A DNA stretch of 64,000 nt from Candidatus Multivoradales bacterium (GTDB lineage Bacteria > Acidobacteriota > Thermoanaerobaculia > Multivoradales > J023). This document shows positions 1 to 64,000 of the stretch, piece after piece. The position numbers were made by a program, and so were the translations under genes. Position 1 is the stretch's first letter; every line of letters begins with the position of its first letter. The stretch spans positions 3,040,001 through 3,104,000 of the forward strand of contig CBDFLE010000006.1 of the NCBI GenBank assembly GCA_965248925.1. Reading direction: 5' to 3'. Below the pieces are notes generated by a model that worked only from the letters and a program-made list of their open reading frames with translations, did no database searches and was not told the origin of the DNA.

Positions 1-124
1 TGCCGACACCCGGCTGCGCTTGGCCCGAGTCTTCGACGACCCGGCCGAGATGGAAGCGCACCTCAGCGATGCGCAGCGAGTCGCCCGGTCTTTGGCGGCC
101 CATCTGCGGCACTTGCAACGCTGA
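1..124 (+). CDS. 3' end of an unknown protein (partial, runs off the window)
   Basis: Frame starting at base 2 is open (ADTRLRLARVFDDPAEMEAHL...HLQR) to TGA at 122-124, with GC3-rich codons. Confidence 0.5.
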   Translation, partial: ADTRLRLARVFDDPAEMEAHLSDAQRVARSLAAHLRHLQR

Positions 125-219
125 GCTGGCGTGGCTCTGTACGTCCGCGGGTGCAGCGGTTAGAGTAGATCGCCGCCGAGCATCGATCTGTCCACAGCGG
201 TGCAGCTTCGATGTGCCGC

Positions 220-245
220 CCACCGCGGTATCCACCGCGGTATCC
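220..245. repeat. 12-bp tandem duplication CCACCGCGGTAT x2 upstream of ctaB
   Basis: Copies at 220-231 and 232-243; degenerate copy TCCACAGCGGTG at 191-202. Confidence 0.8.
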
Positions 246-266
246 GGATTTGAGGAGACACCGATC

Positions 267-1160
267 GTGAAAGCCGAGGTTCTAAACCCCGCCGCGAGCA
301 GCGCTCGATCAGCGGACTACGTGGCACTCACCAAGCCGCGTATCTCCCTGATGGTAGTGCTGACCACGGCGGTCGGATTCCTGGTCGCCGCACCGGCGCC
401 AATGGCCTATGTCTTATTTCTGCACACCCTGCTCGGCACCGCTCTGGTGGCCAGTGGTGCCTCGGTGCTGAACCAAGTTCTGGAGCGCGACACCGATGCC
501 CTGATGCACCGCACCGCCCAGCGGCCGATTCCGGCGGGCCGCCTCGAGTCCGAGCGGGCTCTGGCCTTCGGTGTCGGACTGTCGGTGCTCGGCATGCTCT
601 ACTTGGTGTTGTTGACCAACCTGCTCACCGCATTGATCGGCGCCTTCACCTTGGCTGCTTACGTCTTCGTCTACACGCCGATGAAACGCAAGACTTCGTT
701 GGCCACCATCGTCGGTGCGATCCCCGGCGCGACACCGCCGATGATGGGAGTGGCTGCGGCCACGGGCGAGATTGGCGCTTGGGGTTGGGCCTTGTTCGCC
801 ATTCTCTTTCTCTGGCAGATGCCGCATTTCTTGGCCATCGCCTGGATGTGCCGCGAGGACTATGAGCGAGGGGGGTTTCCGATGCTCACCGTCGGTGATC
901 GGGATGGCCGCAAGACCGGCCGTCAAGCGGTGCTCTACGCCGCCGCCTTGGTGCCGGTTAGCTTGCTGCCCTCGGTGCTAGGTCTAGCCGGGGCAATCTA
1001 CTTCGCGGGCGCCTTGGTCGCCGGGTTGATCTACCTGGCGGGCTCGCTGGCCTTTGCTTCCCAGATCAATGCGCAGACGGCTCGTAGCCTGCTACTCACC
1101 TCGGTGCTCTACTTGCCGGTGGTGCTCTTGCTGATGGTGGTCGGCCGCGCTCTGGCCTAA
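267..1160 (+). CDS. ctaB: Protoheme IX farnesyltransferase (heme O synthase)
   Basis: LTKPRI, LNQVLERDTDALMHRTAQRPIPAG, YTPMKR and FLWQMPHFLA motifs; GTG at 267 follows a GAGGAG RBS at 252-257. Confidence 0.95.
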   Translation: MKAEVLNPAASSARSADYVALTKPRISLMVVLTTAVGFLVAAPAPMAYVLFLHTLLGTALVASGASVLNQVLERDTDALMHRTAQRPIPAGRLESERALAFGVGLSVLGMLYLVLLTNLLTALIGAFTLAAYVFVYTPMKRKTSLATIVGAIPGATPPMMGVAAATGEIGAWGWALFAILFLWQMPHFLAIAWMCREDYERGGFPMLTVGDRDGRKTGRQAVLYAAALVPVSLLPSVLGLAGAIYFAGALVAGLIYLAGSLAFASQINAQTARSLLLTSVLYLPVVLLLMVVGRALA

Positions 1161-1819
1161 TGCCCTTACCCAACTCGCAACAGGACTCTTCCTCCACCGC
1201 CGACCGGCGCCGGCGCGGGCGGGAGGCTTTGCTGTGGGGCACTTTGGTCTTAGTGATGCTAGCGCTGGTAGGGCTGTCGATCCAGCGCGGTGGCTTTCAG
1301 CGGTCGCCGCCACCGCCAATATTTGCTCAGCTGCCGGTCTTCGAACTGATCGATCAGCGGGGGCAGGCTTTCGGCACTCGCGAGCTAGCCGGGGTGCCAT
1401 GGGTGGCCGACTTTGTCTTTACCCGTTGTCCTGGGATCTGTCCGCGGATGACCGAATTGATGCGCGGTCTGAAGGCACGCCTACCGGCCGGTACGCGGAC
1501 GGTATCGATCACTGTAGATCCGGGGCACGACACCCCGTCGATCCTCGCTGACTATGGGCGGCGCTTTGCCACGAGTGAGGATTGGACATTCTTGACCGGC
1601 GATCGCTTGGCGATCTACCAACTGTGTCGCGACGGTTTCAAGATGCCGGTCGAAGCCCTGACTGAAGATGCTGGCGACGCCATCGAACCCATTCTGCACA
1701 GCAATCGTTTCGTGCTGGTCGATGGTGCTGGTCAGATCCGCGGTTACTACGATTCGTTCGATAACACTGAACTCGAACGCCTGCTCGACGACCATCGCGC
1801 TCTGCTGCGGCAACACTGA
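1160..1819 (+). CDS. SCO family copper chaperone for cytochrome oxidase
   Basis: N-terminal TM segment, FTRCPGICP (CxxxC) and HSNRFVLVD; overlaps the ctaB stop. Confidence 0.92.
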   Translation: MPLPNSQQDSSSTADRRRRGREALLWGTLVLVMLALVGLSIQRGGFQRSPPPPIFAQLPVFELIDQRGQAFGTRELAGVPWVADFVFTRCPGICPRMTELMRGLKARLPAGTRTVSITVDPGHDTPSILADYGRRFATSEDWTFLTGDRLAIYQLCRDGFKMPVEALTEDAGDAIEPILHSNRFVLVDGAGQIRGYYDSFDNTELERLLDDHRALLRQH

Positions 1820-1827
1820 GCGGTCTC

Positions 1828-3567
1828 TCAACCGCGCAAGGCCGAGTAGAAGATCCCCGGCAGTTTGAGCAACGAGGGCTGGCTCTCGAAGGCACAGAGC
1901 TTCTGACCCATCTCTAGAGCCGTCTTGTGGCTGGGGAACCAGATCGGCTTGGGGCGCATGCGGAAGGGTGAGTAGATCACCGTTTTCTGTGCTCGCGAGA
2001 ACATCAAGGTGTTGTGGACCACGCCGGCGCCGGATTGGATGTCATAGATGTCGGCGCCGGGGTAAGCGCCCCACGGGGTGACCACTAAACCATAGCAAAT
2101 CGCCGCCCAACTATTGACCGATACCGCGCCGTAGCGCAGCTCGGCGATAGCCTGATCCAGCGCCGCGGCGGCGGCTGGGTCGCGCAAGGTTTTGGGGTGG
2201 ACCAGGAGGGTGACGTTGAGGGTGCCCCACAAGATCTGATTGCAGAAGTCCACCGCTTGGGCGAGGAATTCTTCAAGGGTGTCGGCGGCGAGCGCGGTCT
2301 CGCCAAAAACCCCACAGAAGGATTCGGTGGTGAAGCAGATGTCGTCCGTGGCGCTGGGATCGAGATCGGAGATCAGCGTCCACGGTAGTTCGCCAGCAGA
2401 GGGTTGGCCGATCTGCTCGGCTTCTGGGTGGGCGGCGATAAAGCTCTCGAACCGACTCTCAGCGCCCGGATAGTAAGCCCGTCGGGTGGGTACTTGGGCC
2501 AGGCTGTGGCGGATCTGCTGCAGCAGCGCTGGCCGCTCGGCCCAGCCACGTTGAGTGATGATCAGCCGCGTAGCATTGCAGTTGAAACCAGCATTGTTAA
2601 CCAGGCTACCGGCGATGTTCTCGCCGTGGTAGGCGAGGTCGCTGGCCGACCAGGGGCCGGGGACGACGATCACTGGCGAGATGTTGCCGAGTTCGGAGAG
2701 GATCGGCTTGGTCAGCCTGGGTCGGCGCTCGGCCTTGCGCTTCTTGCCCTCTTCGCCGCCGCCAAAGACGATCGCCTCGACCGTTTTGTCCGAGCCGGTG
2801 ATGTGGATCTCGTCGATCTGCGAGTGGGCGCAGCAGTAGGCTCCCTGCTCGACTTCGCCGTAGACGATCCGCAGCGCCCCCCAGTCGATCAAGGTTTGGA
2901 AACCCTCACCTAGCAGTGGTCCGAGGTAGGCGTTCAATGGGTGCATCTTGAGCAGCACCACCGAGTTGTCGACGAACAGCTTGTAAAGGGTATCCATCGG
3001 ACCGATCGACGACACGTTGCCACCGCCGAGCACCAGGCAGACCTGCCCGTCGCCAGGTGGTTGGCGGTAGTTTACCGCTTGGGTTGCCGCCAGTCCGTCG
3101 CGGGTGACCTCTGGCTCCATCCACACTTCGGCTCGGACCCCGCCATAGAAAAACTTGTCCCAGTTGTCGTAGGGGAAGACCTGGGCGGTAACCTGGCCGT
3201 CGGGCCGCTGGCGTATCGGCCCTGGAATGCACGGCTCGCCGTGGCGCTCGATATCTGCCAAGCTCTTGTTGAGCAGTTGGATGTTGCGCAGCACAAAACA
3301 AGGACCGGCCAACCATTCCTCGCCAGCGGCGGGAGTGCCGGGTGGGATGCCCTCGGCTTGGCGGGTCGCTTCGGCCCAGCGCTTGCCAACGGCGGTGAAG
3401 TCCTTGACTAGCTCCGACAGAATGGCTCGACGATCGGCGATCGGCAGATTCGCCCAGCGTTGCTTGTGGGCGTTCAGCTCGGCGATCGCGGAGTCGATTT
3501 CCGAGTTCGTCGAAGGCGGGTAATCAGGGTTGCTCGCGGCGGGGGCGGGGACAGCGGTCACGGTCAT
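1828..3567 (-). CDS. Aldehyde dehydrogenase family protein
   Basis: GGGNVSSI, HITGS, SELGNISP and NNAGFNCNA (catalytic Cys); ATG at 3567 with GAGGAG upstream. Confidence 0.85.
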   Translation of the reverse strand: MTVTAVPAPAASNPDYPPSTNSEIDSAIAELNAHKQRWANLPIADRRAILSELVKDFTAVGKRWAEATRQAEGIPPGTPAAGEEWLAGPCFVLRNIQLLNKSLADIERHGEPCIPGPIRQRPDGQVTAQVFPYDNWDKFFYGGVRAEVWMEPEVTRDGLAATQAVNYRQPPGDGQVCLVLGGGNVSSIGPMDTLYKLFVDNSVVLLKMHPLNAYLGPLLGEGFQTLIDWGALRIVYGEVEQGAYCCAHSQIDEIHITGSDKTVEAIVFGGGEEGKKRKAERRPRLTKPILSELGNISPVIVVPGPWSASDLAYHGENIAGSLVNNAGFNCNATRLIITQRGWAERPALLQQIRHSLAQVPTRRAYYPGAESRFESFIAAHPEAEQIGQPSAGELPWTLISDLDPSATDDICFTTESFCGVFGETALAADTLEEFLAQAVDFCNQILWGTLNVTLLVHPKTLRDPAAAAALDQAIAELRYGAVSVNSWAAICYGLVVTPWGAYPGADIYDIQSGAGVVHNTLMFSRAQKTVIYSPFRMRPKPIWFPSHKTALEMGQKLCAFESQPSLLKLPGIFYSALRG

Positions 3568-3726
3568 TTTCCGGCTCCTCAAGCATCCATTGGGCGGCTG
3601 CGATCGGCTCAGTATATCTTCTGCCGAGCTGCGGCGAAAACATGCCGGTTTGCGGCACTGCTAAGCTCTGGTCGCTATCCGTCGTCGCTCCGGGAAACCG
3701 GCCGACAGCCACCAGGAGCCGATACT

Positions 3727-4800
3727 ATGCAGCAGGAACTCGCCCTCGATCCCACCCAGCCCACCCGCCCTGGGGAGGAACTCGCGCTGGCCGAGTTGGC
3801 TCCCTACTTGCGTCGCCATTTGCCCGCGGCCGAGGGTGATTTGCGGGTCGAGCAATTCCCCAGCGGTCATTCCAACCTGACCTATCTGCTGCGTTTGGGC
3901 AAACAGGAACTAGTGTTGCGGCGACCGCCCTTTGGCAACCGGGTGAAGTCGGCCCACGACATGGGGCGCGAATTTCGCGTGCTCGATAAGCTGCACCGGG
4001 TCTACCCACCCGCGCCGAAGCCTTATCTCTACTGTGAGGATGAGGCGATCCTCGGTGCACCGTTCTACGTCATGGAGCGGCGTCGCGGGGTGGTGTTGCG
4101 CCAGCGACTGCCGGCAGGTCTAGAATTTGGGCCCGAGCTGGCCTGCCGACTCAGTGAGGCGGTGGTCGATCGCTTGGCCGATCTACACCGGGTCGACTAC
4201 ACCGCCGCCGGATTGGCTGACTTGGGTAAACCCGACGGCTATGTCGAGCGCCAGGTGGGCGGTTGGGCGTCGCGCTATGAGCGGGCGCGCACTCATGACT
4301 GGCCGCAACTCGATCAGGCCGGGCGCTGGCTGGCCACCCACATGCCTGCCGAGTCTGGCGCGGCGGTGATCCACAACGACTTCAAGTACGACAATCTGCT
4401 GCTCGATCCAAGGGACCTCACCCAAGTCGTGGCGGTGCTTGACTGGGAGATGGCCACCCTCGGCGATCCACTGATGGACCTGGGCACCTTTTTGGCCTAT
4501 TGGGTGGAAGCCGGGGATGATCCCCGCTGGCGCGCCTTGGGTTTTGGCCCGACGGCGGTGGCCGGCAGCCTCAGCCGTCGCCAGCTCGCCGCGCGCTACG
4601 CTGAGCGCACCGCCGTCGAGCTACCGGCACTGACTTTCTACTTCGTTTTTGGGCTCTACAAATTGGCGGTGATCCTGCAGCAGATTTACTACCGCTGGGC
4701 CAAGGGCCACACCAGAGACCCTCGCTTCGAGCACTTCGACAGCATGGTCGAGCTACTCGGCCAGGTGGCCGCCAGGTCGATCGATCAAGACATGGTGTGA
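3727..4800 (+). CDS. APH/phosphotransferase family kinase (ACAD10/11 N-terminal or LvaA-like)
   Basis: FPSGHSNLTY, VLRRPPFG, SAHDMGRE, HNDFKYDN and LDWEMATLGDPLMDLG; ATG at 3727 after AGGAG. Confidence 0.9.
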   Translation: MQQELALDPTQPTRPGEELALAELAPYLRRHLPAAEGDLRVEQFPSGHSNLTYLLRLGKQELVLRRPPFGNRVKSAHDMGREFRVLDKLHRVYPPAPKPYLYCEDEAILGAPFYVMERRRGVVLRQRLPAGLEFGPELACRLSEAVVDRLADLHRVDYTAAGLADLGKPDGYVERQVGGWASRYERARTHDWPQLDQAGRWLATHMPAESGAAVIHNDFKYDNLLLDPRDLTQVVAVLDWEMATLGDPLMDLGTFLAYWVEAGDDPRWRALGFGPTAVAGSLSRRQLAARYAERTAVELPALTFYFVFGLYKLAVILQQIYYRWAKGHTRDPRFEHFDSMVELLGQVAARSIDQDMV

Positions 4801-4809
4801 GCGAGCCAT

Positions 4810-5208
4810 CTAGCTCGGCCTGAAAGGAACCCAGGCGAGACCTTCTACGGCTTCGAAATGGGCATCTGCAGAGAGTAGGTCTGAGCCGGTTTCCATCGCG
4901 TGTGCGGCGATCCAGACGTCGTTGGTGGGGAGGGGCGTTCCTCGACGCCTGAGGGCGGTGGAGATACGGCCGAAGCGGTCCGCGGTGGTCATGGTCACGG
5001 GCAGCAAGCGAACGAATGGGCTTGCCAGAAACGCTTTCAACCGGGCTAAGTTGGTCTCGAATTGGGAGCCGTTATAGAAGCCGTGGAGCAATTCGCCGAC
5101 AACAATCGTGGATAGCGTCAAGCGGTTGGCTTGGCGAACTTTTGCTGCGACTTCGCTGTGGCCGTGCATCATCGCCGTGTAGGCGTTGGTGTCGAGCAGG
5201 ACTCTCAT
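4810..5208 (-). CDS. vapC: Type II toxin, VapC/PIN-domain ribonuclease
   Basis: LLDTNAY, VVGEL, NDVWIAAHA and SADAHF acidic PIN motifs; ATGA overlap with the upstream antitoxin. Confidence 0.92.
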   Translation of the reverse strand: MRVLLDTNAYTAMMHGHSEVAAKVRQANRLTLSTIVVGELLHGFYNGSQFETNLARLKAFLASPFVRLLPVTMTTADRFGRISTALRRRGTPLPTNDVWIAAHAMETGSDLLSADAHFEAVEGLAWVPFRPS

Positions 5209-5468
5209 TGCCAAAAGTCTTGGTCTATTTTTTCGAAGGACTCGAGGCTATGCGAAAAATCCTGTGCCTCTTCTTTTGACCAGACGCCGATGAAGTCGTC
5301 CAGCGAAGAACCGACCACGTCGGCCTGCCCGGCAGGGGTGTCCAAGCCGGCGCCCTTGCGCATCAAGAAAAGGGCTGCCTTGTTGAGCGACAAACCGCGC
5401 CGGTGCGCCAGTTGTCGCAGGTATTGCTCGAGCTGGGTGTCGAAGCCTCGGAGAGTCAATTGAGTCAT
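5205..5468 (-). CDS. Antitoxin, ribbon-helix-helix (FitA/VapB-like)
   Basis: MTQLTLRGFD...LAHRRGLSLN N-terminus and acidic C-terminus; directly upstream of and coupled to vapC. Confidence 0.8.
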   Translation of the reverse strand: MTQLTLRGFDTQLEQYLRQLAHRRGLSLNKAALFLMRKGAGLDTPAGQADVVGSSLDDFIGVWSKEEAQDFSHSLESFEKIDQDFWQ

Positions 5469-5494
5469 CCTAAGTCGCTATCCTTGAACCAGAG

Positions 5495-5524
5495 AGTGAG
5501 TCATAGTGAGTCACTTTATGACTC
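5495..5524. promoter_or_regulatory. Putative antitoxin operator (nested palindromes of TGAGTCA/TGACTC)
   Basis: GAGTCATA-GTGAGTCAC-TT-TATGACTC lies 30-56 bp upstream of the antitoxin start. Confidence 0.7.
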
Positions 5525-5580
5525 GCCAGAGTGGCTGTCAACTCTTGCGTGAAGCGATGCGGTTGAAACTTGCTGGTTCC

Positions 5581-5620
5581 AGCGACAAAAGCCCGCGCTT
5601 TGGCGCGGGCTTTTGTCGCT
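5581..5620. terminator. Intrinsic terminator (bidirectional type) downstream of the acyl-CoA dehydrogenase
   Basis: Perfect 18-bp inverted repeat AGCGACAAAAGCCCGCGC-TTTG-GCGCGGGCTTTTGTCGCT. Confidence 0.85.
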
Positions 5621-5647
5621 CCAGATGATAACCGGAACCCGCCGAAG

Positions 5648-7537
5648 CTAGCCGACCGCTACCGGTCGGGCTTCCTTCTTGGCTTCGACCTGGGCCGGCG
5701 CCGGGGCTTCGAGGTCGAGTCCCTTGAGCATCTCTTCGAGCCACAGTTGACGACCCTTGAGCACGCCATTGGCGATCTTGACCTTGAGGTCGTCGTCGTT
5801 GAGCCACAAGTCGCGGAACAGCTGCTTGACCTTGCGTCGTGAGTTGCGGCAGAAGAGATCGGCCAGCTGGCCGGCCTGTTTGGCGTTGCGATGACCCTGC
5901 TGTCGCATGGCGTGGGCGCGGCTGGCGCTGGCCGACATGGCGAGCAGTTCGTTGGCGATGTCGACCACTCGGAAGAGGAACAACTGCTTGCGCTCCATCT
6001 TGGCCTGGTAGACCATCATGCCGTGGAAGATCTGCCGCGCCATCCGCCGGGTGCTGCGCTCGACGAAGCGCAGGTGCGGGGCAAAAGCGCCATATTCGGC
6101 GAAGGTCTGGAAGCCGACCCAGCGGGTGGGATACCAGGAGGCGTAGAAGGCGGCGATCTTGGGCAGCGCCTGGGCCTTCTCGCTAGCGCTCTTGCGCGGG
6201 TCGATCATCGCTCCGGCCACCTGCAGGTGCTTGTCGACCGCCTCGCGCGCCATGAAGAGGTGCATGATCTCGCTCGACCCTTCGAAGATCTTGTTGATCC
6301 GATAGTCGCGCATCATCCGCTCGACGCCGATCGGCTGCTCGCCGCGAGCGCGCAGGGAACTCTCGGTCTCGTAGCCGCGACCGCCGCGAATCTGCATGGT
6401 GTCGTCGACGATCTCCCAAGCGCGGCAGCTATTCCATTCTTTGGCCGCCGCCGCTTCGAGGCGGATGTCGAAGTTGCCACGATTAGACATCTCGGTGGCC
6501 AGCTTGGCGACCGATTCCATGGCGAAGGTGGTGCAGGCCATGTCGGCGATCTTGTGGGCGATGGCTTCGTGACGGCCGATCGGCTTGCCCCATTGCACCC
6601 GCTCACTGGACCACTGGCGGCAGATCTGCAGCGCCCTCTTGGCCATGCCGACCGAGCCGTTTGGGATCGACAGGCGACCGTCGTTCAAGGTGGTCAGGGC
6701 GATCTTCAAGCCGCGCCCCAACTGGCCGATCAGGTTCTCAACTGGGATTTTGACCTCTGTGAAGCTGAGCACCGCGTTGGCCAGCGCGCGCAGGCCCATG
6801 AAGTGGCAACGATGCTCGACCTTGACCCCTTCCCAGTCGGTCTCGACCACGAAAGAGCTGATCTTGCGAGTTTCCGAGTCCACAGCCATGACCACCAACA
6901 GCTTGGCCAGGGTGCCGTTGGTGCACCACAACTTGACGCCGTTCAAGATGTAGTGCTGGCCGTCGTCGCTGAGTTGGTAGGTGGTGGTCATCCGCGCCGG
7001 GTCCGAACCCACCTGATCTTCGGTCAGGGCGAAGGCTGAGATCTCGCCCTTGGCACAACGCGGCAGGTACTTTTTCTTCAACTTGTCCGAACCGAAAAGC
7101 TTCAGCGGCTGCGGCACGCCGATCGACTGATGGGCGGACAGCAGAGCCGAGAGGTTGCCGTCCTGGGCACCGAGCATCTCCATCACCTTGCCGTACTCGA
7201 CCTGATCGAATCCCAGGCCACCGTACTCGGTGGGGATCTTCATGCCGAAGGCGCCGAGCTTGCGCAGGCCGTCGACCACTTCTTCGGGGTATTCGCCGCT
7301 GGCGTCGATCGCGTCGCTGTCGACATGGTCGCGGAGGAATTCTTTCAGCGTGTTGAAGAAAGCGACGAATTCGGGCCGCTGCTCGCCGTCCAGAGGGAAG
7401 GGGTGGATCAGGTCGAGGCGGAAGTTGCCGAGGAACATCTCGCGCATGAAGCTCGGCTGGGTCCACTCGGTCTGACGGGACGCCTCGGCGACCTCTCTCG
7501 CCTCTTGTTCGCTGACGTGGATCTTTTTGCTGGCCAT
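5648..7537 (-). CDS. Long acyl-CoA dehydrogenase (ACAD9/VLCAD-like FadE)
   Basis: AFALTEDQVGSD, LNGVKLWCTNG, LNDGRL, MQIRGGRGYE and INKIFEGSSEI; 629 aa. Confidence 0.93.
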   Translation of the reverse strand: MASKKIHVSEQEAREVAEASRQTEWTQPSFMREMFLGNFRLDLIHPFPLDGEQRPEFVAFFNTLKEFLRDHVDSDAIDASGEYPEEVVDGLRKLGAFGMKIPTEYGGLGFDQVEYGKVMEMLGAQDGNLSALLSAHQSIGVPQPLKLFGSDKLKKKYLPRCAKGEISAFALTEDQVGSDPARMTTTYQLSDDGQHYILNGVKLWCTNGTLAKLLVVMAVDSETRKISSFVVETDWEGVKVEHRCHFMGLRALANAVLSFTEVKIPVENLIGQLGRGLKIALTTLNDGRLSIPNGSVGMAKRALQICRQWSSERVQWGKPIGRHEAIAHKIADMACTTFAMESVAKLATEMSNRGNFDIRLEAAAAKEWNSCRAWEIVDDTMQIRGGRGYETESSLRARGEQPIGVERMMRDYRINKIFEGSSEIMHLFMAREAVDKHLQVAGAMIDPRKSASEKAQALPKIAAFYASWYPTRWVGFQTFAEYGAFAPHLRFVERSTRRMARQIFHGMMVYQAKMERKQLFLFRVVDIANELLAMSASASRAHAMRQQGHRNAKQAGQLADLFCRNSRRKVKQLFRDLWLNDDDLKVKIANGVLKGRQLWLEEMLKGLDLEAPAPAQVEAKKEARPVAVG

Positions 7538-7601
7538 TCTGGAGTCTCCTTCCTTGGGTGCGGTCTTGGCTGAAAGCTGGATTTCCTGCGCCGAATCGGG
7601 G

Positions 7602-8246
7602 CTAGCCGTCCGGCGGGTCGAGCAAGATGCCGAGGGCTACGCGGGTGACGTCGTCGGCTACTTGCCGACCGTCGAGATCGCCACTGCTGTCGTACCAGCG
7701 GGCGATCCACATCACCATGCCGAGCAGGCTGAAAGCACCGACGGTACTGTCCACCCGGCGCAAGCGGCCCTGCTCGCCGAGTTCTTCTAAGGTGTCGCGG
7801 ACGAGTTCAAAATACTCCCGCTTGCGGCCGATGATCTCCGCCCGCTGCTCGGGGCTGAGGCCGTCGACTTCGTCGATCAAGATCGCCAGGGCGCCAGTGT
7901 CGTGGGTCAGTAGGTAGGCGTGGCGACGAATGATCACCGCCAGCCGCTCGGCGGGTTCGCTGACCCCACGGGCATGGCTGACCACATGCCGTTCGAGCAG
8001 GTCCATGGCCAGGTGAGTGATCTTGTAGAGCAGCTCTTTCTTGCCCTTGACGTAGTAGTACAGGCCCGGTTTGGTGAGTCCCACCGCCTCGGCAATCTCG
8101 CTCATCGAAGTAGCATCAAAACCCTTCTTGCGGATGAGCTTGGCGGCGGTGCGGTAGATCAGGCCGGCGCGATCGTCCTCGAACGGCACCAGGTCAGCCG
8201 CATCGTCGATGGGGACTGCCAAGGTGATGCTGCTGGCGTTACTCAT
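7602..8246 (-). CDS. TetR/AcrR family regulator (KstR2-like C-terminus)
   Basis: KGFDATSMSEIAEAVGLTKPGLYYYVKGKKELL HTH and GMVMWIARWY; start uncertain (8246 or 8297). Confidence 0.9.
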   Translation of the reverse strand: MSNASSITLAVPIDDAADLVPFEDDRAGLIYRTAAKLIRKKGFDATSMSEIAEAVGLTKPGLYYYVKGKKELLYKITHLAMDLLERHVVSHARGVSEPAERLAVIIRRHAYLLTHDTGALAILIDEVDGLSPEQRAEIIGRKREYFELVRDTLEELGEQGRLRRVDSTVGAFSLLGMVMWIARWYDSSGDLDGRQVADDVTRVALGILLDPPDG

Positions 8247-8339
8247 GCGGTTGCTGTGCTGCTTGTTTCGGGCGCTGATTTTTCTTGTCTTGGGCAATAA
8301 CTGTGCGCGGCACAGCGAGAGCGAGTTTTTCAGTCGCTA

Positions 8340-8355
8340 CCTACCGGTCGGTAGG
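8340..8355. promoter_or_regulatory. Putative TetR operator
   Basis: Palindrome CCTACCG-GT-CGGTAGG upstream of the TetR gene. Confidence 0.65.
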
Positions 8356-8539
8356 ATTCTGTCGCCAGATGCCACGGCTGTCAAGCTCTTTGCCGCAAAG
8401 CGGCAGAAAAAGTCTCTCTGCGGCGTGGTCACTCGAGCCGCCGGATGAGTCGTCCAGGGACTCGCTAGTGGTTGTTGTCGACTTGACTGGCGGCTATTCT
8501 CAGCCGTAGCCGGTAGCCCGCACAATCCTTGGTGGATCG

Positions 8540-8995
8540 ATGGTATTTCGCCCCAGCTTGCCGCAGAACAGTCCGCGAGAAATCCGCCGGGTGTTGCGGC
8601 ATTTGCGCGACCTGATCGAAGACACGGAGCTGACCCAGACCGCTATCGAGCAGCGGGCGGGCTTGTCGGCGGGCTACCTGCGGCAGCTGCTCGGCGGCCG
8701 AGTCGATCTTAAGTTTCGCCACGTTCTAGCTGTGCTGGCGGTCTTGGCGGTGCCGCCGAGTCGCTTTTGGAGCTCGGTATTTCCGCGCGCGAGTCAGCAG
8801 CTGCCGTACCTGTCTCACGGCCGTTGGCCAGCATTGACAACCCAGCTCGGTGGCCAACAAGAAGTGGTCCGGCTCTATGGCTTTGGCATCGAATCGGTCG
8901 AACGTCTGCGCCGCCGGCTGGAGAATTGTGAGAGTGATTTGATCGAGTTGCTCGACAGCGGATTGCTGGAAGAAGTGCAGCGCCGAAGCGAGTAG
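8540..8995 (+). CDS. XRE-family helix-turn-helix protein
   Basis: LTQTAIEQRAGLSAGYLRQLLGGRVDLKFRHV HTH, followed by a C-terminal coiled-coil-like segment. Confidence 0.75.
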   Translation: MVFRPSLPQNSPREIRRVLRHLRDLIEDTELTQTAIEQRAGLSAGYLRQLLGGRVDLKFRHVLAVLAVLAVPPSRFWSSVFPRASQQLPYLSHGRWPALTTQLGGQQEVVRLYGFGIESVERLRRRLENCESDLIELLDSGLLEEVQRRSE

Positions 8996-9065
8996 GCGGT
9001 CGTTGGCTGCCTAAGCGCGGTACAATTGAGCAGCGTTCGCGCCCTACGCCGAGGTCTCGAAAACC

Positions 9066-10097
9066 ATGCAAAAAAATGCCTTCAAGCTCTTTCTGCCAAT
9101 TCTGGTGACCCTGTTGGCCGGCTGCGGCGACGGTCGGACGCCGTTGGTGGTCTACTCGCCTCACGGTCGCGATCTGCTGAATTTGGTCGAGCAGGTCTTC
9201 GAGGAAGCCAATCCCGAGGTCGATGTTCGCTGGCTCGACATGGGCTCACAAGAAGTCTACGACCGGATCCGTTCGGAGCAGGCCAACCCACAGGCCGACG
9301 TTTGGTTTGGCGGTCCGGCGACGATCCTCGCGCGCGGCGCCGCTGACGGTCTGTTGCAGCCCTATCGGCCGGCCTGGGTTGACGCCTTGCGTCCCGACGA
9401 CGGCCATCCGGACGATCTCTTCTTTCCCCTCTACCGCACGCCGCCGATCTTGGTTTTCAATGAGCAGGCGGTAAGCGCTGAGGAAGCCCCCCACGATTGG
9501 GAAGATCTGCTCGATGAGCGCTGGCGCGGCCAAGTGTTGGTGCGTGACCCGCTGGCCAGCGGCACCATGCGGACCATCTTCGGTATGGTGCTGGCGCGCT
9601 CGGTGACCGAGACCGGTGACGAAGCGAGTGGTTTCGACTGGCTGCGACGGCTCGACGCGCAGACGAAGGAGTATGTCCCCAGCCCAGCCTTGCTGCATCA
9701 GAAAATGATGCGCCAGGAGGGTCTGGTCACTCTCTGGGAGCTGACCGACATCCTCTTCCAGCGGCTGCGCGGGGCACCCTTGGGTTACCATTTTCCTACC
9801 AGCGGATCGCCGGTCATCGATGATTCGGTGGGTATCGTCGCGGGCGCTCGCCAGCCGGATGAGGCCCGTCGCCTGGTCGACTGGCTGGGCAGCCGCGAAG
9901 CCCAGCTGCTAGCAGCCGCGAAGGCCTTCCGGCTGCCAGCCCGCACCGATCTGGCAGCTGATGAGTTGCCCGAGTGGGCCGGTGAGGCGCTGGCGCAGTT
10001 GGTCACCGCCGAGGTTGATTGGCAGCTTATCGAGAGTCGCGGCGCGGAGTGGATGAACATTTGGGATCGCGAGGTTCGCGGTCGGGGCACGCCGTAG
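9066..10097 (+). CDS. ABC transporter substrate-binding lipoprotein (Fe3+/AfuA-FbpA-like)
   Basis: Lipobox LLAGC, LVVYSPHG, SEQANPQADVWFGG and DPLASGT. Confidence 0.88.
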   Translation: MQKNAFKLFLPILVTLLAGCGDGRTPLVVYSPHGRDLLNLVEQVFEEANPEVDVRWLDMGSQEVYDRIRSEQANPQADVWFGGPATILARGAADGLLQPYRPAWVDALRPDDGHPDDLFFPLYRTPPILVFNEQAVSAEEAPHDWEDLLDERWRGQVLVRDPLASGTMRTIFGMVLARSVTETGDEASGFDWLRRLDAQTKEYVPSPALLHQKMMRQEGLVTLWELTDILFQRLRGAPLGYHFPTSGSPVIDDSVGIVAGARQPDEARRLVDWLGSREAQLLAAAKAFRLPARTDLAADELPEWAGEALAQLVTAEVDWQLIESRGAEWMNIWDREVRGRGTP

Positions 10098-10117
10098 GTG
10101 GCGGGCGAGTTGGCCGG

Positions 10118-11212
10118 ATGAGCGATGCGACCGACAAGGGCAGCTTTGTCGAGCTGCGACGGCTGGCGAAGAGCTTTGGCGACACCGTCGTGCTGCGCGG
10201 TCTCGATCTCCGATTGAGACAGGGCGAGATCCTCGCTCTGGTAGGTCCCAGCGGCAGCGGCAAGACCACCATCTTGCGCCTGCTGGCCGGTTTCGAAAGC
10301 GCTAGCGGCGGCCAGATTCGCATTGCCGGTGAGGATGTCGCCAGCCAACCGCCAGCCAAGCGGGGGGTTGGAATGGTGTTTCAACACTACGCCCTGTTTC
10401 CCCATATGACAGTGGCCGAGAATGTTGCCTTCGGCCTCGAAGCGCGGCGCTGGCAGCAGCCTCGCATTGTTGATCGAGTAGCAGAGATGCTGCGCTTGGT
10501 CGATCTTTCCGGGCTCGGCGAACGCCGGGTGAGCGAGATTTCCGGTGGTCAGCAGCAGCGGGTCGCACTGGCTCGAGCACTAGCCCCCGAGCCACGATTG
10601 CTGCTCCTTGACGAGCCGCTGTCGAATCTCGACCCGGCGCTCAGGGAGCGCACCCGGCGGGAGCTGCGCGAGGCGGTGAAGAAGATTGGAATCACTACCG
10701 TGCTGGTGACCCATGAGCAAGAGGAAGCCTTCCACCTTGGTGATCGAGTGGCGGTTTTGCACCGTGGTCGATTGTGCCAAGTGGGTTCGGCGCGGGAACT
10801 CTACGAACGGCCGGCTAGCCGCTTCGTGGCTGGCTTCGTCGGTCGGGCCAGTTCCTTCGCGGGCAGCGTCGAAGGTGCTGCCACTGCCGAGCAAGCCGCG
10901 GTGGCGAGGATCGGCGCGATCCTATGGCCGGCGGTGGCCGGTGAGCCCGTAGCGGCTGGCCAAGCGGTCGAGTTGGTGGCCCGGCCGGAAAGCCTGATAT
11001 TGACCGCCCCGGATCTGGCAATGCCTGTCGGAGTGGTCGAGGAAGTGCGCTTCACCGGCCCGGCTAGTTATGCCAGATTGAGCCTCGACGATGGCGGCGG
11101 GGCCGAGGTGTTGATCGACGGCGCGCCGCCAGCAGTGGGCGAGCGGCGGGGGTTGGTGCTACGCCCTGGCGCCTTGCCGGCGCGGCTCTTTGGCCTTCTG
11201 GACGACGATTGA
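10118..11212 (+). CDS. ABC transporter ATP-binding subunit (FbpC/PotA-like)
   Basis: Walker A GPSGSGKT, signature ISGGQQQR, Walker B LLLLDEP, TOBE-like tail; ATG at 10118. Confidence 0.93.
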   Translation: MSDATDKGSFVELRRLAKSFGDTVVLRGLDLRLRQGEILALVGPSGSGKTTILRLLAGFESASGGQIRIAGEDVASQPPAKRGVGMVFQHYALFPHMTVAENVAFGLEARRWQQPRIVDRVAEMLRLVDLSGLGERRVSEISGGQQQRVALARALAPEPRLLLLDEPLSNLDPALRERTRRELREAVKKIGITTVLVTHEQEEAFHLGDRVAVLHRGRLCQVGSARELYERPASRFVAGFVGRASSFAGSVEGAATAEQAAVARIGAILWPAVAGEPVAAGQAVELVARPESLILTAPDLAMPVGVVEEVRFTGPASYARLSLDDGGGAEVLIDGAPPAVGERRGLVLRPGALPARLFGLLDDD

Positions 11213-12864
11213 TGGTGGTCACCGGTCGCCGCCAGGTCCTCGGCGTAGGCGCCGCGGTGCTGCTCGGTTGGCTGGTGGGTTATCCCCTTCTGCTGACCGC
11301 TGTCGAAGCTCTGCGGGGCAGCGAGGGCTGGGCTTTCGGGCTGGTGGCGGAAATCCTTCAGCGCGATAGCGAGTGGATAGCGCTGTGGCGAAGTGTGTGG
11401 ATCTCCCTGGCCTCGGTGGCTTTGGCGGCGGCGCTGGGGGTGCCTTTGGCGTTTGTGTTCGAGCGCACCGACTTCCCCGGCCGTCGCATACTCGGAGCGC
11501 TGGTGGTGTTGCCGGTGGCGCTGCCACCGCTAGTAGGGGTGATCGCTTTTCTTTTCCTGTACGGCGAGAGTGGCTTCGTGTCGCGGCTGCTGCAGCTAGT
11601 CTTCGATCTCGAGCGGCCGCCTTGGAGTTTTCAAGGTGCTGGCGCCATCCTGCTGGTCCATGCCTACTCGATGTACGTCTATTTTTACCTCTTCGTGCGT
11701 GCTGCGTTGGCGCGGCTCGATGGTTCGATGCTGGACGCGGCGGCGGTGTTGGGTGCCAGCCGCGGGCGGATTCTCTGGCGGGTGGTGTTGCCGCAGCTGC
11801 GGCCGGCTTTGTTGGGTGCCGGTCTACTAACCTTCATGACCTCGTTGGGTTCCTTCTCGGCGCCGTACATCTTTGGCGGCGGCTATCGGGTGATGACCAC
11901 TCAGATCGTCGCTTCGAAGGTCAGCGGCCAACTGCAAGCGGCCAAGGTTGAGGCGGTGCTGCTGGCGGCGGTGGCATTGCTGGCGCTGTGGGCCATCCGC
12001 CGCCTGCAAGGGCCCGCGGCTACGGCCTCGGCGCATGGGGTGGCGCCAGCTCGGCGGCGGATCGTCGAGCCCTGGGCACGGTTGGCTTTCACCGTGCTGG
12101 GCTGGTGCCTGGCTCTGCTGCTGCTCTTGCCCCACTTGACCTTGCTGTTGATTTCGCTGGTGCCGATCGGCACCTGGACCACTGAATTGCTGCCGCCGAG
12201 CCTGGCGTGGGTCAACTATCGCGAGGTGGCCTCGCATCCAGAACGCTTGCGGCCGCTGTTGAACTCGTTGTGGATGGCCACCGTGGCTACCGCCGGGGCG
12301 GTGGCCTTGGGGTTGTTCGCGGCGCGTCAATCGCTGCGTCTGCGCGGTCGGTTGGGGGCTTTTTTGGAGGGCTTGGTGGCGCTGCCCTGGGCGATTCCGG
12401 GCACGGTTTTCGCTCTGGCGTTGGCCACTACTTTCAGTGTCCGCCAGCCTTGGCTGGGGCGTTTTCTCTGGGTCGGTACACCGATCATTCTGCCGCTAGC
12501 CTACTTGGTGCGCTGTTTGCCGATCACCGGTCGAGCATCGCTGGCGGGTTTGAGGCAGCTCGATCCGGCTCTCGAAGAAGCCGCCGATGGGTTAGGAGCC
12601 GGCTCTTGGCGCCGTTTTCGTCGCATCCTGCTGCCGCTGGTCAAGCCTTCCCTGGTAGCCGGTGCCGGGTTGTGTTTCATCACCGCGCTGGGGGATTTTG
12701 TCGCCTCGGTGGTGCTCTACACCTACGAGACCAGGCCGCTCTCGATCGAAATCCAGAGTGCCTTACGGGTGCAGGAGTTCGGTGTGGCGGCGGTCTATGG
12801 GGTGCTGCTGATGCTGATCAGCGCGGCGGCTTTTCTGGCTTGGGGCCGTGGCGAGGTCCGCTAG
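11212..12864 (+). CDS. ABC transporter permease, two fused TM modules (FbpB-like)
   Basis: Two EAA-type loops (LDAAAVLGA and LEEAADGLGA); many TM segments. Confidence 0.9.
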   Translation: MVVTGRRQVLGVGAAVLLGWLVGYPLLLTAVEALRGSEGWAFGLVAEILQRDSEWIALWRSVWISLASVALAAALGVPLAFVFERTDFPGRRILGALVVLPVALPPLVGVIAFLFLYGESGFVSRLLQLVFDLERPPWSFQGAGAILLVHAYSMYVYFYLFVRAALARLDGSMLDAAAVLGASRGRILWRVVLPQLRPALLGAGLLTFMTSLGSFSAPYIFGGGYRVMTTQIVASKVSGQLQAAKVEAVLLAAVALLALWAIRRLQGPAATASAHGVAPARRRIVEPWARLAFTVLGWCLALLLLLPHLTLLLISLVPIGTWTTELLPPSLAWVNYREVASHPERLRPLLNSLWMATVATAGAVALGLFAARQSLRLRGRLGAFLEGLVALPWAIPGTVFALALATTFSVRQPWLGRFLWVGTPIILPLAYLVRCLPITGRASLAGLRQLDPALEEAADGLGAGSWRRFRRILLPLVKPSLVAGAGLCFITALGDFVASVVLYTYETRPLSIEIQSALRVQEFGVAAVYGVLLMLISAAAFLAWGRGEVR

Positions 12865-14054
12865 TGCCGCCGGCCAAGCTGTCGGTGAAGCGCCTATGGG
12901 TGCTGATGGTCACTGCTTTTGTCGACATGATCGGCTTTGCGCTGATCATGCCTTTACTGCCCTTCTACGCCACCCGTTTTGGTGCCTCGCCATCGATCAT
13001 CGGGGTATTGATCGCGGCTTTCGCCGTCGCCCAGCTGATTTCGGCGCCACTCTGGGGGAGGTTGTCAGACCGCTTCGGCCGCCGGCCGGTGCTGCTCAGC
13101 GGCCAGGCCCTGGCCGCCGGCTCGTTTCTGGTCTTCGCCGGCGCCGACTCGGTGTGGCTGCTACTGGCCAGCCGCTTTTTGCAGGGCATCGGCGGCGGCA
13201 CGATCAGCGCCGCCCAGGCCTATGTCGGCGATGCGGTTGGCCCTGAAGAGCGCGCCAAAGCCCTCGGTTGGATCACCGCCTGTAGCAGTGCCGGGGTGAT
13301 GGTGGGTCCGGCGATCGCCTCCTTGAGCATTCGCTACAGCTACGCGGCGCCGGGTTTGATCGCGGCCCTGCTGTCGGTGCTTGGCCTGCTCTTTGCCTGG
13401 CGCTGGTTGCCAGAGTCTTCGGCGCCGCGAAAAGTCGGCGCGGTGGCTCCCGAGCGCCCGTCGTTGCTGCGGGCACTTGCCGATGTGCTACGCCATCCCG
13501 GCCGGCCGGTCAACGCGCTGATCTGGATCTACGCTGCTGGCATGATGGCTTTCATGGCCCTCAACGGGGTGATGGCTCTCTATTTGGCGGCCCATTTTGG
13601 GGTCACCGAGCGCAACATCGGCTGGTATTACGTCGCTATCGGTGCGGTGGCGGTGGTGATGCGGGCGCTGGTGCTGGGAGCGGCGGTGGGGCGCTTTGGC
13701 GAGGTTCGGGTGCTGCGCATCGGCGCTCTGTTGCTGGCACTGGGTATGGTGATGGCGCCGTTCGCCACCACCCCACGGACCTTCTTGGCTGCCGCGGTGT
13801 GTATTCCCGCCGGCACCTCGCTGCTCTTTCCCTGCACCACCTCGTTGGTGTCGCGCTACTCGCCGCGGGGGGGCATGGGTCAAAGTCACGGCGTGCAGCA
13901 GGCGATGGGCGGGGTCAGCCGGATGCTTGGCCCCCTCTGGGCGACGGCGTTGTTCGAGCGCCTGGGCCACGCCGAGCCGTTCTGGATCAGCGCCGCCCTG
14001 GTGCTGGCGACAGCGTTATTCTCGCTCAAGCTGCACCCCCGTCAGTCGCAGTAG
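12864..14054 (+). CDS. MFS transporter (TetA/DHA1-like)
   Basis: Motif A GRLSDRFGRRPVL and DMIGFALIMPLLPFY; GTG at 12864 overlaps the permease stop. Confidence 0.9.
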   Translation: MPPAKLSVKRLWVLMVTAFVDMIGFALIMPLLPFYATRFGASPSIIGVLIAAFAVAQLISAPLWGRLSDRFGRRPVLLSGQALAAGSFLVFAGADSVWLLLASRFLQGIGGGTISAAQAYVGDAVGPEERAKALGWITACSSAGVMVGPAIASLSIRYSYAAPGLIAALLSVLGLLFAWRWLPESSAPRKVGAVAPERPSLLRALADVLRHPGRPVNALIWIYAAGMMAFMALNGVMALYLAAHFGVTERNIGWYYVAIGAVAVVMRALVLGAAVGRFGEVRVLRIGALLLALGMVMAPFATTPRTFLAAAVCIPAGTSLLFPCTTSLVSRYSPRGGMGQSHGVQQAMGGVSRMLGPLWATALFERLGHAEPFWISAALVLATALFSLKLHPRQSQ

Positions 14055-14112
14055 GGTGCAGTAGGCGAGAAACGAGATGAGTAGCGAGAGTGAGGGTCAG
14101 GGTCAGAAACTG

Positions 14113-14140
14113 AAAAAGCCAGGCGGTGAGGCCTGGCTTT
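14113..14140. terminator. Intrinsic terminator between the converging MFS gene and tRNA
   Basis: AAAAAGCCAGGC-GGTGAG-GCCTGGCTTT hairpin with A and T tracts on either side. Confidence 0.8.
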
Positions 14141-14152
14141 GAAAAGTCGGGT

Positions 14153-14229
<77 letters not shown>

Positions 14230-14389
14230 TCCGTTGTCCCGAAAGAAGCCTTACGGCTCCTTCCTCAAGGGTTGCGCAGGATTCCACAGTTGCGGAGGGT
14301 TGTCAACTAGGATTTTTGCCGGCGTTCGAATTGGTCCAAACTAGGGTCCTGCGCGTTGACCTCTGGAGCTTTGCCGGCAATGCGGATAA

Positions 14390-16104
<1,715 letters not shown>

Positions 16105-16177
16105 TCTGGCGCGACCGCCGGGCCAGCGTCGAACCTCGGTTCTAGGCATCACCTTCGGGTTCTTGCCTTTGAACACC

Positions 16178-16206
16178 TTGACGAGATAAATAGAGAGCGT
16201 TATTGT
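16178..16206 (+). promoter_or_regulatory. Putative sigma70 promoter of the accessory cassette
   Basis: TTGACG-17 bp-TATTGT in an AT-rich stretch. Confidence 0.65.
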
Positions 16207-16228
16207 GCAAAAACAATTAGCAGTATTT

Positions 16229-16260
16229 GAATTTGAACAAGTCAGAATTTGAACAAGTCA
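16229..16260. repeat. Perfect 16-bp tandem repeat GAATTTGAACAAGTCA x2
   Basis: Copies at 16229-16244 and 16245-16260, just upstream of the RBS of the Cys-rich peptide gene. Confidence 0.9.
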
Positions 16261-16273
16261 ACGTGAGGACAAC

Positions 16274-16567
16274 GTGTATTCAGGACCAATCTTTCGACTT
16301 CTTTTCACTGCGCTGTGTGTCTTGGTGTTGCTCCTGCCGGCGTCAAGAGTGAAGAGTGCTGAAAGTGACTGTAAGTATTGTCACGAATTTGTGGATATTG
16401 GCGAGTGCATCGGAGTTCAGGACCCTTCTCCGGGCTTAGATACCCTTAGTAACTGTCGGGGGACGCGACTGTGCTACCGCTACTGGATTGTCTTGCCGGA
16501 TGGAACTACTGAGTATGTAGTCTTCTGCCGTCCCTATTGCTTCGGTGATCTGTGCCTTTGGGTCTGA
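16274..16567 (+). CDS. Small secreted cysteine-rich protein (hypothetical)
   Basis: GAGGA RBS then GTG; signal peptide ending VKSA; 8 Cys in the 68-aa mature part including CKYCH; ends CFGDLCLWV. Confidence 0.75.
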   Translation: MYSGPIFRLLFTALCVLVLLLPASRVKSAESDCKYCHEFVDIGECIGVQDPSPGLDTLSNCRGTRLCYRYWIVLPDGTTEYVVFCRPYCFGDLCLWV

Positions 16568-16571
16568 ATCC

Positions 16572-18791
16572 GTGCCGCATACCCTCGCAAGTGTCGAGCC
16601 GGCCCGCGTAGGAGTTTGCAGAACAGCAGTCACCGTTCTAGGACTTCTGGGCTCCGCCTTGGCTCTTTTCGCAACACCTTCCCCCGCAGCTGCCGATCTG
16701 AGGGTCCGTTTCGTGTCGGCTAGCCCTGTGGGCTGTACCGGAGTTGGGATCTTGCGGTCGGGCGAGATCGAATTCGAAGTTACGGTTCCGGGGTCAATTC
16801 ACCTCACCGAACACGCCGAAACGCTCTCTTTGAGCGTCGCGGGTTGTTGGTCGCCAGCAACGCAGATCGATGCACAAGCCCGTGAGGTGGTGGTGATGGT
16901 ATGGCCGGCTGGCAGCGTCGGTGGCAACCTTGGTCGACCCGGTGAGCCTGCGGACTTTGACAGCATTTCGGTGCGCTGGGGCATTGTCGGGGAGGCAACG
17001 GATCTTGCCGAGCTTCCCCATGCGGGAATGACCAAGTGTTCTTTGGCCGTTAGCGACTGGAGTTGTCCGATTCCTGCCGGTCGTTGGGATCTTCGCGTCC
17101 AAGCTCCGGGCAAAGCGCCGGCCTTCTTCTGGGATGTCGCGGTGAAAGCGCAGCGTCATCACGATCTCGGCTCGCTAGAACTCGACGAGGGCTCGCGGCT
17201 ATCCGGGATGATCATGGTGGAGAAAGGGAGCGTCGCCGGGGTCGAGCTGATGCTGGAGCCAGACTTCGAGGTTCGTGGAGAGAAGGGGCGGCGCCGGTTC
17301 GATTTGCAGACTTCGACCAGCTGGTCCAATGATGCCGGGGCCTTTCTCTTCTCTGACCTGGCCTCCGGCGCCTACACGTTGCGGGTCAAGGGCCCGCCTG
17401 GGCTCTCCTCGCGCGAAATTCCGGGGCTCGACGTCGTCAGCTCACACCCCTTGCATCTCAAGCCGATCTTGCTGACCAGGAAAGGCTGGCTGGAAGTGGA
17501 GGTTTCGCCGGAGGTTGATCCGCGGCTCCTGCCGTGGACAGTGCAGCTTAGCATTCAAGACACCCGCGGCTCGACCTCTCGGCCGCTGAGAAAGGCCCGA
17601 ACCGCGAGCGGCTACTTCAACTTCACAGATCTCGACGATGGCCTCTACCGGGTGCTGGTTCTCGATGTCGAAGGCCAAGAGATGGCCACTCAGCTGGTTG
17701 AGATCAAGGCCGGCCGCGACAGCTTCGCCCAGTTCGAGTTCGACTTCGTGGCGGTTGAGGGTAGGGTCAGTGCCGGTGGCGAAGGTGTTGCCGGAACCTT
17801 GATTCTGACTTCCCCCACAGCCAACGGTGCCGGTGGGAAGCTGGAGTTCAAGACCGCCGAGGACGGGAGGTTCGCCGGCAACCTGCCGCTGCCTGGTGAG
17901 TGGCGGGGGCATTTCGAGACCCGCGGCCAACGGCTGACCGTCTTGGAGCCGATCATAGTCGAGCGCCAACTTTCCAGACCAACTCGGATCGACATCGTCC
18001 TCCCCGGTGGGCGAATCGAGGGCGAGGTGCTCGACGACGAGAGAAAGGCGCCTGAGCGGGCAATCGTGACAGTTCTGCAAGGTGGCCGAGTGCTCTCGCA
18101 AACGCGAGTGGGGCCCGAGGGGACTTTTCGCTTTCTCGGTCTGCCACCAGGCAAGCTGAGCGTAGTTTGCGACGCTGCGGACTCCCGCGGCGCCGGACCA
18201 GTATCTCTCGAGGTTAAAGCAAGCGAGTTGTCCAAGATCGAACTCGAGCTGGAAAAATGGCGGCGAGTGCGAGTGCGGTTGGTGACCGAGGGCCGTCCGG
18301 CCAGCGGGGCCTCCGTGGTGGTCCACGATCCCCGATTTGGCGGTTCGCAGACCCTGCGGGCAGGCTTGTCCGGAGAGGTCGAGACCCTCTTGCCGCCAGG
18401 ACGACAAGAGATAGGCATCTTCGTGCGAGCCGGTCGGCTGCCCCGAACAATGCGCACCGTGTCTTTCGGCAATGCGGTCGAAACGGTCACCGTGGAGCTA
18501 GGGCGGACCAGCGGTCAGCTGGTGATTCCCCTACGGCGCGACACCATGTCGCAAACGCTGAGTCATGCTGGAGCGACCTTTCGTGTCGGCGAACTGTTTT
18601 CGCCGGGATTCGGCTCAGTTGTCGAGGAGATCGACGATGCGACCCATTCGTTTCGGCTCTTGGTGGAGAGTGGCGAGTATGAACTCTGTCGGCAAGCGGA
18701 AGAGAGGGTCTGCCGCTCTGTCTATTTGGCGCCGAATTCCCAGGTTGAGTTGGCGCTTCCCTATCTGGAGAAACACGAGAACGGGAAGTAG
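16572..18791 (+). CDS. Large secreted protein with carboxypeptidase-regulatory-like beta-sandwich repeats
   Basis: Signal-like TVLGLLGSALALFATPSPAAA; repeats such as SNDAGAFLFSDLASGAYTLRV, GYFNFTDLDDGLYRV and GPEGTFRFLGLPPG; start uncertain (16545 or 16572). Confidence 0.8.
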   Translation: MPHTLASVEPARVGVCRTAVTVLGLLGSALALFATPSPAAADLRVRFVSASPVGCTGVGILRSGEIEFEVTVPGSIHLTEHAETLSLSVAGCWSPATQIDAQAREVVVMVWPAGSVGGNLGRPGEPADFDSISVRWGIVGEATDLAELPHAGMTKCSLAVSDWSCPIPAGRWDLRVQAPGKAPAFFWDVAVKAQRHHDLGSLELDEGSRLSGMIMVEKGSVAGVELMLEPDFEVRGEKGRRRFDLQTSTSWSNDAGAFLFSDLASGAYTLRVKGPPGLSSREIPGLDVVSSHPLHLKPILLTRKGWLEVEVSPEVDPRLLPWTVQLSIQDTRGSTSRPLRKARTASGYFNFTDLDDGLYRVLVLDVEGQEMATQLVEIKAGRDSFAQFEFDFVAVEGRVSAGGEGVAGTLILTSPTANGAGGKLEFKTAEDGRFAGNLPLPGEWRGHFETRGQRLTVLEPIIVERQLSRPTRIDIVLPGGRIEGEVLDDERKAPERAIVTVLQGGRVLSQTRVGPEGTFRFLGLPPGKLSVVCDAADSRGAGPVSLEVKASELSKIELELEKWRRVRVRLVTEGRPASGASVVVHDPRFGGSQTLRAGLSGEVETLLPPGRQEIGIFVRAGRLPRTMRTVSFGNAVETVTVELGRTSGQLVIPLRRDTMSQTLSHAGATFRVGELFSPGFGSVVEEIDDATHSFRLLVESGEYELCRQAEERVCRSVYLAPNSQVELALPYLEKHENGK

Positions 18792-18843
18792 GGTGCGGAC
18801 GTCAAGTGCATACCAGAAGATATTGGCGCATACCGGAGGTCGA

Positions 18844-19335
18844 ATGATAACGGTCAAGAGAGCCCTCTTCTTTTTGATTCTCATCATTTTGTCCCCGGCG
18901 ACTCTGGCTGGGGAAGCAGATGCTGAGGTCGCCATACCCTCGGGATGGCTTGGGCTTGGTATCACCTGCGAGTGCGGCGCAACGAGCGGCGAGAGCTTTC
19001 TCTTGATCCACGGTACGGCGCCAGGCGGGCCGGCTGCCGAGGCGGATCTCGAAACTGGAGACGTCGTTCTGAAAGTCGATGGCAAGTCAGTAGGTTGTCA
19101 GAGGCAACTCGATGTACTCGAGCTCTTTCGAGAACTACGAGGGGGTCAGCGGGTGAACCTATCGATTCTCCGTCTTGGGGAGCAAAGGGAGGTCGAAGTC
19201 GGGGCGATTCCGATGCCTGCTCTGCTCGCAAAGATGTGGATCGAGCAATACCGCCGAGTGGCGGTGGATCCCACAGACTGTGGGCAGGCACCGAGTTCTG
19301 GCGCCTCCAAGCCGAGTTCCGACTCCAAACGGTGA
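18844..19335 (+). CDS. Secreted stand-alone PDZ-domain protein
   Basis: GGAGG RBS then ATG at 18844; signal peptide ending ATLA; GWLGLGI loop and PGGPAAEADLETGDVVLKVDG. Confidence 0.85.
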   Translation: MITVKRALFFLILIILSPATLAGEADAEVAIPSGWLGLGITCECGATSGESFLLIHGTAPGGPAAEADLETGDVVLKVDGKSVGCQRQLDVLELFRELRGGQRVNLSILRLGEQREVEVGAIPMPALLAKMWIEQYRRVAVDPTDCGQAPSSGASKPSSDSKR

Positions 19336-19545
19336 GGCATTTTCGGGCCTAGCAGCGGTGGTGTCGCCACCCTCTCGATACGATTAGCACTCGGTCGGAA
19401 AAAACCCCTAGAGTCAGACCGAGGGGAGTGCATATCTAACGGGGTCTGCTGAACGTCTTCAACCCAGATCGACCGCCGACCGTATTCGGGCGCTCTGTCT
19501 GCTACGCCTCGCCAGGCCCACTGCCCTAGGTTAGACTCCTCCGCC

Positions 19546-22500
19546 ATGTCTGAAGCCAGCGTCTGGGAGACGCATGCCCGCGCTTTACGTCTCAGTGTGC
19601 CTTTTGTCCAGCTCGAGCGGGCGCTGCGTTCACGCAGCGACGCTGGTGCCAGCGTTGCCGTCTCGCGCTTGCCGGTAGCGGCGGCGGCCTGGGTTACCGA
19701 GCTACTCGCCGAACGCCTCGGGCGCCCGGTCTTGGTGCTGGTGCCCCACGATAGCCAAGCCTATTCTTGGCTTGAGGCGGCGCGGCTCTTTGGTCGCGGT
19801 CGAGTGACCTATTTCCCGGCGCCGTCGTTGAGCCCCTATCAAGAGGCGGAGATCTCATTGCTGGTGCGAGCCGAGGAGTCGGTGGCTCTGGCGCAGTTGG
19901 CCGCAGGCTCGGTACGCACCGTGGTGGCGACGCCGCGAGCGTTGTTCCGTCGATTGCCACCCCTGCGCCAGTTGCGACCCGCGGCGGTGGAGATCGAGGC
20001 GGGTGAGGAGATTCTGCTCGACGAGTTGATCGCTCACCTGCTGCGTTTCGGTTACCGGCGGACCGACTTGGTGATGGAGGTTGGTGAGCTGGCGTTACGG
20101 GGTGGGGTGTTGGATGTTTTTCCGCCGGGTGAGGTCGGGCCAGTACGGTTGGACCTCTTTGGCGACACGGTCGACGTCCTGCTGCGCTTCGATGTCGACT
20201 CTCAGCGTTCGGGCGACACCTTGGAGCGGGTTCGGCTGCTGCCCTTATCGCTGTTTGGCCGTGGTGAGCAGGATGCGCTGAGTCTGGCCGATCGCTTGGC
20301 CGAGCAAGTGGGGGTGGAGCATGGCGCGGACGCGGCGCACAAGCTCGGTGCGCTGCGCAGCCAGGGAGGGTTCGACGGTTGGGAGCATTACCTGCCGGCG
20401 CTGGCGCCGGAGACGGTTGGCCTGGCGCAGTTGATTGGCAACCCGCTGGTGGTGGCTTTCGATCCGCAGGGATTGGCGACCGAGGCCAACCACCATGCCG
20501 AGATCCTCAGTCGTGATTACACTGCGCGACTCGAGGAGGAGCGCCTAGTGTTGCCCCCCGAGGCGTTGGAGCTGCCCGCGGATGAGGTGGCACGGGCTCT
20601 GGACGGCGCGGCGGTTGAAATCGCTGACCTCTTCGACCGCCAGCGCGGCACGACAATCGACTTTGCTGGCAGCCAGACGGAGGAGATGCGCGACCAGCTG
20701 CAGCGCTTCGCGCGTGAGGTCGAGACCTTGCACGCCGGTTCCCAGCGGGTGGTGCTGGTCACCGCGGCGAGCCAGCGGGTGGCGTTGGGGGAGCTGCTCG
20801 AAGGTGCCGAGGTAACGCTGGGCAGTGCCGGTGTCGAGCTGGTCTCGGGAGATTTGCAACGCGGCTTCCGTTTGCCGGCGGCGAAGTTGGCGCTGTTTGG
20901 CGAACGGCAGCTATTTCGCCACCGTCAAGTGGTGCGACCAGCACGGCCCAAGCGGCGCTACGGCCCATTCATCTCCTCCCTGCGTGATCTCAAGGTGGGC
21001 GACTACGTGGTCCACGCGGATCACGGCATCGGTCAGTTCACGGGTTTGCGCACCATGGGTGAGGAGGGGCGGCGCTCCGACCTGCCTCCCGAATTGGCTG
21101 CCGCCGTGACCAGCGGCACGGTAGCCACCGAGGTGATGGAGCTGGCCTACGCCAACGGCAAGCGGCTAATGATGCCCCTGTCGCGCCTCGATCAGGTGCA
21201 GAAGTACAGTGGCATCGAGAGCATCGTGCCGCGGCTCGACAAACTCGGCGGCACTTCCTGGGCCAAGACCAAGAAGCGGATTCATCGCGGGGTTCGCGAT
21301 ATGGCTAAGGAGCTGCTTAAGCTCTATGCCGAGCGGCAGATGGCGAAGGCGCCGCCGATGACCGAGGACAGCGATCTGACACGCCAGTTCGGTGCCGCCT
21401 TCGAACACGTCGAGACCCCCGATCAGTTGGATGCTATCAAGGCGATCAAGAAAGACCTGCAATCGAGCCGGCCGATGGACCGCCTGCTGTGTGGTGATGT
21501 TGGTTTTGGCAAGACGGAGGTCGCCATGCGCGCCGCATTCCAGGTGGTGGCCAGCAACTACCAGGTGGCGGTATTGGCGCCGACCACAATTCTCGCCGAT
21601 CAGCACTTGCAGACCTTCCGCCGTCGTTTTGCCGACTTTCCGGTGCGGGTCGAAATGGTGTCGCGTTTCCGCAGCAAGGCGCGGGTCAAGGAGATCTCCG
21701 ATCGCCTGGCCCAAGGTGAAGTCGACATCTTGATCGGCACCCACCGGCTACTCAGCAAGGATCTCGACTTCGCCCGTCTGGGGATGCTGATCATCGACGA
21801 GGAGCAGCGCTTCGGGGTGGCGCAAAAGGAGCGCTTGAAGAAGCTGCGCAAAGATGTCCATGTGTTGGCGATGAGCGCGACGCCGGTGCCGCGAACTTTG
21901 CAGTTGTCGTTGGCGGGAGTCCGTGACCTGTCGTTGATCGAGACTCCGCCCCGCAACCGGATGGCGGTAGAGACCGCCATTCTGCCTTTCGACCCGGTGT
22001 TGATTCGCGAGGCGGTGGAGCTCGAGATCGAGCGCGGAGGCCAGGTCTATTACGTCTATAACCGGGTCGAGACCATCGAGCAGATGGCCGAATTCCTGAA
22101 ACAGACGGTGCCAGGATTGAAGGTTACGGTCGGTCACGGGCAACTCAACGAGGGGGAGTTGGCGCGGCGCATGCATGCATTCGTCGACGGCGAATACCAC
22201 CTGTTGCTCGCCACCACCATTATCGAGAACGGCATCGACATTCCTAACGTGAACACCATGATCGTCCATCGCGCCGACCGTTTCGGCCTGTCGCAGCTCT
22301 ACCAGCTGCGCGGCCGGGTGGGGCGTAGTGACCAGCTGGCCTACTGCTATCTGCTAGTTCCTGGGGATACCATCTTGACCGAAGTGGCGCGCAAGCGGCT
22401 CGACGCGATCCGCGAATTCACCGAACTCGGCGCCGGCTTTCGGGTGGCGGGACGAGATCTCGAGATCCGCGGTGCTGGGAACCTGCTCGGCGCCGAGCAG

Positions 22501-23016
22501 AGTGGTCACATCGCGGCGGTCGGTATCGAAACCTATCTCAAGATGCTCGAAGACACGGTGCGCGAACTTAAGGGCGATGGCCCACCTGAAGCGGTTTCGG
22601 TGGCTCTCGACTTGCCCTTGGCGATGTCGATTCCCGAGAGCTACATCGGCGATGCCAATCTCCGCATGGAGATCTATCGCCGCATCGCCACCGGCGAGGA
22701 CGGGGAGGATGAACTCCTCACCGAGCTGCGCGATCGTTTCGGCGCACCGCCGGAGGAGGTGCGAACCCTGCTGGTGGCAGCGGCGGTCAAGCAACTCGCC
22801 GAGGATCTTCGCTTGCAGGCGATTTCCGCCCGTCGGGGTCGTCTGACCCTGAGCTTGCGCCAAGATAGTCGGGTCGATATCGGCCGCCTGATCGAGTTGG
22901 TCTCAGAGCGCGAGGGGGCCAGCTTCAGTCCGTCCGGGGTGCTGACTTTCGAGAGGGTTGCGGCAGTCGACCTGTTGCCGACGGCGCGATGGGTGCTGGA
23001 TCAGCTGGCCACTTGA
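19546..23016 (+). CDS. mfd: Transcription-repair coupling factor
   Basis: UvrB-homology N-terminus, GDYVVHADHGIG, MDRLLCGDVGFGKTEVA, DEEQRFGV, QLRGRVGRS and TRCF domain. Confidence 0.98.
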   Translation: MSEASVWETHARALRLSVPFVQLERALRSRSDAGASVAVSRLPVAAAAWVTELLAERLGRPVLVLVPHDSQAYSWLEAARLFGRGRVTYFPAPSLSPYQEAEISLLVRAEESVALAQLAAGSVRTVVATPRALFRRLPPLRQLRPAAVEIEAGEEILLDELIAHLLRFGYRRTDLVMEVGELALRGGVLDVFPPGEVGPVRLDLFGDTVDVLLRFDVDSQRSGDTLERVRLLPLSLFGRGEQDALSLADRLAEQVGVEHGADAAHKLGALRSQGGFDGWEHYLPALAPETVGLAQLIGNPLVVAFDPQGLATEANHHAEILSRDYTARLEEERLVLPPEALELPADEVARALDGAAVEIADLFDRQRGTTIDFAGSQTEEMRDQLQRFAREVETLHAGSQRVVLVTAASQRVALGELLEGAEVTLGSAGVELVSGDLQRGFRLPAAKLALFGERQLFRHRQVVRPARPKRRYGPFISSLRDLKVGDYVVHADHGIGQFTGLRTMGEEGRRSDLPPELAAAVTSGTVATEVMELAYANGKRLMMPLSRLDQVQKYSGIESIVPRLDKLGGTSWAKTKKRIHRGVRDMAKELLKLYAERQMAKAPPMTEDSDLTRQFGAAFEHVETPDQLDAIKAIKKDLQSSRPMDRLLCGDVGFGKTEVAMRAAFQVVASNYQVAVLAPTTILADQHLQTFRRRFADFPVRVEMVSRFRSKARVKEISDRLAQGEVDILIGTHRLLSKDLDFARLGMLIIDEEQRFGVAQKERLKKLRKDVHVLAMSATPVPRTLQLSLAGVRDLSLIETPPRNRMAVETAILPFDPVLIREAVELEIERGGQVYYVYNRVETIEQMAEFLKQTVPGLKVTVGHGQLNEGELARRMHAFVDGEYHLLLATTIIENGIDIPNVNTMIVHRADRFGLSQLYQLRGRVGRSDQLAYCYLLVPGDTILTEVARKRLDAIREFTELGAGFRVAGRDLEIRGAGNLLGAEQSGHIAAVGIETYLKMLEDTVRELKGDGPPEAVSVALDLPLAMSIPESYIGDANLRMEIYRRIATGEDGEDELLTELRDRFGAPPEEVRTLLVAAAVKQLAEDLRLQAISARRGRLTLSLRQDSRVDIGRLIELVSEREGASFSPSGVLTFERVAAVDLLPTARWVLDQLAT

Positions 23017-23026
23017 AGGAGGGTGG

Positions 23027-23896
23027 ATGTCAGAGAGAACACACTGGGCGACAGCCGCAGCAGACAGTCGCCTACTGTTGGTGCCCGGCTTATGGTTGCT
23101 GGCGGGGCTACTTTCCGGCTGTTCCGCGGAAGCCCCTCTGGCCAGTGACGTGGTGGGCTCGCTGGGAGGTGAGCCGCTGCTCTATGGGGCCTTCGAGGCC
23201 ACCGTGGAGGACGATCCGGATTTCATCGGTCTGGTGCTCGAAAGCGGAGTATTAAGCCGTTTGTTCGATCAATTTCTCGACGAGCAGCTATTGCGCCGGT
23301 TGGCCAGCGAGAGCGGTCTGGGCGAGTTTGGTGATCCGCGGCAGCTGGTCGAAGCCTTGCTAGCCCAGACGCCCGGTGCACTGCCGGACGATGCCGCCGT
23401 GGCCGCTTACTATGCGGCGCGCGTGAAAGACTTCCAGCGCCCGCCGCGGGTACGCCTGAGTCAGATCTTGGTCAGCGAACGAGACCTGGCCCAGCAGGCG
23501 GCGCAGGCGCTGGCCGCCGGCGAGGATTTCGTCGCCGTGGCGGCTCGGCTGAGCGAGGCGCCCAACGCCCAACAAGGCGGCGACCAAGGTTGGTTGGCGG
23601 CTGAAGATCTGCCACCGGCTTTCGTCGAGACTATCTTCCGCCTCGAACCCGGTGGCGTGACCGGCATTGTCGAGGCCGAATACGGCTTTCACATCTTTCG
23701 CATTGTCGACCGCCAGCCGGCGCGCACGGTGCGGCTCGAAGAAGCCGCGGGACGAATCCGCGAGCAGCTGATGCGGGTCGATGTCGACCAACGTGTGCGG
23801 ATGCTCGTCAGCCAAGCCCGTGAGCGCTACAATGTAGAGATCTACGCACAGAACATCCCCTTTGAATATGTAGGTGAATATGCGACCCCGAATTAG
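23027..23896 (+). CDS. PpiC-type peptidyl-prolyl isomerase lipoprotein
   Basis: Lipobox LLSGC, VRLSQILV, GGDQGW and EYGFHIF rotamase motifs. Confidence 0.85.
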   Translation: MSERTHWATAAADSRLLLVPGLWLLAGLLSGCSAEAPLASDVVGSLGGEPLLYGAFEATVEDDPDFIGLVLESGVLSRLFDQFLDEQLLRRLASESGLGEFGDPRQLVEALLAQTPGALPDDAAVAAYYAARVKDFQRPPRVRLSQILVSERDLAQQAAQALAAGEDFVAVAARLSEAPNAQQGGDQGWLAAEDLPPAFVETIFRLEPGGVTGIVEAEYGFHIFRIVDRQPARTVRLEEAAGRIREQLMRVDVDQRVRMLVSQARERYNVEIYAQNIPFEYVGEYATPN

Positions 23897-25007
23897 CCTG
23901 TTCCTAGTTGCCCTGCTAGCCGCCAGTAGCGCGCCGGCCCTTTTTGCCGCTGGCGACACCCTTAATCGGGTGGTGCTGCGGGTCAATGATGAGATCCTCA
24001 CCCAACGCGATTTTGAGCGCCGCAAGTCGGTAGAGCTCAGCCGGGTCCTGGCAGATCCCGCCATGGATCCGTCGACCCGCCAGGAACGCCTTGCCATGGT
24101 GCCGCGGCAGATCGCCAAATTGAGCTTCGACGAGATGTTGATTCGCTCCCGAGGTCAGCAGTTGGGGCTGACCGTCAGCGAGGCGCAGGTCGACGAAGTG
24201 GTGCGCGATTTGCGCGAGGAGCAAGGCATTAAGACCGAGGCTCAGCTGGTCCAGGCCTTGGCCGCCAGCGGCATGACCCTGGAGGAGTTTCGCAATCGCT
24301 GGCGTCGCGATCTGATGGCCAATCAGATCATCGGCCGCGAGGTCTGGGGTCAGATCGAGGTGGGTGAGGAAGAGCTGCGAGCCTATTACCGCAACCACTT
24401 GAGTGAATTCCAATTGGCCGAGGAACGTTGGCTCAAAGAGGTGATCGTGCTTGAATCGAGCGGCCTTGGCGACGACCAATTGCGCCATCTGGCGGCGACG
24501 GTGCGCGGCGAGCTGGCTGCGGCCGACGATTTTGCCGCGGTGATCCAGAGCTACCGCGATCAGGGTCAGACCACGGGCATTATCGACCTCGATTGGCTAC
24601 GCAAGACCGATCTCGATGGCACCTTGGCCGATGTGGCCTTCGGTCTCGAAGAGGAAGAAGTCTCGCAGCCGATCAAGGCTCGCGGTGGCTACCACATCTG
24701 TTTTGTCGAGGAGGTCCGCCAGGCCAGCGTGCGACCGTTCGACGAAGTCCAAGGCCAGATCCTGCAACGGGAGCGCAACAAACGCTTCCAAAAGGAGTTC
24801 CGGGCCTACATGGCGAAACTCGAGAAGACCGCCTATGTGCAGGAGAATCTGCCCGCTGATGCGGTGGGTTTCCGCAGCCTGGGTGATAGCTACGAAGAAG
24901 ATACAGAGTTCGATTTCTTCGCCCCGGCAAGCTCGCCAGAGGAGCCTCAGCCTGCAGACGACACCACGTCTGATGCCAGTGCCGGGGCCAGCGCAGGCCC
25001 GCGCTGA
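23880..25007 (+). CDS. SurA-like chaperone/PPIase
   Basis: Signal peptide, NRVVLRVNDEILT SurA N-domain, VSQPIKARGGYHI. Confidence 0.85.
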   Translation: MRPRISLFLVALLAASSAPALFAAGDTLNRVVLRVNDEILTQRDFERRKSVELSRVLADPAMDPSTRQERLAMVPRQIAKLSFDEMLIRSRGQQLGLTVSEAQVDEVVRDLREEQGIKTEAQLVQALAASGMTLEEFRNRWRRDLMANQIIGREVWGQIEVGEEELRAYYRNHLSEFQLAEERWLKEVIVLESSGLGDDQLRHLAATVRGELAAADDFAAVIQSYRDQGQTTGIIDLDWLRKTDLDGTLADVAFGLEEEEVSQPIKARGGYHICFVEEVRQASVRPFDEVQGQILQRERNKRFQKEFRAYMAKLEKTAYVQENLPADAVGFRSLGDSYEEDTEFDFFAPASSPEEPQPADDTTSDASAGASAGPR

Positions 25008-25085
25008 GCCTTCCAACAAGTGCCCAGCCGGCGCCCGCGAGAGCCTTCGTTGGCCCGGCTGGCCACCCTCCAAGTAGGCCCCCTG

Positions 25086-25132
25086 CCGCTACATCTTGTG
25101 GTATAGTTCTTCCGTCCAACTATATAAAGGGT
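25086..25132. promoter_or_regulatory. Tandem NrdR-box-like sites flanking and overlapping an extended -10 (TG-G-TATAGT)
   Basis: CCGCTACATCTTGTGG (25086-25101) and CAACTATATAAAGGGT (25117-25132), 31-bp period, resemble the consensus acaCwAtATaTwGtg. Confidence 0.55.
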
Positions 25133-25230
25133 TTCTGAGGCTCCCCTTCTCCGCCGCCTCTTGCCCCTGCTTCGCTCTGGCGCCGGCGGTGGTCGGCGCG
25201 GGTCCCGCGGTGGTCTCGATCGGGAGGCTG

Positions 25231-25301
25231 GTGGAAACCGTTGGACATTTGATGGAGTGAAGTGGAAGAAAGTGGACAAAAGTGGCTCGCGCTGCTAGTG
25301 T
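25231..25301 (+). promoter_or_regulatory. MraZ-binding direct repeats and the dcw promoter
   Basis: (G/T/A)TGG at 25231, 25241, 25252, 25262, 25272 and 25282 (about 10-bp period); overlaps TGGACA-17-TAGTGT, which has a TG extension. Confidence 0.8.
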
Positions 25302-25364
25302 TAGCCCTATACCCATGCGTAATTGGAGTTCTTCGCAGCGGGTTCTCTCGGTGAGTCAAGTGCC

Positions 25365-25805
25365 ATGTTTCGCGGTAGCGCTGCAGCAAAGATCGATGTC
25401 AAAGGGCGGATCAAGGTTCCGACCGACTTCCGCCGTGTGCTTGAACAGGAGCACGGGCGTGAGGTGTTTATCACCTCGGTACGCGGTGATTCGGCACTGC
25501 TGTACCCGATGCTGGTGTGGGAAGAGATCGAGCGGCGGCTGAGCAAGGTGCCGTCGGCGGATCGTACCAAGCAGCGTTTTCTCGAACGGGTGAACTACTA
25601 CGGGCACGCCGCGAGGCTCGACGCTCAGGGGCGGGTGGTGATTCCGCCTCTGTTGCGCGAGAAGGCGGAAATGATGGGTGAAGCGGTGGTCAGCGGCAGG
25701 CTGGATCACTTGGAGATTTGGAACCGTGAGCGCTTCGATCGCAAGCTTGAGGACGAGCCTTTCACGGATGACGACTTCGCGGCCCTGGCGGAGTACCAGA
25801 TCTAA
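25365..25805 (+). CDS. mraZ: Division/cell wall cluster transcriptional repressor
   Basis: MFRG, IDVKGRIKVP, LDAQGRVVIP and HLEIW. Confidence 0.95.
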   Translation: MFRGSAAAKIDVKGRIKVPTDFRRVLEQEHGREVFITSVRGDSALLYPMLVWEEIERRLSKVPSADRTKQRFLERVNYYGHAARLDAQGRVVIPPLLREKAEMMGEAVVSGRLDHLEIWNRERFDRKLEDEPFTDDDFAALAEYQI

Positions 25806-25825
25806 AGTGCGGAGTTGAGGGTCCA

Positions 25826-26785
25826 ATGGCCGAGACAACGCCAATGGCAGCCTCGTCGAGACACGTTCCGGTTCTGTTGCAAGAGTCTGTCCGTTGGTTA
25901 GCGCCGCAGCGGGGTGGGCTGTTGGTGGATTGCACTCTAGGTCTTGGCGGTCACGCCGCGGCGCTGCTCGAAGCCGCGCCGGAGGTCCGAGTACTGGGTA
26001 TTGATCGCGATCCCTGGGCCTTACGCCTGGCGGCGGGGCGTTTGGCCCGTTTTGGCGATCGGGTGAGTTTGGTCGAGGGACGGTTTGGACAGTTGCAGGA
26101 GATTCTGCGGCAGCGTGGGATCGAGCAGGTAGCTGGAGTTTTTGCCGACTTCGGCGTTTCGTCGATGCAGCTGGAGACCGCCGAACGCGGCTTCTCCTTT
26201 CGCCTCGAAGGTCCGTTGGATATGCGCATGGGGTCCGGAGAGCGGACCGCGGAAGAAATTGTTAACACTTACTCGGAGGAAGCCTTGAGCACCATTCTGC
26301 GGCAGTACGGCGAAGAGCGTCAGGCCAGGCGTGTAGCCCGAGCCATCGTCAGGCGGCGCGAGCAAGAGCCCGACCGACCGATCACCAGCACCGCCGAACT
26401 GGGCGACCTGATCGCCCGCAGCAAGTCGTCCAAGCCCGGGCGCGGGCGCCGATTGCATCCGGCGACGCAAGCTTTTCAGGCGCTGCGAATCGAGGTCAAC
26501 AGGGAGCTGGAGCAGCTGGAGCAGCTGTTGGATCAGGCAACCTCGATGCTCGCCAGCGATGGCCGTTTGGTGTTGATTTCTTACCACAGCCTCGAAGATC
26601 GCTTAGTCAAGCATACTTTGCGCGATCTGGCGACTGGCGAGATCGAGCCGATCACCGGCCGCACGATCGCTGAGACCCAGGTGATCGAGGTGCTAACCAA
26701 AAAACCGGTTCGTCCCAGCGAGGCAGAGGTGGCGGCCAACCCGCGGGCGCGTTCGGCGCGACTGCGCGCGGCGCGTCGTCTTTAG
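25826..26785 (+). CDS. rsmH: 16S rRNA m4C1402 methyltransferase
   Basis: HVPVLLQE, DCTLGLGGH, GVSSMQL, LDMRM, FQALRIEVN and SYHSLEDR. Confidence 0.97.
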   Translation: MAETTPMAASSRHVPVLLQESVRWLAPQRGGLLVDCTLGLGGHAAALLEAAPEVRVLGIDRDPWALRLAAGRLARFGDRVSLVEGRFGQLQEILRQRGIEQVAGVFADFGVSSMQLETAERGFSFRLEGPLDMRMGSGERTAEEIVNTYSEEALSTILRQYGEERQARRVARAIVRRREQEPDRPITSTAELGDLIARSKSSKPGRGRRLHPATQAFQALRIEVNRELEQLEQLLDQATSMLASDGRLVLISYHSLEDRLVKHTLRDLATGEIEPITGRTIAETQVIEVLTKKPVRPSEAEVAANPRARSARLRAARRL

Positions 26786-26804
26786 TCGAGGAGGCTGCTA
26801 CACC

Positions 26805-27170
26805 GTGATCCACCACTACGCTGCCCGCCGACCGGTGGAGAACGCCTATCTCGTGCGGCAACGAGATCAGCGTCGCTTGCAGGAGCTGCTCAGCGTGCTG
26901 CTCACCGTGGTGGCGCTCGGTGCCGGGTTGTGGACGTACACCTGGATGCACACCGAGATTCTCCGCACCGGCTATCGGGTGGACAATCTCGATCGCCAGC
27001 TCCACGGCTTGCTCGAGCAAGAGCGTCGCCTTCGTTTGGAAGCTGCCTCGCGAGCCCACCCGGCAAGGGTGGAGGCGCGTGCCAGCGCCGAGCTTGGCAT
27101 GCGCGCGCCGCAGTTGGCGGAGACATTGTTCTTCGACGAATTGGTCGCCGGGTGGGAGGTGGCGCGGTGA
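26805..27170 (+). CDS. ftsL: Cell division protein FtsL
   Basis: TM segment plus leucine zipper, ASAELGM; lies between rsmH and ftsI. Confidence 0.85.
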   Translation: MIHHYAARRPVENAYLVRQRDQRRLQELLSVLLTVVALGAGLWTYTWMHTEILRTGYRVDNLDRQLHGLLEQERRLRLEAASRAHPARVEARASAELGMRAPQLAETLFFDELVAGWEVAR

Positions 27171-29116
27171 ACGCTCGGCTGTGGTTGGTGCTGGGGCTCG
27201 CCGCGACCTGGATCCTGGCGACCGGGGTGCGGCTCTATCAGTTGCAGGTCTTGCAGCACGACGACTACGTGCAGCAAGCGCGGCAGCAGCACCAGCGGGT
27301 GGTCTCTCTCGATCCGCCCCGCGGCACCATTTACGACGCCCGCGGTCGTGAGTTGTCGGTGTCGGTGGAGGTCGACTCGGTGTTTGCCGATCCGAGCCAG
27401 ATCGAAGATCCCAGCGCCACCGCTGCTTCCCTGGCCCCAGTTCTGGGGCTTGACACCGGCGAGATGGAGCAAATGCTGAGCGCCCAAGGCCAATTCGTGT
27501 GGGTGCGGCGAAAGCTCGATCCGCCCCTGGCCAAGACGGTTCGCCAGCTCGCTTTGACGGGCATCTCGTTTGTTAGCGAGAGCAAGCGGTACTACCCGCT
27601 GCGCAATTTGGCGGCGCCGGTGCTGGGATTCGTCGGCACCGACAATCGTGGACTCGGTGGGCTGGAATCGCGCTATGACCAGGCGGTGGCCAGCGAGCCC
27701 GGGAGGCGGCGGGTAGTGCGCGACGCCCGGCTGGGCACGGTGCTGCATCCGGATTGGGAAGAGGCGGCGCCCAAGCCAGGGCGCGATTTGCACCTGACTC
27801 TCGATGGCGCTTTGCAGCACATGGTCGAGCGTGAACTAAAGGCGGCGGTGGAAAAATTCTCCGCCAAGCGCGGCACCGTGGTGATGCTCAACGTGCGCGA
27901 CGGCTCGGTGTTGGCGATGGCCAGTTGGCCCTCCTTCGATCCCAACAACTACCGCCAATCCCCGGCCCAGAGCTGGCGTAACCCGGCGGTGGCCGATAGC
28001 TACGAGCCAGGCTCGACCTTCAAGATGATCACCTTGGCGGCGGCGCTCGAAACCGGCAAGGTTGACACTCTCGATGTCTTCGATTGTGAGATGGGTGGCC
28101 TGCGTCTGTCGGGCCACTTCATCCGTGACCACCACCCCTACGGTTTGCTGACGGTGCGCGAGATCATTGCCAAGTCGAGCAACGTGGGGACGATGAAGCT
28201 TGCCTTCACCACCGGCCGAGAGAATCTATTTGCGGCGATTCGCACCTTCGGCTTCGGCCAGCTCACCGGCATCGATCTGCCAGGGGAGAACGCCGGCATC
28301 GTGCGGCCCGAGGAGAAGGTTTCTCGCCTATCGCTGGCCAACATCGCTTTTGGTCAGGGGATCGCGGTCACCCCGCTGCAACTCGCCAACGCTTTCGCGG
28401 TGATCGCCAATGGTGGTTGGCTGCACCGGCCCTACGTGGTGGCGGCGGTGGGCGACACCCCGCGCCGGCCCACGTCGCCAAAGCGGGTGGCGTTGTCGGC
28501 GAGCACTTTGCGCCAGGTGCGCAGTGTGCTCGAGAGCGTGGTTCTGGAAGGTTCCGGCAAACGGGCCGCCATCGAGGGATTCCGAGTCGCCGGCAAGACC
28601 GGCACGGCGCAGAAGGCGGTTCCTGGGCGAGGTTACGCGCCGCGCCGTTTCGTTGCCAGCTTTGCCGGCTTCGCGCCGGTCGACGATCCGCTGATCGCCG
28701 GCGTGGTGTTACTCGACGAGCCTTGGCCGAGCTACTACGGTGGTCAGGTGGCAGCGCCGACCTGGAGTGCCATCGTTCGCCAGATGTTGCTCTACCTGGG
28801 CGTCCAGCCACTGCGGGAGAAGCCCGATCGCTGGCCCGGACAGCCGCGCTCGGTGCGAAGGTTCGCGGCCACCGTCGCCGCCGCGCCGACGGTGGCCGGC
28901 TCGGTGCCAGACTTTGCCGGCCTGACCGCTCGCCAGGCGGTGCGGCAGTCGAGTGCCGCCGGTCTACAACTGGCGCTCAACGGCCATGGATTCGTCTCCC
29001 GTCAATCGCCAGCTCCGGGCACTTCGCTGGATGCTGCGGCTGGGGTAGTGGAGCTTTGGTTGTTGGCGGAAGCGCGCTCGGCCGCCGTGGCTCGATCCGC
29101 ACCGGGGGCCCCCTGA
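27167..29116 (+). CDS. ftsI: Class B penicillin-binding protein (PBP3) with C-terminal PASTA domain
   Basis: RGTIYD, EPGSTFK (SxxK), SSN, KTGTAQ and VPDFAG; GTG at 27167. Confidence 0.95.
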   Translation: MNARLWLVLGLAATWILATGVRLYQLQVLQHDDYVQQARQQHQRVVSLDPPRGTIYDARGRELSVSVEVDSVFADPSQIEDPSATAASLAPVLGLDTGEMEQMLSAQGQFVWVRRKLDPPLAKTVRQLALTGISFVSESKRYYPLRNLAAPVLGFVGTDNRGLGGLESRYDQAVASEPGRRRVVRDARLGTVLHPDWEEAAPKPGRDLHLTLDGALQHMVERELKAAVEKFSAKRGTVVMLNVRDGSVLAMASWPSFDPNNYRQSPAQSWRNPAVADSYEPGSTFKMITLAAALETGKVDTLDVFDCEMGGLRLSGHFIRDHHPYGLLTVREIIAKSSNVGTMKLAFTTGRENLFAAIRTFGFGQLTGIDLPGENAGIVRPEEKVSRLSLANIAFGQGIAVTPLQLANAFAVIANGGWLHRPYVVAAVGDTPRRPTSPKRVALSASTLRQVRSVLESVVLEGSGKRAAIEGFRVAGKTGTAQKAVPGRGYAPRRFVASFAGFAPVDDPLIAGVVLLDEPWPSYYGGQVAAPTWSAIVRQMLLYLGVQPLREKPDRWPGQPRSVRRFAATVAAAPTVAGSVPDFAGLTARQAVRQSSAAGLQLALNGHGFVSRQSPAPGTSLDAAAGVVELWLLAEARSAAVARSAPGAP

Positions 29117-30594
29117 TGGGTCTGCGCCTACATCAGCTCTTCGAGCATCAGCCGGTCGGTGGACTGCCGCCGGTGGATCCGGTGATCACCGGCATCAGTC
29201 ACGATTCTCGGCGCACTGAGCCCGGCGACCTTTTCGTCGCTATCGTTGGCGAGCAGCACGATGGGCGGCGCTACTCGCGGCAGGCTGCCGCTAGAGGCGC
29301 CGTGGCGGTGCTCGGGCCGGCGCCGGCACCGGCCGGAGTGGAATTGCCGTGGGTCGATAGCGCTCGCCCCCGAGCGTTGCTGGGGCCGCTGGCGGCGCGC
29401 CTTTTCGAGCATCCGGATCGCGAGTTGTTGTTGGCTGGAGTGACCGGCACCAACGGTAAATCCACCGTCGTGGCGCTGCTCGCCGCGATGTTGCAGGCGG
29501 CCGGCCGGCCGGCGGGCCGACTGGGAACCCTGGGCTACGTCTTCCGGGAGCATAGCTATGCCGGCGATTTCACCACCCCGGAAGCGCCGGACCTGTTTCG
29601 CATCCTGCGCCAGATGCGCGATGCCGGCGCTGAAGCGGCGGTGATGGAGGTTTCCTCGCACGCTCTTGAGATGGGGCGGGTGGATGGGGCGCGCTTCGCG
29701 GTGGCGGTGTTCACCAATCTGAGCCGTGACCACCTGGATTTCCACGCCGACATGGAATCTTACTTCGCCGCCAAGCGGCAGCTCTTCGAGCGCCTCGCCA
29801 CCGCTTCGCGTCCGGTCGTCCACTTGGGTAGCGAATATGGGCGCCGGCTGGCCACCGAGTTGGACAATGTGCTGACCTGCGGGGCTGGCGGCGAGGTGCG
29901 AGCCGAGAGAGTTGAATTCAGCATGAGCGGTACCCGCGGGCTGCTGATCTTGCCCAGCGGCACGCTCGAGTTCAGCTCAGCGCTAGTCGGCCGTTTCAAT
30001 CTGGAGAACCTGTTGGCCGCCGCCGCCGCCGCCGAGGCGCTGGCCCTGCCGCACGCCGCCATCGCCAGCGGTATTGCCGCCTGCGCGCCGCTACCAGGGC
30101 GGTTGGAGGTGGTTGCTGAACGGGGTGGATTTACCGCCTTGATCGACTACGCCCACACTCCCGCGGCGCTGGCCGCCGCTTTGGGCTCCTTGCGGGAACT
30201 CGGTGCCGGCCGCATCGTGGTGGTCTTCGGCTGCGGCGGCGAGCGCGACCGTGGCAAGCGGCCGCAGATGGGGCGCGTTGCCGGCGAGCTGGCCGATCGG
30301 GTGCTCCTGACTTCCGACAATCCGCGGGGCGAGGATCCGCTGCAGATCCTGGCCGAGATCCAGGTGGGCGTGGAGCAAGCTGGTAGTGCCAGCTGGGTGC
30401 TGGAATCCGATCGCCGCCGCGCCATCCGCCGGGCGATCGCTGAGGCGGTGGCGGGGGATGTGGTGCTGGTGGCGGGCAAGGGACACGAGAGCGAGATGGT
30501 GCTGGCCGACCGGCGAGTTCCTTTCTCCGACCGGCGGGAGGTCGCTCGCGCCATGGCGACACCGCTGGCACCAGGGGGAGGCGACGATGGTTGA
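29116..30594 (+). CDS. murE: UDP-MurNAc-tripeptide synthetase (meso-DAP type)
   Basis: GVTGTNGKST, TTPE, MEVSSH, DYAHTP, DNPR specificity motif and AGKGHE. Confidence 0.97.
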   Translation: MGLRLHQLFEHQPVGGLPPVDPVITGISHDSRRTEPGDLFVAIVGEQHDGRRYSRQAAARGAVAVLGPAPAPAGVELPWVDSARPRALLGPLAARLFEHPDRELLLAGVTGTNGKSTVVALLAAMLQAAGRPAGRLGTLGYVFREHSYAGDFTTPEAPDLFRILRQMRDAGAEAAVMEVSSHALEMGRVDGARFAVAVFTNLSRDHLDFHADMESYFAAKRQLFERLATASRPVVHLGSEYGRRLATELDNVLTCGAGGEVRAERVEFSMSGTRGLLILPSGTLEFSSALVGRFNLENLLAAAAAAEALALPHAAIASGIAACAPLPGRLEVVAERGGFTALIDYAHTPAALAAALGSLRELGAGRIVVVFGCGGERDRGKRPQMGRVAGELADRVLLTSDNPRGEDPLQILAEIQVGVEQAGSASWVLESDRRRAIRRAIAEAVAGDVVLVAGKGHESEMVLADRRVPFSDRREVARAMATPLAPGGGDDG

Positions 30595-32026
30595 GCGCAG
30601 CCTTGGTTGGGCCAGTGAAGCGATGGCTGGGGAGTTGCGGGGCGGATCGCCCGCGGCCCTCTTCCGCGGCGCCGCGATCGATTCGCGGCGGTTGGTCGGG
30701 GGTGAGTTGTTCTTCGCTTTCGTCGGTGAGCACGTAGATGGTCACGATTACGCCGCCGCCGCTTTGGTCGCTGGTGCTGGCGCGGCGGTGGTCTCGAAGC
30801 AGCCGGCGGGGTCGTTGGCGGGTGCCCTGATCCGGGTCGAGGATACCCAGCAAGCGCTGCACCGGCTCACCCTGGCGGCGCGGCGCGAGGTGCCCGAGAA
30901 GCTGGTGGCGCTCACCGGCTCAGTGGGCAAGACCACCACCAAGGAGATCTTGACCGCGCTGCTGGCCAGTCGCTTCCGGGTCACCAGCAGCGTGGGCAAC
31001 TTCAACAATCTCCTCGGTTTCCCCCTCTCGCTGTTGGCGGTGGAGGACGATTGCCAGTGGATGGTCGCCGAGATGGGCATGTCGGAGCCCGGTGAGTTGG
31101 CCAAGATCAGCCGTTTGGGTCGTCCGGAGGTGGCGCTATTTACCAATGTTCGGCCGGTGCATTTGCAGAACTTCCCCGACTTACGCGGTATCGCCGATGC
31201 CAAGGCTGAGTTGCTCGAAGGCTTGGTCGATGGCGGCCAGGTGATCGCCAATGCCGACGACCCGTGGGTGATGCGGATTGCAGCGCTCCATTCGGGGGAG
31301 GTGATTACCTACGGTCGCAGTGCCAACGCCCAGGTGCGAATCGAAGATCTGCGAATCTTGGACGGCGGCTGTGGCAGTGCTTTCCGCCTCTCGGCCAAGG
31401 GTCAGACGGTGGCGGTGGAACTGCCCCTGCACGGACTTTACAACGCCGAGAACTTCCTCGCTGCTGCGGCCTGCGCGCTGGCGCTCGGAGTAAGCCTCGA
31501 AGCGATCGCCGCGGCGGCTGGTGGGCTCACCGCGGCGGCCCATCGCGGCGAGGTCCACCAGTTGGCGGCCGGCGTTACGTTGATCGACGATGCCTATAAC
31601 TCGAATCCGGATGCTGCCCAACGTGCTCTCGAAAGTGCCCTGGGGCTGCCCGGCAAGCGCTATGTGGCGGTTCTTGGCGACATGTTGGAACTTGGACCGA
31701 CGGCCGCTGAGTTGCACCGTGAACTCGGCCAACGGGCCGTCGAACTGGGTTTTGCCCTGGTTCTCGGGGTCGGTGATCTGGCTGCCGAAATTGTCGCGGG
31801 TGCGGCCGAGAGCCAAGGGCAAAGTCACGGTGAAGGTCACGGTGAGAGTCATCAGTGGAATCACGACGGTGAATATCACCACCTAGTGGATGCCACCAGC
31901 GCCGCCCAGCGGTTGCCGGCTTGGCTGCAAGAGGGCGACGTGGTGTTGGTCAAGGGCTCGCGCGGAGTCGGTCTCGAAGCGGTGGTGACGGCGCTACGGG
32001 CCGCTGGCGAGGGGGGGGGCGGCTGA
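30587..32026 (+). CDS. murF: UDP-MurNAc-pentapeptide synthetase
   Basis: [33 protein letters not shown] and VKGSRG. Confidence 0.97.
31811..31883 (+). repeat. Degenerate 12-bp in-frame repeats encoding a His-rich insertion in MurF
   Basis: AGCCAAGGGCAA/AGTCACGGTGAA/GGTCACGGTGAG/AGTCATCAGTGG/AATCACGACGGTGAA encodes [24 protein letters not shown]. Confidence 0.75.
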
Positions 32027-33111
32027 TGCTCTACCACTTGCTCTATCCGCTGCGTGGCGAGCTGGGACTGTTCAACGTCTTTGGCTACATCACTTTCCGC
32101 ACCGCTGCCGCGGTGGTCACGGCCTTGCTCTTCTCATTGCTGCTGGGGCCGTGGTTCATCCGCACCTTGCGCCGCCTGTCGGTGGGTCAGAACATCCGCG
32201 ACGTGGGCCCGGAATCGCACCTGGTCAAGGCGGGCACGCCGACCATGGGCGGCCTGTTGATCCTCTCGGCGCTGTTGCTCGGCACGTTGCTGTGGGCCGA
32301 TCTGACCAATCCCTATGTCTGGTTGGTCACCGGCGTGACGGTGGCTTTTGGTGCGATCGGCTTCTACGACGACTTCATCAAGGTGCGCAAGAAGCGCAAT
32401 CTGGGCCTGACCTCGCGCGCTAAGTTCTTGGCTCAGGCGGTGGTTGGGCTGACTATCGGCGCACTGCTGCTGAACCTGGCCGAGCCTTGGGCCTTCGAGC
32501 CCGAACTCACTTTCCCCTTCTTCAAGCACTTGGTGTTACCCCTGGGCTTGCTCTACGTGCCCTTCATCGCCTTCTTGCTGACCGGCGCCTCGAATGCGGT
32601 CAATCTGACTGACGGCCTCGATGGCCTGGCGATTGGCACTACCTTGGTGGCTGCCGCCACCTACGCCATTTTCACTTATGCCGCCGGTAATAAGGTGATC
32701 GCCGATTACCTGCAAATCTCCTTTGAGCCCGGTCTCGGCGAAGTCACCATTTTCTGTGGTGCGCTGGTTGGCGCTAGCCTGGGTTTCTTGTGGTTCAACA
32801 GTCATCCGGCGGAAGTCTTCATGGGCGATGTCGGCTCGTTGGCCTTGGGTGGCGGCATCGGCATGGTGGCGGTGCTGGCCAAGCAAGAGCTGTTGCTGGC
32901 GGTAGTGGGCGGCATCTTCGTGCTCGAAGCGCTGTCGGTGATCATCCAGGTGGGTTCGTTCAAGCTCACCGGCAAGCGGGTCTTCCGCATGGCGCCGTTG
33001 CATCACCATTTCGAACTCAAGGGTTGGTCCGAGCCGAAGATCATTGTCCGTTTCTGGATCTTGGCGATCCTCTTTGCCCTGGTCAGCCTGTCGACTTTGA
33101 AGTTGCGCTAG
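32026..33111 (+). CDS. mraY: Phospho-N-acetylmuramoyl-pentapeptide transferase
   Basis: [30 protein letters not shown] and MAPLHHHFE. Confidence 0.98.
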
Positions 33112-33124
33112 GGGGGATGGGGTG

Positions 33125-34522
33125 ATGCAAGTGCCATGGAGTGAGCAAGGTTGGCGGCGGGCGGCGGTCTACGGCCTGGGCCTGTCGGGGCGGGCAGCGG
33201 CGGCTTTGCTGCGCTCGCGCGGGGTCGAGGTGGTGGCCTTTGATGCTCGCCCGGCGAGCGCGCTGGACCTCCAGCCGCTGGCCGCCGATGCGGGCGTCGA
33301 GCTGCGACTCGGTGCCGAGCCTGATTGTCTGCCGGCCGATTTGGACGGCGTAGTCACCAGTCCTGGAGTACCTTTTGATCAACCGCTGCTCGAATTGGCT
33401 CGGCGTCGCGGGTTGCCGGTAGTGGCCGAGGTCGAGCTAGCCTTTGCGCTGCTCGACGGCGAGGTGGTGGCGATCACCGGTTCGAACGGCAAGAGCACGA
33501 CGACCGCCTTGACTGGCGAGATCCTGCGCCGTGCCGGCCACCGCGTAGAGGTGTGTGGCAACATCGGCCGACCGTTGGCGGCAGCGGTCGAGGGACCAGC
33601 CGGTCGGGTGTTCGTGGTCGAGCTGTCGAGCTTCCAGCTAGAGGCGGTCAGCCACTTCCGACCGCGGGCGGCGGCGCTGCTGAATCTTTCCGCTGATCAC
33701 CTCGATCGGCACGGCGATATGGCGAGCTATTTGGCCGCCAAGCAGCGCATTTTCCAGCGTCAGGGCGCTGGCGATATAGCGGTGCTGGGTGGCGACGACC
33801 CACAGATTGCCGCCATGGCGCTGCCGGCGGGGGTCAGGCGCCGCACCTTTGCTTGCCAGGCTGAAGTCGAAGACGGCTGCCGACTACTGGGTGGTCGGGT
33901 GCTCGAAGAGCAGCCCGACGGCGAGGCGATGGAGTTGTTCCGCAGCGCGGATTTGCGTCTGGTGGGTCGACACAATCTCGAGAATGCGATGGCGGCGGCA
34001 CTGCTGGCGCGGGCTGTCGATACCGAGCCGGCGGCAATCGCTGGCGGCATACGGGCCTTCAGCGGTTTGCCGCATCGCCTGCAGTGGGTGGCCGAGCGGC
34101 GGGGAGTGCCCTGGTTCGACGATTCCAAGGGAACCAATCCGGGGGCAACTGCTCGTTCGCTGGAAGACTTCGCAGACGGCAGCGTGCACCTCATCTTGGG
34201 AGGGCGCAACAAAGGTGCCGATTTCTCTTCCCTGCGCTCCTTGGTGGCGCAGAAGGCGCGCCGGGTCTATCTGATCGGCGAAGCGGCGGTTGAGTTGGCC
34301 GCGGCTCTGGGCTCGGCTTCGGCAGCAGCACTACCGTTGGAGAAGGTGGCTACTTTGCAGCGCGCGGTGGCCTCGGCGGCCAAACGGGCGGTGGTGGGCG
34401 AGGTGGTAGTGCTGTCGCCGGCTTGCGCCAGTTTCGACCAGTTTCGCAGTTTCGGCGAGCGTGGCGAGACCTTTCAACGCCTGGTGCGCGAGCTTGGCGA
34501 GGGAGGTGGCGATGGCGCGTAA
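33125..34522 (+). CDS. murD: UDP-MurNAc-L-Ala:D-Glu ligase
   Basis: GLGLSG, ITGSNGKSTT, ELSSFQL, DHLDRH, DDSKGTN and SPACASFD. Confidence 0.97.
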   Translation: MQVPWSEQGWRRAAVYGLGLSGRAAAALLRSRGVEVVAFDARPASALDLQPLAADAGVELRLGAEPDCLPADLDGVVTSPGVPFDQPLLELARRRGLPVVAEVELAFALLDGEVVAITGSNGKSTTTALTGEILRRAGHRVEVCGNIGRPLAAAVEGPAGRVFVVELSSFQLEAVSHFRPRAAALLNLSADHLDRHGDMASYLAAKQRIFQRQGAGDIAVLGGDDPQIAAMALPAGVRRRTFACQAEVEDGCRLLGGRVLEEQPDGEAMELFRSADLRLVGRHNLENAMAAALLARAVDTEPAAIAGGIRAFSGLPHRLQWVAERRGVPWFDDSKGTNPGATARSLEDFADGSVHLILGGRNKGADFSSLRSLVAQKARRVYLIGEAAVELAAALGSASAAALPLEKVATLQRAVASAAKRAVVGEVVVLSPACASFDQFRSFGERGETFQRLVRELGEGGGDGA

Positions 34523-35600
34523 GCTGGCTTTTGACCGCTATCTCTTCGCGGTCGTTCTGATGCTGGTGATCCTCGGCCTGGTGATGGTCTATTCGGCTAG
34601 CGCGGTGCTGGCTCAGGCCAAGGGATATAGCGTCAATCTATTCTTCGTCAAGCAGGTGTTGGCGGCGGTGGTCGGCCTGGTGGCGATGCTGGCGGTGATG
34701 CATGTGGACTACCGCTGGTTGCGGCGGCCAGCGGTGGCTTACGTCTTGGTGGGCGGAGCCTTGGTGTTGCTGGTGGCGGTGCTCTTCGCTCCGGCGCTCA
34801 ACAATTCGCGACGTTGGTTTTATTTTGGCGGCTTGTCGATCCAGCCCTCCGAACTGGCCAAGTTAGCCCTGGTGATCTACATCGCCTACCAGATCGACCG
34901 TAAGCGCGAGCACGGCCAGAGCTATGCCTTCTTGGTGCCGTCAGTGGTGATGACGGCTTTGATGGCCTCCTTGATCTTGCTCGGCCGAGATCTGGGTACC
35001 ACCGTGCTGTTGGCGACGCCGGCGGCGCTGATGGTCTTCCTCGCGGGCATCTCTTGGCGCTATCTGGCGGCCGGGGGCTTGATCATGCTGCCCTTGGCGG
35101 TGGTCGGGGTGTGGATCGAGCCCTACCGCTTTAAGCGGCTGACCTCGTTCCTCGATCCCCAGGCCGACCCCTTGGGCAGTGGTTTCCAGCTGCTGCAGTC
35201 GCTGATCGCCATCGGCTCTGGCGGGGTCTTTGGCCTCGGGCCCGGCAAGAGCTTGCAGAAGCTCTATTTTCTGCCCTCACCGCATGCCGATTTCATCTAC
35301 GCCATCGTCGCCGAAGAACTCGGCCTGATCGGCGCCGTCACCGTGTTGGCGTTGGTGGCGATCTTGCTGTGGCGGGGGGTGCTGGCGGGGCTGAATGCAC
35401 CGGATGTCTTCGGCCGCTACTTGGCTTGGGGGCTGACTGGATTGATCTCGATCCAGTCGCTGGTTCACATCAGTGTGGCGCTGGGTTTGCTGCCCTCGAC
35501 CGGAGTGCCCTTGCCCTTCATCTCCCACGGCGGCTCGTCGCTGGTTACCTCGTTGGTGGCTTGCGGTCTGGTGCTCAACGTCTCGCAGCATGGACGATGA
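34512..35600 (+). CDS. ftsW: Peptidoglycan polymerase FtsW
   Basis: MVYSAS, IQPSELAK, HADFI, EELG and GVPLPFISHGGSS. Confidence 0.96.
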   Translation: MARKLAFDRYLFAVVLMLVILGLVMVYSASAVLAQAKGYSVNLFFVKQVLAAVVGLVAMLAVMHVDYRWLRRPAVAYVLVGGALVLLVAVLFAPALNNSRRWFYFGGLSIQPSELAKLALVIYIAYQIDRKREHGQSYAFLVPSVVMTALMASLILLGRDLGTTVLLATPAALMVFLAGISWRYLAAGGLIMLPLAVVGVWIEPYRFKRLTSFLDPQADPLGSGFQLLQSLIAIGSGGVFGLGPGKSLQKLYFLPSPHADFIYAIVAEELGLIGAVTVLALVAILLWRGVLAGLNAPDVFGRYLAWGLTGLISIQSLVHISVALGLLPSTGVPLPFISHGGSSLVTSLVACGLVLNVSQHGR

Positions 35601-36712
35601 AGATGGGCGATAGGGGAAGTACAAGGTTTGTCCGCGGTACCGTGCTGATCAGTGGTGGCGGCAGCGGCGGTCACGTTTTTCCCGGCTTGGCGGTGGCGGC
35701 GGCGCTCGCGCGTCGTGGCTGGGCGGTGAGCTGGGCCGGCGCCCAGAACGGCATGGAGAGCCGCCTGGTGCGGGAGCAGGGATTGGAGTTCCACCCTTTG
35801 GCTGCCCGGCCAGTTGTGGGACGCGGTTTGCTGGGCAAAGCGGCAGCGGTTCTCACCCTGCTGCGCTCTGCCTTGAGCGCTCGATCATTGGTGCGCCGCC
35901 TGGGTGCCCGCCTGGTGGTGGGTACCGGTGGCTATGTCTCGGCCCCAGCTGTGCTCGGTGCCCGGTTGGCGAGACGTCCAGCTTTGTTGGTGGAGCCCAA
36001 CGCCGAGCCTGGCCTGGCCAATCGTTGGTTGTCACGCTTGGCGACCGCGGCGGCGGTGGCTTTGCCGTCGACCGCGGAGCATTTGCATTGTCCGGCGGAG
36101 GTCTGCGGTGTGCCGGTGCGCTCGGCCTTTTTTGAGGTCGCGGCCGAGCCGCCCGCCTCCGGGCCGTGGCGTTTGTTGGTGTTGGGTGGCAGCCAGGGCG
36201 CAGCGCAGCTCAATGAGCTGGTGCCAGCAGCCTTGGTGGCGCTGGCGCAGCGTGGTCTCGAGTTTCAAGTCCTGCATCAAGCGGGCCGCGGCAAGGATCT
36301 GGCGACGCGCCAAGCCTACGTTGAGCAGGGAGTCGAGGAGCAGGTGGTGGTCGAGGCCTTTCTCGACGATGTCGCCGCCGCCATGGGCAACAGCCACCTG
36401 GTGATTTCTCGTGCTGGAGCGATCACCCTGGCGGAGATCTGTGCCGCCGGTCGAGCCGCCGTTTTGGTGCCTTTGGCTGCCGCTGCTGGCAGCCATCAGG
36501 TGGTCAATGCGGAGCGCTTGGCGGCCACTGGCGCTGCCCGCGCGTTGGGCCCCGGAGCGGCTACCGTGGAAGCGCTCACCGCCAGCCTTGCCGAGATTTT
36601 TGGCGACCCGCCGCGGTTGCAGCGGATGGCCGCCGCGGCGAGTTCCTTGGCTCGTATCAATGCCGCGGAGCGCATTGCCGATCAGGCCGAGCGGCTGGGG
36701 GGGCGGGACTGA
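35597..36712 (+). CDS. murG: Lipid II GlcNAc transferase
   Basis: GGGSGGHVFPG, GTGGYVS, GGSQGA, SRAGA and HQVVNA. Confidence 0.96.
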   Translation: MKMGDRGSTRFVRGTVLISGGGSGGHVFPGLAVAAALARRGWAVSWAGAQNGMESRLVREQGLEFHPLAARPVVGRGLLGKAAAVLTLLRSALSARSLVRRLGARLVVGTGGYVSAPAVLGARLARRPALLVEPNAEPGLANRWLSRLATAAAVALPSTAEHLHCPAEVCGVPVRSAFFEVAAEPPASGPWRLLVLGGSQGAAQLNELVPAALVALAQRGLEFQVLHQAGRGKDLATRQAYVEQGVEEQVVVEAFLDDVAAAMGNSHLVISRAGAITLAEICAAGRAAVLVPLAAAAGSHQVVNAERLAATGAARALGPGAATVEALTASLAEIFGDPPRLQRMAAAASSLARINAAERIADQAERLGGRD

Positions 36713-38106
36713 TGTTTCGTCGCTTCGCTGGCCTTCAGCACGTGCATTTCATCGGCATCGGTGGTGTGGGCATGAGTGGTATCGCCGAGGTTCTGTTGAG
36801 CTACGACTTCAAAGTCAGTGGCTGTGATCAGGCGATCGGCGCCGCTGCTCGGCGGCTTCGTAAGTTGGGTGTCGAGGTCGTAGAAGGGCACGGCGCTGAT
36901 CATCTGCACGGTGTTGACCTGGTGGTCAAGTCTTCGGCGGTGGCAGACGACAATCCGGAGATTCTAGCTGCCCGCGAACGCGGTATCACCGTCGTGCGAC
37001 GGGCCGAGATGCTAGGCGAGTTGATGCGTTTGAAGTACGGCATCGCGGTGGCCGGCAGCCATGGCAAGACCACCACCACCTCATTGATCGGCCACCTGAT
37101 GGTCGAGGCGGATCTCGATCCGACGGTGATCGTCGGCGGCCGGATGCAGGTTTCGGGCACTGGCGCACGGGTGGGCCGCAGCGAATTTCTGGTCGCTGAA
37201 GCTGACGAATACGATCGTAGCTTCTTGCGACTGATGCCGATTCTGGCGGTGGTGACCTCGATCGATCGCGATCATTTGGACACCTACGGCGACCTGCAAG
37301 CAATCTGCGAGGCTTTCGTCGATTTCGCCGAGCGAGTGCCCTTCTTTGGCAAGATCATCCTCTGCCTGGATGACGCCAACATCCAGCGCTTGCTGCCCCG
37401 GCTGGCCGCCGAGCATCGGGTGATGACTTACGGACTGACTCCGCAGGCGGAGCTCAGCGCGGCGAATTTGCGTGCCTCGCCAGCGGGCTGTCGGTTCGAA
37501 GTAGAACTCGCTGGTGAGGGTCGATTGGGGGAGATCACCTTGCCGATGCCAGGCCGGCACAACGTGCAGAACGCGCTGGCGGCGGTGGCAGTAGGTTTGT
37601 CCCTCGGTCTGGCGATCAAGGATATTGCCGAGGGCCTGTCGAATTTTGGTGGTGTGCATCGCCGTTTCGAGCGGGTTGGCGACTGGCGCGGCGCGGCGGT
37701 GATCGACGATTATGCCCACCACCCGACCGAGGTCGCGGCGACTTTGCAGGCGGCTCACCAAGCCTTTCCGGAAGGGCGGATCTTCGCCATTTTTCAGCCT
37801 CATTTGTTCTCTCGCACGCGTGATTTGGCGGCAGACTTTGGACGTTCGTTGATGGGCGCGGATCGGGCCATCGTCACCTCGATTTACCCCTCGCGAGAGC
37901 AGCCCATCGCAGGCGTGAGCGGTCTCGATGTGGTGCGGGCTGCCCGCGACTCAGGCCACCGGCGGGTGGACTATTGCGAAGACTGGCGGCAAGTGGATCA
38001 GTATCTCGGTGCCGAGGTTGCCAGCGGTGATGTAGTGCTCACCCTAGGTGCCGGCGACATCGTTCGCTTGGCGCGGCGCCTGGTGGCGGCGGAGGCAGAG
38101 GTTTGA
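36712..38106 (+). CDS. murC: UDP-MurNAc:L-Ala ligase
   Basis: HFIGIGGVGMSGIA, GSHGKTTTT, EADEYD, DDYAHHPTE and FQPH. Confidence 0.98.
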   Translation: MFRRFAGLQHVHFIGIGGVGMSGIAEVLLSYDFKVSGCDQAIGAAARRLRKLGVEVVEGHGADHLHGVDLVVKSSAVADDNPEILAARERGITVVRRAEMLGELMRLKYGIAVAGSHGKTTTTSLIGHLMVEADLDPTVIVGGRMQVSGTGARVGRSEFLVAEADEYDRSFLRLMPILAVVTSIDRDHLDTYGDLQAICEAFVDFAERVPFFGKIILCLDDANIQRLLPRLAAEHRVMTYGLTPQAELSAANLRASPAGCRFEVELAGEGRLGEITLPMPGRHNVQNALAAVAVGLSLGLAIKDIAEGLSNFGGVHRRFERVGDWRGAAVIDDYAHHPTEVAATLQAAHQAFPEGRIFAIFQPHLFSRTRDLAADFGRSLMGADRAIVTSIYPSREQPIAGVSGLDVVRAARDSGHRRVDYCEDWRQVDQYLGAEVASGDVVLTLGAGDIVRLARRLVAAEAEV

Positions 38107-39023
38107 AGGGGCCGGGAAAAGGCGACCTGTCGCAGGCCTTTCTGCGCGGCCGGAGCTCGCGGCGGCGACTCGGCTCGCAGGCTGTTGAGCGCCCCACCAG
38201 CGCCGGCGGCATCGTGCCGCCAGGAGCGGTGGCGGTCGACAATGTGGTGCCTTTCAAACGTCGCCGAGGCCCGCGCCAGCGCCGCCAGCGCCGCCATCCG
38301 CTGATGCGGTTGTTGCGGCCGTTGGCGGGTGCGGTCGCCTTGGTGGGAACACCACTGGCCCTGGCGTTGTGCTTGCTGTGGGCGCCGCAGCTGGCCTTGG
38401 CCGAGGTGGAGACTCACGGTGGGGCGCGGGTGTCGGCCGTTTGGGTAGATCAGGTGCTGCAGCCAGAGTTGGGTAAGAGCCTGCTGTTGTTGCCCTTGGA
38501 ACGGGTGGCCGGCCAGCTGCACGAGCATCCTTGGGTGGATTCGGTGGCGTTGCGCAAGCGCCTGCCGCGGACCCTGGTGGTGAGGATCGAAGAAAGGCGG
38601 GCGGTAGCGCTGGTGCGCCAAGGCCATGACCTAGCCTTCCTCGACCGCCAAGGGCAGCCGATCGCCCCCTTCGACCCCCGCTTGGGGTCGTCGGATTTGC
38701 CGCTGGTGACCCGCTCCAAATCGGCGGCCACCGACTTGCGCCATGCCCTCGACATGGTCGAAGAGATTGGCCGAGTACGGCCCGATTGGGGCGCCGGGTT
38801 GTCGGAGGTCGAAGTGCTCGGCGAAGAGGATTTTAGGGTGTTTACCGACAGCTTGCCCTTTCCGCTGTTGGTGAAGACTGGTGATTTTGAATCCAAGGCT
38901 CGCCGCTTGGAGACCCTGTTGCCGCAGATTGTCGAGCGCTACGGCTCGGTGGCGGCCCTCGATCTCCGTTTTGAGCGGCGGATCATTTTGCAACCTTCTG
39001 CCCGTCGGCGACGGGACGGCTGA
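38103..39023 (+). CDS. ftsQ: Cell division protein FtsQ/DivIB
   Basis: Basic N-terminus, TM segment, POTRA-like HPWVDSVALRKRLPRTLVVRIEER and DLRF; start uncertain. Confidence 0.88.
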   Translation: MKGPGKGDLSQAFLRGRSSRRRLGSQAVERPTSAGGIVPPGAVAVDNVVPFKRRRGPRQRRQRRHPLMRLLRPLAGAVALVGTPLALALCLLWAPQLALAEVETHGGARVSAVWVDQVLQPELGKSLLLLPLERVAGQLHEHPWVDSVALRKRLPRTLVVRIEERRAVALVRQGHDLAFLDRQGQPIAPFDPRLGSSDLPLVTRSKSAATDLRHALDMVEEIGRVRPDWGAGLSEVEVLGEEDFRVFTDSLPFPLLVKTGDFESKARRLETLLPQIVERYGSVAALDLRFERRIILQPSARRRRDG

Positions 39024-39045
39024 TGGACGGAAGAGGAGACTAACC

Positions 39046-40287
39046 ATGGCCAAGACAGATCCCTATCTGGTGGCGATTGACATTGGCTCGGCGAAGGTCG
39101 GTGTGTTGATCGGCCAGCGTGATGAGCACGGCAAGCTGGAGGTCGTCGGTAAGGGCGAGGCCCCCAACCGCGGTACCCGCAAGGGCAACATCGTCAATGT
39201 CGAGCAGACCGTCGAGGCGTTGCGGCAAGCCAGCGAAGAAGCCGAGGTGATGGCGGGCTACGAGATTTCCCGCGCCTATGTCGGGGCGGCGGGCACCGAC
39301 GTTCGCTCGGTCAACTCCCGGGCGATGGTGTCGGTGGCGCGGAAAGACCGCGAGATCACCCGGCAGGATATCCAGCGGGTGGTCGACGCCGCCCGGTCTG
39401 AAGCTTCTCTGCCTTCGGACCGCGAGGTGCTGCACGCCATCCCGCAGGAATTCATGGTCGATTCCCAAGGCGGCATCAGCGAGCCCTTGGGCATGCTAGG
39501 CAGCCGGCTGGAGGTAACCTTGCATCTGGTGACCGGCAACATCACCCGCACCAAGACCCTGCAAACCTGCGTCAACCGCGCCGGTATCGAGGTGGTCGAA
39601 GTGGTGTTCGAGCCCTTGGCGACCGCCGAAGCGGTGCTGTCGAACGATGAACGCGAGCTCGGGGTGCTGCTGATCGACATCGGCTGTGGCAGCTCCGAGT
39701 ACGTTTTGTTGGCCGACGGTCAAGTGCTGCACAGCGCGGTTTTACCGATCGGTGCCAGTCACTTCACCAGCGACTTGGCGATGGTGCTGCGCACTCCCTT
39801 TGCCGAGGCGGAGCTGATCAAAGTGCGTCATGGCTGCTGCATGGAGAGCCTGAGCGAAGACGGTGAGGGCGTCTCAGTGCCAGCGGTGGCCGGGGGCAGC
39901 ACCCGGGTGGTGCCCAAGCGCGAGTTGTGCGAGATCCTTGAGCCGCGGGCCGACGAGTTGCTCGGTCTGATCCGTGACGACTTGGCGAAGCAGGGTTGCG
40001 AAGACAACCTGCGTGGTGGGGTGGTGTTGACCGGTGGCGGAGCACAGCTCGACGGCTTGCTGGAACTGACCCAGCAGACCTTCTCGGCCGGTACTCGCTA
40101 CGGTACGCCGCTGGGCCTCGGTGGCCTGGTCGACGTGATCAGCGAACCCACCTGGTGTACAGCCTCGGGTCTGCTGCGTTACGGTCTGGCGGTCGAGCGC
40201 GCCGCTGGCGGCGCACGCCGCCGCAACCCCCTTTCCATGCGCGGTCTGATGGGCACCTTACGCGGTGTCTTTGCGGATCTGCTGTAA
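39046..40287 (+). CDS. ftsA: Cell division protein FtsA
   Basis: IDIGSAK, DIGCG, GGVVLTGGGAQL and amphipathic C-terminal helix. Confidence 0.96.
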   Translation: MAKTDPYLVAIDIGSAKVGVLIGQRDEHGKLEVVGKGEAPNRGTRKGNIVNVEQTVEALRQASEEAEVMAGYEISRAYVGAAGTDVRSVNSRAMVSVARKDREITRQDIQRVVDAARSEASLPSDREVLHAIPQEFMVDSQGGISEPLGMLGSRLEVTLHLVTGNITRTKTLQTCVNRAGIEVVEVVFEPLATAEAVLSNDERELGVLLIDIGCGSSEYVLLADGQVLHSAVLPIGASHFTSDLAMVLRTPFAEAELIKVRHGCCMESLSEDGEGVSVPAVAGGSTRVVPKRELCEILEPRADELLGLIRDDLAKQGCEDNLRGGVVLTGGGAQLDGLLELTQQTFSAGTRYGTPLGLGGLVDVISEPTWCTASGLLRYGLAVERAAGGARRRNPLSMRGLMGTLRGVFADLL

Positions 40288-40347
40288 GAGAATGAACGAG
40301 AATCTGATAGAGATCGCTAGCGAACCACAGCCTGAAAGGAAAAAGAC

Positions 40348-41646
40348 ATGATCCTCTTTGACGACGACCGCCCGGAGCAGACCGACCTGCCCATCACGCT
40401 GAGCGATCCTGACTCTCTGCCGGCGCGGATCAAGGTCGTTGGTGTCGGCGGCGGTGGTGGCAATGCGGTCGACCGCATGATCGCCGCCGAGATGCGTGGC
40501 ATCGAATTCATCAGCGCCAACACCGACCTGCAGGCGCTGCGTCGGTCGGCGGCCGCCACCAAGCTCCAGCTGGGTACCAGCCTCACCCGGGGGCTTGGTG
40601 CCGGTGGCGATCCAGAAGTCGGCCGCAAGTCGGCATTGGAGGATACCGAGCGCATCTTAGAGTTGCTCGACGGTGCCGATATGGTGTTCATCACCGCTGG
40701 CCTAGGCGGTGGCTCGGGCTCTGGCGCGGCGCCGATCATCGCTTCACTGGCGGCCGAGATCGGTGCTCTGACGGTGGCTGTGGTGACCAAACCGTTCGGT
40801 TTTGAGGGACGCCGCCGGATGATGATCGCCGAGCGCGGGGTCGAGGAGCTGCGCAGCTCGGTCGATACTCTGATTACTATTCCCAATGAACGCTTACTGT
40901 CGTTTGTCGACCGCGGCACGCCCCTCGCCGAATCGTTCCTGATCGCCGACGACGTATTGCGCCAAGCAGTGCAGGGGATCAGTGATCTGATCACCGTGCC
41001 GGGTGAGATCAATGTCGACTTCGCCGACGTCAGGTCGATCATGACCGGCATGGGCATGGCATTAATGGGCACCGGTATCGCCAAGGGCGAGAACCGAGCC
41101 TTGGAGGCCGCCCAGCGCGCGATCTCCTCGCCGCTGCTCGAAGAGACCTCGATCGAGGGCGCCAAGGGAGTGCTGCTGAACATTTCCGGCGGTCGCGACC
41201 TAACCTTGCACGAAGTCGCCGAAGCGGCGCGGGTGATCGCCGAGGCGGTCGATCCAGAGGCCAATATCATCTCTGGCATGGTGATCGACGACGAGATGTC
41301 GGACGAGATGAAGGTGACGGTGATCGCCACCGGCTTCGATCGGGTCGCCGAATCCTCGCCCGAGCTGCGCCAGCGGCGTCTGAAGCCAGTGCGGATCGCC
41401 CGCTCGGTGCTGCGGGAAGAAGTCGAGCCGGTACCAGAGCCGGTCCTCCGGCGACCACCGGTGGGGAAGCGCAACGTAGCGGTCGAAGTCGAGCCGGAAA
41501 TGCCAGTGGAAGAACCCCGGCAAGTACCGTTCTTCCGCAAGGTGATAGCCAGCAACCAGCCCGACGATCCAGGTGGCTACGGTCCCAACTGGTCAAATGT
41601 TGACGACTACGATATTCCCACCGTGCTGCGCAAGCAGATGGACTGA
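40348..41646 (+). CDS. ftsZ: Cell division protein FtsZ
   Basis: [36 protein letters not shown] and C-terminal DIPTVLRKQ. Confidence 0.99.
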
Positions 41647-41924
41647 GCGAGTCACGGCAAGTTTTTTTGGTTGAACCCGGCACGGGCCTGTTTGGCGGGC
41701 TATAATTTCAGGTAGATGGTCAAATCCCCGTGATGTGGATCGGCTATCCAGGTCGGCGATCAGTCGAATTCAAGGGGCCACCGCCAATCAACCGCCGGAA
41801 AAATCACTCCGGCTCGGCGGTTTTGAGAGCAGTCAGTTGGGGTTGCGGCAGCACCGGGGGGTCCGGTGCGGGGTTGGGTGTGCAACGAAAGCTCCTGCAG
41901 CGGAGCTGTCGAGATTTGGGGGCA

Positions 41925-42965
41925 ATGCGCACTGTGGCTACATCTAGGTATAGCGATCTGCTGGCGACCCTGACCGTCGAAGTCGATCAGGTTGTTCGTG
42001 GAACCGTGTCTGACGTGGCAGCTGCGCATGCCCTCTTGCCGAACCTTGAAGATCTTCGCTACAACGCCCCTGAGCCGGTGGCCAAGCTGGCAGTGCGGTT
42101 GGTGAAAGCGGCGCCCAATCTTACCGGTGAAGCGGATGAACGGATATCGCTGGCTGCTGAGGCGATGGGCATTTTTGCCTCGACCAAGCGTCTAATGGGA
42201 AAGATCCGCCCGGCCGGCATCGTGCTGAGAAGAGCTTTGGCGCTGGCAGGTGACCTGCCGGTGCGAGCTAACTTGCTGCAGCGATCGGTTGCGGTGCTGA
42301 TCTTGAGCGGCCGCCTTACCGAGGCGCTCCAGGTTACTGAGACCGCGACTCGCAGCTACCTGAACCAGCGGGACCTAGTCGGCCTCGGCCGGGTATTAGT
42401 TTCTCGCGGCTGTGTGCTGTTCAATCTCGGCCACTTCCGAGAAAGCTCCGCTTGGCATTGCGCGGGTTTGCGGCTGTTGCCGGCTGAGACCCGCATTGAC
42501 CGAGCTTCGGCGCTGCAGATGCTCGGCCTCATCGCCTTTCAAGGAGACGATTTCGCCACCGCCTATCGACTCCAGATACGGGCTCTTCGGATGCTCGATC
42601 CCGACGATGCCTACAACCGAGCACAGGTACGCTGGCTGCTGGCCGCGACGACCTATCGTCGCGGCAGCATGGCACAAACAGAACTTCTTCTGCGTCAAGC
42701 GCGTTCAGCGCTGACTCACCCGTTCGATCGGGCGTTGGTCACTCTCGACCTCATCGAGGTGTTGATCGAGCGAGGCCAGAACATGGAAGCGGTAGCCAAG
42801 GCCAAAGACATGGCTGCCTTACTGCAACCATTCCAGCGCTTGCCGATGGTTGAGGGTGCGATACTGGTGTTTGTTCGTGCGGCATTGGCCGGCGATTTGA
42901 CCGAAGCCCTGGTCAACGCAACTCGTTCCAGATTGCAGCAAGTACAGCATACGTCGGCCCAGTAG
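41925..42965 (+). CDS. Hypothetical TPR/helical-repeat protein
   Basis: Helical repeats (LGRVLVSRGCVLFNLGHFRE; FDRALVTLDLIEVLIERGQ); ATG at 41925 after GGGGG; ORF is open from 41730. Confidence 0.65.
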   Translation: MRTVATSRYSDLLATLTVEVDQVVRGTVSDVAAAHALLPNLEDLRYNAPEPVAKLAVRLVKAAPNLTGEADERISLAAEAMGIFASTKRLMGKIRPAGIVLRRALALAGDLPVRANLLQRSVAVLILSGRLTEALQVTETATRSYLNQRDLVGLGRVLVSRGCVLFNLGHFRESSAWHCAGLRLLPAETRIDRASALQMLGLIAFQGDDFATAYRLQIRALRMLDPDDAYNRAQVRWLLAATTYRRGSMAQTELLLRQARSALTHPFDRALVTLDLIEVLIERGQNMEAVAKAKDMAALLQPFQRLPMVEGAILVFVRAALAGDLTEALVNATRSRLQQVQHTSAQ

Positions 42966-43199
42966 GGACTAGCCCATTGGAATAATCTGGCCGCCAAGGC
43001 TGAACACGGTCTGACTTAGATTCTGATGCATGGCGATACCTCGGACCGGGACGAAGACCGGCTGAATTGCCAATGGCCGCCCGAGACCTCTCTAAGGAAG
43101 CCTAGCAAAGCACTATTGGCAATACCTGGTCCAATGGGCCTGCCAAGGGGCAACTGCTACCGGCAATGGGCAAGAACCGGGTAGAGGAAGGCTATTGCC

Positions 43200-44345
43200 C
43201 TAGCTTTTTTTAGATTCGGCGGAGCGCTGCCCCGCCGCCCACCACAGCACAGCGAAGATCCCCAAGCTAGGACCGAGCAATGTCCGCCGGCTGGGCCAGA
43301 GGTAGAGGCGTTTGGCTTCCACCGGGCTGCGGTACCGGGCCGGGTCGCGTTGCGGTACTTGGACCTCGAGCGCCCGGCGTTGCTCCTCGGAGTACCGATG
43401 GCGACTCGCGTGACGGAAGGAATGCAGATCCAGGAAGGGGGAGAAGTACTTCTCCAGGATGCGGTTGGCTTGCCAGGCCATGTAAGGATCACCGCTGAGC
43501 AGACGCTCATTACGGTGTAGCGCGTGGGCCCCGGCTTCGGTCAGGTAGTAGTCCTCCGGTCCCAGCACTTCGAGACCATCCGGTGGTTGGGCGGCCCATT
43601 GGCGAGTGCGAGTCCGCTGGAGCGTGAGCAGCTGCTGGCGGCTGAAGCGGGAGCGGAAGCGACCGATCTCGGGATCTTCGATCTCTTGTCCCAAGTGCGC
43701 GAGGGCGAAGAAACCACTGACTGCCAGCAGAGCTACCGCGGTACCGCGGAGCAACCACCGGCATGAATTGGGTAGCAAGCTCCAGCGCCAGCGGGCTGGG
43801 GGTTTGACCCCGACTCCGAAGACCAGGCCGGCAATGCCGGCAGCCAGATCCACCCCCACATCGCGGATCTCGCCGATCCGCTGCGGTGCCCACCATTGCA
43901 CGCTCTCTTCGGCAACCGCGGCCAGCAGCGTGCCAATCAGCGGCAGCAGCAGGGTCGATAGATCGCCGCGCTGGCGAAATGCCAGGTAGAGCAGGAAGGC
44001 GATGGTGCCGTACTCCAGGATATGCACCTTCTCGACCACATCGACCCGTAGGTTGCCGGTGGCGAATCCGCGCGCTTGCAGCCAGACCAGCGCGACAGTG
44101 GCCAGCAGCACCAGGTAGCGTGGCCAGCGGTGCTCACGAATACGCAGCATCGCCCAAAGCAACAGCGCAGCGCCCACCCCCAAGAGGGTGAGCGCCAGCA
44201 CCTGCAAGAACAGGCTGGGCATGCTGCGCAGCAGGAGATCGCGAATCTCTCCCATCGCCGGCGCGCTGGCGGTGACAGCCACCGCGATCATCAGGGGGGC
44301 GAGGAGCTGTCGGTGAAGTGGTTTAGAAGCTGGGGGGTCGTGCAT
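43200..44345 (-). CDS. VanZ-like membrane protein with C-terminal soluble domain
   Basis: EKVHILEY, EESVQWWAPQRIGEIRDV and multiple TM segments. Confidence 0.75.
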   Translation of the reverse strand: MHDPPASKPLHRQLLAPLMIAVAVTASAPAMGEIRDLLLRSMPSLFLQVLALTLLGVGAALLLWAMLRIREHRWPRYLVLLATVALVWLQARGFATGNLRVDVVEKVHILEYGTIAFLLYLAFRQRGDLSTLLLPLIGTLLAAVAEESVQWWAPQRIGEIRDVGVDLAAGIAGLVFGVGVKPPARWRWSLLPNSCRWLLRGTAVALLAVSGFFALAHLGQEIEDPEIGRFRSRFSRQQLLTLQRTRTRQWAAQPPDGLEVLGPEDYYLTEAGAHALHRNERLLSGDPYMAWQANRILEKYFSPFLDLHSFRHASRHRYSEEQRRALEVQVPQRDPARYRSPVEAKRLYLWPSRRTLLGPSLGIFAVLWWAAGQRSAESKKS

Positions 44346-44462
44346 CGGCGCTCGCTGGGCCGTCGCGGCTCGATTGCCGCCGACGACCCGATGCTATCCC
44401 GGCTTCGCGGCCACATTCTGGCCAGAATCGGGCAAGGAGAGGGCACCGCCCGGAAACAATCG

Positions 44463-45635
44463 TTAGAGGTCCTCGCTCAGGGTCACCGAGCCCGATCCGG
44501 TGTCGATCTCGGCCCGTACCCGGCCGCTGCCGAGGGTTGCTTCGAGGTAGTCGTCTTCCTTCTTGTCAATTCGCAGACCCCCGATATCGACAAGAATTCT
44601 ACCGCTGCCAGTGTTGACCGTCAGATCGACCTCCGGAAAGGGCGAAGAACGTAAGATCACCTTGCCGGACCCGGTGTCGATCACCAGCCGATCGAGGGCC
44701 GAGAGATCGCCAGCCAAGATCACATGACCGGAGCCGGTATCGGCCACCAAACGGCCGCGGGCTACCACTCCCCGGCCGTCGATGTCGCCGGAGCCGGTAT
44801 CCAGGGCCAGCTGGCCGCTAACGTCCTCCAGTTCGACATCGCCGGAGCCGGTGTCGGCGCTGATCTTGTCTGCCTGGATGTCGCGCAAGCGGATGTCGCC
44901 GGAGCCGGTGTCCGCTGTCACGTCGCCGACTACGCCGTTGATCTCAACATCGCCGGAACCGGTATCGGCCACTACGGTACCGCGGTGGTTCTCAATCTCA
45001 ACATTGCCGGAGCCGGTGTCAGCGCTCAGGCTGCCCTCGCAGTCGCCGGCATGTACTTGGCCGCTGGCCGTGTCAAGCATCAGATCCCCGTGGATCCCCA
45101 GTGCTTGGATGGCGCCAGCGACATTCTCGACCTTGGCACCGACGCCATCCGGCAGCCGCATCACGATATTGACGTACAAGGTCACCGCACCGCGGCCCTG
45201 CTTGCTAGTCACCCGCAGTCGCCGGCCCTGGTAGCGCTGCTCGGAGCCTCCCCACCAGCCCCAGCTGCCAGCACTTTGTCCGTCAGGGTAGTAGTAGGTG
45301 TCGTAGCGATCTACCGGGTAGTCGAGGTGAATCAAGGTCTCACCGCCTCGCCGATCGACTTTCAGCTTGATCAGTCCCGACATCTCGGCATCCTCGCCGA
45401 CTACCTCGGCATCAATGCTGACCTGATCGCCACCGCGTTCGATGCGGATCGAGCCGGCCAGATTCTCTAGCACCACCGTCGCACCAGAGTCTGCGGCGGC
45501 GGTGGCTGACAACTCGCGTCGGTGTTCAGCTGCCAGCGGCGTGGCGACCAGTAGCAGGAGCAGGATAGAAACGAGACTTTGCCGACGCCCAGCGGAGACG
45601 CCTTGGTGTCGCGGATTGTTGCTGTCGATTCTCAT
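44463..45635 (-). CDS. Secreted DUF4097-like beta-repeat (putative adhesin) protein
   Basis: Signal peptide ending PLAA; about 10 (A)DTGSG-type repeats; start uncertain. Confidence 0.8.
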   Translation of the reverse strand: MRIDSNNPRHQGVSAGRRQSLVSILLLLLVATPLAAEHRRELSATAAADSGATVVLENLAGSIRIERGGDQVSIDAEVVGEDAEMSGLIKLKVDRRGGETLIHLDYPVDRYDTYYYPDGQSAGSWGWWGGSEQRYQGRRLRVTSKQGRGAVTLYVNIVMRLPDGVGAKVENVAGAIQALGIHGDLMLDTASGQVHAGDCEGSLSADTGSGNVEIENHRGTVVADTGSGDVEINGVVGDVTADTGSGDIRLRDIQADKISADTGSGDVELEDVSGQLALDTGSGDIDGRGVVARGRLVADTGSGHVILAGDLSALDRLVIDTGSGKVILRSSPFPEVDLTVNTGSGRILVDIGGLRIDKKEDDYLEATLGSGRVRAEIDTGSGSVTLSEDL

Positions 45636-45866
45636 GGGTCGATCTCCCTCGAAGCGGGTTCCAGTTCTGTTGTCGGTCATCTGCTCTGCCCCTCTGCAAA
45701 CAGTAGAGGCGCTTCTGAGATGCCCGCGGTGGCGGTTCGGTTTAGTGGCTCTGCGACTTGCCATTAGGGATTTTTCTTTCCTGCCCCTCATTTGGCAGGT
45801 TTTGCGGTCTACAATGGTAGCTTCCCGATCTGGTTTCGCAGGGACTTGTCCGGTTCCGACTAGGAG

Positions 45867-46997
45867 ATGGTGGTGACGACCTCTCGATCAAGCGACGCGC
45901 TGGGCGGCACCCTCTCGGTGCCGAAGGGGGCGCAGAGTCCGCGTCTCGGCAAGGAAGAACGCCGTGAATTGCTAGCCCGAGTCGAGCGTAGCTCGGCCCG
46001 TGTTTCTCTACGTGCGGATCTTCAGCGCACTCAGCGCGCCCTCGACAGTGGCGACTTGCAAGTTGCTCGGCAGCTGGTCGATGATCTCGAAAAGAGGGAC
46101 GCCCTAGCGGCGGGTTTGCCGTTGTTGCGTGACCGGCTCGAGCGAGCCGAGGCCGAGAATCGCCAGACGACTCGCTGGCGCCAGACCGAGGAACTGCTCA
46201 CCCGCTACATTCAGCAGCGCAAAAGGCCTCTTGCCGAGTTGGCTTGCGATTCGCTTGCCGAGTTGGCGCCCAACCATCCCCGGCTCGACGACTATCGGCG
46301 TTGGATTCGTGACCTCGAGGGTGAAGTGGCGGAGCAGGAGAAGCTCGACGCGGTTCTCAAGCGGGCTCGTGGCGCTCTCGAGAGCGGTCGTCTCGACGAA
46401 GCCCGTCGGCAGTTGAAGGCCTTGCGCAAAGTGGATGTTGACGGTCTGTACAGCGATCCTTTTGCTCGTCAATTGGAGCAGGTGGAAAACGACAAGGCCG
46501 AGCAGCAAGGCATCGAACGCGGCAAGCAGCGGATTGAACGCCAGCTAGAGGCCGGCGAGCTGCTGGCGGCGAGTCGCGAGATCGAAGCGTTGGCGGCGCT
46601 GGCGGTGCCCAAGATCACCCTCGATTTTCTGCGCCAGCGTTTGGCCCAGACCCGGGCTCGGCTCGAGGACCAAGAGCAGCTGGTCGAACTCGAGCGTCGT
46701 TTCCGTGGCCATCTCGAAGCTCGCAATTGGGATGCTGCTCGTGATGTGGCGCACGAAGGGGGGCGGATCTTTCCTCAGAGCCAGCGGCCGCGCGACATGT
46801 TCGACGAGGTCCATCTCCGAGAAGCCGAGGAGCGTCGGGGTCAGTCGTTGCTCCATGGCATCAACACTTTGGAGAAGTTCATTGCCGCGGGTCGACGTAG
46901 TGAAGCCGAGCTGGCCTTGACAGTGCTCGACGGGTTGCAGTTGGACCCATCTCGCCGGGCGAACTATGTCGTGCAGATTGCTCGCTTGCAGCGCTGA
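45867..46997 (+). CDS. Hypothetical alpha-helical/coiled-coil repeat protein
   Basis: 376-aa ORF with AGGAG RBS; recurring ALxxGxLxxA helical pairs; GC3-rich codons. Confidence 0.7.
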   Translation: MVVTTSRSSDALGGTLSVPKGAQSPRLGKEERRELLARVERSSARVSLRADLQRTQRALDSGDLQVARQLVDDLEKRDALAAGLPLLRDRLERAEAENRQTTRWRQTEELLTRYIQQRKRPLAELACDSLAELAPNHPRLDDYRRWIRDLEGEVAEQEKLDAVLKRARGALESGRLDEARRQLKALRKVDVDGLYSDPFARQLEQVENDKAEQQGIERGKQRIERQLEAGELLAASREIEALAALAVPKITLDFLRQRLAQTRARLEDQEQLVELERRFRGHLEARNWDAARDVAHEGGRIFPQSQRPRDMFDEVHLREAEERRGQSLLHGINTLEKFIAAGRRSEAELALTVLDGLQLDPSRRANYVVQIARLQR

Positions 46998-47059
46998 TCT
47001 TGACCGCATCCTCAATTCCCCTTGTCGCGGCGCCACGTCGCACTTATAGTTCGCCGCCG

Positions 47060-49129
47060 ATGGACGCCAGCCAAAAACTCTCAACCTACGCCTACATGAA
47101 GTTAGCGCGGGACCTCGACCTGCGCTTCAGCTTACTGCTCAAGACCGGCCGAGTGGCCAAGTGGTACAGCCAGATCGGCAGCGAGGCAACCACGGTAGCC
47201 GCCGGCTCCGTGCTCGAGCCGGGTGATGCGCTATGCACCCTACATCGGGATCTCGGTGCGATCTTGATGGTCTACTTGGATCCGGCGCGGGCCTTCCCCG
47301 GCTTGGGCTTTGGCCAGGCCGATGGTCTGCGGCCGGATCCCGAGTCGCTGCTCTACCGCTTGTGCTGCCAGCTTTTGGGCCGAGCTGAGGGATTCTCCAA
47401 GGGATTCGAGCGCTCTTTCCATTTTGGCCACCTGGCTGCGGAAGAAGGAATTCTCCATGTTGGCATGATCAGCCACCTTGGGGCGATGATTCCGGTGGCC
47501 GCGGGTTGCGCTTTCGCTCTCGGTCGCCGCGGTCAAGGCCGCTTGGCGTTGAACTTCATCGGCGAGGGTGGCACCTCGACCGGTGATTTTCACGAGGGTC
47601 TCAACATGGCGGCGGTGTGGAAGCTGCCGCTGATTCTGGTGGTGCAGAACAATCGCTTCGCCTTCTCGACGCCGAGCGCGGCGCAATATGCCGCCGAGCG
47701 TCTCAGCGATCGCGGATTGGGCTACGGCATTGCTGCCGAGACCGTCGACGGCAACGACCCCGAGGCAGTGAGGTTGGCAATCGAGCGCGCCGCGGCGCGC
47801 GCTCGGTCGGGTCTGGGGCCGACTTTGATCGAGGCCATGCAGGGCCGTATGCGGGGCCACAGCGAGGGCGACGACTCACTCAAGGTGGTGCCCGAGGACG
47901 AACTCAAGACCTATCTTGATCAAGATCCAGTGGCGGCCTACGCGCGGCTGCTCGAGATCGAGGGAATCTTGACCGCCGAGGTGGCGGAGCGCCTGGATGG
48001 GCGTATTGCCGAGCTTATCGAAGATTCCATCAGCCGCGCTCTCGACTCACCCGAACCGGTGGCGGAAAGCGCTTTGCGGCCAGCGCTGGCTCCACTGCCG
48101 GAGATACAGCCGCAGACTCCGCCGGAGCTACCGCCAGTAGCACCTCCAGTGGCCGAGGGGCCACCAGAGACCTACGTCGAGGGCATCCACCAGGCGCTCA
48201 TGGAGGAGATGGAGCGAGATGAATCGGTAGTGCTGATGGGTCAGGACATCGGAGTTTTCGAAGGGGCCTTCCGCGTTACTCGCGGCTTGCACGCGCGCTG
48301 GCCTGAGCGGGTGCTCGACACGCCGATCGCCGAGAGCGGTACCTTGGGGATTGCCGCCGGTGCGGCGCTACTGGGATTTCGGCCGGTGATCGAGATGCAA
48401 TTTGCCGATTTCATCTCCTGCGGCTTCAACCAGCTGGTCAATGTGATCGCCAAGCTCTATTACCGTTGGCAAGTGTCGGTGCCGTTGGTAGTACGGCTGC
48501 CGTCGGGTGGCGGGGTGGGCGCAGGGCCGTTTCACTCGCAGAATCCAGAAGCCTGGTTTGCCCACACCGCGGGACTCAAAGTGGTCTGTCCGGCCACTGC
48601 CGAAGATGCCAAGCTGCTGCTCAAGGCGGCGATTCGCGATCCCAACCCGGTGGTCTTCTGCGAGCACAAATACCTCTACCGGCGGATCAAGGCGGCCCTG
48701 CCCGATAGCGGTGAAGTGGCTGAGATCGGCCGCGCCCGAGTGCTGCGCGAAGGCCGCAACCTGTCGTTGGTGGCCTACGGTGCCAGCACCTGGACTTGTC
48801 TAGAAGTAGCCGAGCTGCTGGCTGAGGAGGGGGTTGAGGTCGAGGTGCTTGATCTGCGCACCCTGGTGCCCCTGGACGAGCAGGCGATCATTGCCTCGGC
48901 GCGGCGTTGCTCGCGGGCTTTGGTGGTTCACGAGGCTCAAGGAACTGGCGGTTTCGGTGGCGAGGTGGCGGCGCGGATCGCCGATCTGGCCTTTCAATGG
49001 CTCGATGCTCCGGTGCGCCGAGTGGCCTACCCGGATCGGCCGGTGCCCTACTTCAAGAGCCTCGAGCAAGCCCTCCTCCCAGGTCGCGACAAGGTTCTGG
49101 CCGCGGCCCGGGAATTGTTGGCCTACTAG
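47060..49129 (+). CDS. 2-oxoacid dehydrogenase E1, fused alpha/beta (branched-chain-like)
   Basis: TPP motif GEGGTSTGDFHE...NN, RMRGHSEGD, DTPIAE, EMQFADF, GPFHSQ and EVLDLRTL. Confidence 0.92.
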   Translation: MDASQKLSTYAYMKLARDLDLRFSLLLKTGRVAKWYSQIGSEATTVAAGSVLEPGDALCTLHRDLGAILMVYLDPARAFPGLGFGQADGLRPDPESLLYRLCCQLLGRAEGFSKGFERSFHFGHLAAEEGILHVGMISHLGAMIPVAAGCAFALGRRGQGRLALNFIGEGGTSTGDFHEGLNMAAVWKLPLILVVQNNRFAFSTPSAAQYAAERLSDRGLGYGIAAETVDGNDPEAVRLAIERAAARARSGLGPTLIEAMQGRMRGHSEGDDSLKVVPEDELKTYLDQDPVAAYARLLEIEGILTAEVAERLDGRIAELIEDSISRALDSPEPVAESALRPALAPLPEIQPQTPPELPPVAPPVAEGPPETYVEGIHQALMEEMERDESVVLMGQDIGVFEGAFRVTRGLHARWPERVLDTPIAESGTLGIAAGAALLGFRPVIEMQFADFISCGFNQLVNVIAKLYYRWQVSVPLVVRLPSGGGVGAGPFHSQNPEAWFAHTAGLKVVCPATAEDAKLLLKAAIRDPNPVVFCEHKYLYRRIKAALPDSGEVAEIGRARVLREGRNLSLVAYGASTWTCLEVAELLAEEGVEVEVLDLRTLVPLDEQAIIASARRCSRALVVHEAQGTGGFGGEVAARIADLAFQWLDAPVRRVAYPDRPVPYFKSLEQALLPGRDKVLAAARELLAY

Positions 49130-49255
49130 GTGGTAGGAGACGGGTTCTCTCCCTCGCGAGGAACATCATGGTTTGGCGAGGGTCTTTTTCCCTCGCGGTG
49201 GTCCGGTCGGCGGTGGAGTGCGGGTCTTGGGCTGTTGGCGACTACTCGCGCGGTC

Positions 49256-49310
49256 GCGAGGGATTGAAATCCCTCGCTCAGGGATAACGTCCGCCCGGGG
49301 AGGGCGGACG
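49256..49310. repeat. Tandem REP-like hairpins in a convergent intergenic region
   Basis: GCGAGGGAT-TGAA-ATCCCTCGC (49256-49277) and CGTCCGCCC-GGGGA-GGGCGGACG (49288-49310). Confidence 0.65.
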
Positions 49311-49326
49311 AGGAGGCTCCGCCTGG

Positions 49327-49716
49327 CTAGCTGGGCTCGAACAGCGCCGCCACGGCGCCGGCCGGGTCACGGATCACGCAGTAGCGGCCGTGGCCGCTCA
49401 CTTCTTTGGCGTCGGCGATGATCTCACCGCCACGGTCGGTGACCTCGGCCATGCTGGTGTCGAGATCGTCGACAGTGATGTAGATCAGCCACAGAGACGG
49501 CAGGCCGGCATTGCCACCCCGGGCATGGCAGACGCCGGTGGTGGGGGTGCCGGTGGTGGGAGTGCTCATGGTGTAGTCGTTGTAGTCGCCCATGCTGGTC
49601 GGTTCGGCTTTCCAGCCGACCACCGCGCCGTAGAAGTCACGTAGCTGGTCGGCATTGTCGACCGTCAGATCGATCCAGCCGATGGTTCCGGCCTCGGGTT
49701 TCTTGGCGTCGCTCAT
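49327..49716 (-). CDS. VOC/glyoxalase family protein
   Basis: GWIDLTV, FYGAVVGW, WLIYITVDDLD and IRDPAGA. Confidence 0.9.
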   Translation of the reverse strand: MSDAKKPEAGTIGWIDLTVDNADQLRDFYGAVVGWKAEPTSMGDYNDYTMSTPTTGTPTTGVCHARGGNAGLPSLWLIYITVDDLDTSMAEVTDRGGEIIADAKEVSGHGRYCVIRDPAGAVAALFEPS

Positions 49717-49743
49717 GGGGTTGATTCTCCTCGGTGGGTAGGG

Positions 49744-50532
49744 TCAGATGTCGTCGTGGTGATTTTCCATCTCGTGCAGGCGATCTTCTAACTCTAGTTC
49801 AATTCGCGCTTCGAGTTCTCGGAGTCGTTCCTGGAGTTCGCCCATCCGCTCTTCGAGGCCGCTGGCTTCGACTTCTTTGAAGTACCGCAGCCGCTCGCCG
49901 AGATTCTGCTCTTCGAGGGCTCGGCTAGCTTCGCTCATCGCCTTCTCCATCAGCTCTCTGCTGACTTCTATATTCGGCAGAGCGCGAACAGTTTCCAGGC
50001 GCTCGAAAATCCCACTCATGTCGAGGGCCAAGGGGTGCCCCGAGCGTTCGGCCAGCTCGGCGCTAGTGCTGTCGGCACGGCCCTCGCGGACGTAGGCTAT
50101 CTCGACGTTGTCACCGCCTTGTTTGCGGCGGATCAGTCGGGCTAGGCCCGAAGATGACTTCACCGGCTCACCGTCCACGGCGGTGATCACGTCGCCGACC
50201 CGTAGACCCGCACGCTCGGCGGCAGAGTCTGACTGCACTTTGCCGACCAGCAAGCCGGAATCCTCAGGGGCCTTGAAGAAAGTGCGCAGCTCGGCGGTCA
50301 TCGAAGTGGTTTCGACGCCCAGGAAACCGCCGCCGGTAAGGCTGCGCAGCAGGTACTTGGCGCAATCCGCTTCGTCACCATCACATTGCACTTGCAGTTG
50401 TTGGGGGAATAGGAGTTCGAACCTGGTTGCTTCGTCATCGTCGTCGGCCCAGGCCAGGGTGGGAAGGAGCAGGCTTAGAGCCAACAAGATCAACCAGGGG
50501 TGGATGCTGGAAGGTTGGGCTTGGATTCTCAT
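49744..50532 (-). CDS. Secreted PDZ-domain protein with C-terminal coiled coil
   Basis: Signal peptide ending AWA, GFLGVE and DSAAERAGLRVGDVITAVDG; no protease domain. Confidence 0.85.
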   Translation of the reverse strand: MRIQAQPSSIHPWLILLALSLLLPTLAWADDDDEATRFELLFPQQLQVQCDGDEADCAKYLLRSLTGGGFLGVETTSMTAELRTFFKAPEDSGLLVGKVQSDSAAERAGLRVGDVITAVDGEPVKSSSGLARLIRRKQGGDNVEIAYVREGRADSTSAELAERSGHPLALDMSGIFERLETVRALPNIEVSRELMEKAMSEASRALEEQNLGERLRYFKEVEASGLEERMGELQERLRELEARIELELEDRLHEMENHHDDI

Positions 50533-50576
50533 TTGTGATTCTCCGCGGCGGTTAGTGGGTGTTCTCTCACCCCGTT

Positions 50577-50604
50577 ATAACGCTCGATCGTTGGCTCGGT
50601 TCCC
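50577..50604 (-). promoter_or_regulatory. ECF-sigma promoter upstream of the PDZ gene
   Basis: GGGAAC-N16-CGTTAT on the minus strand. Confidence 0.75.
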
Positions 50605-50634
50605 GGCAGCGCCAGGGATGGCAGCTTGCTGGAC

Positions 50635-51093
50635 TCAGAAAAGTCTGTCGCCGCGCTCGACGGCGGACTGTGGACGGACGCCCGCCGTCCCATCATCGTG
50701 GGCCAAGACGATCGACGACTCCTGGCGACCGGAGCGCAGTTTTTGCAGGCGGCCCAGATCGAGCACCAGATCGACTTGCTCGTCGCCGCCAAGGTGCAAG
50801 AGCGGGCGTGCTTGGCGGGCCAACACGGCCAGCTCTCGCGACAGTTGACGATGCTCGGCCTGTAGCACCAGCAGGCGCTCGGTACTGGCCACAGCGCGCC
50901 GGGATTCGACCCCCCGCTGGAGGAGTGCGCCGCCGATCAAGGTCGCCGCTAGCATGGCGGCAAATGCCAACCACAGGGGGCCGCGACGGGGCTCTTGGGG
51001 TTCGAGTCGGCGCAGGACGCCGGCGGTGAAACCCTCTGAGGCGCGCTCTCGGGGCAGCGCTTGCAGCGCTTCTCGCAAGCTGTCGTCGTGCAT
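50635..51093 (-). CDS. Putative single-pass anti-sigma factor
   Basis: Directly after the ECF sigma; LPRERASEGFTAGVLRRL followed by a TM segment and short extracytoplasmic region. Confidence 0.7.
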   Translation of the reverse strand: MHDDSLREALQALPRERASEGFTAGVLRRLEPQEPRRGPLWLAFAAMLAATLIGGALLQRGVESRRAVASTERLLVLQAEHRQLSRELAVLARQARPLLHLGGDEQVDLVLDLGRLQKLRSGRQESSIVLAHDDGTAGVRPQSAVERGDRLF

Positions 51094-51096
51094 CGT

Positions 51097-51744
51097 TCAG
51101 GTTCCTTCGTGCCAAAAGGGGGCAAGGGCCTGGCGTAGGCGTTGCTTGCCGCGGTGAATGCGCGATTTTACCGTGCCTTCGGAGAGTTCCAACACGGTAG
51201 CGATTTCGCAGTAGGGCAAGCAGTCAATCTCGCGCAGGATCAAAGGGGCGCGAAACTTGACCTCAAGCTGGGCGATCGCCTGGGAGACTCGTTGGCCGGT
51301 CTCATTTTCTAGCAGGCGCTGGCTGGCGACGCTCTTCTCGATCGTCCGCTGCGAACCGCGGTAAATCGGTTCGAGTAATCGCCAGCGCCGCTTCCGGCGT
51401 TCTTCGCTGCGCACCAGATTAGTGGCGACGCGAAAAAGAAAGGCAGCCAGGTGGCCTTGGTCGCGAAAGCGGTCAAGGTTGACGTACAGCCGCACGAAGG
51501 TTTCCTGAGCCAGGTCTTCAGCCCGATCACGGCAGCCCACCATGCGGGTCAAGTAGTTCACCAGGCGATCTTTGTGGCGGTCGACCAACTCGGCGAAGGC
51601 TTGGCTGTCTCCCGCTCGGCAGTGTCGCAGAAGTTCTGCTTCAGCCCGGTGTTCGGCGCCCTGTTCGGCCCTGGGCTCATCGTTGTGCCCGCCGTGGGCA
51701 GCGGCCAGCGGTTGGGCTAGGAATATGGGCTCGGCGGCTTCCAT
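51097..51744 (-). CDS. ECF RNA polymerase sigma factor (SigW/RpoE-like)
   Basis: AEDLAQETFVR (region 2) and YCEIATVLELSEGTVKSRIHRGK (region 4). Confidence 0.93.
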   Translation of the reverse strand: MEAAEPIFLAQPLAAAHGGHNDEPRAEQGAEHRAEAELLRHCRAGDSQAFAELVDRHKDRLVNYLTRMVGCRDRAEDLAQETFVRLYVNLDRFRDQGHLAAFLFRVATNLVRSEERRKRRWRLLEPIYRGSQRTIEKSVASQRLLENETGQRVSQAIAQLEVKFRAPLILREIDCLPYCEIATVLELSEGTVKSRIHRGKQRLRQALAPFWHEGT

Positions 51745-51765
51745 CGATTACTTTCTCCGACCCTC

Positions 51766-51793
51766 ATAACGCTCCAGGCTGGCCGAAGTTCCC
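51766..51793 (-). promoter_or_regulatory. Autoregulatory ECF-sigma promoter
   Basis: GGGAAC-N16-CGTTAT on the minus strand, ending about 21 bp upstream of the sigma ATG. Confidence 0.75.
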
Positions 51794-51810
51794 GCGATTT
51801 AGCTAGCGGC

Positions 51811-52587
<777 letters not shown>

Positions 52588-52599
52588 CTCAACCTCCGC

Positions 52600-53349
52600 T
52601 CAGTCACGCTCGAACTCCATCGTCAACTGGCAGAAGGCCGCCACCGGACTGCCGTCGAGTCGCGCCGGTTTGAAGGGGTGGATTTTGCGCACCGCTCGCA
52701 ACACGGCGTAAATCATCACCGGGTGGGCTTGTGGGTCGATCATCACCGGCCAGGTCAGCTGGCCCGTGGGAGCGACCACGACCTCTACTTTGACCGGCGC
52801 GTGCAGGGCATCGCGGGCGGCGGTGTTGGTCAAGACCACCGTCGGTTCTTGCCGGGAACGTTCGAAGGGGTGGTAGGCGCGGGTGAAGGGGGAGCGGGCA
52901 ATGAAGACCCCGTCGGGGGCTTTGTGCAAGGGCCGAGGGGGATGCTCGAAGAGCACCCCGACGGCGTTGCCGTAGGGCAATAGTTCGTCGCGCTCAATAC
53001 GGCGACCCAGGTTGCGAGCCGTGTCGAGCAGCCACCAAGCGTCGTCTTGCCGACCTTGGTTGGCATAGGCAATCGCCTGGTAGAGAGCCAGCTCGGCCAG
53101 TTCCCGGCGCAGCGCCTGTGGGTGCTGCCAACCGTGGGTGAGAATTTCGCGCACCGTGCGCTCGGCACTCTTCCCGGCCCGCTTCCACTGGCCACGGAGC
53201 AGCAGCTCGTCGACCTGGCCCACGGCGGAAGTCCACTGGGTGGTCGGTTGACCGGGCTGAGCCCCAAGCGTGTTGCCGGCGAAGGCGAGCAGCAGGCTGG
53301 CGACAAGGCCGAGTCCACGATGGCTCTTGCAGTGGGTTGAGGTCGGCAT
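52600..53349 (-). CDS. Secreted protein with TonB C-terminal-like domain
   Basis: Signal-like N-terminus, helical middle, VKVEVVVAPTG...AVRKIHPFKPARLDGSPV. Confidence 0.7.
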   Translation of the reverse strand: MPTSTHCKSHRGLGLVASLLLAFAGNTLGAQPGQPTTQWTSAVGQVDELLLRGQWKRAGKSAERTVREILTHGWQHPQALRRELAELALYQAIAYANQGRQDDAWWLLDTARNLGRRIERDELLPYGNAVGVLFEHPPRPLHKAPDGVFIARSPFTRAYHPFERSRQEPTVVLTNTAARDALHAPVKVEVVVAPTGQLTWPVMIDPQAHPVMIYAVLRAVRKIHPFKPARLDGSPVAAFCQLTMEFERD

Positions 53350-53372
53350 GCCGGGTGGGTTTGTTGAAGGAG

Positions 53373-54170
53373 TTAGTGTTCGCTGCGCTGCAGTTGGTCG
53401 AGGACGATTTTGCCGACTCCCGGCATCTCGCCGCGCAGCGGAATGCCTAGTTTTTCGTCGAGCCACCAACGGGTGACCGTGCCGGCAAGCTGAAACTCTA
53501 CCAAACGGCTGCTGAAGGTGTCGCCACCGATTTCGATCGGCCGTTCGCCCAGGGCCTCGCAATGTCGCTGGTCGAGATAGCCGGTGGCGCGCTCGGCGCC
53601 GCCAAGGTGGAAAACCGAGAAAGTGCCGGACGTTCCGTGCTGGAGCCAGCTGCGGCCAGCTTGCAGTACCGTCGGGGTGGTCAGGCTGGCACCCGCGGGT
53701 AGCGCGACGGTCTGGTGCACGATGCCGGTGTCGTTGCCACGGGTTGTCGAGGTCAAGATACCTTCAATCAGAGAGTGGCGGGTGCGCGAATGACGGCCAT
53801 CCTGCCGGCGAGTGATCTCGACGAAGGTGGTTTCGCCGCTAGCTTCTTCGCGCTGCCAGATTTCGAGCGTGGCCGCGCCACGGTGGCGGATGGTGTGCAG
53901 CAAGCGTCCGCCTTCCTCAGTGTGCCACAGGCGCCAGACCTCATCGCCAAGCTGCTGGCCGCCGGGGTCGAGGATGCGGTAGCGACCGCTGGCAATCTGC
54001 TCGCCTCGCCGCCAGCGGCCTTCATGGGGCGGCAGCTGCTGATCGAGAATCGCCGCCAGGTCGGCTTCCACGCTCTCCCCCGCCGGGGTCTCGACAATGC
54101 GGCCGAATTCCCTGGCCGCAGATCCGTGGGATGTCGCCGTGGGAAGACCCGTGGCGACCGGCAGATGCAA
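53373..54170 (-). CDS. Hypothetical beta-rich protein
   Basis: 265-aa ORF co-oriented with its neighbours; no family recognised. Confidence 0.55.
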   Translation of the reverse strand: MHLPVATGLPTATSHGSAAREFGRIVETPAGESVEADLAAILDQQLPPHEGRWRRGEQIASGRYRILDPGGQQLGDEVWRLWHTEEGGRLLHTIRHRGAATLEIWQREEASGETTFVEITRRQDGRHSRTRHSLIEGILTSTTRGNDTGIVHQTVALPAGASLTTPTVLQAGRSWLQHGTSGTFSVFHLGGAERATGYLDQRHCEALGERPIEIGGDTFSSRLVEFQLAGTVTRWWLDEKLGIPLRGEMPGVGKIVLDQLQRSEH

Positions 54171-54258
54171 AGAATCCTAGACTCTGCGGCGCCTCCAAGC
54201 AGTCACCGGGAGTCGTTTTGCCGCACCCTTACAGGCTCTTCTTGGTTGCTGGACCGGC

Positions 54259-55599
54259 TCAATCTCTGGTGGGGTGCGCGGCCAGGTAGGACTCTAGATA
54301 GCGAAAGTCGGGGGTTAGCTGGCCGCGGTGGGTGACGGTGGCGCCGAGGATCTCAGGGGGTAGGTCGAGTTCGGCGAAGGGGCGGCCGTAGTCGGCGGCG
54401 GCGATCTGTGGCACGAAACGGGTGAGCGCCTGACTAAACTGCTGGGAGGCTTCGCGAGGCAGCTCACAAGGTAGGTTGTCGACCGCCAGTACGACGATGC
54501 CACGGCCGTGAAGGCCATCGCTGGGCAGGCCACTGATCGGGTCATAGACGAAAATCGGATTGTCGGTCTCGGTCACTTTGTGGGTGAACTCGATGCCTCC
54601 TTCGATGTCGCAGGACAGATCGGCGACTAGACGCAGCCGGCGGTGGCCAGCGCGCCACTGTTCACCGACCATTTCGCGGGTGACCAGCTTGGGCTGTGCG
54701 TCGGTCCAGTAGATGGCGTTGACCAGCAGGGTGAGGTGAGGCAGGTAGGGGCCGAGGCCAGAGACGTAGCGCTGCGGTTGAGCGGTGTAGTCGGCGCAGT
54801 CGAAACTTTGCTCTGTTCCGGCTGTGGAGTCACTGCCTTTACTTTTCAGGCTGTGCTGCTTGTCGAAAACCACTTTGATCAGCCGGTCGCGGATCCGCCG
54901 ACCGCCGGCCACCGTGTCGGCCAGTTCCTGCGCCGCGACTTCGTCGCTGGGGAGCAGGTCGAGGATCTCTTGTGCGCCTTGGCTGACGCTGCCGCCACCG
55001 ATGAATCCCACCACCAGCGGCGGGTCTTGCAGATCGATGCCACGGCGCACCGCGGCGCCTACTTCGGCGATCCCTTCTTTGGCCTGCTCCAGGCTGTCGT
55101 ATTGCCAGGCTGCGCGAATCTGCTCAAGGGGAGTGCGAAACCCCTCCCAGGCTAGCCGTTGGCCGAGGTGATGCAGGCCGTCGATCATCCCCGCTTGGCC
55201 GGCCTCGCGGCCGAAGAGCACCAGTCGCCGGCCGTCAGCATCGACAATCCTCTCGTAGTCGATCAGCGTCGCTTCGAGATCGAGCAGCCGTTGGAGCAAT
55301 GGCATGTTGTAACTCTGACCTTTGATGGTGTGGGAGAAGAAGACATAGGTACGCTGGCGGCGCAGCTCCTCTAACGGAATATCTTTGACTCCCAGGATCA
55401 CCTGGCAGGCGTCCAGGCGGTCGGCGATCACGGCGTTGGCGGTGCGGTAGGCATCGTCGTCGAAAACCCGAGTAGGCGAAGTCTGCACGACCACGCTGAG
55501 GCCCGCCGCGCTCAGCCGGGCGACGTCGTCGGGCACTAGCGGAGCGCGCCTCTCCCAGCGATTCTTGGTCTCGTGACGAATTCCAATTCGGACACTCAT
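54259..55599 (-). CDS. Lysine-ketoglutarate reductase/saccharopine dehydrogenase family (AlaDh/PNT-like fold)
   Basis: GIRHETKNRWERRAPL, FFSHTIKGQSYNM, LIDYE, NAIYW, DLSCD and VDNLPCELP. Confidence 0.88.
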   Translation of the reverse strand: MSVRIGIRHETKNRWERRAPLVPDDVARLSAAGLSVVVQTSPTRVFDDDAYRTANAVIADRLDACQVILGVKDIPLEELRRQRTYVFFSHTIKGQSYNMPLLQRLLDLEATLIDYERIVDADGRRLVLFGREAGQAGMIDGLHHLGQRLAWEGFRTPLEQIRAAWQYDSLEQAKEGIAEVGAAVRRGIDLQDPPLVVGFIGGGSVSQGAQEILDLLPSDEVAAQELADTVAGGRRIRDRLIKVVFDKQHSLKSKGSDSTAGTEQSFDCADYTAQPQRYVSGLGPYLPHLTLLVNAIYWTDAQPKLVTREMVGEQWRAGHRRLRLVADLSCDIEGGIEFTHKVTETDNPIFVYDPISGLPSDGLHGRGIVVLAVDNLPCELPREASQQFSQALTRFVPQIAAADYGRPFAELDLPPEILGATVTHRGQLTPDFRYLESYLAAHPTRD

Positions 55600-55655
55600 G
55601 AGGCTCTTCCAGAGGATTCAAGAGGGGTTCAAAGAGGCTCAATCCAAGAGGCTCA
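55600..55655. repeat. Degenerate direct repeats with an (A)GAGG core in the tlpA-LKR spacer
   Basis: GAGGCTCTTCC/AGAGGATTCA/AGAGGGGTTCA/AAGAGGCTCA/AAGAGGCTCA. Confidence 0.6.
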
Positions 55656-55663
55656 TGCAGGGT

Positions 55664-56998
55664 TCAGCTAGGGCTCTGCTCGTCGAGCAGGGCTTCGATC
55701 AAGCCCTCTAACTCGGCCACCAGACGGCGATGGTGCAGGCCGGTTCCGGGGCCCGAAAAGCCGCTGTGAATGCGCCGTGCCTTGCCGTCGCGGCCGATGA
55801 AGATCGAGGTCGGGTAGGCCACCACCCGGTCGAGGTCGGGCAGGGTGGCGGCGGCGCCCGTCTTGTCGTTGGTGCCGGCTAGCAGCAGCGGATAGTCAAT
55901 CTCGTGCCGACTGGCAAAACGTCGCAACATCTCGCGATCGCGTTCCGGCCGGCCGGTGAATTCGTAGGCCAGGCCGACGATTTGCAAGCCGCGCTCGCCG
56001 TAACGCCGTTGCCACTCGGCCAGCAGTGGCGCCTCGTCGTTGCAGTTCGGGCACCAGGTGCCGAAGATGTTAACCAGCACCACCTTATCGCTGAAACGCT
56101 CATCGTCTTGGTCGACGATGGCACCGTCGAGGTCGGGAAAGGCAAAGCGGAAGCGGCCTTCGTCATGGGTCAGTCCGGCCAGGCTCCAAGCATCGGGTAG
56201 GACTTCTTCGCCGTCGCCAAGCGGCCGCGCCGTCCAGCTGGCGTGGTAGGTGTCGCGAGACCAAAAATCGCCCACCAAGGAGCCGTCTTGCTGGCTGCGG
56301 GCGTGGAACAAGAAGGCATGGGCGCCATCGAAGGTCGAGAGGCGCAGCAGGCCGTCCTGGTAGCTGCCGACCAAGAAGCGATAGTCGCCGGTCGGAGTCA
56401 AGACGGTGCCTTCGACCGCGGCCCCGGTCTGGCGTAATTCGATCCTTGCCGGTTCGCTGCCGTCCTCGTCGCTGAACTCTGCTCGCCAGTGGCCGGCGAC
56501 CGACCCGATAGCCGCGTTGCCCGTTTCGAGACCTTGGGTCGAAGGGGGTAGAAAGCGAGCTGTTGCTTGATGATCGGCGCCGTCGCGGGTAGCGACAAAA
56601 GACAGCGTCGAATCGCCACCGCCCGCGGCAGTCTTACGCCAGCGGCCGACCCATTGCTCTTGGTCGTTGAGTTCGGCGGTAATCTCGGAGTCATAAACGT
56701 CGAAATGCAAAACTAGCCGCCGGCCCTCAAGTTCAACCCGTGACAGCGGCAGTTCTTCGGTGCCGTTGACAATGGTGGCGGTTAGTTCGCCAGGCTCTCC
56801 GTGTTCGCCGCGCTGGCGGCTGAAGCGCAATTCGAAAGGAAGTTCGCCGCCGGGTGAGTCGAGCACCGCCCGCCAGCTACCGCTGAGTTCGGGTGCTGGT
56901 GGGGGTGCCGAGCTCGAGTCGCCGCAGGCAGCTGTCAAGAGCAACAATAGGGAAGCTAGCCGAAGCCGAGCCGCGGTGGGCGAGGGACTCTTGATCAT
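55664..56998 (-). CDS. TlpA-family thiol-disulfide oxidoreductase lipoprotein
   Basis: Lipobox TAAC, two N-terminal beta domains, GTWCPNC and AYPT. Confidence 0.88.
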   Translation of the reverse strand: MIKSPSPTAARLRLASLLLLLTAACGDSSSAPPPAPELSGSWRAVLDSPGGELPFELRFSRQRGEHGEPGELTATIVNGTEELPLSRVELEGRRLVLHFDVYDSEITAELNDQEQWVGRWRKTAAGGGDSTLSFVATRDGADHQATARFLPPSTQGLETGNAAIGSVAGHWRAEFSDEDGSEPARIELRQTGAAVEGTVLTPTGDYRFLVGSYQDGLLRLSTFDGAHAFLFHARSQQDGSLVGDFWSRDTYHASWTARPLGDGEEVLPDAWSLAGLTHDEGRFRFAFPDLDGAIVDQDDERFSDKVVLVNIFGTWCPNCNDEAPLLAEWQRRYGERGLQIVGLAYEFTGRPERDREMLRRFASRHEIDYPLLLAGTNDKTGAAATLPDLDRVVAYPTSIFIGRDGKARRIHSGFSGPGTGLHHRRLVAELEGLIEALLDEQSPS

Positions 56999-57128
56999 GG
57001 TCCCATTCTAACCCCTTTACCGGCCTGGCGGGACTTCTTCCATGGCTGCTCCGAGCCGTGGTGGAGCGTGGTGTAAGCTAGGTGGGTTCCAAAGAACTAC
57101 CCATCGAGAGTCAAGGGAGGCGTTGCCT

Positions 57129-57596
57129 GTGGGTCAGAAGATAAGCGTCGAGGTCAACGGCGAAACCTACGCGAGAGAAGTTGAACCGCGGCTATTGCTG
57201 GTTCATTTTCTGCGCGACGAACTGGGTTTGACCGGCACCAATGTCGGTTGTGAGACCAGCCTGTGTGGAGCTTGTACGGTTCATGTCGACGGCCAAGCGG
57301 TGAAGAGCTGCACCCAACTAGCGGTGCAGGCCGACGGCGCGGCGATCACCACCATCGAGGGTCTTGCTGATGGCGATCAGCTACATCCGCTGCAGCAAGC
57401 GTTCTGGGACGAGCATGGCCTGCAATGTGGCTACTGCACGCCGGGCATGATCATGGCCGCGGCCGATCTTCTGGCCAACAATCCCCATCCTGATGAGCAG
57501 GCCATTCGCCAGGGACTCAAAGGCAATGTTTGTCGCTGCACCGGCTACCACAACATCGTCAAAGCGGTGCAGCGAGCGGCGGGAGGTGAAGGGTGA
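57129..57596 (+). CDS. coxS: 2Fe-2S small subunit of a molybdenum hydroxylase (CoxS/CutS)
   Basis: [20 protein letters not shown] and NVCRCTGY; GTG at 57129 after GGGAGG. Confidence 0.92.
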
Positions 57597-59959
57597 GCGG
57601 CATCATTGGCAGTTCCATCAAGCGGCGTGAAGATCCCGAGCTGATCACCGGCGAGGGCCTCTACACCGACGATCTAAAACGCCCCGGCATGCTCTTCGCG
57701 GCGATTGTTCGCAGCCCCTACGCCCATGCCCGTATTCTCAGCATCGACACTTCGGCGGCCTCGGCTTTGCCGGGAGTGGTCGCGGTTTACACCGGTGCTG
57801 ATCTACGCCCCGCGGGTGCTGCGGGCGGCTTGATTCCCACCGGTTGGTTGCTGCCCGACATCAAGACTCCGGACCATCCGATCCTGGCCACCGAGAAGGT
57901 GCGCTACGTCGGCGACGGGGTGGCGGTGGTAGTCGCCGAGGGTCGCTACGTCGCTCGTGACGCGATGGATCTGGTGGAGGTCGACTACGAGCCGCTTGAG
58001 GCGGCGGTCGACCCGCGCGCCACCACCGAAGAAGGGGCGCCGCGGATCCATGCCGAGGCGCCGAACAACATCTCCTTCGACTGGGATTTGGGCGACGCAG
58101 AGAAGACCGAGGCTGCTTTCGCCGTCGCCACCAAGACGGCGCGACTCGACCTGCGCAACAACCGGTTGATTCCCCACGCCATCGAGCCGCGGGCGGCTTT
58201 GGCCGAGTGGAATGCCCGCAAGGGTGAGCTGACCCTGCACTTGACGACGCAGAATCCCCACCTACATCGGCTGCTAATGACCTTGGCCTCGATGGGCTTG
58301 CCCGAGCACAAGATGCGCATCGTGGCGCCAGAAGTGGGAGGCGGCTTTGGCTCCAAGATCCATCACTACCCGGATGAGGCGATCACCTGCTGGTGCGCCA
58401 TTCGCCTCGGCCGACCGGTGAAGTGGACGGCGACGCGGTCAGAGACCAACCTCACCGACGCCCACGGTCGCGACCACGTTTCGGTAGCTGAAATCGCTCT
58501 CGACGACGACGGCAAGATCCTCGGCCTACGAGTCGCGACCTGGGCCGCCATGGGCGCCTACCTGTCGACTTTTGCGCCGGCGGTGCCGACCTGGCTCTAC
58601 GGCACCCTGATGTCGGGTCAGTACGATATTCCGGCGATCTACGTGCATGTGTTCGGCACCTTCACCAACACTGCGCCGGTCGATGCCTACCGTGGCGCCG
58701 GGCGCCCCGAGGCGACCTTTGTGGTCGAACGCCTGCTCGATGCGGCGGCCGAAGTCTGCGACCTCGATCCGGTCGAGATCCGCCGCCGCAACTTCATCGG
58801 TCCCAACGATTTCCCCTACGCCACCCAGGTGGCGCTGGAATACGATAGCGGCAACTATGAGCCGGCCCTCGACCGGGCGCTCGAGATGGCAGGGTATGTC
58901 GAGCTGCGCCGAGAGCAAGAGCGGCGGCGGGCCGCCGGCGGCAAATTGCTCGGCATCGGCCTGGCGAGCTACATCGAAGCCTGCGGCTTGGCCCCTTCGC
59001 AAGTGGTGGGCGCCTTGGGCGCTCAGGCCGGTCTGTGGGAGAGCGCCAAGATTCGCGTTCACCCCAGCGGCGTGGTGACCGTCTACACCGGTACCTCGGC
59101 CCATGGCCAAGGGCACCACACCACCTTCGCCCAGATCGTTGCCGACCGCCTAGGCGTCGATGTCGACCAAGTCCAGGTGGTGCATGGGGACACTCACAGC
59201 GTGCAATTCGGCATGGGCACCTACGGTAGCCGTTCGGCGGCGGTCGGTGGTAGTGCCATCGCCGAAGCGGCCGACAAGGTGATCGTCAAAGCGAAAAAGA
59301 TCGCCGCCCACCTGCTCGAAGCGTCTGCCGAAGACATCGAATTCGAAGGCGGTGAGTTCCGCGTCAAGGGGGTGCCGGCGAAGACCCAGGCCTGGGGGGA
59401 TGTGGTCTTGCAGGCATATCTGGCGCACGATATGCCCGAAGGGCTCGAACCGGGGCTGGAAGAGACCTCGTTCTACGATCCGTCGAACTTCGTTTATCCC
59501 TTCGGTACTCATATTGCGGTGGTCGAGATCGATGCCGAGACCGGCGAGGTCGAGCTGCTGCGATATATCGCGGTCGACGATTGTGGCAATGTGATCAACC
59601 CGATGATTGTCGATGGCCAGGTCCACGGTGGCGTCGCCCAGGGTATTGGCCAGGCCCTGTGGGAGGGGGCGGTCTACGACGACGCTGGCCAGCTGCTCAC
59701 CGGAACCATGCTCGACTACGCCCTGCCCCGAGCGCACCAGCTGGTGTCGTTCGAGACCGACCGCACGGTCACCCCGTGTCCGCACAACCCCCTCGGGGTC
59801 AAGGGCATTGGCGAGGCGGGTGCGATCGCTTCGCCAGCGGCGGTCACCAACGCGGTGGTCGATGCCCTCAAGCACAAAGGGGTCACTAACTTGGATATGC
59901 CCCACACCGCCGAGCGGGTGTGGCGAGCGATGAACTCCGCCAGCCAGGGTGGGAGGTAG
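57593..59959 (+). CDS. coxL: Molybdopterin large subunit, form II CoxL-like (xanthine dehydrogenase family)
   Basis: [27 protein letters not shown] and KGIGEAG. Confidence 0.9.
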
Positions 59960-59963
59960 AGAG

Positions 59964-60815
59964 ATGTTTCCTGCCAATTTCGACTATCACCGGGTGGACA
60001 ATGTCGCCGCCGCCGTTCGCCTGCTCGGCCAGAACCCCGACGCCAAGTTGCTGGCTGGTGGGCACAGCTTGATCCCGATGATGAAGTTCCGCCTGGCGGC
60101 TCCCTCGGCGTTGATCGACATCGGTCGCATCGCTGCTTTGCGTGGGGTTAGCGAGGCCGACGGGCGCATCCGCATTGGCGCGCTGACCACCCACGCGGAG
60201 GTGGCGGCGTCTGGATTGCTGCTCCAGCGTTGTCCGATGCTCGCCGAGACGGCGCACAAGATCGCCGATCCGGCGGTGCGCAACAAGGGCACGGTGGGGG
60301 GCAACATTGCTCACGCCGATCCCGCGTCCGACCTGCCGGCGGTGCTGGTAGCGCTCGGCGCCACGGTGCATCTGGAGGGGCCTGATGGGCTGCGGCAAGT
60401 AGCGGCGGCCGACTTCTTCACCGGTCTGCTCGAGAGCGATGTCCGCGCCGACGAGGTGTTGATCGCCATCGATTTTGCTTGGCGAAAGCCTGGTGCTGCC
60501 GGGGTCTATCTGAAAGTCGAGAACCCAGCTTCCGGCTACGCGGTCTGCGGTGCTGCGGCGATAGTTCGCGCCGGTGTCGCTTCCGCGCTGTGCTTCAACG
60601 GCATCACCGCCACCCCGCTGGTGGCCACCGCGGTCTGCGACGCCCTGGCTGGCTCGGACCTGTCCGACGCCGCCATCGCTAGCGCGGTCGACCAGCATCT
60701 GGCGGTCGCCGAGCCCCTGTACGATCTACACGCCTCGGGTGAATACCGCGTACACCTGGCCAAGACCTACGGCCAGCGGGCGCTGCGAGCAGCCCGTGAT
60801 CTGGCCCGCGGCTAA
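59964..60815 (+). CDS. coxM: FAD-binding medium subunit (CoxM/CutM)
   Basis: [12 protein letters not shown] and [19 protein letters not shown]. Confidence 0.9.
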
Positions 60816-61723
60816 TGGCTAAAGGGGTCGTCGAGTCGGTCGACGACCTGCGACAGAGGTTGAGCGAAGCGGGCTATCTCGCCGAACATAGCCTCGCCAC
60901 CGCCGCTTTTCTGGCGCTGCGTTTGCAGCGCCCTCTTCTGCTTGAAGGCGAAGCCGGGGTCGGCAAGACCGAATTGGCCAAGGCGTTGGCGGCGGTGCTC
61001 GGTGGTCGGCTGATCCGCCTGCAATGCTACGAAGGGCTCGATATCTCAGCGGCGGTCTACGAGTGGGACTACGCCCGCCAGCTGCTGGAGCTACGTTTGT
61101 TGGAGGCCGCCGGCAAGGTCGATCCAGCGACCGCTCGGCAACAGCTCTTCGGCGCCGATTTCCTGCTCGAACGACCGCTGTTGCAAGCTCTGCGCAACGG
61201 CGATGGGCCGCCGCCGGTGCTGCTGATCGATGAGCTGGATCGCGCCGACGAGGAATTCGAGGCATTCCTACTGGAGATCCTCTCCGACTTCCAGATCACC
61301 ATTCCCGAACTTGGCACCTTGGTTGCCGAACGACCGCCGGTGGTGGTGCTGACCTCCAACCGCACCCGCGAAGTCCACGACGCGCTGCGCCGCCGCTGTC
61401 TCTACCACTGGATCGACTATCCCCCCTTCGACAAAGAGCTGCGAATCGTCCAGGCGAAAGTCCCCGACGCCGCCGCCGGTCTGCACCGACAAGTGGTCGA
61501 ATTCGTCCACCTTCTACGTCAAGAAGACCTCTACAAACGCCCCGGCGTGGCCGAGACCCTGGACTGGGCCCAAGCGTTGGTCGCCCTCGACCACAAGGCG
61601 CTAGATCCGGAAGCGATCGGCTCAACCCTGGGGGCGTTGCTCAAGTACCAGGACGACATCGAGCAAGTCCGCGGCGCCACGGTCGAGCGCGCCCTGGTGC
61701 GAATAGGAGCAGCAGATCCCTGA
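60815..61723 (+). CDS. coxD: MoxR-family AAA+ ATPase (CoxD-like)
   Basis: GEAGVGKT, LQCYEG, LIDELDRAD and TSNRTRE. Confidence 0.9.
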   Translation: MAKGVVESVDDLRQRLSEAGYLAEHSLATAAFLALRLQRPLLLEGEAGVGKTELAKALAAVLGGRLIRLQCYEGLDISAAVYEWDYARQLLELRLLEAAGKVDPATARQQLFGADFLLERPLLQALRNGDGPPPVLLIDELDRADEEFEAFLLEILSDFQITIPELGTLVAERPPVVVLTSNRTREVHDALRRRCLYHWIDYPPFDKELRIVQAKVPDAAAGLHRQVVEFVHLLRQEDLYKRPGVAETLDWAQALVALDHKALDPEAIGSTLGALLKYQDDIEQVRGATVERALVRIGAADP

Positions 61724-61734
61724 ATCGTTCTGAG

Positions 61735-62127
61735 CTAGCGGGTCAGGATTGATAGCTGTTCGGCGGCGACTAGCTTCTGGTCCACCGTGACGAGGGTCAA
61801 GTCATAGACCAAGGCCGTTGCTGCGATGAAGTGGTCGGCTGGGTCGTTGTGCGGCAAACTCAAAGTCGACACTGTTTTGGCCACTTCGAAATTGCAGGCG
61901 GCCTCTCTCATCGGTACCGACTCGAAAACGCAGTGGGTCCATTCTTGAAATGAACCCTGGACCCGGAGGCGGCCTTTTTGGACCAGGATCCATGTTTCCC
62001 AGAGGGTTATGGGTGCCAGACAGCATCGGCCAACAGCGTCTTCGATGGCATTTCTTAGGCTCTGCGGCAAGTCCTTGGAACCCAAAACGTACCAGATTCA
62101 AATATGAGTATCGAGTAGCAGGCGCAC
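61735..62127 (-). pseudogene. vapC: VapC/PIN toxin interrupted by an in-frame TGA at codon 10
   Basis: GTG at 62127 reads VRLLLDTHI*IWYVLG...; the frame continues through ITLWET, HNDPADHFIAATA and LVTVD. Confidence 0.8.
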
Positions 62128-62366
62128 TAGCGCAGTGCCTTCCAGTCCTTTTCGGGCAGCGGGCTCACGATATCCCCCAGCACCTCTGCCGTTCCTTTCA
62201 TACAACCAAAGAGGCTCTTGCCTTTTGGCTCGGGCCTCGGCGGTGGTTGGATTTGGGCCACCGGTTTGCCACGTCGGGTTACGAGGATCGGCTCACCCGT
62301 CTTGCGTACTCTCTCGAGAGTTGCCAGGCAAGTTGCTTTGAAATGAGAGATAGCGATCATTTCCAT
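62127..62366 (-). CDS. Phd/YefM-family antitoxin
   Basis: ISHFKATCLATLERVRKTGEPILVTRRGKPVA; its TAG overlaps the vapC GTG. Confidence 0.9.
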   Translation of the reverse strand: MEMIAISHFKATCLATLERVRKTGEPILVTRRGKPVAQIQPPPRPEPKGKSLFGCMKGTAEVLGDIVSPLPEKDWKALR

Positions 62367-62380
62367 AAGCTCAAGCTACT

Positions 62381-62400
62381 ATGGTCCGATCATATGGTCA
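62381..62400. promoter_or_regulatory. Putative antitoxin operator
   Basis: ATGGTC twice plus the imperfect palindrome CGATCAT-ATGGTCA just upstream of the antitoxin ATG. Confidence 0.5.
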
Positions 62401-62475
62401 ACTGCTTGGCGACGCCAAAGCGAGGTCGATACCCGAGAGCCCGCGCCGGCAGGGGGAAGGGAGTACCATATCTAA

Positions 62476-63684
62476 ATGACCATCGATACGTCAGCGGCAG
62501 GGGGCCACCTCTTGCACAATGTCGTGGTCTTCGTTCGTCTGCTGCGCCAGATGGGCTTGCCGGTAGGGCCACCACAGGTGCAGGCGTTGGTCGAGGCGTT
62601 GGGCCAGGTCGACCTCGGGTCGCGGGCCGAGGTGCGGGCGGCGGCGCGGGCGGTGTTGGTCGGGCGGCGCTCGGAGTTGGGGCTTTTCGACAGGGTGTTC
62701 GAACTCTTTTGGCGGGCCGGGCAAGAGGGAGCGGATCTCGGGATTGGCAGCGGCAGCTTCTTGCGCCGGGCCAGACGTGCGGCAGCACAGACCCTAGCCC
62801 ACTCGCCCGCAGCGGACGGCTCGGCGCCGCAGATCGAGTCGCTGGAGACCGTGGTCGAGAAGCACTTCACCTACAGCGACCGCGAGCTGCTGCGGCACAA
62901 GGACTTTGCCGAACTCACCCGCGAGGAACATTTGCAAGTGCGCCAGCTGTTGCGCCGGGGTGCTTTACAGCTGGCTCCGCGTCGCTGTCGCCGCCGGGTG
63001 GCGTCCCAGCGCGGAGCCACTTTCGATTTGCGGCGCTCGTTGCGTCGCTCGCTAGCTTATGGCGGCGAGCTGATCGATCTGGCGTGGCGCGAGCGCAAGC
63101 TGCGCCGCCGGCCATTGGTGGTGTTGTGCGACATCAGCGGTTCGATGGAGCCCTATGCGCGCCTCTTTCTGGAGTTGATCTACTCCCTGAGAACCGCCAC
63201 CGACCGGCTGGAGGCGTTTGTCTTCGCTACTCGACTGACCCGCATCACCCTTCAATTGCAGCATCGCGATGTCGATCAGGCGTTGCGCCGGGCGGCGGCG
63301 GTGGTGGTCGATTGGGGCGGCGGCACACGCATTGGCGAGTCGATCAAACGGTTTAACTTTGATTGGGCGCGGCGGGTGCTCGGCCACGGCGCGGTGGTGA
63401 TGGTGATCAGCGATGGCTGGGATCGGGGCGAGGTCGATTTGTTGCAGCGCGAGGTGGCACGATTGGCGCGTAACTCGAGTCGGCTGATGTGGCTCAATCC
63501 GCTGCTCGGCAGCGCCGGCTACGAACCTCTGACCCGAGGGATCCGGGCGGTCTTGCCGCATGTGGACGATTTTCTACCGCTGCATAATTTGGCCAGCCTG
63601 GAGCAGCTGGCCGAACAGCTGCGGCGACTCGATCATCCGACCCGTCGGCCAGCGGGTCATCGAGGAGAGGCCAGACATGCGTGA
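62476..63684 (+). CDS. coxE: VWA-domain protein (CoxE-like)
   Basis: MIDAS motif CDISGSM, WGGGTRIG, ISDGWD and WLNPL. Confidence 0.9.
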   Translation: MTIDTSAAGGHLLHNVVVFVRLLRQMGLPVGPPQVQALVEALGQVDLGSRAEVRAAARAVLVGRRSELGLFDRVFELFWRAGQEGADLGIGSGSFLRRARRAAAQTLAHSPAADGSAPQIESLETVVEKHFTYSDRELLRHKDFAELTREEHLQVRQLLRRGALQLAPRRCRRRVASQRGATFDLRRSLRRSLAYGGELIDLAWRERKLRRRPLVVLCDISGSMEPYARLFLELIYSLRTATDRLEAFVFATRLTRITLQLQHRDVDQALRRAAAVVVDWGGGTRIGESIKRFNFDWARRVLGHGAVVMVISDGWDRGEVDLLQREVARLARNSSRLMWLNPLLGSAGYEPLTRGIRAVLPHVDDFLPLHNLASLEQLAEQLRRLDHPTRRPAGHRGEARHA

Positions 63685-64000
63685 GGTAATGCCACAGATC
63701 GAGGCTTGGTTGGCCAGCGGCCAGCGGGTGGCCGTAGCGACGGTGGTCAAGGTGTGGGGCTCGGCGCCGCGTCCGTTGGGTTCAAAGATGGCGATCTCCA
63801 GCTCTGGCGAGATGGTTGGATCGGTCAGCGGCGGCTGTGTCGAAGGGGCGATCTTCGAGGAAGCCCAATCGGTGCTCGCTGACGGTCGTGCCAAGCTGGT
63901 GGGCTACGGTATCAGCAACGACCAAGCCTGGGCGATCGGCCTGTCCTGTGGCGGCCGCATCGAGGTGTTCATCGAGGCTCTGCCGCGGTCGGAGCGGGGC
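63677..64000 (+). CDS. XdhC/CoxF/CoxI-family Moco insertion protein (partial)
   Basis: ATG at 63677: VATVVKVWGSAPRPLG, GSVSGGCVE and GLSCGGRIEVF; runs off the window. Confidence 0.88.
   Translation, partial: MREVMPQIEAWLASGQRVAVATVVKVWGSAPRPLGSKMAISSSGEMVGSVSGGCVEGAIFEEAQSVLADGRAKLVGYGISNDQAWAIGLSCGGRIEVFIEALPRSERG

Follow-up and report, generated by a model that had tools for sequence, protein, structure and literature searches.

The present data identify three adjacent genes, coding for a small cysteine-rich mini-protein, a large beta-sandwich protein and a stand-alone PDZ protein, that are real, conserved and linked to one another well beyond chance. They lie in a 64,000-nucleotide stretch (hereafter the window) of the genome of a Candidatus Multivoradales bacterium of the Acidobacteriota. 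The reading that best accommodates them, which we hold at about even odds, is that of a self-contained, horizontally movable cassette belonging to a large, undescribed family of gene modules of this Acidobacteriota lineage, whose products may form an exported complex of ligand, scaffold and PDZ adaptor. Novelty applies to the peptide family and to the gene module as a whole, both folds, beta-sandwich and PDZ, being ordinary.

The cassette and its insertion site

The features of the locus are as follows.

16178..16206, + strand: promoter-like site TTGACG-17-TATTGT, from a consensus scan
16229..16260, + strand: direct repeat, tandem and perfect, 2 x 16 nt (GAATTTGAACAAGTCA), lying 3' of the promoter-like site and 5' of the ribosome-binding site
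16265..16269, + strand: Shine-Dalgarno-like GAGGA, 4 nt 5' of the GTG start, read from the sequence
16274..16567, + strand: Cys-rich mini-protein gene, 97 aa
16545..18791, + strand: large beta-sandwich protein gene, 748 aa
18844..19335, + strand: stand-alone PDZ protein gene, 163 aa (ORF 18565-19335; plausible start ATG 18844, MITVKR...)

The three co-oriented genes described by the first-pass annotation were confirmed as open reading frames over window positions 16274-19335 (+), and the large-protein gene overlaps the mini-protein gene by 23 nt. The cassette interrupts a junction of core genes that is otherwise conserved; in the source genome its inserted 3.4 kb separate ftsB (ORF 15775-16104, a DivIC/FtsB family match at 5.4e-16) from the next core gene, a 1156-aa ORF that is putatively mfd, a name taken from the first reading. 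Among relatives, the mfd-like gene comes immediately after ftsB at 18 of 22 loci, and these intact junctions include both genomes in which an orthologous trio is found at other sites. The dip in GC noted earlier was also borne out (0.447 at 16150-16449 versus ~0.62 around it); the mini-protein gene has a GC of 0.507, and third-position GC (GC3) is 0.53, 0.69 and 0.62 in the peptide, large and PDZ genes, versus 0.77 in the flanking core genes. The proposal that the genes follow their own sigma70 promoter did not hold, as the site at 16178-16206 is present but occurs at chance level (1 found versus 0.7 +/- 0.8 expected from shuffles) and is therefore not evidence of a promoter. The repeat at 16229-16260 may represent an operator or, alternatively, the scar of a duplication. 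An Rfam scan of 13800-19800 returned a single tRNA and no other RNA family.

Architecture of the three products

As the earlier reading had it, signal-like N-termini are predicted for all three products, these calls being made by visual inspection and with a simple rule for hydrophobic stretches. The 97-aa mini-protein contains nine Cys, eight of them, as first described, after the hydrophobic N-terminus, in a mature part of ~68 aa that begins with a CxxC and ends in the C-terminal tail ...GDLCLWV. Orthologues are present at loci L002, L003 and L004, and within the closest subfamily (18 sequences) the eight Cys and the C-terminal Val are invariant, with Trp at -2 in 16 of the 18. More broadly, the family peptides are small, have Sec-type N-termini and are rich in aromatic residues and Cys; a CxxC is present in 41 of 42, and the 24 short peptides that could be aligned share invariant C33, C36, C61 and C89. 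A dN/dS of 0.074 (L002 versus L003) indicates that the mini-protein is under purifying selection, and the small ORF is conserved. The peptide had also been called variable, which is not the case within the orthologous lineage, the diversity being that among old paralogues. Searches with the mini-protein returned no match in Pfam or NCBIfam, no match in the PDB by sequence at E up to 1, no usable match in the ESM Atlas and, in a word-based homologue search, only the mini-protein itself. Its profile, run over 401 genomes of the phylum, detected the source genome only, plus one marginal match with an internal stop, and within the source genome it recovered ORFs adjoining large genes only, plus one weak frame elsewhere. 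A degenerate DNA motif scan of genome contigs for the C-terminal tail found 17 stretches, near the rough chance estimate, and the only genuine one (L139) encodes a peptide letter-identical to that of L004.

The large protein is composed of a signal-like segment, an N-terminal region (~52-213), repeats (~214-655) and a C-terminal domain (~656-748). The carboxypeptidase-regulatory-like repeats recognised earlier are matched by Pfam PF13620 (CarboxypepD_reg) at 82.5 bits against a cut-off of 32.3, over four stretches; profile-profile comparison resolves five CarboxypepD_reg/transthyretin-like repeats at ~214-655, and Pfam SdrD_B matches as well. Both previously quoted Cys pairs are conserved among 47 relatives, since TKCSLAVSDWSCP contains C165 and C174, both invariant and taken as a disulfide pair in the N-terminal region, and ELCRQAEERVC contains C715 (invariant) and C723 (at least 90%). 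Invariant columns in the alignment of these 47 proteins consist of Cys, Gly, Trp and Phe only, and no conserved catalytic-type residues were found in it. The AF2 model is all-beta (pLDDT 87.7, pTM 0.78), and its fold matches are exclusively beta-sandwiches, namely transthyretin-like/CnaB domains with Z up to 12.2. Alignment and model accordingly agree with the earlier view that no enzyme is recognisable, and show the large protein as a predicted non-enzymatic chain of beta-sandwich domains. Its dN/dS is 0.19-0.25. The public gene call P0002 (692 aa) starts at V58 and leaves out the signal-like segment, which is contained in the orthologue P0003 (741 aa); the C-terminus reads ...LPYLEKHENGK, and orthologue C-termini are not conserved. 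Relatives of the large protein occur in 34 of 41 related genomes and at nine places in the source genome; decayed copies are also found, as fragments at G000 C6:2616586-2619181 and C6:2597-4170 and as copies interrupted by TAG. A word-based search with the large protein gave five matches, all without names, and the ESM Atlas gave generic CarboxypepD_reg clusters only. Among 11 N-termini of peptide-less large proteins inspected, none carried a fused Cys-rich domain.

In the PDZ protein (163 aa) there is a signal-like N-terminus, together with a carboxylate-binding loop of sequence G-W-L-G-L-G and a conserved C-terminal helix, M..W...Y.R; as first noted and read directly from the sequence, it also contains a CEC plus two more Cys. 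A PDZ domain was called where PF13180, PF17820 or PF00595 scored above its gathering score together with a G-hydrophobic-G-hydrophobic loop, and both are found here (PDZ_2 38.8 bits, cut-off 27; PDZ_6 36.1, cut-off 27; PDZ 27.7, cut-off 23.2). Most of 17 PDZ proteins retain the loop in the form [R/P]-G-x-hydrophobic-G-hydrophobic, those at L018, L039 and L051 deviating, and by sequence the window protein retains the canonical carboxylate-binding loop. Its dN/dS is 0.13-0.23. A locus search with the PDZ protein additionally found five loci with longer, unrelated PDZ proteins, at which the module is absent.

Linkage of the genes and comparison with known systems

Linkage was assessed at 53 large genes (600 aa or longer) from 29 related genomes (46 loci and five source-genome regions). 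Under a relaxed detector, which accepts as the peptide partner any ORF that adjoins the large gene on the same strand, begins with a signal-like N-terminus and has five Cys or more, an adjacent small exported-type Cys-rich ORF is present at 40 of the 53 large genes, an adjacent PDZ gene, predicted to be exported, at 18, and both at 17. A stricter peptide detector is positive at 35 loci, and its genome-wide background, a figure for the stricter detector alone, amounts to 121 calls over 7.98 Mb (0.0076 per kb and strand). The first-pass proposal is thus upheld in that the genes co-occur elsewhere, the full trio in 12 of the 29 genomes and the peptide/large pair in 24. The peptide/large/PDZ set lies in different flanks at L002, L003 and L004, the order is peptide, PDZ, large at L018 and L039, and the trio extends to another family of the same class (L067). 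The genes are again neighbours in lineages with ~25% identity between their large proteins. When the PDZ label is mapped onto a tree of 47 large proteins, four changes are needed, versus a mean of 14.7 when shuffled, and none of 500 shuffles was as low. The large family is not strictly tied to either partner, however, as 13 of the 53 large genes lack a detectable peptide partner and 35 lack an adjacent PDZ gene. A member of the module was defined as a large protein that matches the profile from end to end and has the two Cys pairs, accompanied by adjacent genes for an exported-type CxxC peptide, on the same strand, and for an exported-type PDZ protein; all of these are present at the window locus, where the match to the 47-sequence large-protein profile reaches 596.8 bits (1.9e-178). 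A survey of the neighbours of module loci found no fourth conserved gene; TPR and HTH_3/HTH_31 proteins are often close to PDZ-less paralogous loci, and none is found at the window cassette. Accessory-type neighbours occur at paralogous loci, in the form of RadC-like genes at two and an RHS-repeat gene at one.

Each of the products resembles parts of known systems. Like the large protein, the adhesin and pilin stalks of Gram-positive bacteria (B. anthracis TIE 6fwv, Cna B repeats 1d2p, SdrD 10ps/4jdz, RrgB 2y1v) are non-catalytic tandems of transthyretin-like/CnaB domains, and Foldseek matches to CnaB-type stalks reach an E-value of 1.7e-11, with VIA Z of 9-12 for single domains. However, whole-chain TM-scores are only 0.06-0.14 and, unlike sortase-anchored MSCRAMM adhesins and pilins, the large protein ends in ...ELALPYLEKHENGK, with neither an LPXTG motif nor a hydrophobic anchor. 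The host, moreover, is an acidobacterium, and the large gene is paired with genes for a Cys-rich mini-protein and a PDZ protein; we know of no Gram-positive adhesin with such paired genes. CarboxypepD_reg repeats are common to the large protein and to NOMO, a subunit of the BOS complex (PDB 9c7v_B), with the 47-sequence profile matching NOMO2 at 3.8e-17, and domain II of carboxypeptidase D (1qmu, 5aq0) is matched with a Z of 12.0 and an rmsd of 1.6 over 80 residues. This likeness is at the level of domains only, as the large protein possesses neither a membrane anchor nor a carboxypeptidase domain and its regions 52-213 and 656-748 are unmatched. The PDZ protein shares its fold and carboxylate-binding loop with periplasmic HtrA/DegP/DegS, C-terminal processing and site-2 proteases, its best PDB sequence matches being to periplasmic serine protease DO (5.3e-12), carboxyl-terminal proteases and the aq_1964 PDZ tandems. 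In contrast to HtrA/DegP/DegS and Prc/Ctp, it is stand-alone, without a protease domain and with a C-terminal helix specific to its family, and the NCBIfam models are matched over the PDZ part only (DegS, 34.6 bits versus a cut-off of 422.95; degP_htrA_DO, 34.5 versus 416.2; prc, 26.8 versus 218.6). Clusters for ribosomally synthesized, modified peptides (RiPPs) differ in that the peptide here has a Sec-type N-terminus and the cassette lacks a modifying enzyme or dedicated exporter. PADLOC-DB 2.0, a 2023 library of phage defence, gave no family for the three proteins up to an E-value of 0.01, and a full-text literature search returned no title or abstract describing the module. No match in Pfam, NCBIfam, PADLOC, the PDB or the titles and abstracts of the literature explains the module, in keeping with the earlier statement that no named system fits.

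A proposed extracytoplasmic device and its alternatives

The preferred reading proposes that all three products, judging from their hydrophobic N-termini, would be exported by Sec, whereupon oxidation may fold the mini-protein into a compact domain knotted by disulfides. Binding it as a stoichiometric partner, the large protein, encoded by the overlapping gene, would act as a stalk or scaffold, and the PDZ protein may grip the mini-protein by its free C-terminal tail, possibly as an adaptor or chaperone that loads, protects or docks it. Together the trio would constitute a non-catalytic extracytoplasmic binding device, the specificity of which may vary among the many diverged paralogous copies, most likely with a role in polymorphic envelope or surface recognition, or in adhesion. 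The first-pass suggestion of a display, assembly or sensing module is in part supported by the linkage, the conservation and the lack of any enzyme or named system, whereas we infer its role and the physical contact between its parts. With regard to that contact, the conserved, free hydrophobic tail of the mini-protein (a hydrophobic residue, Trp, Val) looks like a PDZ ligand. Peptides end in a hydrophobic residue at 17 of 17 PDZ-bearing loci versus 8 of 23 PDZ-less loci (Fisher p 1.3e-5, kinship ignored). However, only one phylogenetically independent pair exists for this association (sign test p = 1), so that essentially one evolutionary event lies behind it and the Fisher value overstates it. 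The last Cys of the mini-protein is at -4, and the three residues that extend beyond the disulfide core are short for a canonical PDZ ligand. Prediction of a complex between PDZ residues 24-146 (17-row alignment) and mature peptide 30-97 (18-row alignment) gave scores of 0.42, 0.54 and 0.39, versus 0.37 for one unrelated-partner control and 0.01 and 0.00 for the others, the fold of the partner being uncertain; these scores speak neither for binding nor against it. A more ambitious version, which we offer tentatively and consider possible rather than probable, holds that the cassette represents a hitherto unrecognised, lineage-wide class of polymorphic exported devices of two or three components, in which the mini-protein would be an effector or specificity subunit carried on a beta-sandwich rod and handled through PDZ recognition of its tail.

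An alternate scenario may place the cassette in antagonism between bacteria, with the mini-protein as a secreted, disulfide-rich, bacteriocin-like peptide, the large protein providing carriage, delivery or self-protection, and the PDZ protein acting as a periplasmic chaperone that masks the tail up to its release. Its many diverged and partly decayed copies per genome, its insertion into a core junction with lower GC3, the RadC-like and RHS-repeat neighbours of its paralogues and the small, Sec-type, aromatic- and Cys-rich peptides are all consistent with such a role. However, the cassette contains no transporter, lysis gene or small membrane immunity gene, selection on the peptide within the orthologous lineage is strongly purifying rather than diversifying, and PADLOC returned no match, though that library covers phage defence and not bacteriocins. 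In addition, no immunity protein known to us resembles a soluble, 750-aa beta-sandwich chain, and we regard this scenario as unlikely.

Less probable still is an accessory system for envelope quality control or signalling, in which the PDZ protein would sense exposed hydrophobic C-termini, the Cys-rich peptide would be a regulated ligand reporting on redox state or folding, and the large protein would be a spacer spanning the periplasm. The tail-specific PDZ domains of DegS and Prc, and those of HtrA/DegP and site-2 proteases, read hydrophobic C-termini; the PDZ protein is closest to the PDZ domains of HtrA/DegS/DegP, C-terminal processing and site-2 proteases, and the peptide tails LWV, LWA and LLA are non-polar. 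NOMO forms a chain of like domains in the lumen and serves as a spacer, and NOMO2 is the best PDB sequence match of the large protein. Against this scheme, none of the three proteins has a protease, kinase, anti-sigma or membrane-anchor domain, the score with the NCBIfam models for HtrA/DegS is 34 bits where more than 400 are required, and a patchy, multi-copy insertion is unlike a housekeeping sensor.

It is very improbable that the mini-protein is a small redox or metal-binding protein, with a c-type haem CXXCH or a CxxC metal site, served by accessory proteins. C-K/Q-Y-C-H does follow the signal peptide directly in the window peptide and in the two orthologues nearest to it, and the CxxC is almost universal in the family, but His follows the second Cys in only five of the 18 subfamily sequences (W, S, Y, E, D or A otherwise), the other six Cys are equally invariant, as fits disulfides in an exported protein, and neither Pfam nor NCBIfam gave a cytochrome or metallochaperone family. 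Haem binding was rejected on the scarcity of CXXCH and the lack of a cytochrome match. That the three genes are mere neighbours with no functional connection is the least credible account, given an adjacency that recurs in different flanks, in two gene orders and in lineages of ~25% identity, and a large-gene start that overlaps the end of the peptide gene.

The available data thus describe a recurrent module, present in most genomes of one order and often in several diverged copies, within the Acidobacteriota, an abundant and poorly understood phylum in which most of the exported proteome is unannotated; profiles are now available for all three of its parts. If the parts form a complex, they would represent a novel type of extracytoplasmic device in which familiar folds are combined, would provide a function for a stand-alone bacterial PDZ protein and would define a family of compact, four-disulfide mini-proteins that are possible scaffolds. 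Should the more tentative reading of polymorphic devices be true, the module would constitute a new bacterial mechanism of cell-cell recognition or antagonism, and its PDZ protein the first stand-alone periplasmic PDZ adaptor dedicated to a secreted mini-protein.

The cassette at the window locus and its insertion site

The peptide, large and PDZ genes of the window constitute a conserved, mobile, non-enzymatic three-gene cassette, whose ORFs share one orientation between the DivIC/FtsB gene and a 1156-aa ORF.

Features of the window locus
15775-16104, DivIC/FtsB gene, upstream flank (Pfam, 5.4e-16)
16274-16567, + strand, peptide gene, 97 aa, GTG start
16545-18791, + strand, large gene, 748 aa, 23-nt overlap with the peptide gene
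18844-19335, + strand, PDZ gene, 163 aa from the ATG giving a hydrophobic N-terminus
from 19546, putative mfd (so named in the first-pass annotation), downstream flank, 1156-aa ORF

The motif GAGGA lies 4 nt ahead of the GTG start of the peptide gene. The lower GC content that the first-pass annotation had ascribed to the 5' part was borne out (0.447 at 16150-16449 vs approximately 0.62 in the surroundings); the sigma70-like promoter it had proposed corresponds to a site that is present at 16178-16206, but only at chance level (one found, 0.7 +/- 0.8 expected). A perfect tandem direct repeat of 2 x 16 nt (GAATTTGAACAAGTCA, 16229-16260) sits just 5' of the peptide gene's ribosome-binding site; it may be an operator, or the scar of a duplication. 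The sole match of an Rfam scan was a tRNA at 14156-14229. Positionally unrelated to the cassette, an open frame at about 49744-50574 on the minus strand of the window (3089744-3090574 of the contig) gave a weak match to the PDZ profile (E 1.3e-5).

The window cassette is an insertion between ftsB and the mfd-like gene. Among same-family loci, ftsB is followed by an mfd-like gene within about 40-220 nt in 18 of 22, both genomes whose orthologous trio sits elsewhere being among the 18; of the remaining ftsB loci, one is cut by a contig end and three carry other genes at the junction. At three such loci (L103, L104, and L107), ORFs that by eye resemble glycosyltransferase and epimerase genes lie downstream of ftsB, and the insertion site of the cassette is thus variable within the family. 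GC3 is 0.53, 0.69, and 0.62 for the three genes of the trio vs 0.77 in the flanking core genes. The GC content of the peptide gene is below that of its partner in 10 of 10 other loci, in part because of its Cys- and aromatic-rich composition.

Further family members show decay and varied surroundings. In the window's own genome, a decayed paralogous module (L095, contig positions 2616090-2619181) has its large gene in three frames with one TAG, adjoined by an intact exported PDZ gene, and no peptide ORF was detected there. At contig positions 2597-4170, a truncated large-family gene (~489 aa) follows straight after two putative duplicated insertion-sequence ORFs, one 80-aa ORF being present twice. 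Two PDZ-less paralogous loci of this genome (L091 and L092) have RadC-like JAB genes within a few kb, and a third module (L094) is preceded by an RHS-repeat ORF; such neighbors suggest accessory or mobile surroundings. In addition, family members that lack a PDZ or a peptide gene (L057:7179-8612, L060:1367-2920, L091:2596-4068, L037, and L027) repeatedly have HTH_3/HTH_31 proteins (~470-520 aa) and TPR proteins as neighbors, which may be regulators of those copies; no such neighbor was found at the window cassette.

Linkage of the three genes among relatives

Of 41 related genomes, 34 carry relatives of the large protein, which also occur at nine places within the window's own genome. The closest, at 53% identity, belong to two loci (L002 and L003) in which the same small Cys-rich gene precedes and the same PDZ gene follows the large gene, within unrelated flanks. 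Peptide and PDZ genes also both accompany a large protein of 30% identity (L004), and the order is peptide, PDZ, large in two loci (L018 and L039). For a systematic count, 40 further loci from the homologue list were analyzed jointly with the window's own genome. A strict detector, which called same-strand ORFs at most 400 nt away whose N-terminus has K/R plus a hydrophobic stretch and whose mature part has 6 or more Cys, was positive at 35 unique loci; the background, which refers to this detector only, was 121 calls in the 7.98 Mb of the window's genome, or 0.0076 per kb per strand. Under a relaxed detector that accepted 5 or more Cys and distances up to 1 kb, used together with an iterated PDZ profile, a peptide gene was found beside 40 of 53 large genes (600 aa or longer, from 29 genomes), a PDZ gene beside 18, and both beside 17. 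Counted by genome, the pair of peptide and large gene was present in 24 of 29, a PDZ locus in 13, and the full trio in 12. These counts leave out duplicate loci, fragments below 600 aa, one partial opposite-strand ORF (L028), and the three pieces of a broken copy from the window's genome. In 300 more genomes sampled from the phylum, full-length large proteins occurred mainly within the same order, and also in three genomes of the same class and one of another class; these finds include a complete trio (L067) and a pair (L065).

The large protein and the small Cys-rich protein

The large protein carries CarboxypepD_reg repeats (82.5 bits) and an SdrD_B match, and its best PDB sequence match is NOMO2 (3.8e-17). 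Profile-profile comparison placed five repeats at about 214-310, 315-401, 399-480, 486-572, and 571-655, with a distinct N-terminal region (52-213) before them and a C-terminal domain (656-748) after them. In a profile of 47 relatives no catalytic-type residue is conserved, the invariant columns being Met1, C165, C174, and C715 (C723 at 90% or more) plus Gly, Trp, and Phe only. An AF2 model from the 47-row alignment is confident (mean pLDDT 87.7, pTM 0.78) and all-beta. Foldseek matched it exclusively to strings of beta-sandwich domains, with B. anthracis TIE, the GhpA neck, pilins, Cna B repeats, and CD109 among the hits; whole-chain TM-scores are 0.06-0.14. With VIA-align, single transthyretin-like/CnaB domains match, such as carboxypeptidase D domain II (Z 12.0, rmsd 1.6 over 80 residues). 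Both searches barely probe the end domains. A public gene call for the window protein (P0002, 692 aa) has V58 as its first residue and thus leaves out the signal-like segment, within window 16545-16716, that is present in the call for an orthologue (P0003), and gene annotation may often conceal the export signal of this family.

The small protein had zero matches in Pfam, NCBIfam, PADLOC, PDB sequences, and Atlas. The peptide ORF is a genuine gene, and its tail is conserved. For the two closest orthologues, its dN/dS comes to 0.074, at a dS of 1.35 that is near saturation; the large protein has 0.19-0.25 and the PDZ protein 0.13-0.23. When 1.84 billion representative proteins were searched with a profile, 21 matched, namely 16 small proteins of 81-100 aa (the window's own included) and five giant repeat proteins; the 15 other small matches end in Val in 14 and in x-W-V in 12 cases. 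All members of an 18-sequence alignment share the 8 Cys and the terminal Val, and 16 have Trp before the Val. More broadly, CxxC was found in 41 of 42 peptides, and because 24 short peptides can be aligned with invariant C33, C36, C61, and C89, the peptide partners represent one diverged family. Over the window's genome, the peptide profile picked only ORFs adjoining large genes, plus one weak frame elsewhere. Haem attachment was considered and is unlikely, as the CXXCH of the window peptide is retained in only 5 of the 18 aligned sequences. Upstream of one trio (L046), a second exported Cys-rich ORF (L046:2231-2593, 121 aa, 11 Cys) contains a stretch, ...FDPVCG.D..TY.N.C..., which we take to resemble a Kazal-type inhibitor motif.

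The PDZ domain, the peptide tail and a proposed role

The third gene of the trio encodes a PDZ domain (PDZ_2, 38.8 bits), whose closest counterparts are those of HtrA/DegP/DegS, C-terminal protease, and site-2 protease, but it lacks the protease part. Its carboxylate-binding ligand loop, G-W-L-G-L-G, is intact, and the peptide has a strictly conserved, free, hydrophobic C-terminal tail. In PDZ-bearing loci, 17 of 17 peptides are short (median 88 aa) with a hydrophobic C-terminal residue, their tails being LWV, IWV, FWV, MWA, LWA, FWA, VWA, LLA, YIV, FVY, CPV, PPF, FAF, GPA, and GDI, whereas in PDZ-less loci this residue is hydrophobic in 8 of 23, and many tails are long and polar (median length 117 aa). 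The Fisher p of 1.3e-5 for tail type against PDZ presence is too optimistic, as the PDZ label changes only 4 times on the large-protein tree, against a mean of 14.7 in 500 shuffles, none of which was as low, and the PDZ-less rows are essentially one clade, such that phylogenetically independent contrasts number just one. A single event in which PDZ was lost and the constraint on the tail relaxed would be consistent with the pattern.

A model may be proposed in which all three products would be exported, the mini-protein, probably knotted by disulfides, would be bound by the large protein as a scaffold, and the PDZ domain would hold its C-terminal tail. A polymorphic binding or recognition device is the role we favor for the cassette, with moderate confidence. 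The small protein could instead be a bacteriocin-like peptide with the large protein as carrier, which appears unlikely. An accessory of envelope sensing seems improbable. In the family libraries, the solved structures, and the titles and abstracts of papers that were searched, no match to the module was found, and two of its three parts have ordinary folds. The window cassette belongs to a large undescribed family in which a peptide is paired with a beta-sandwich chain, joined in a subset of cases by a PDZ partner.
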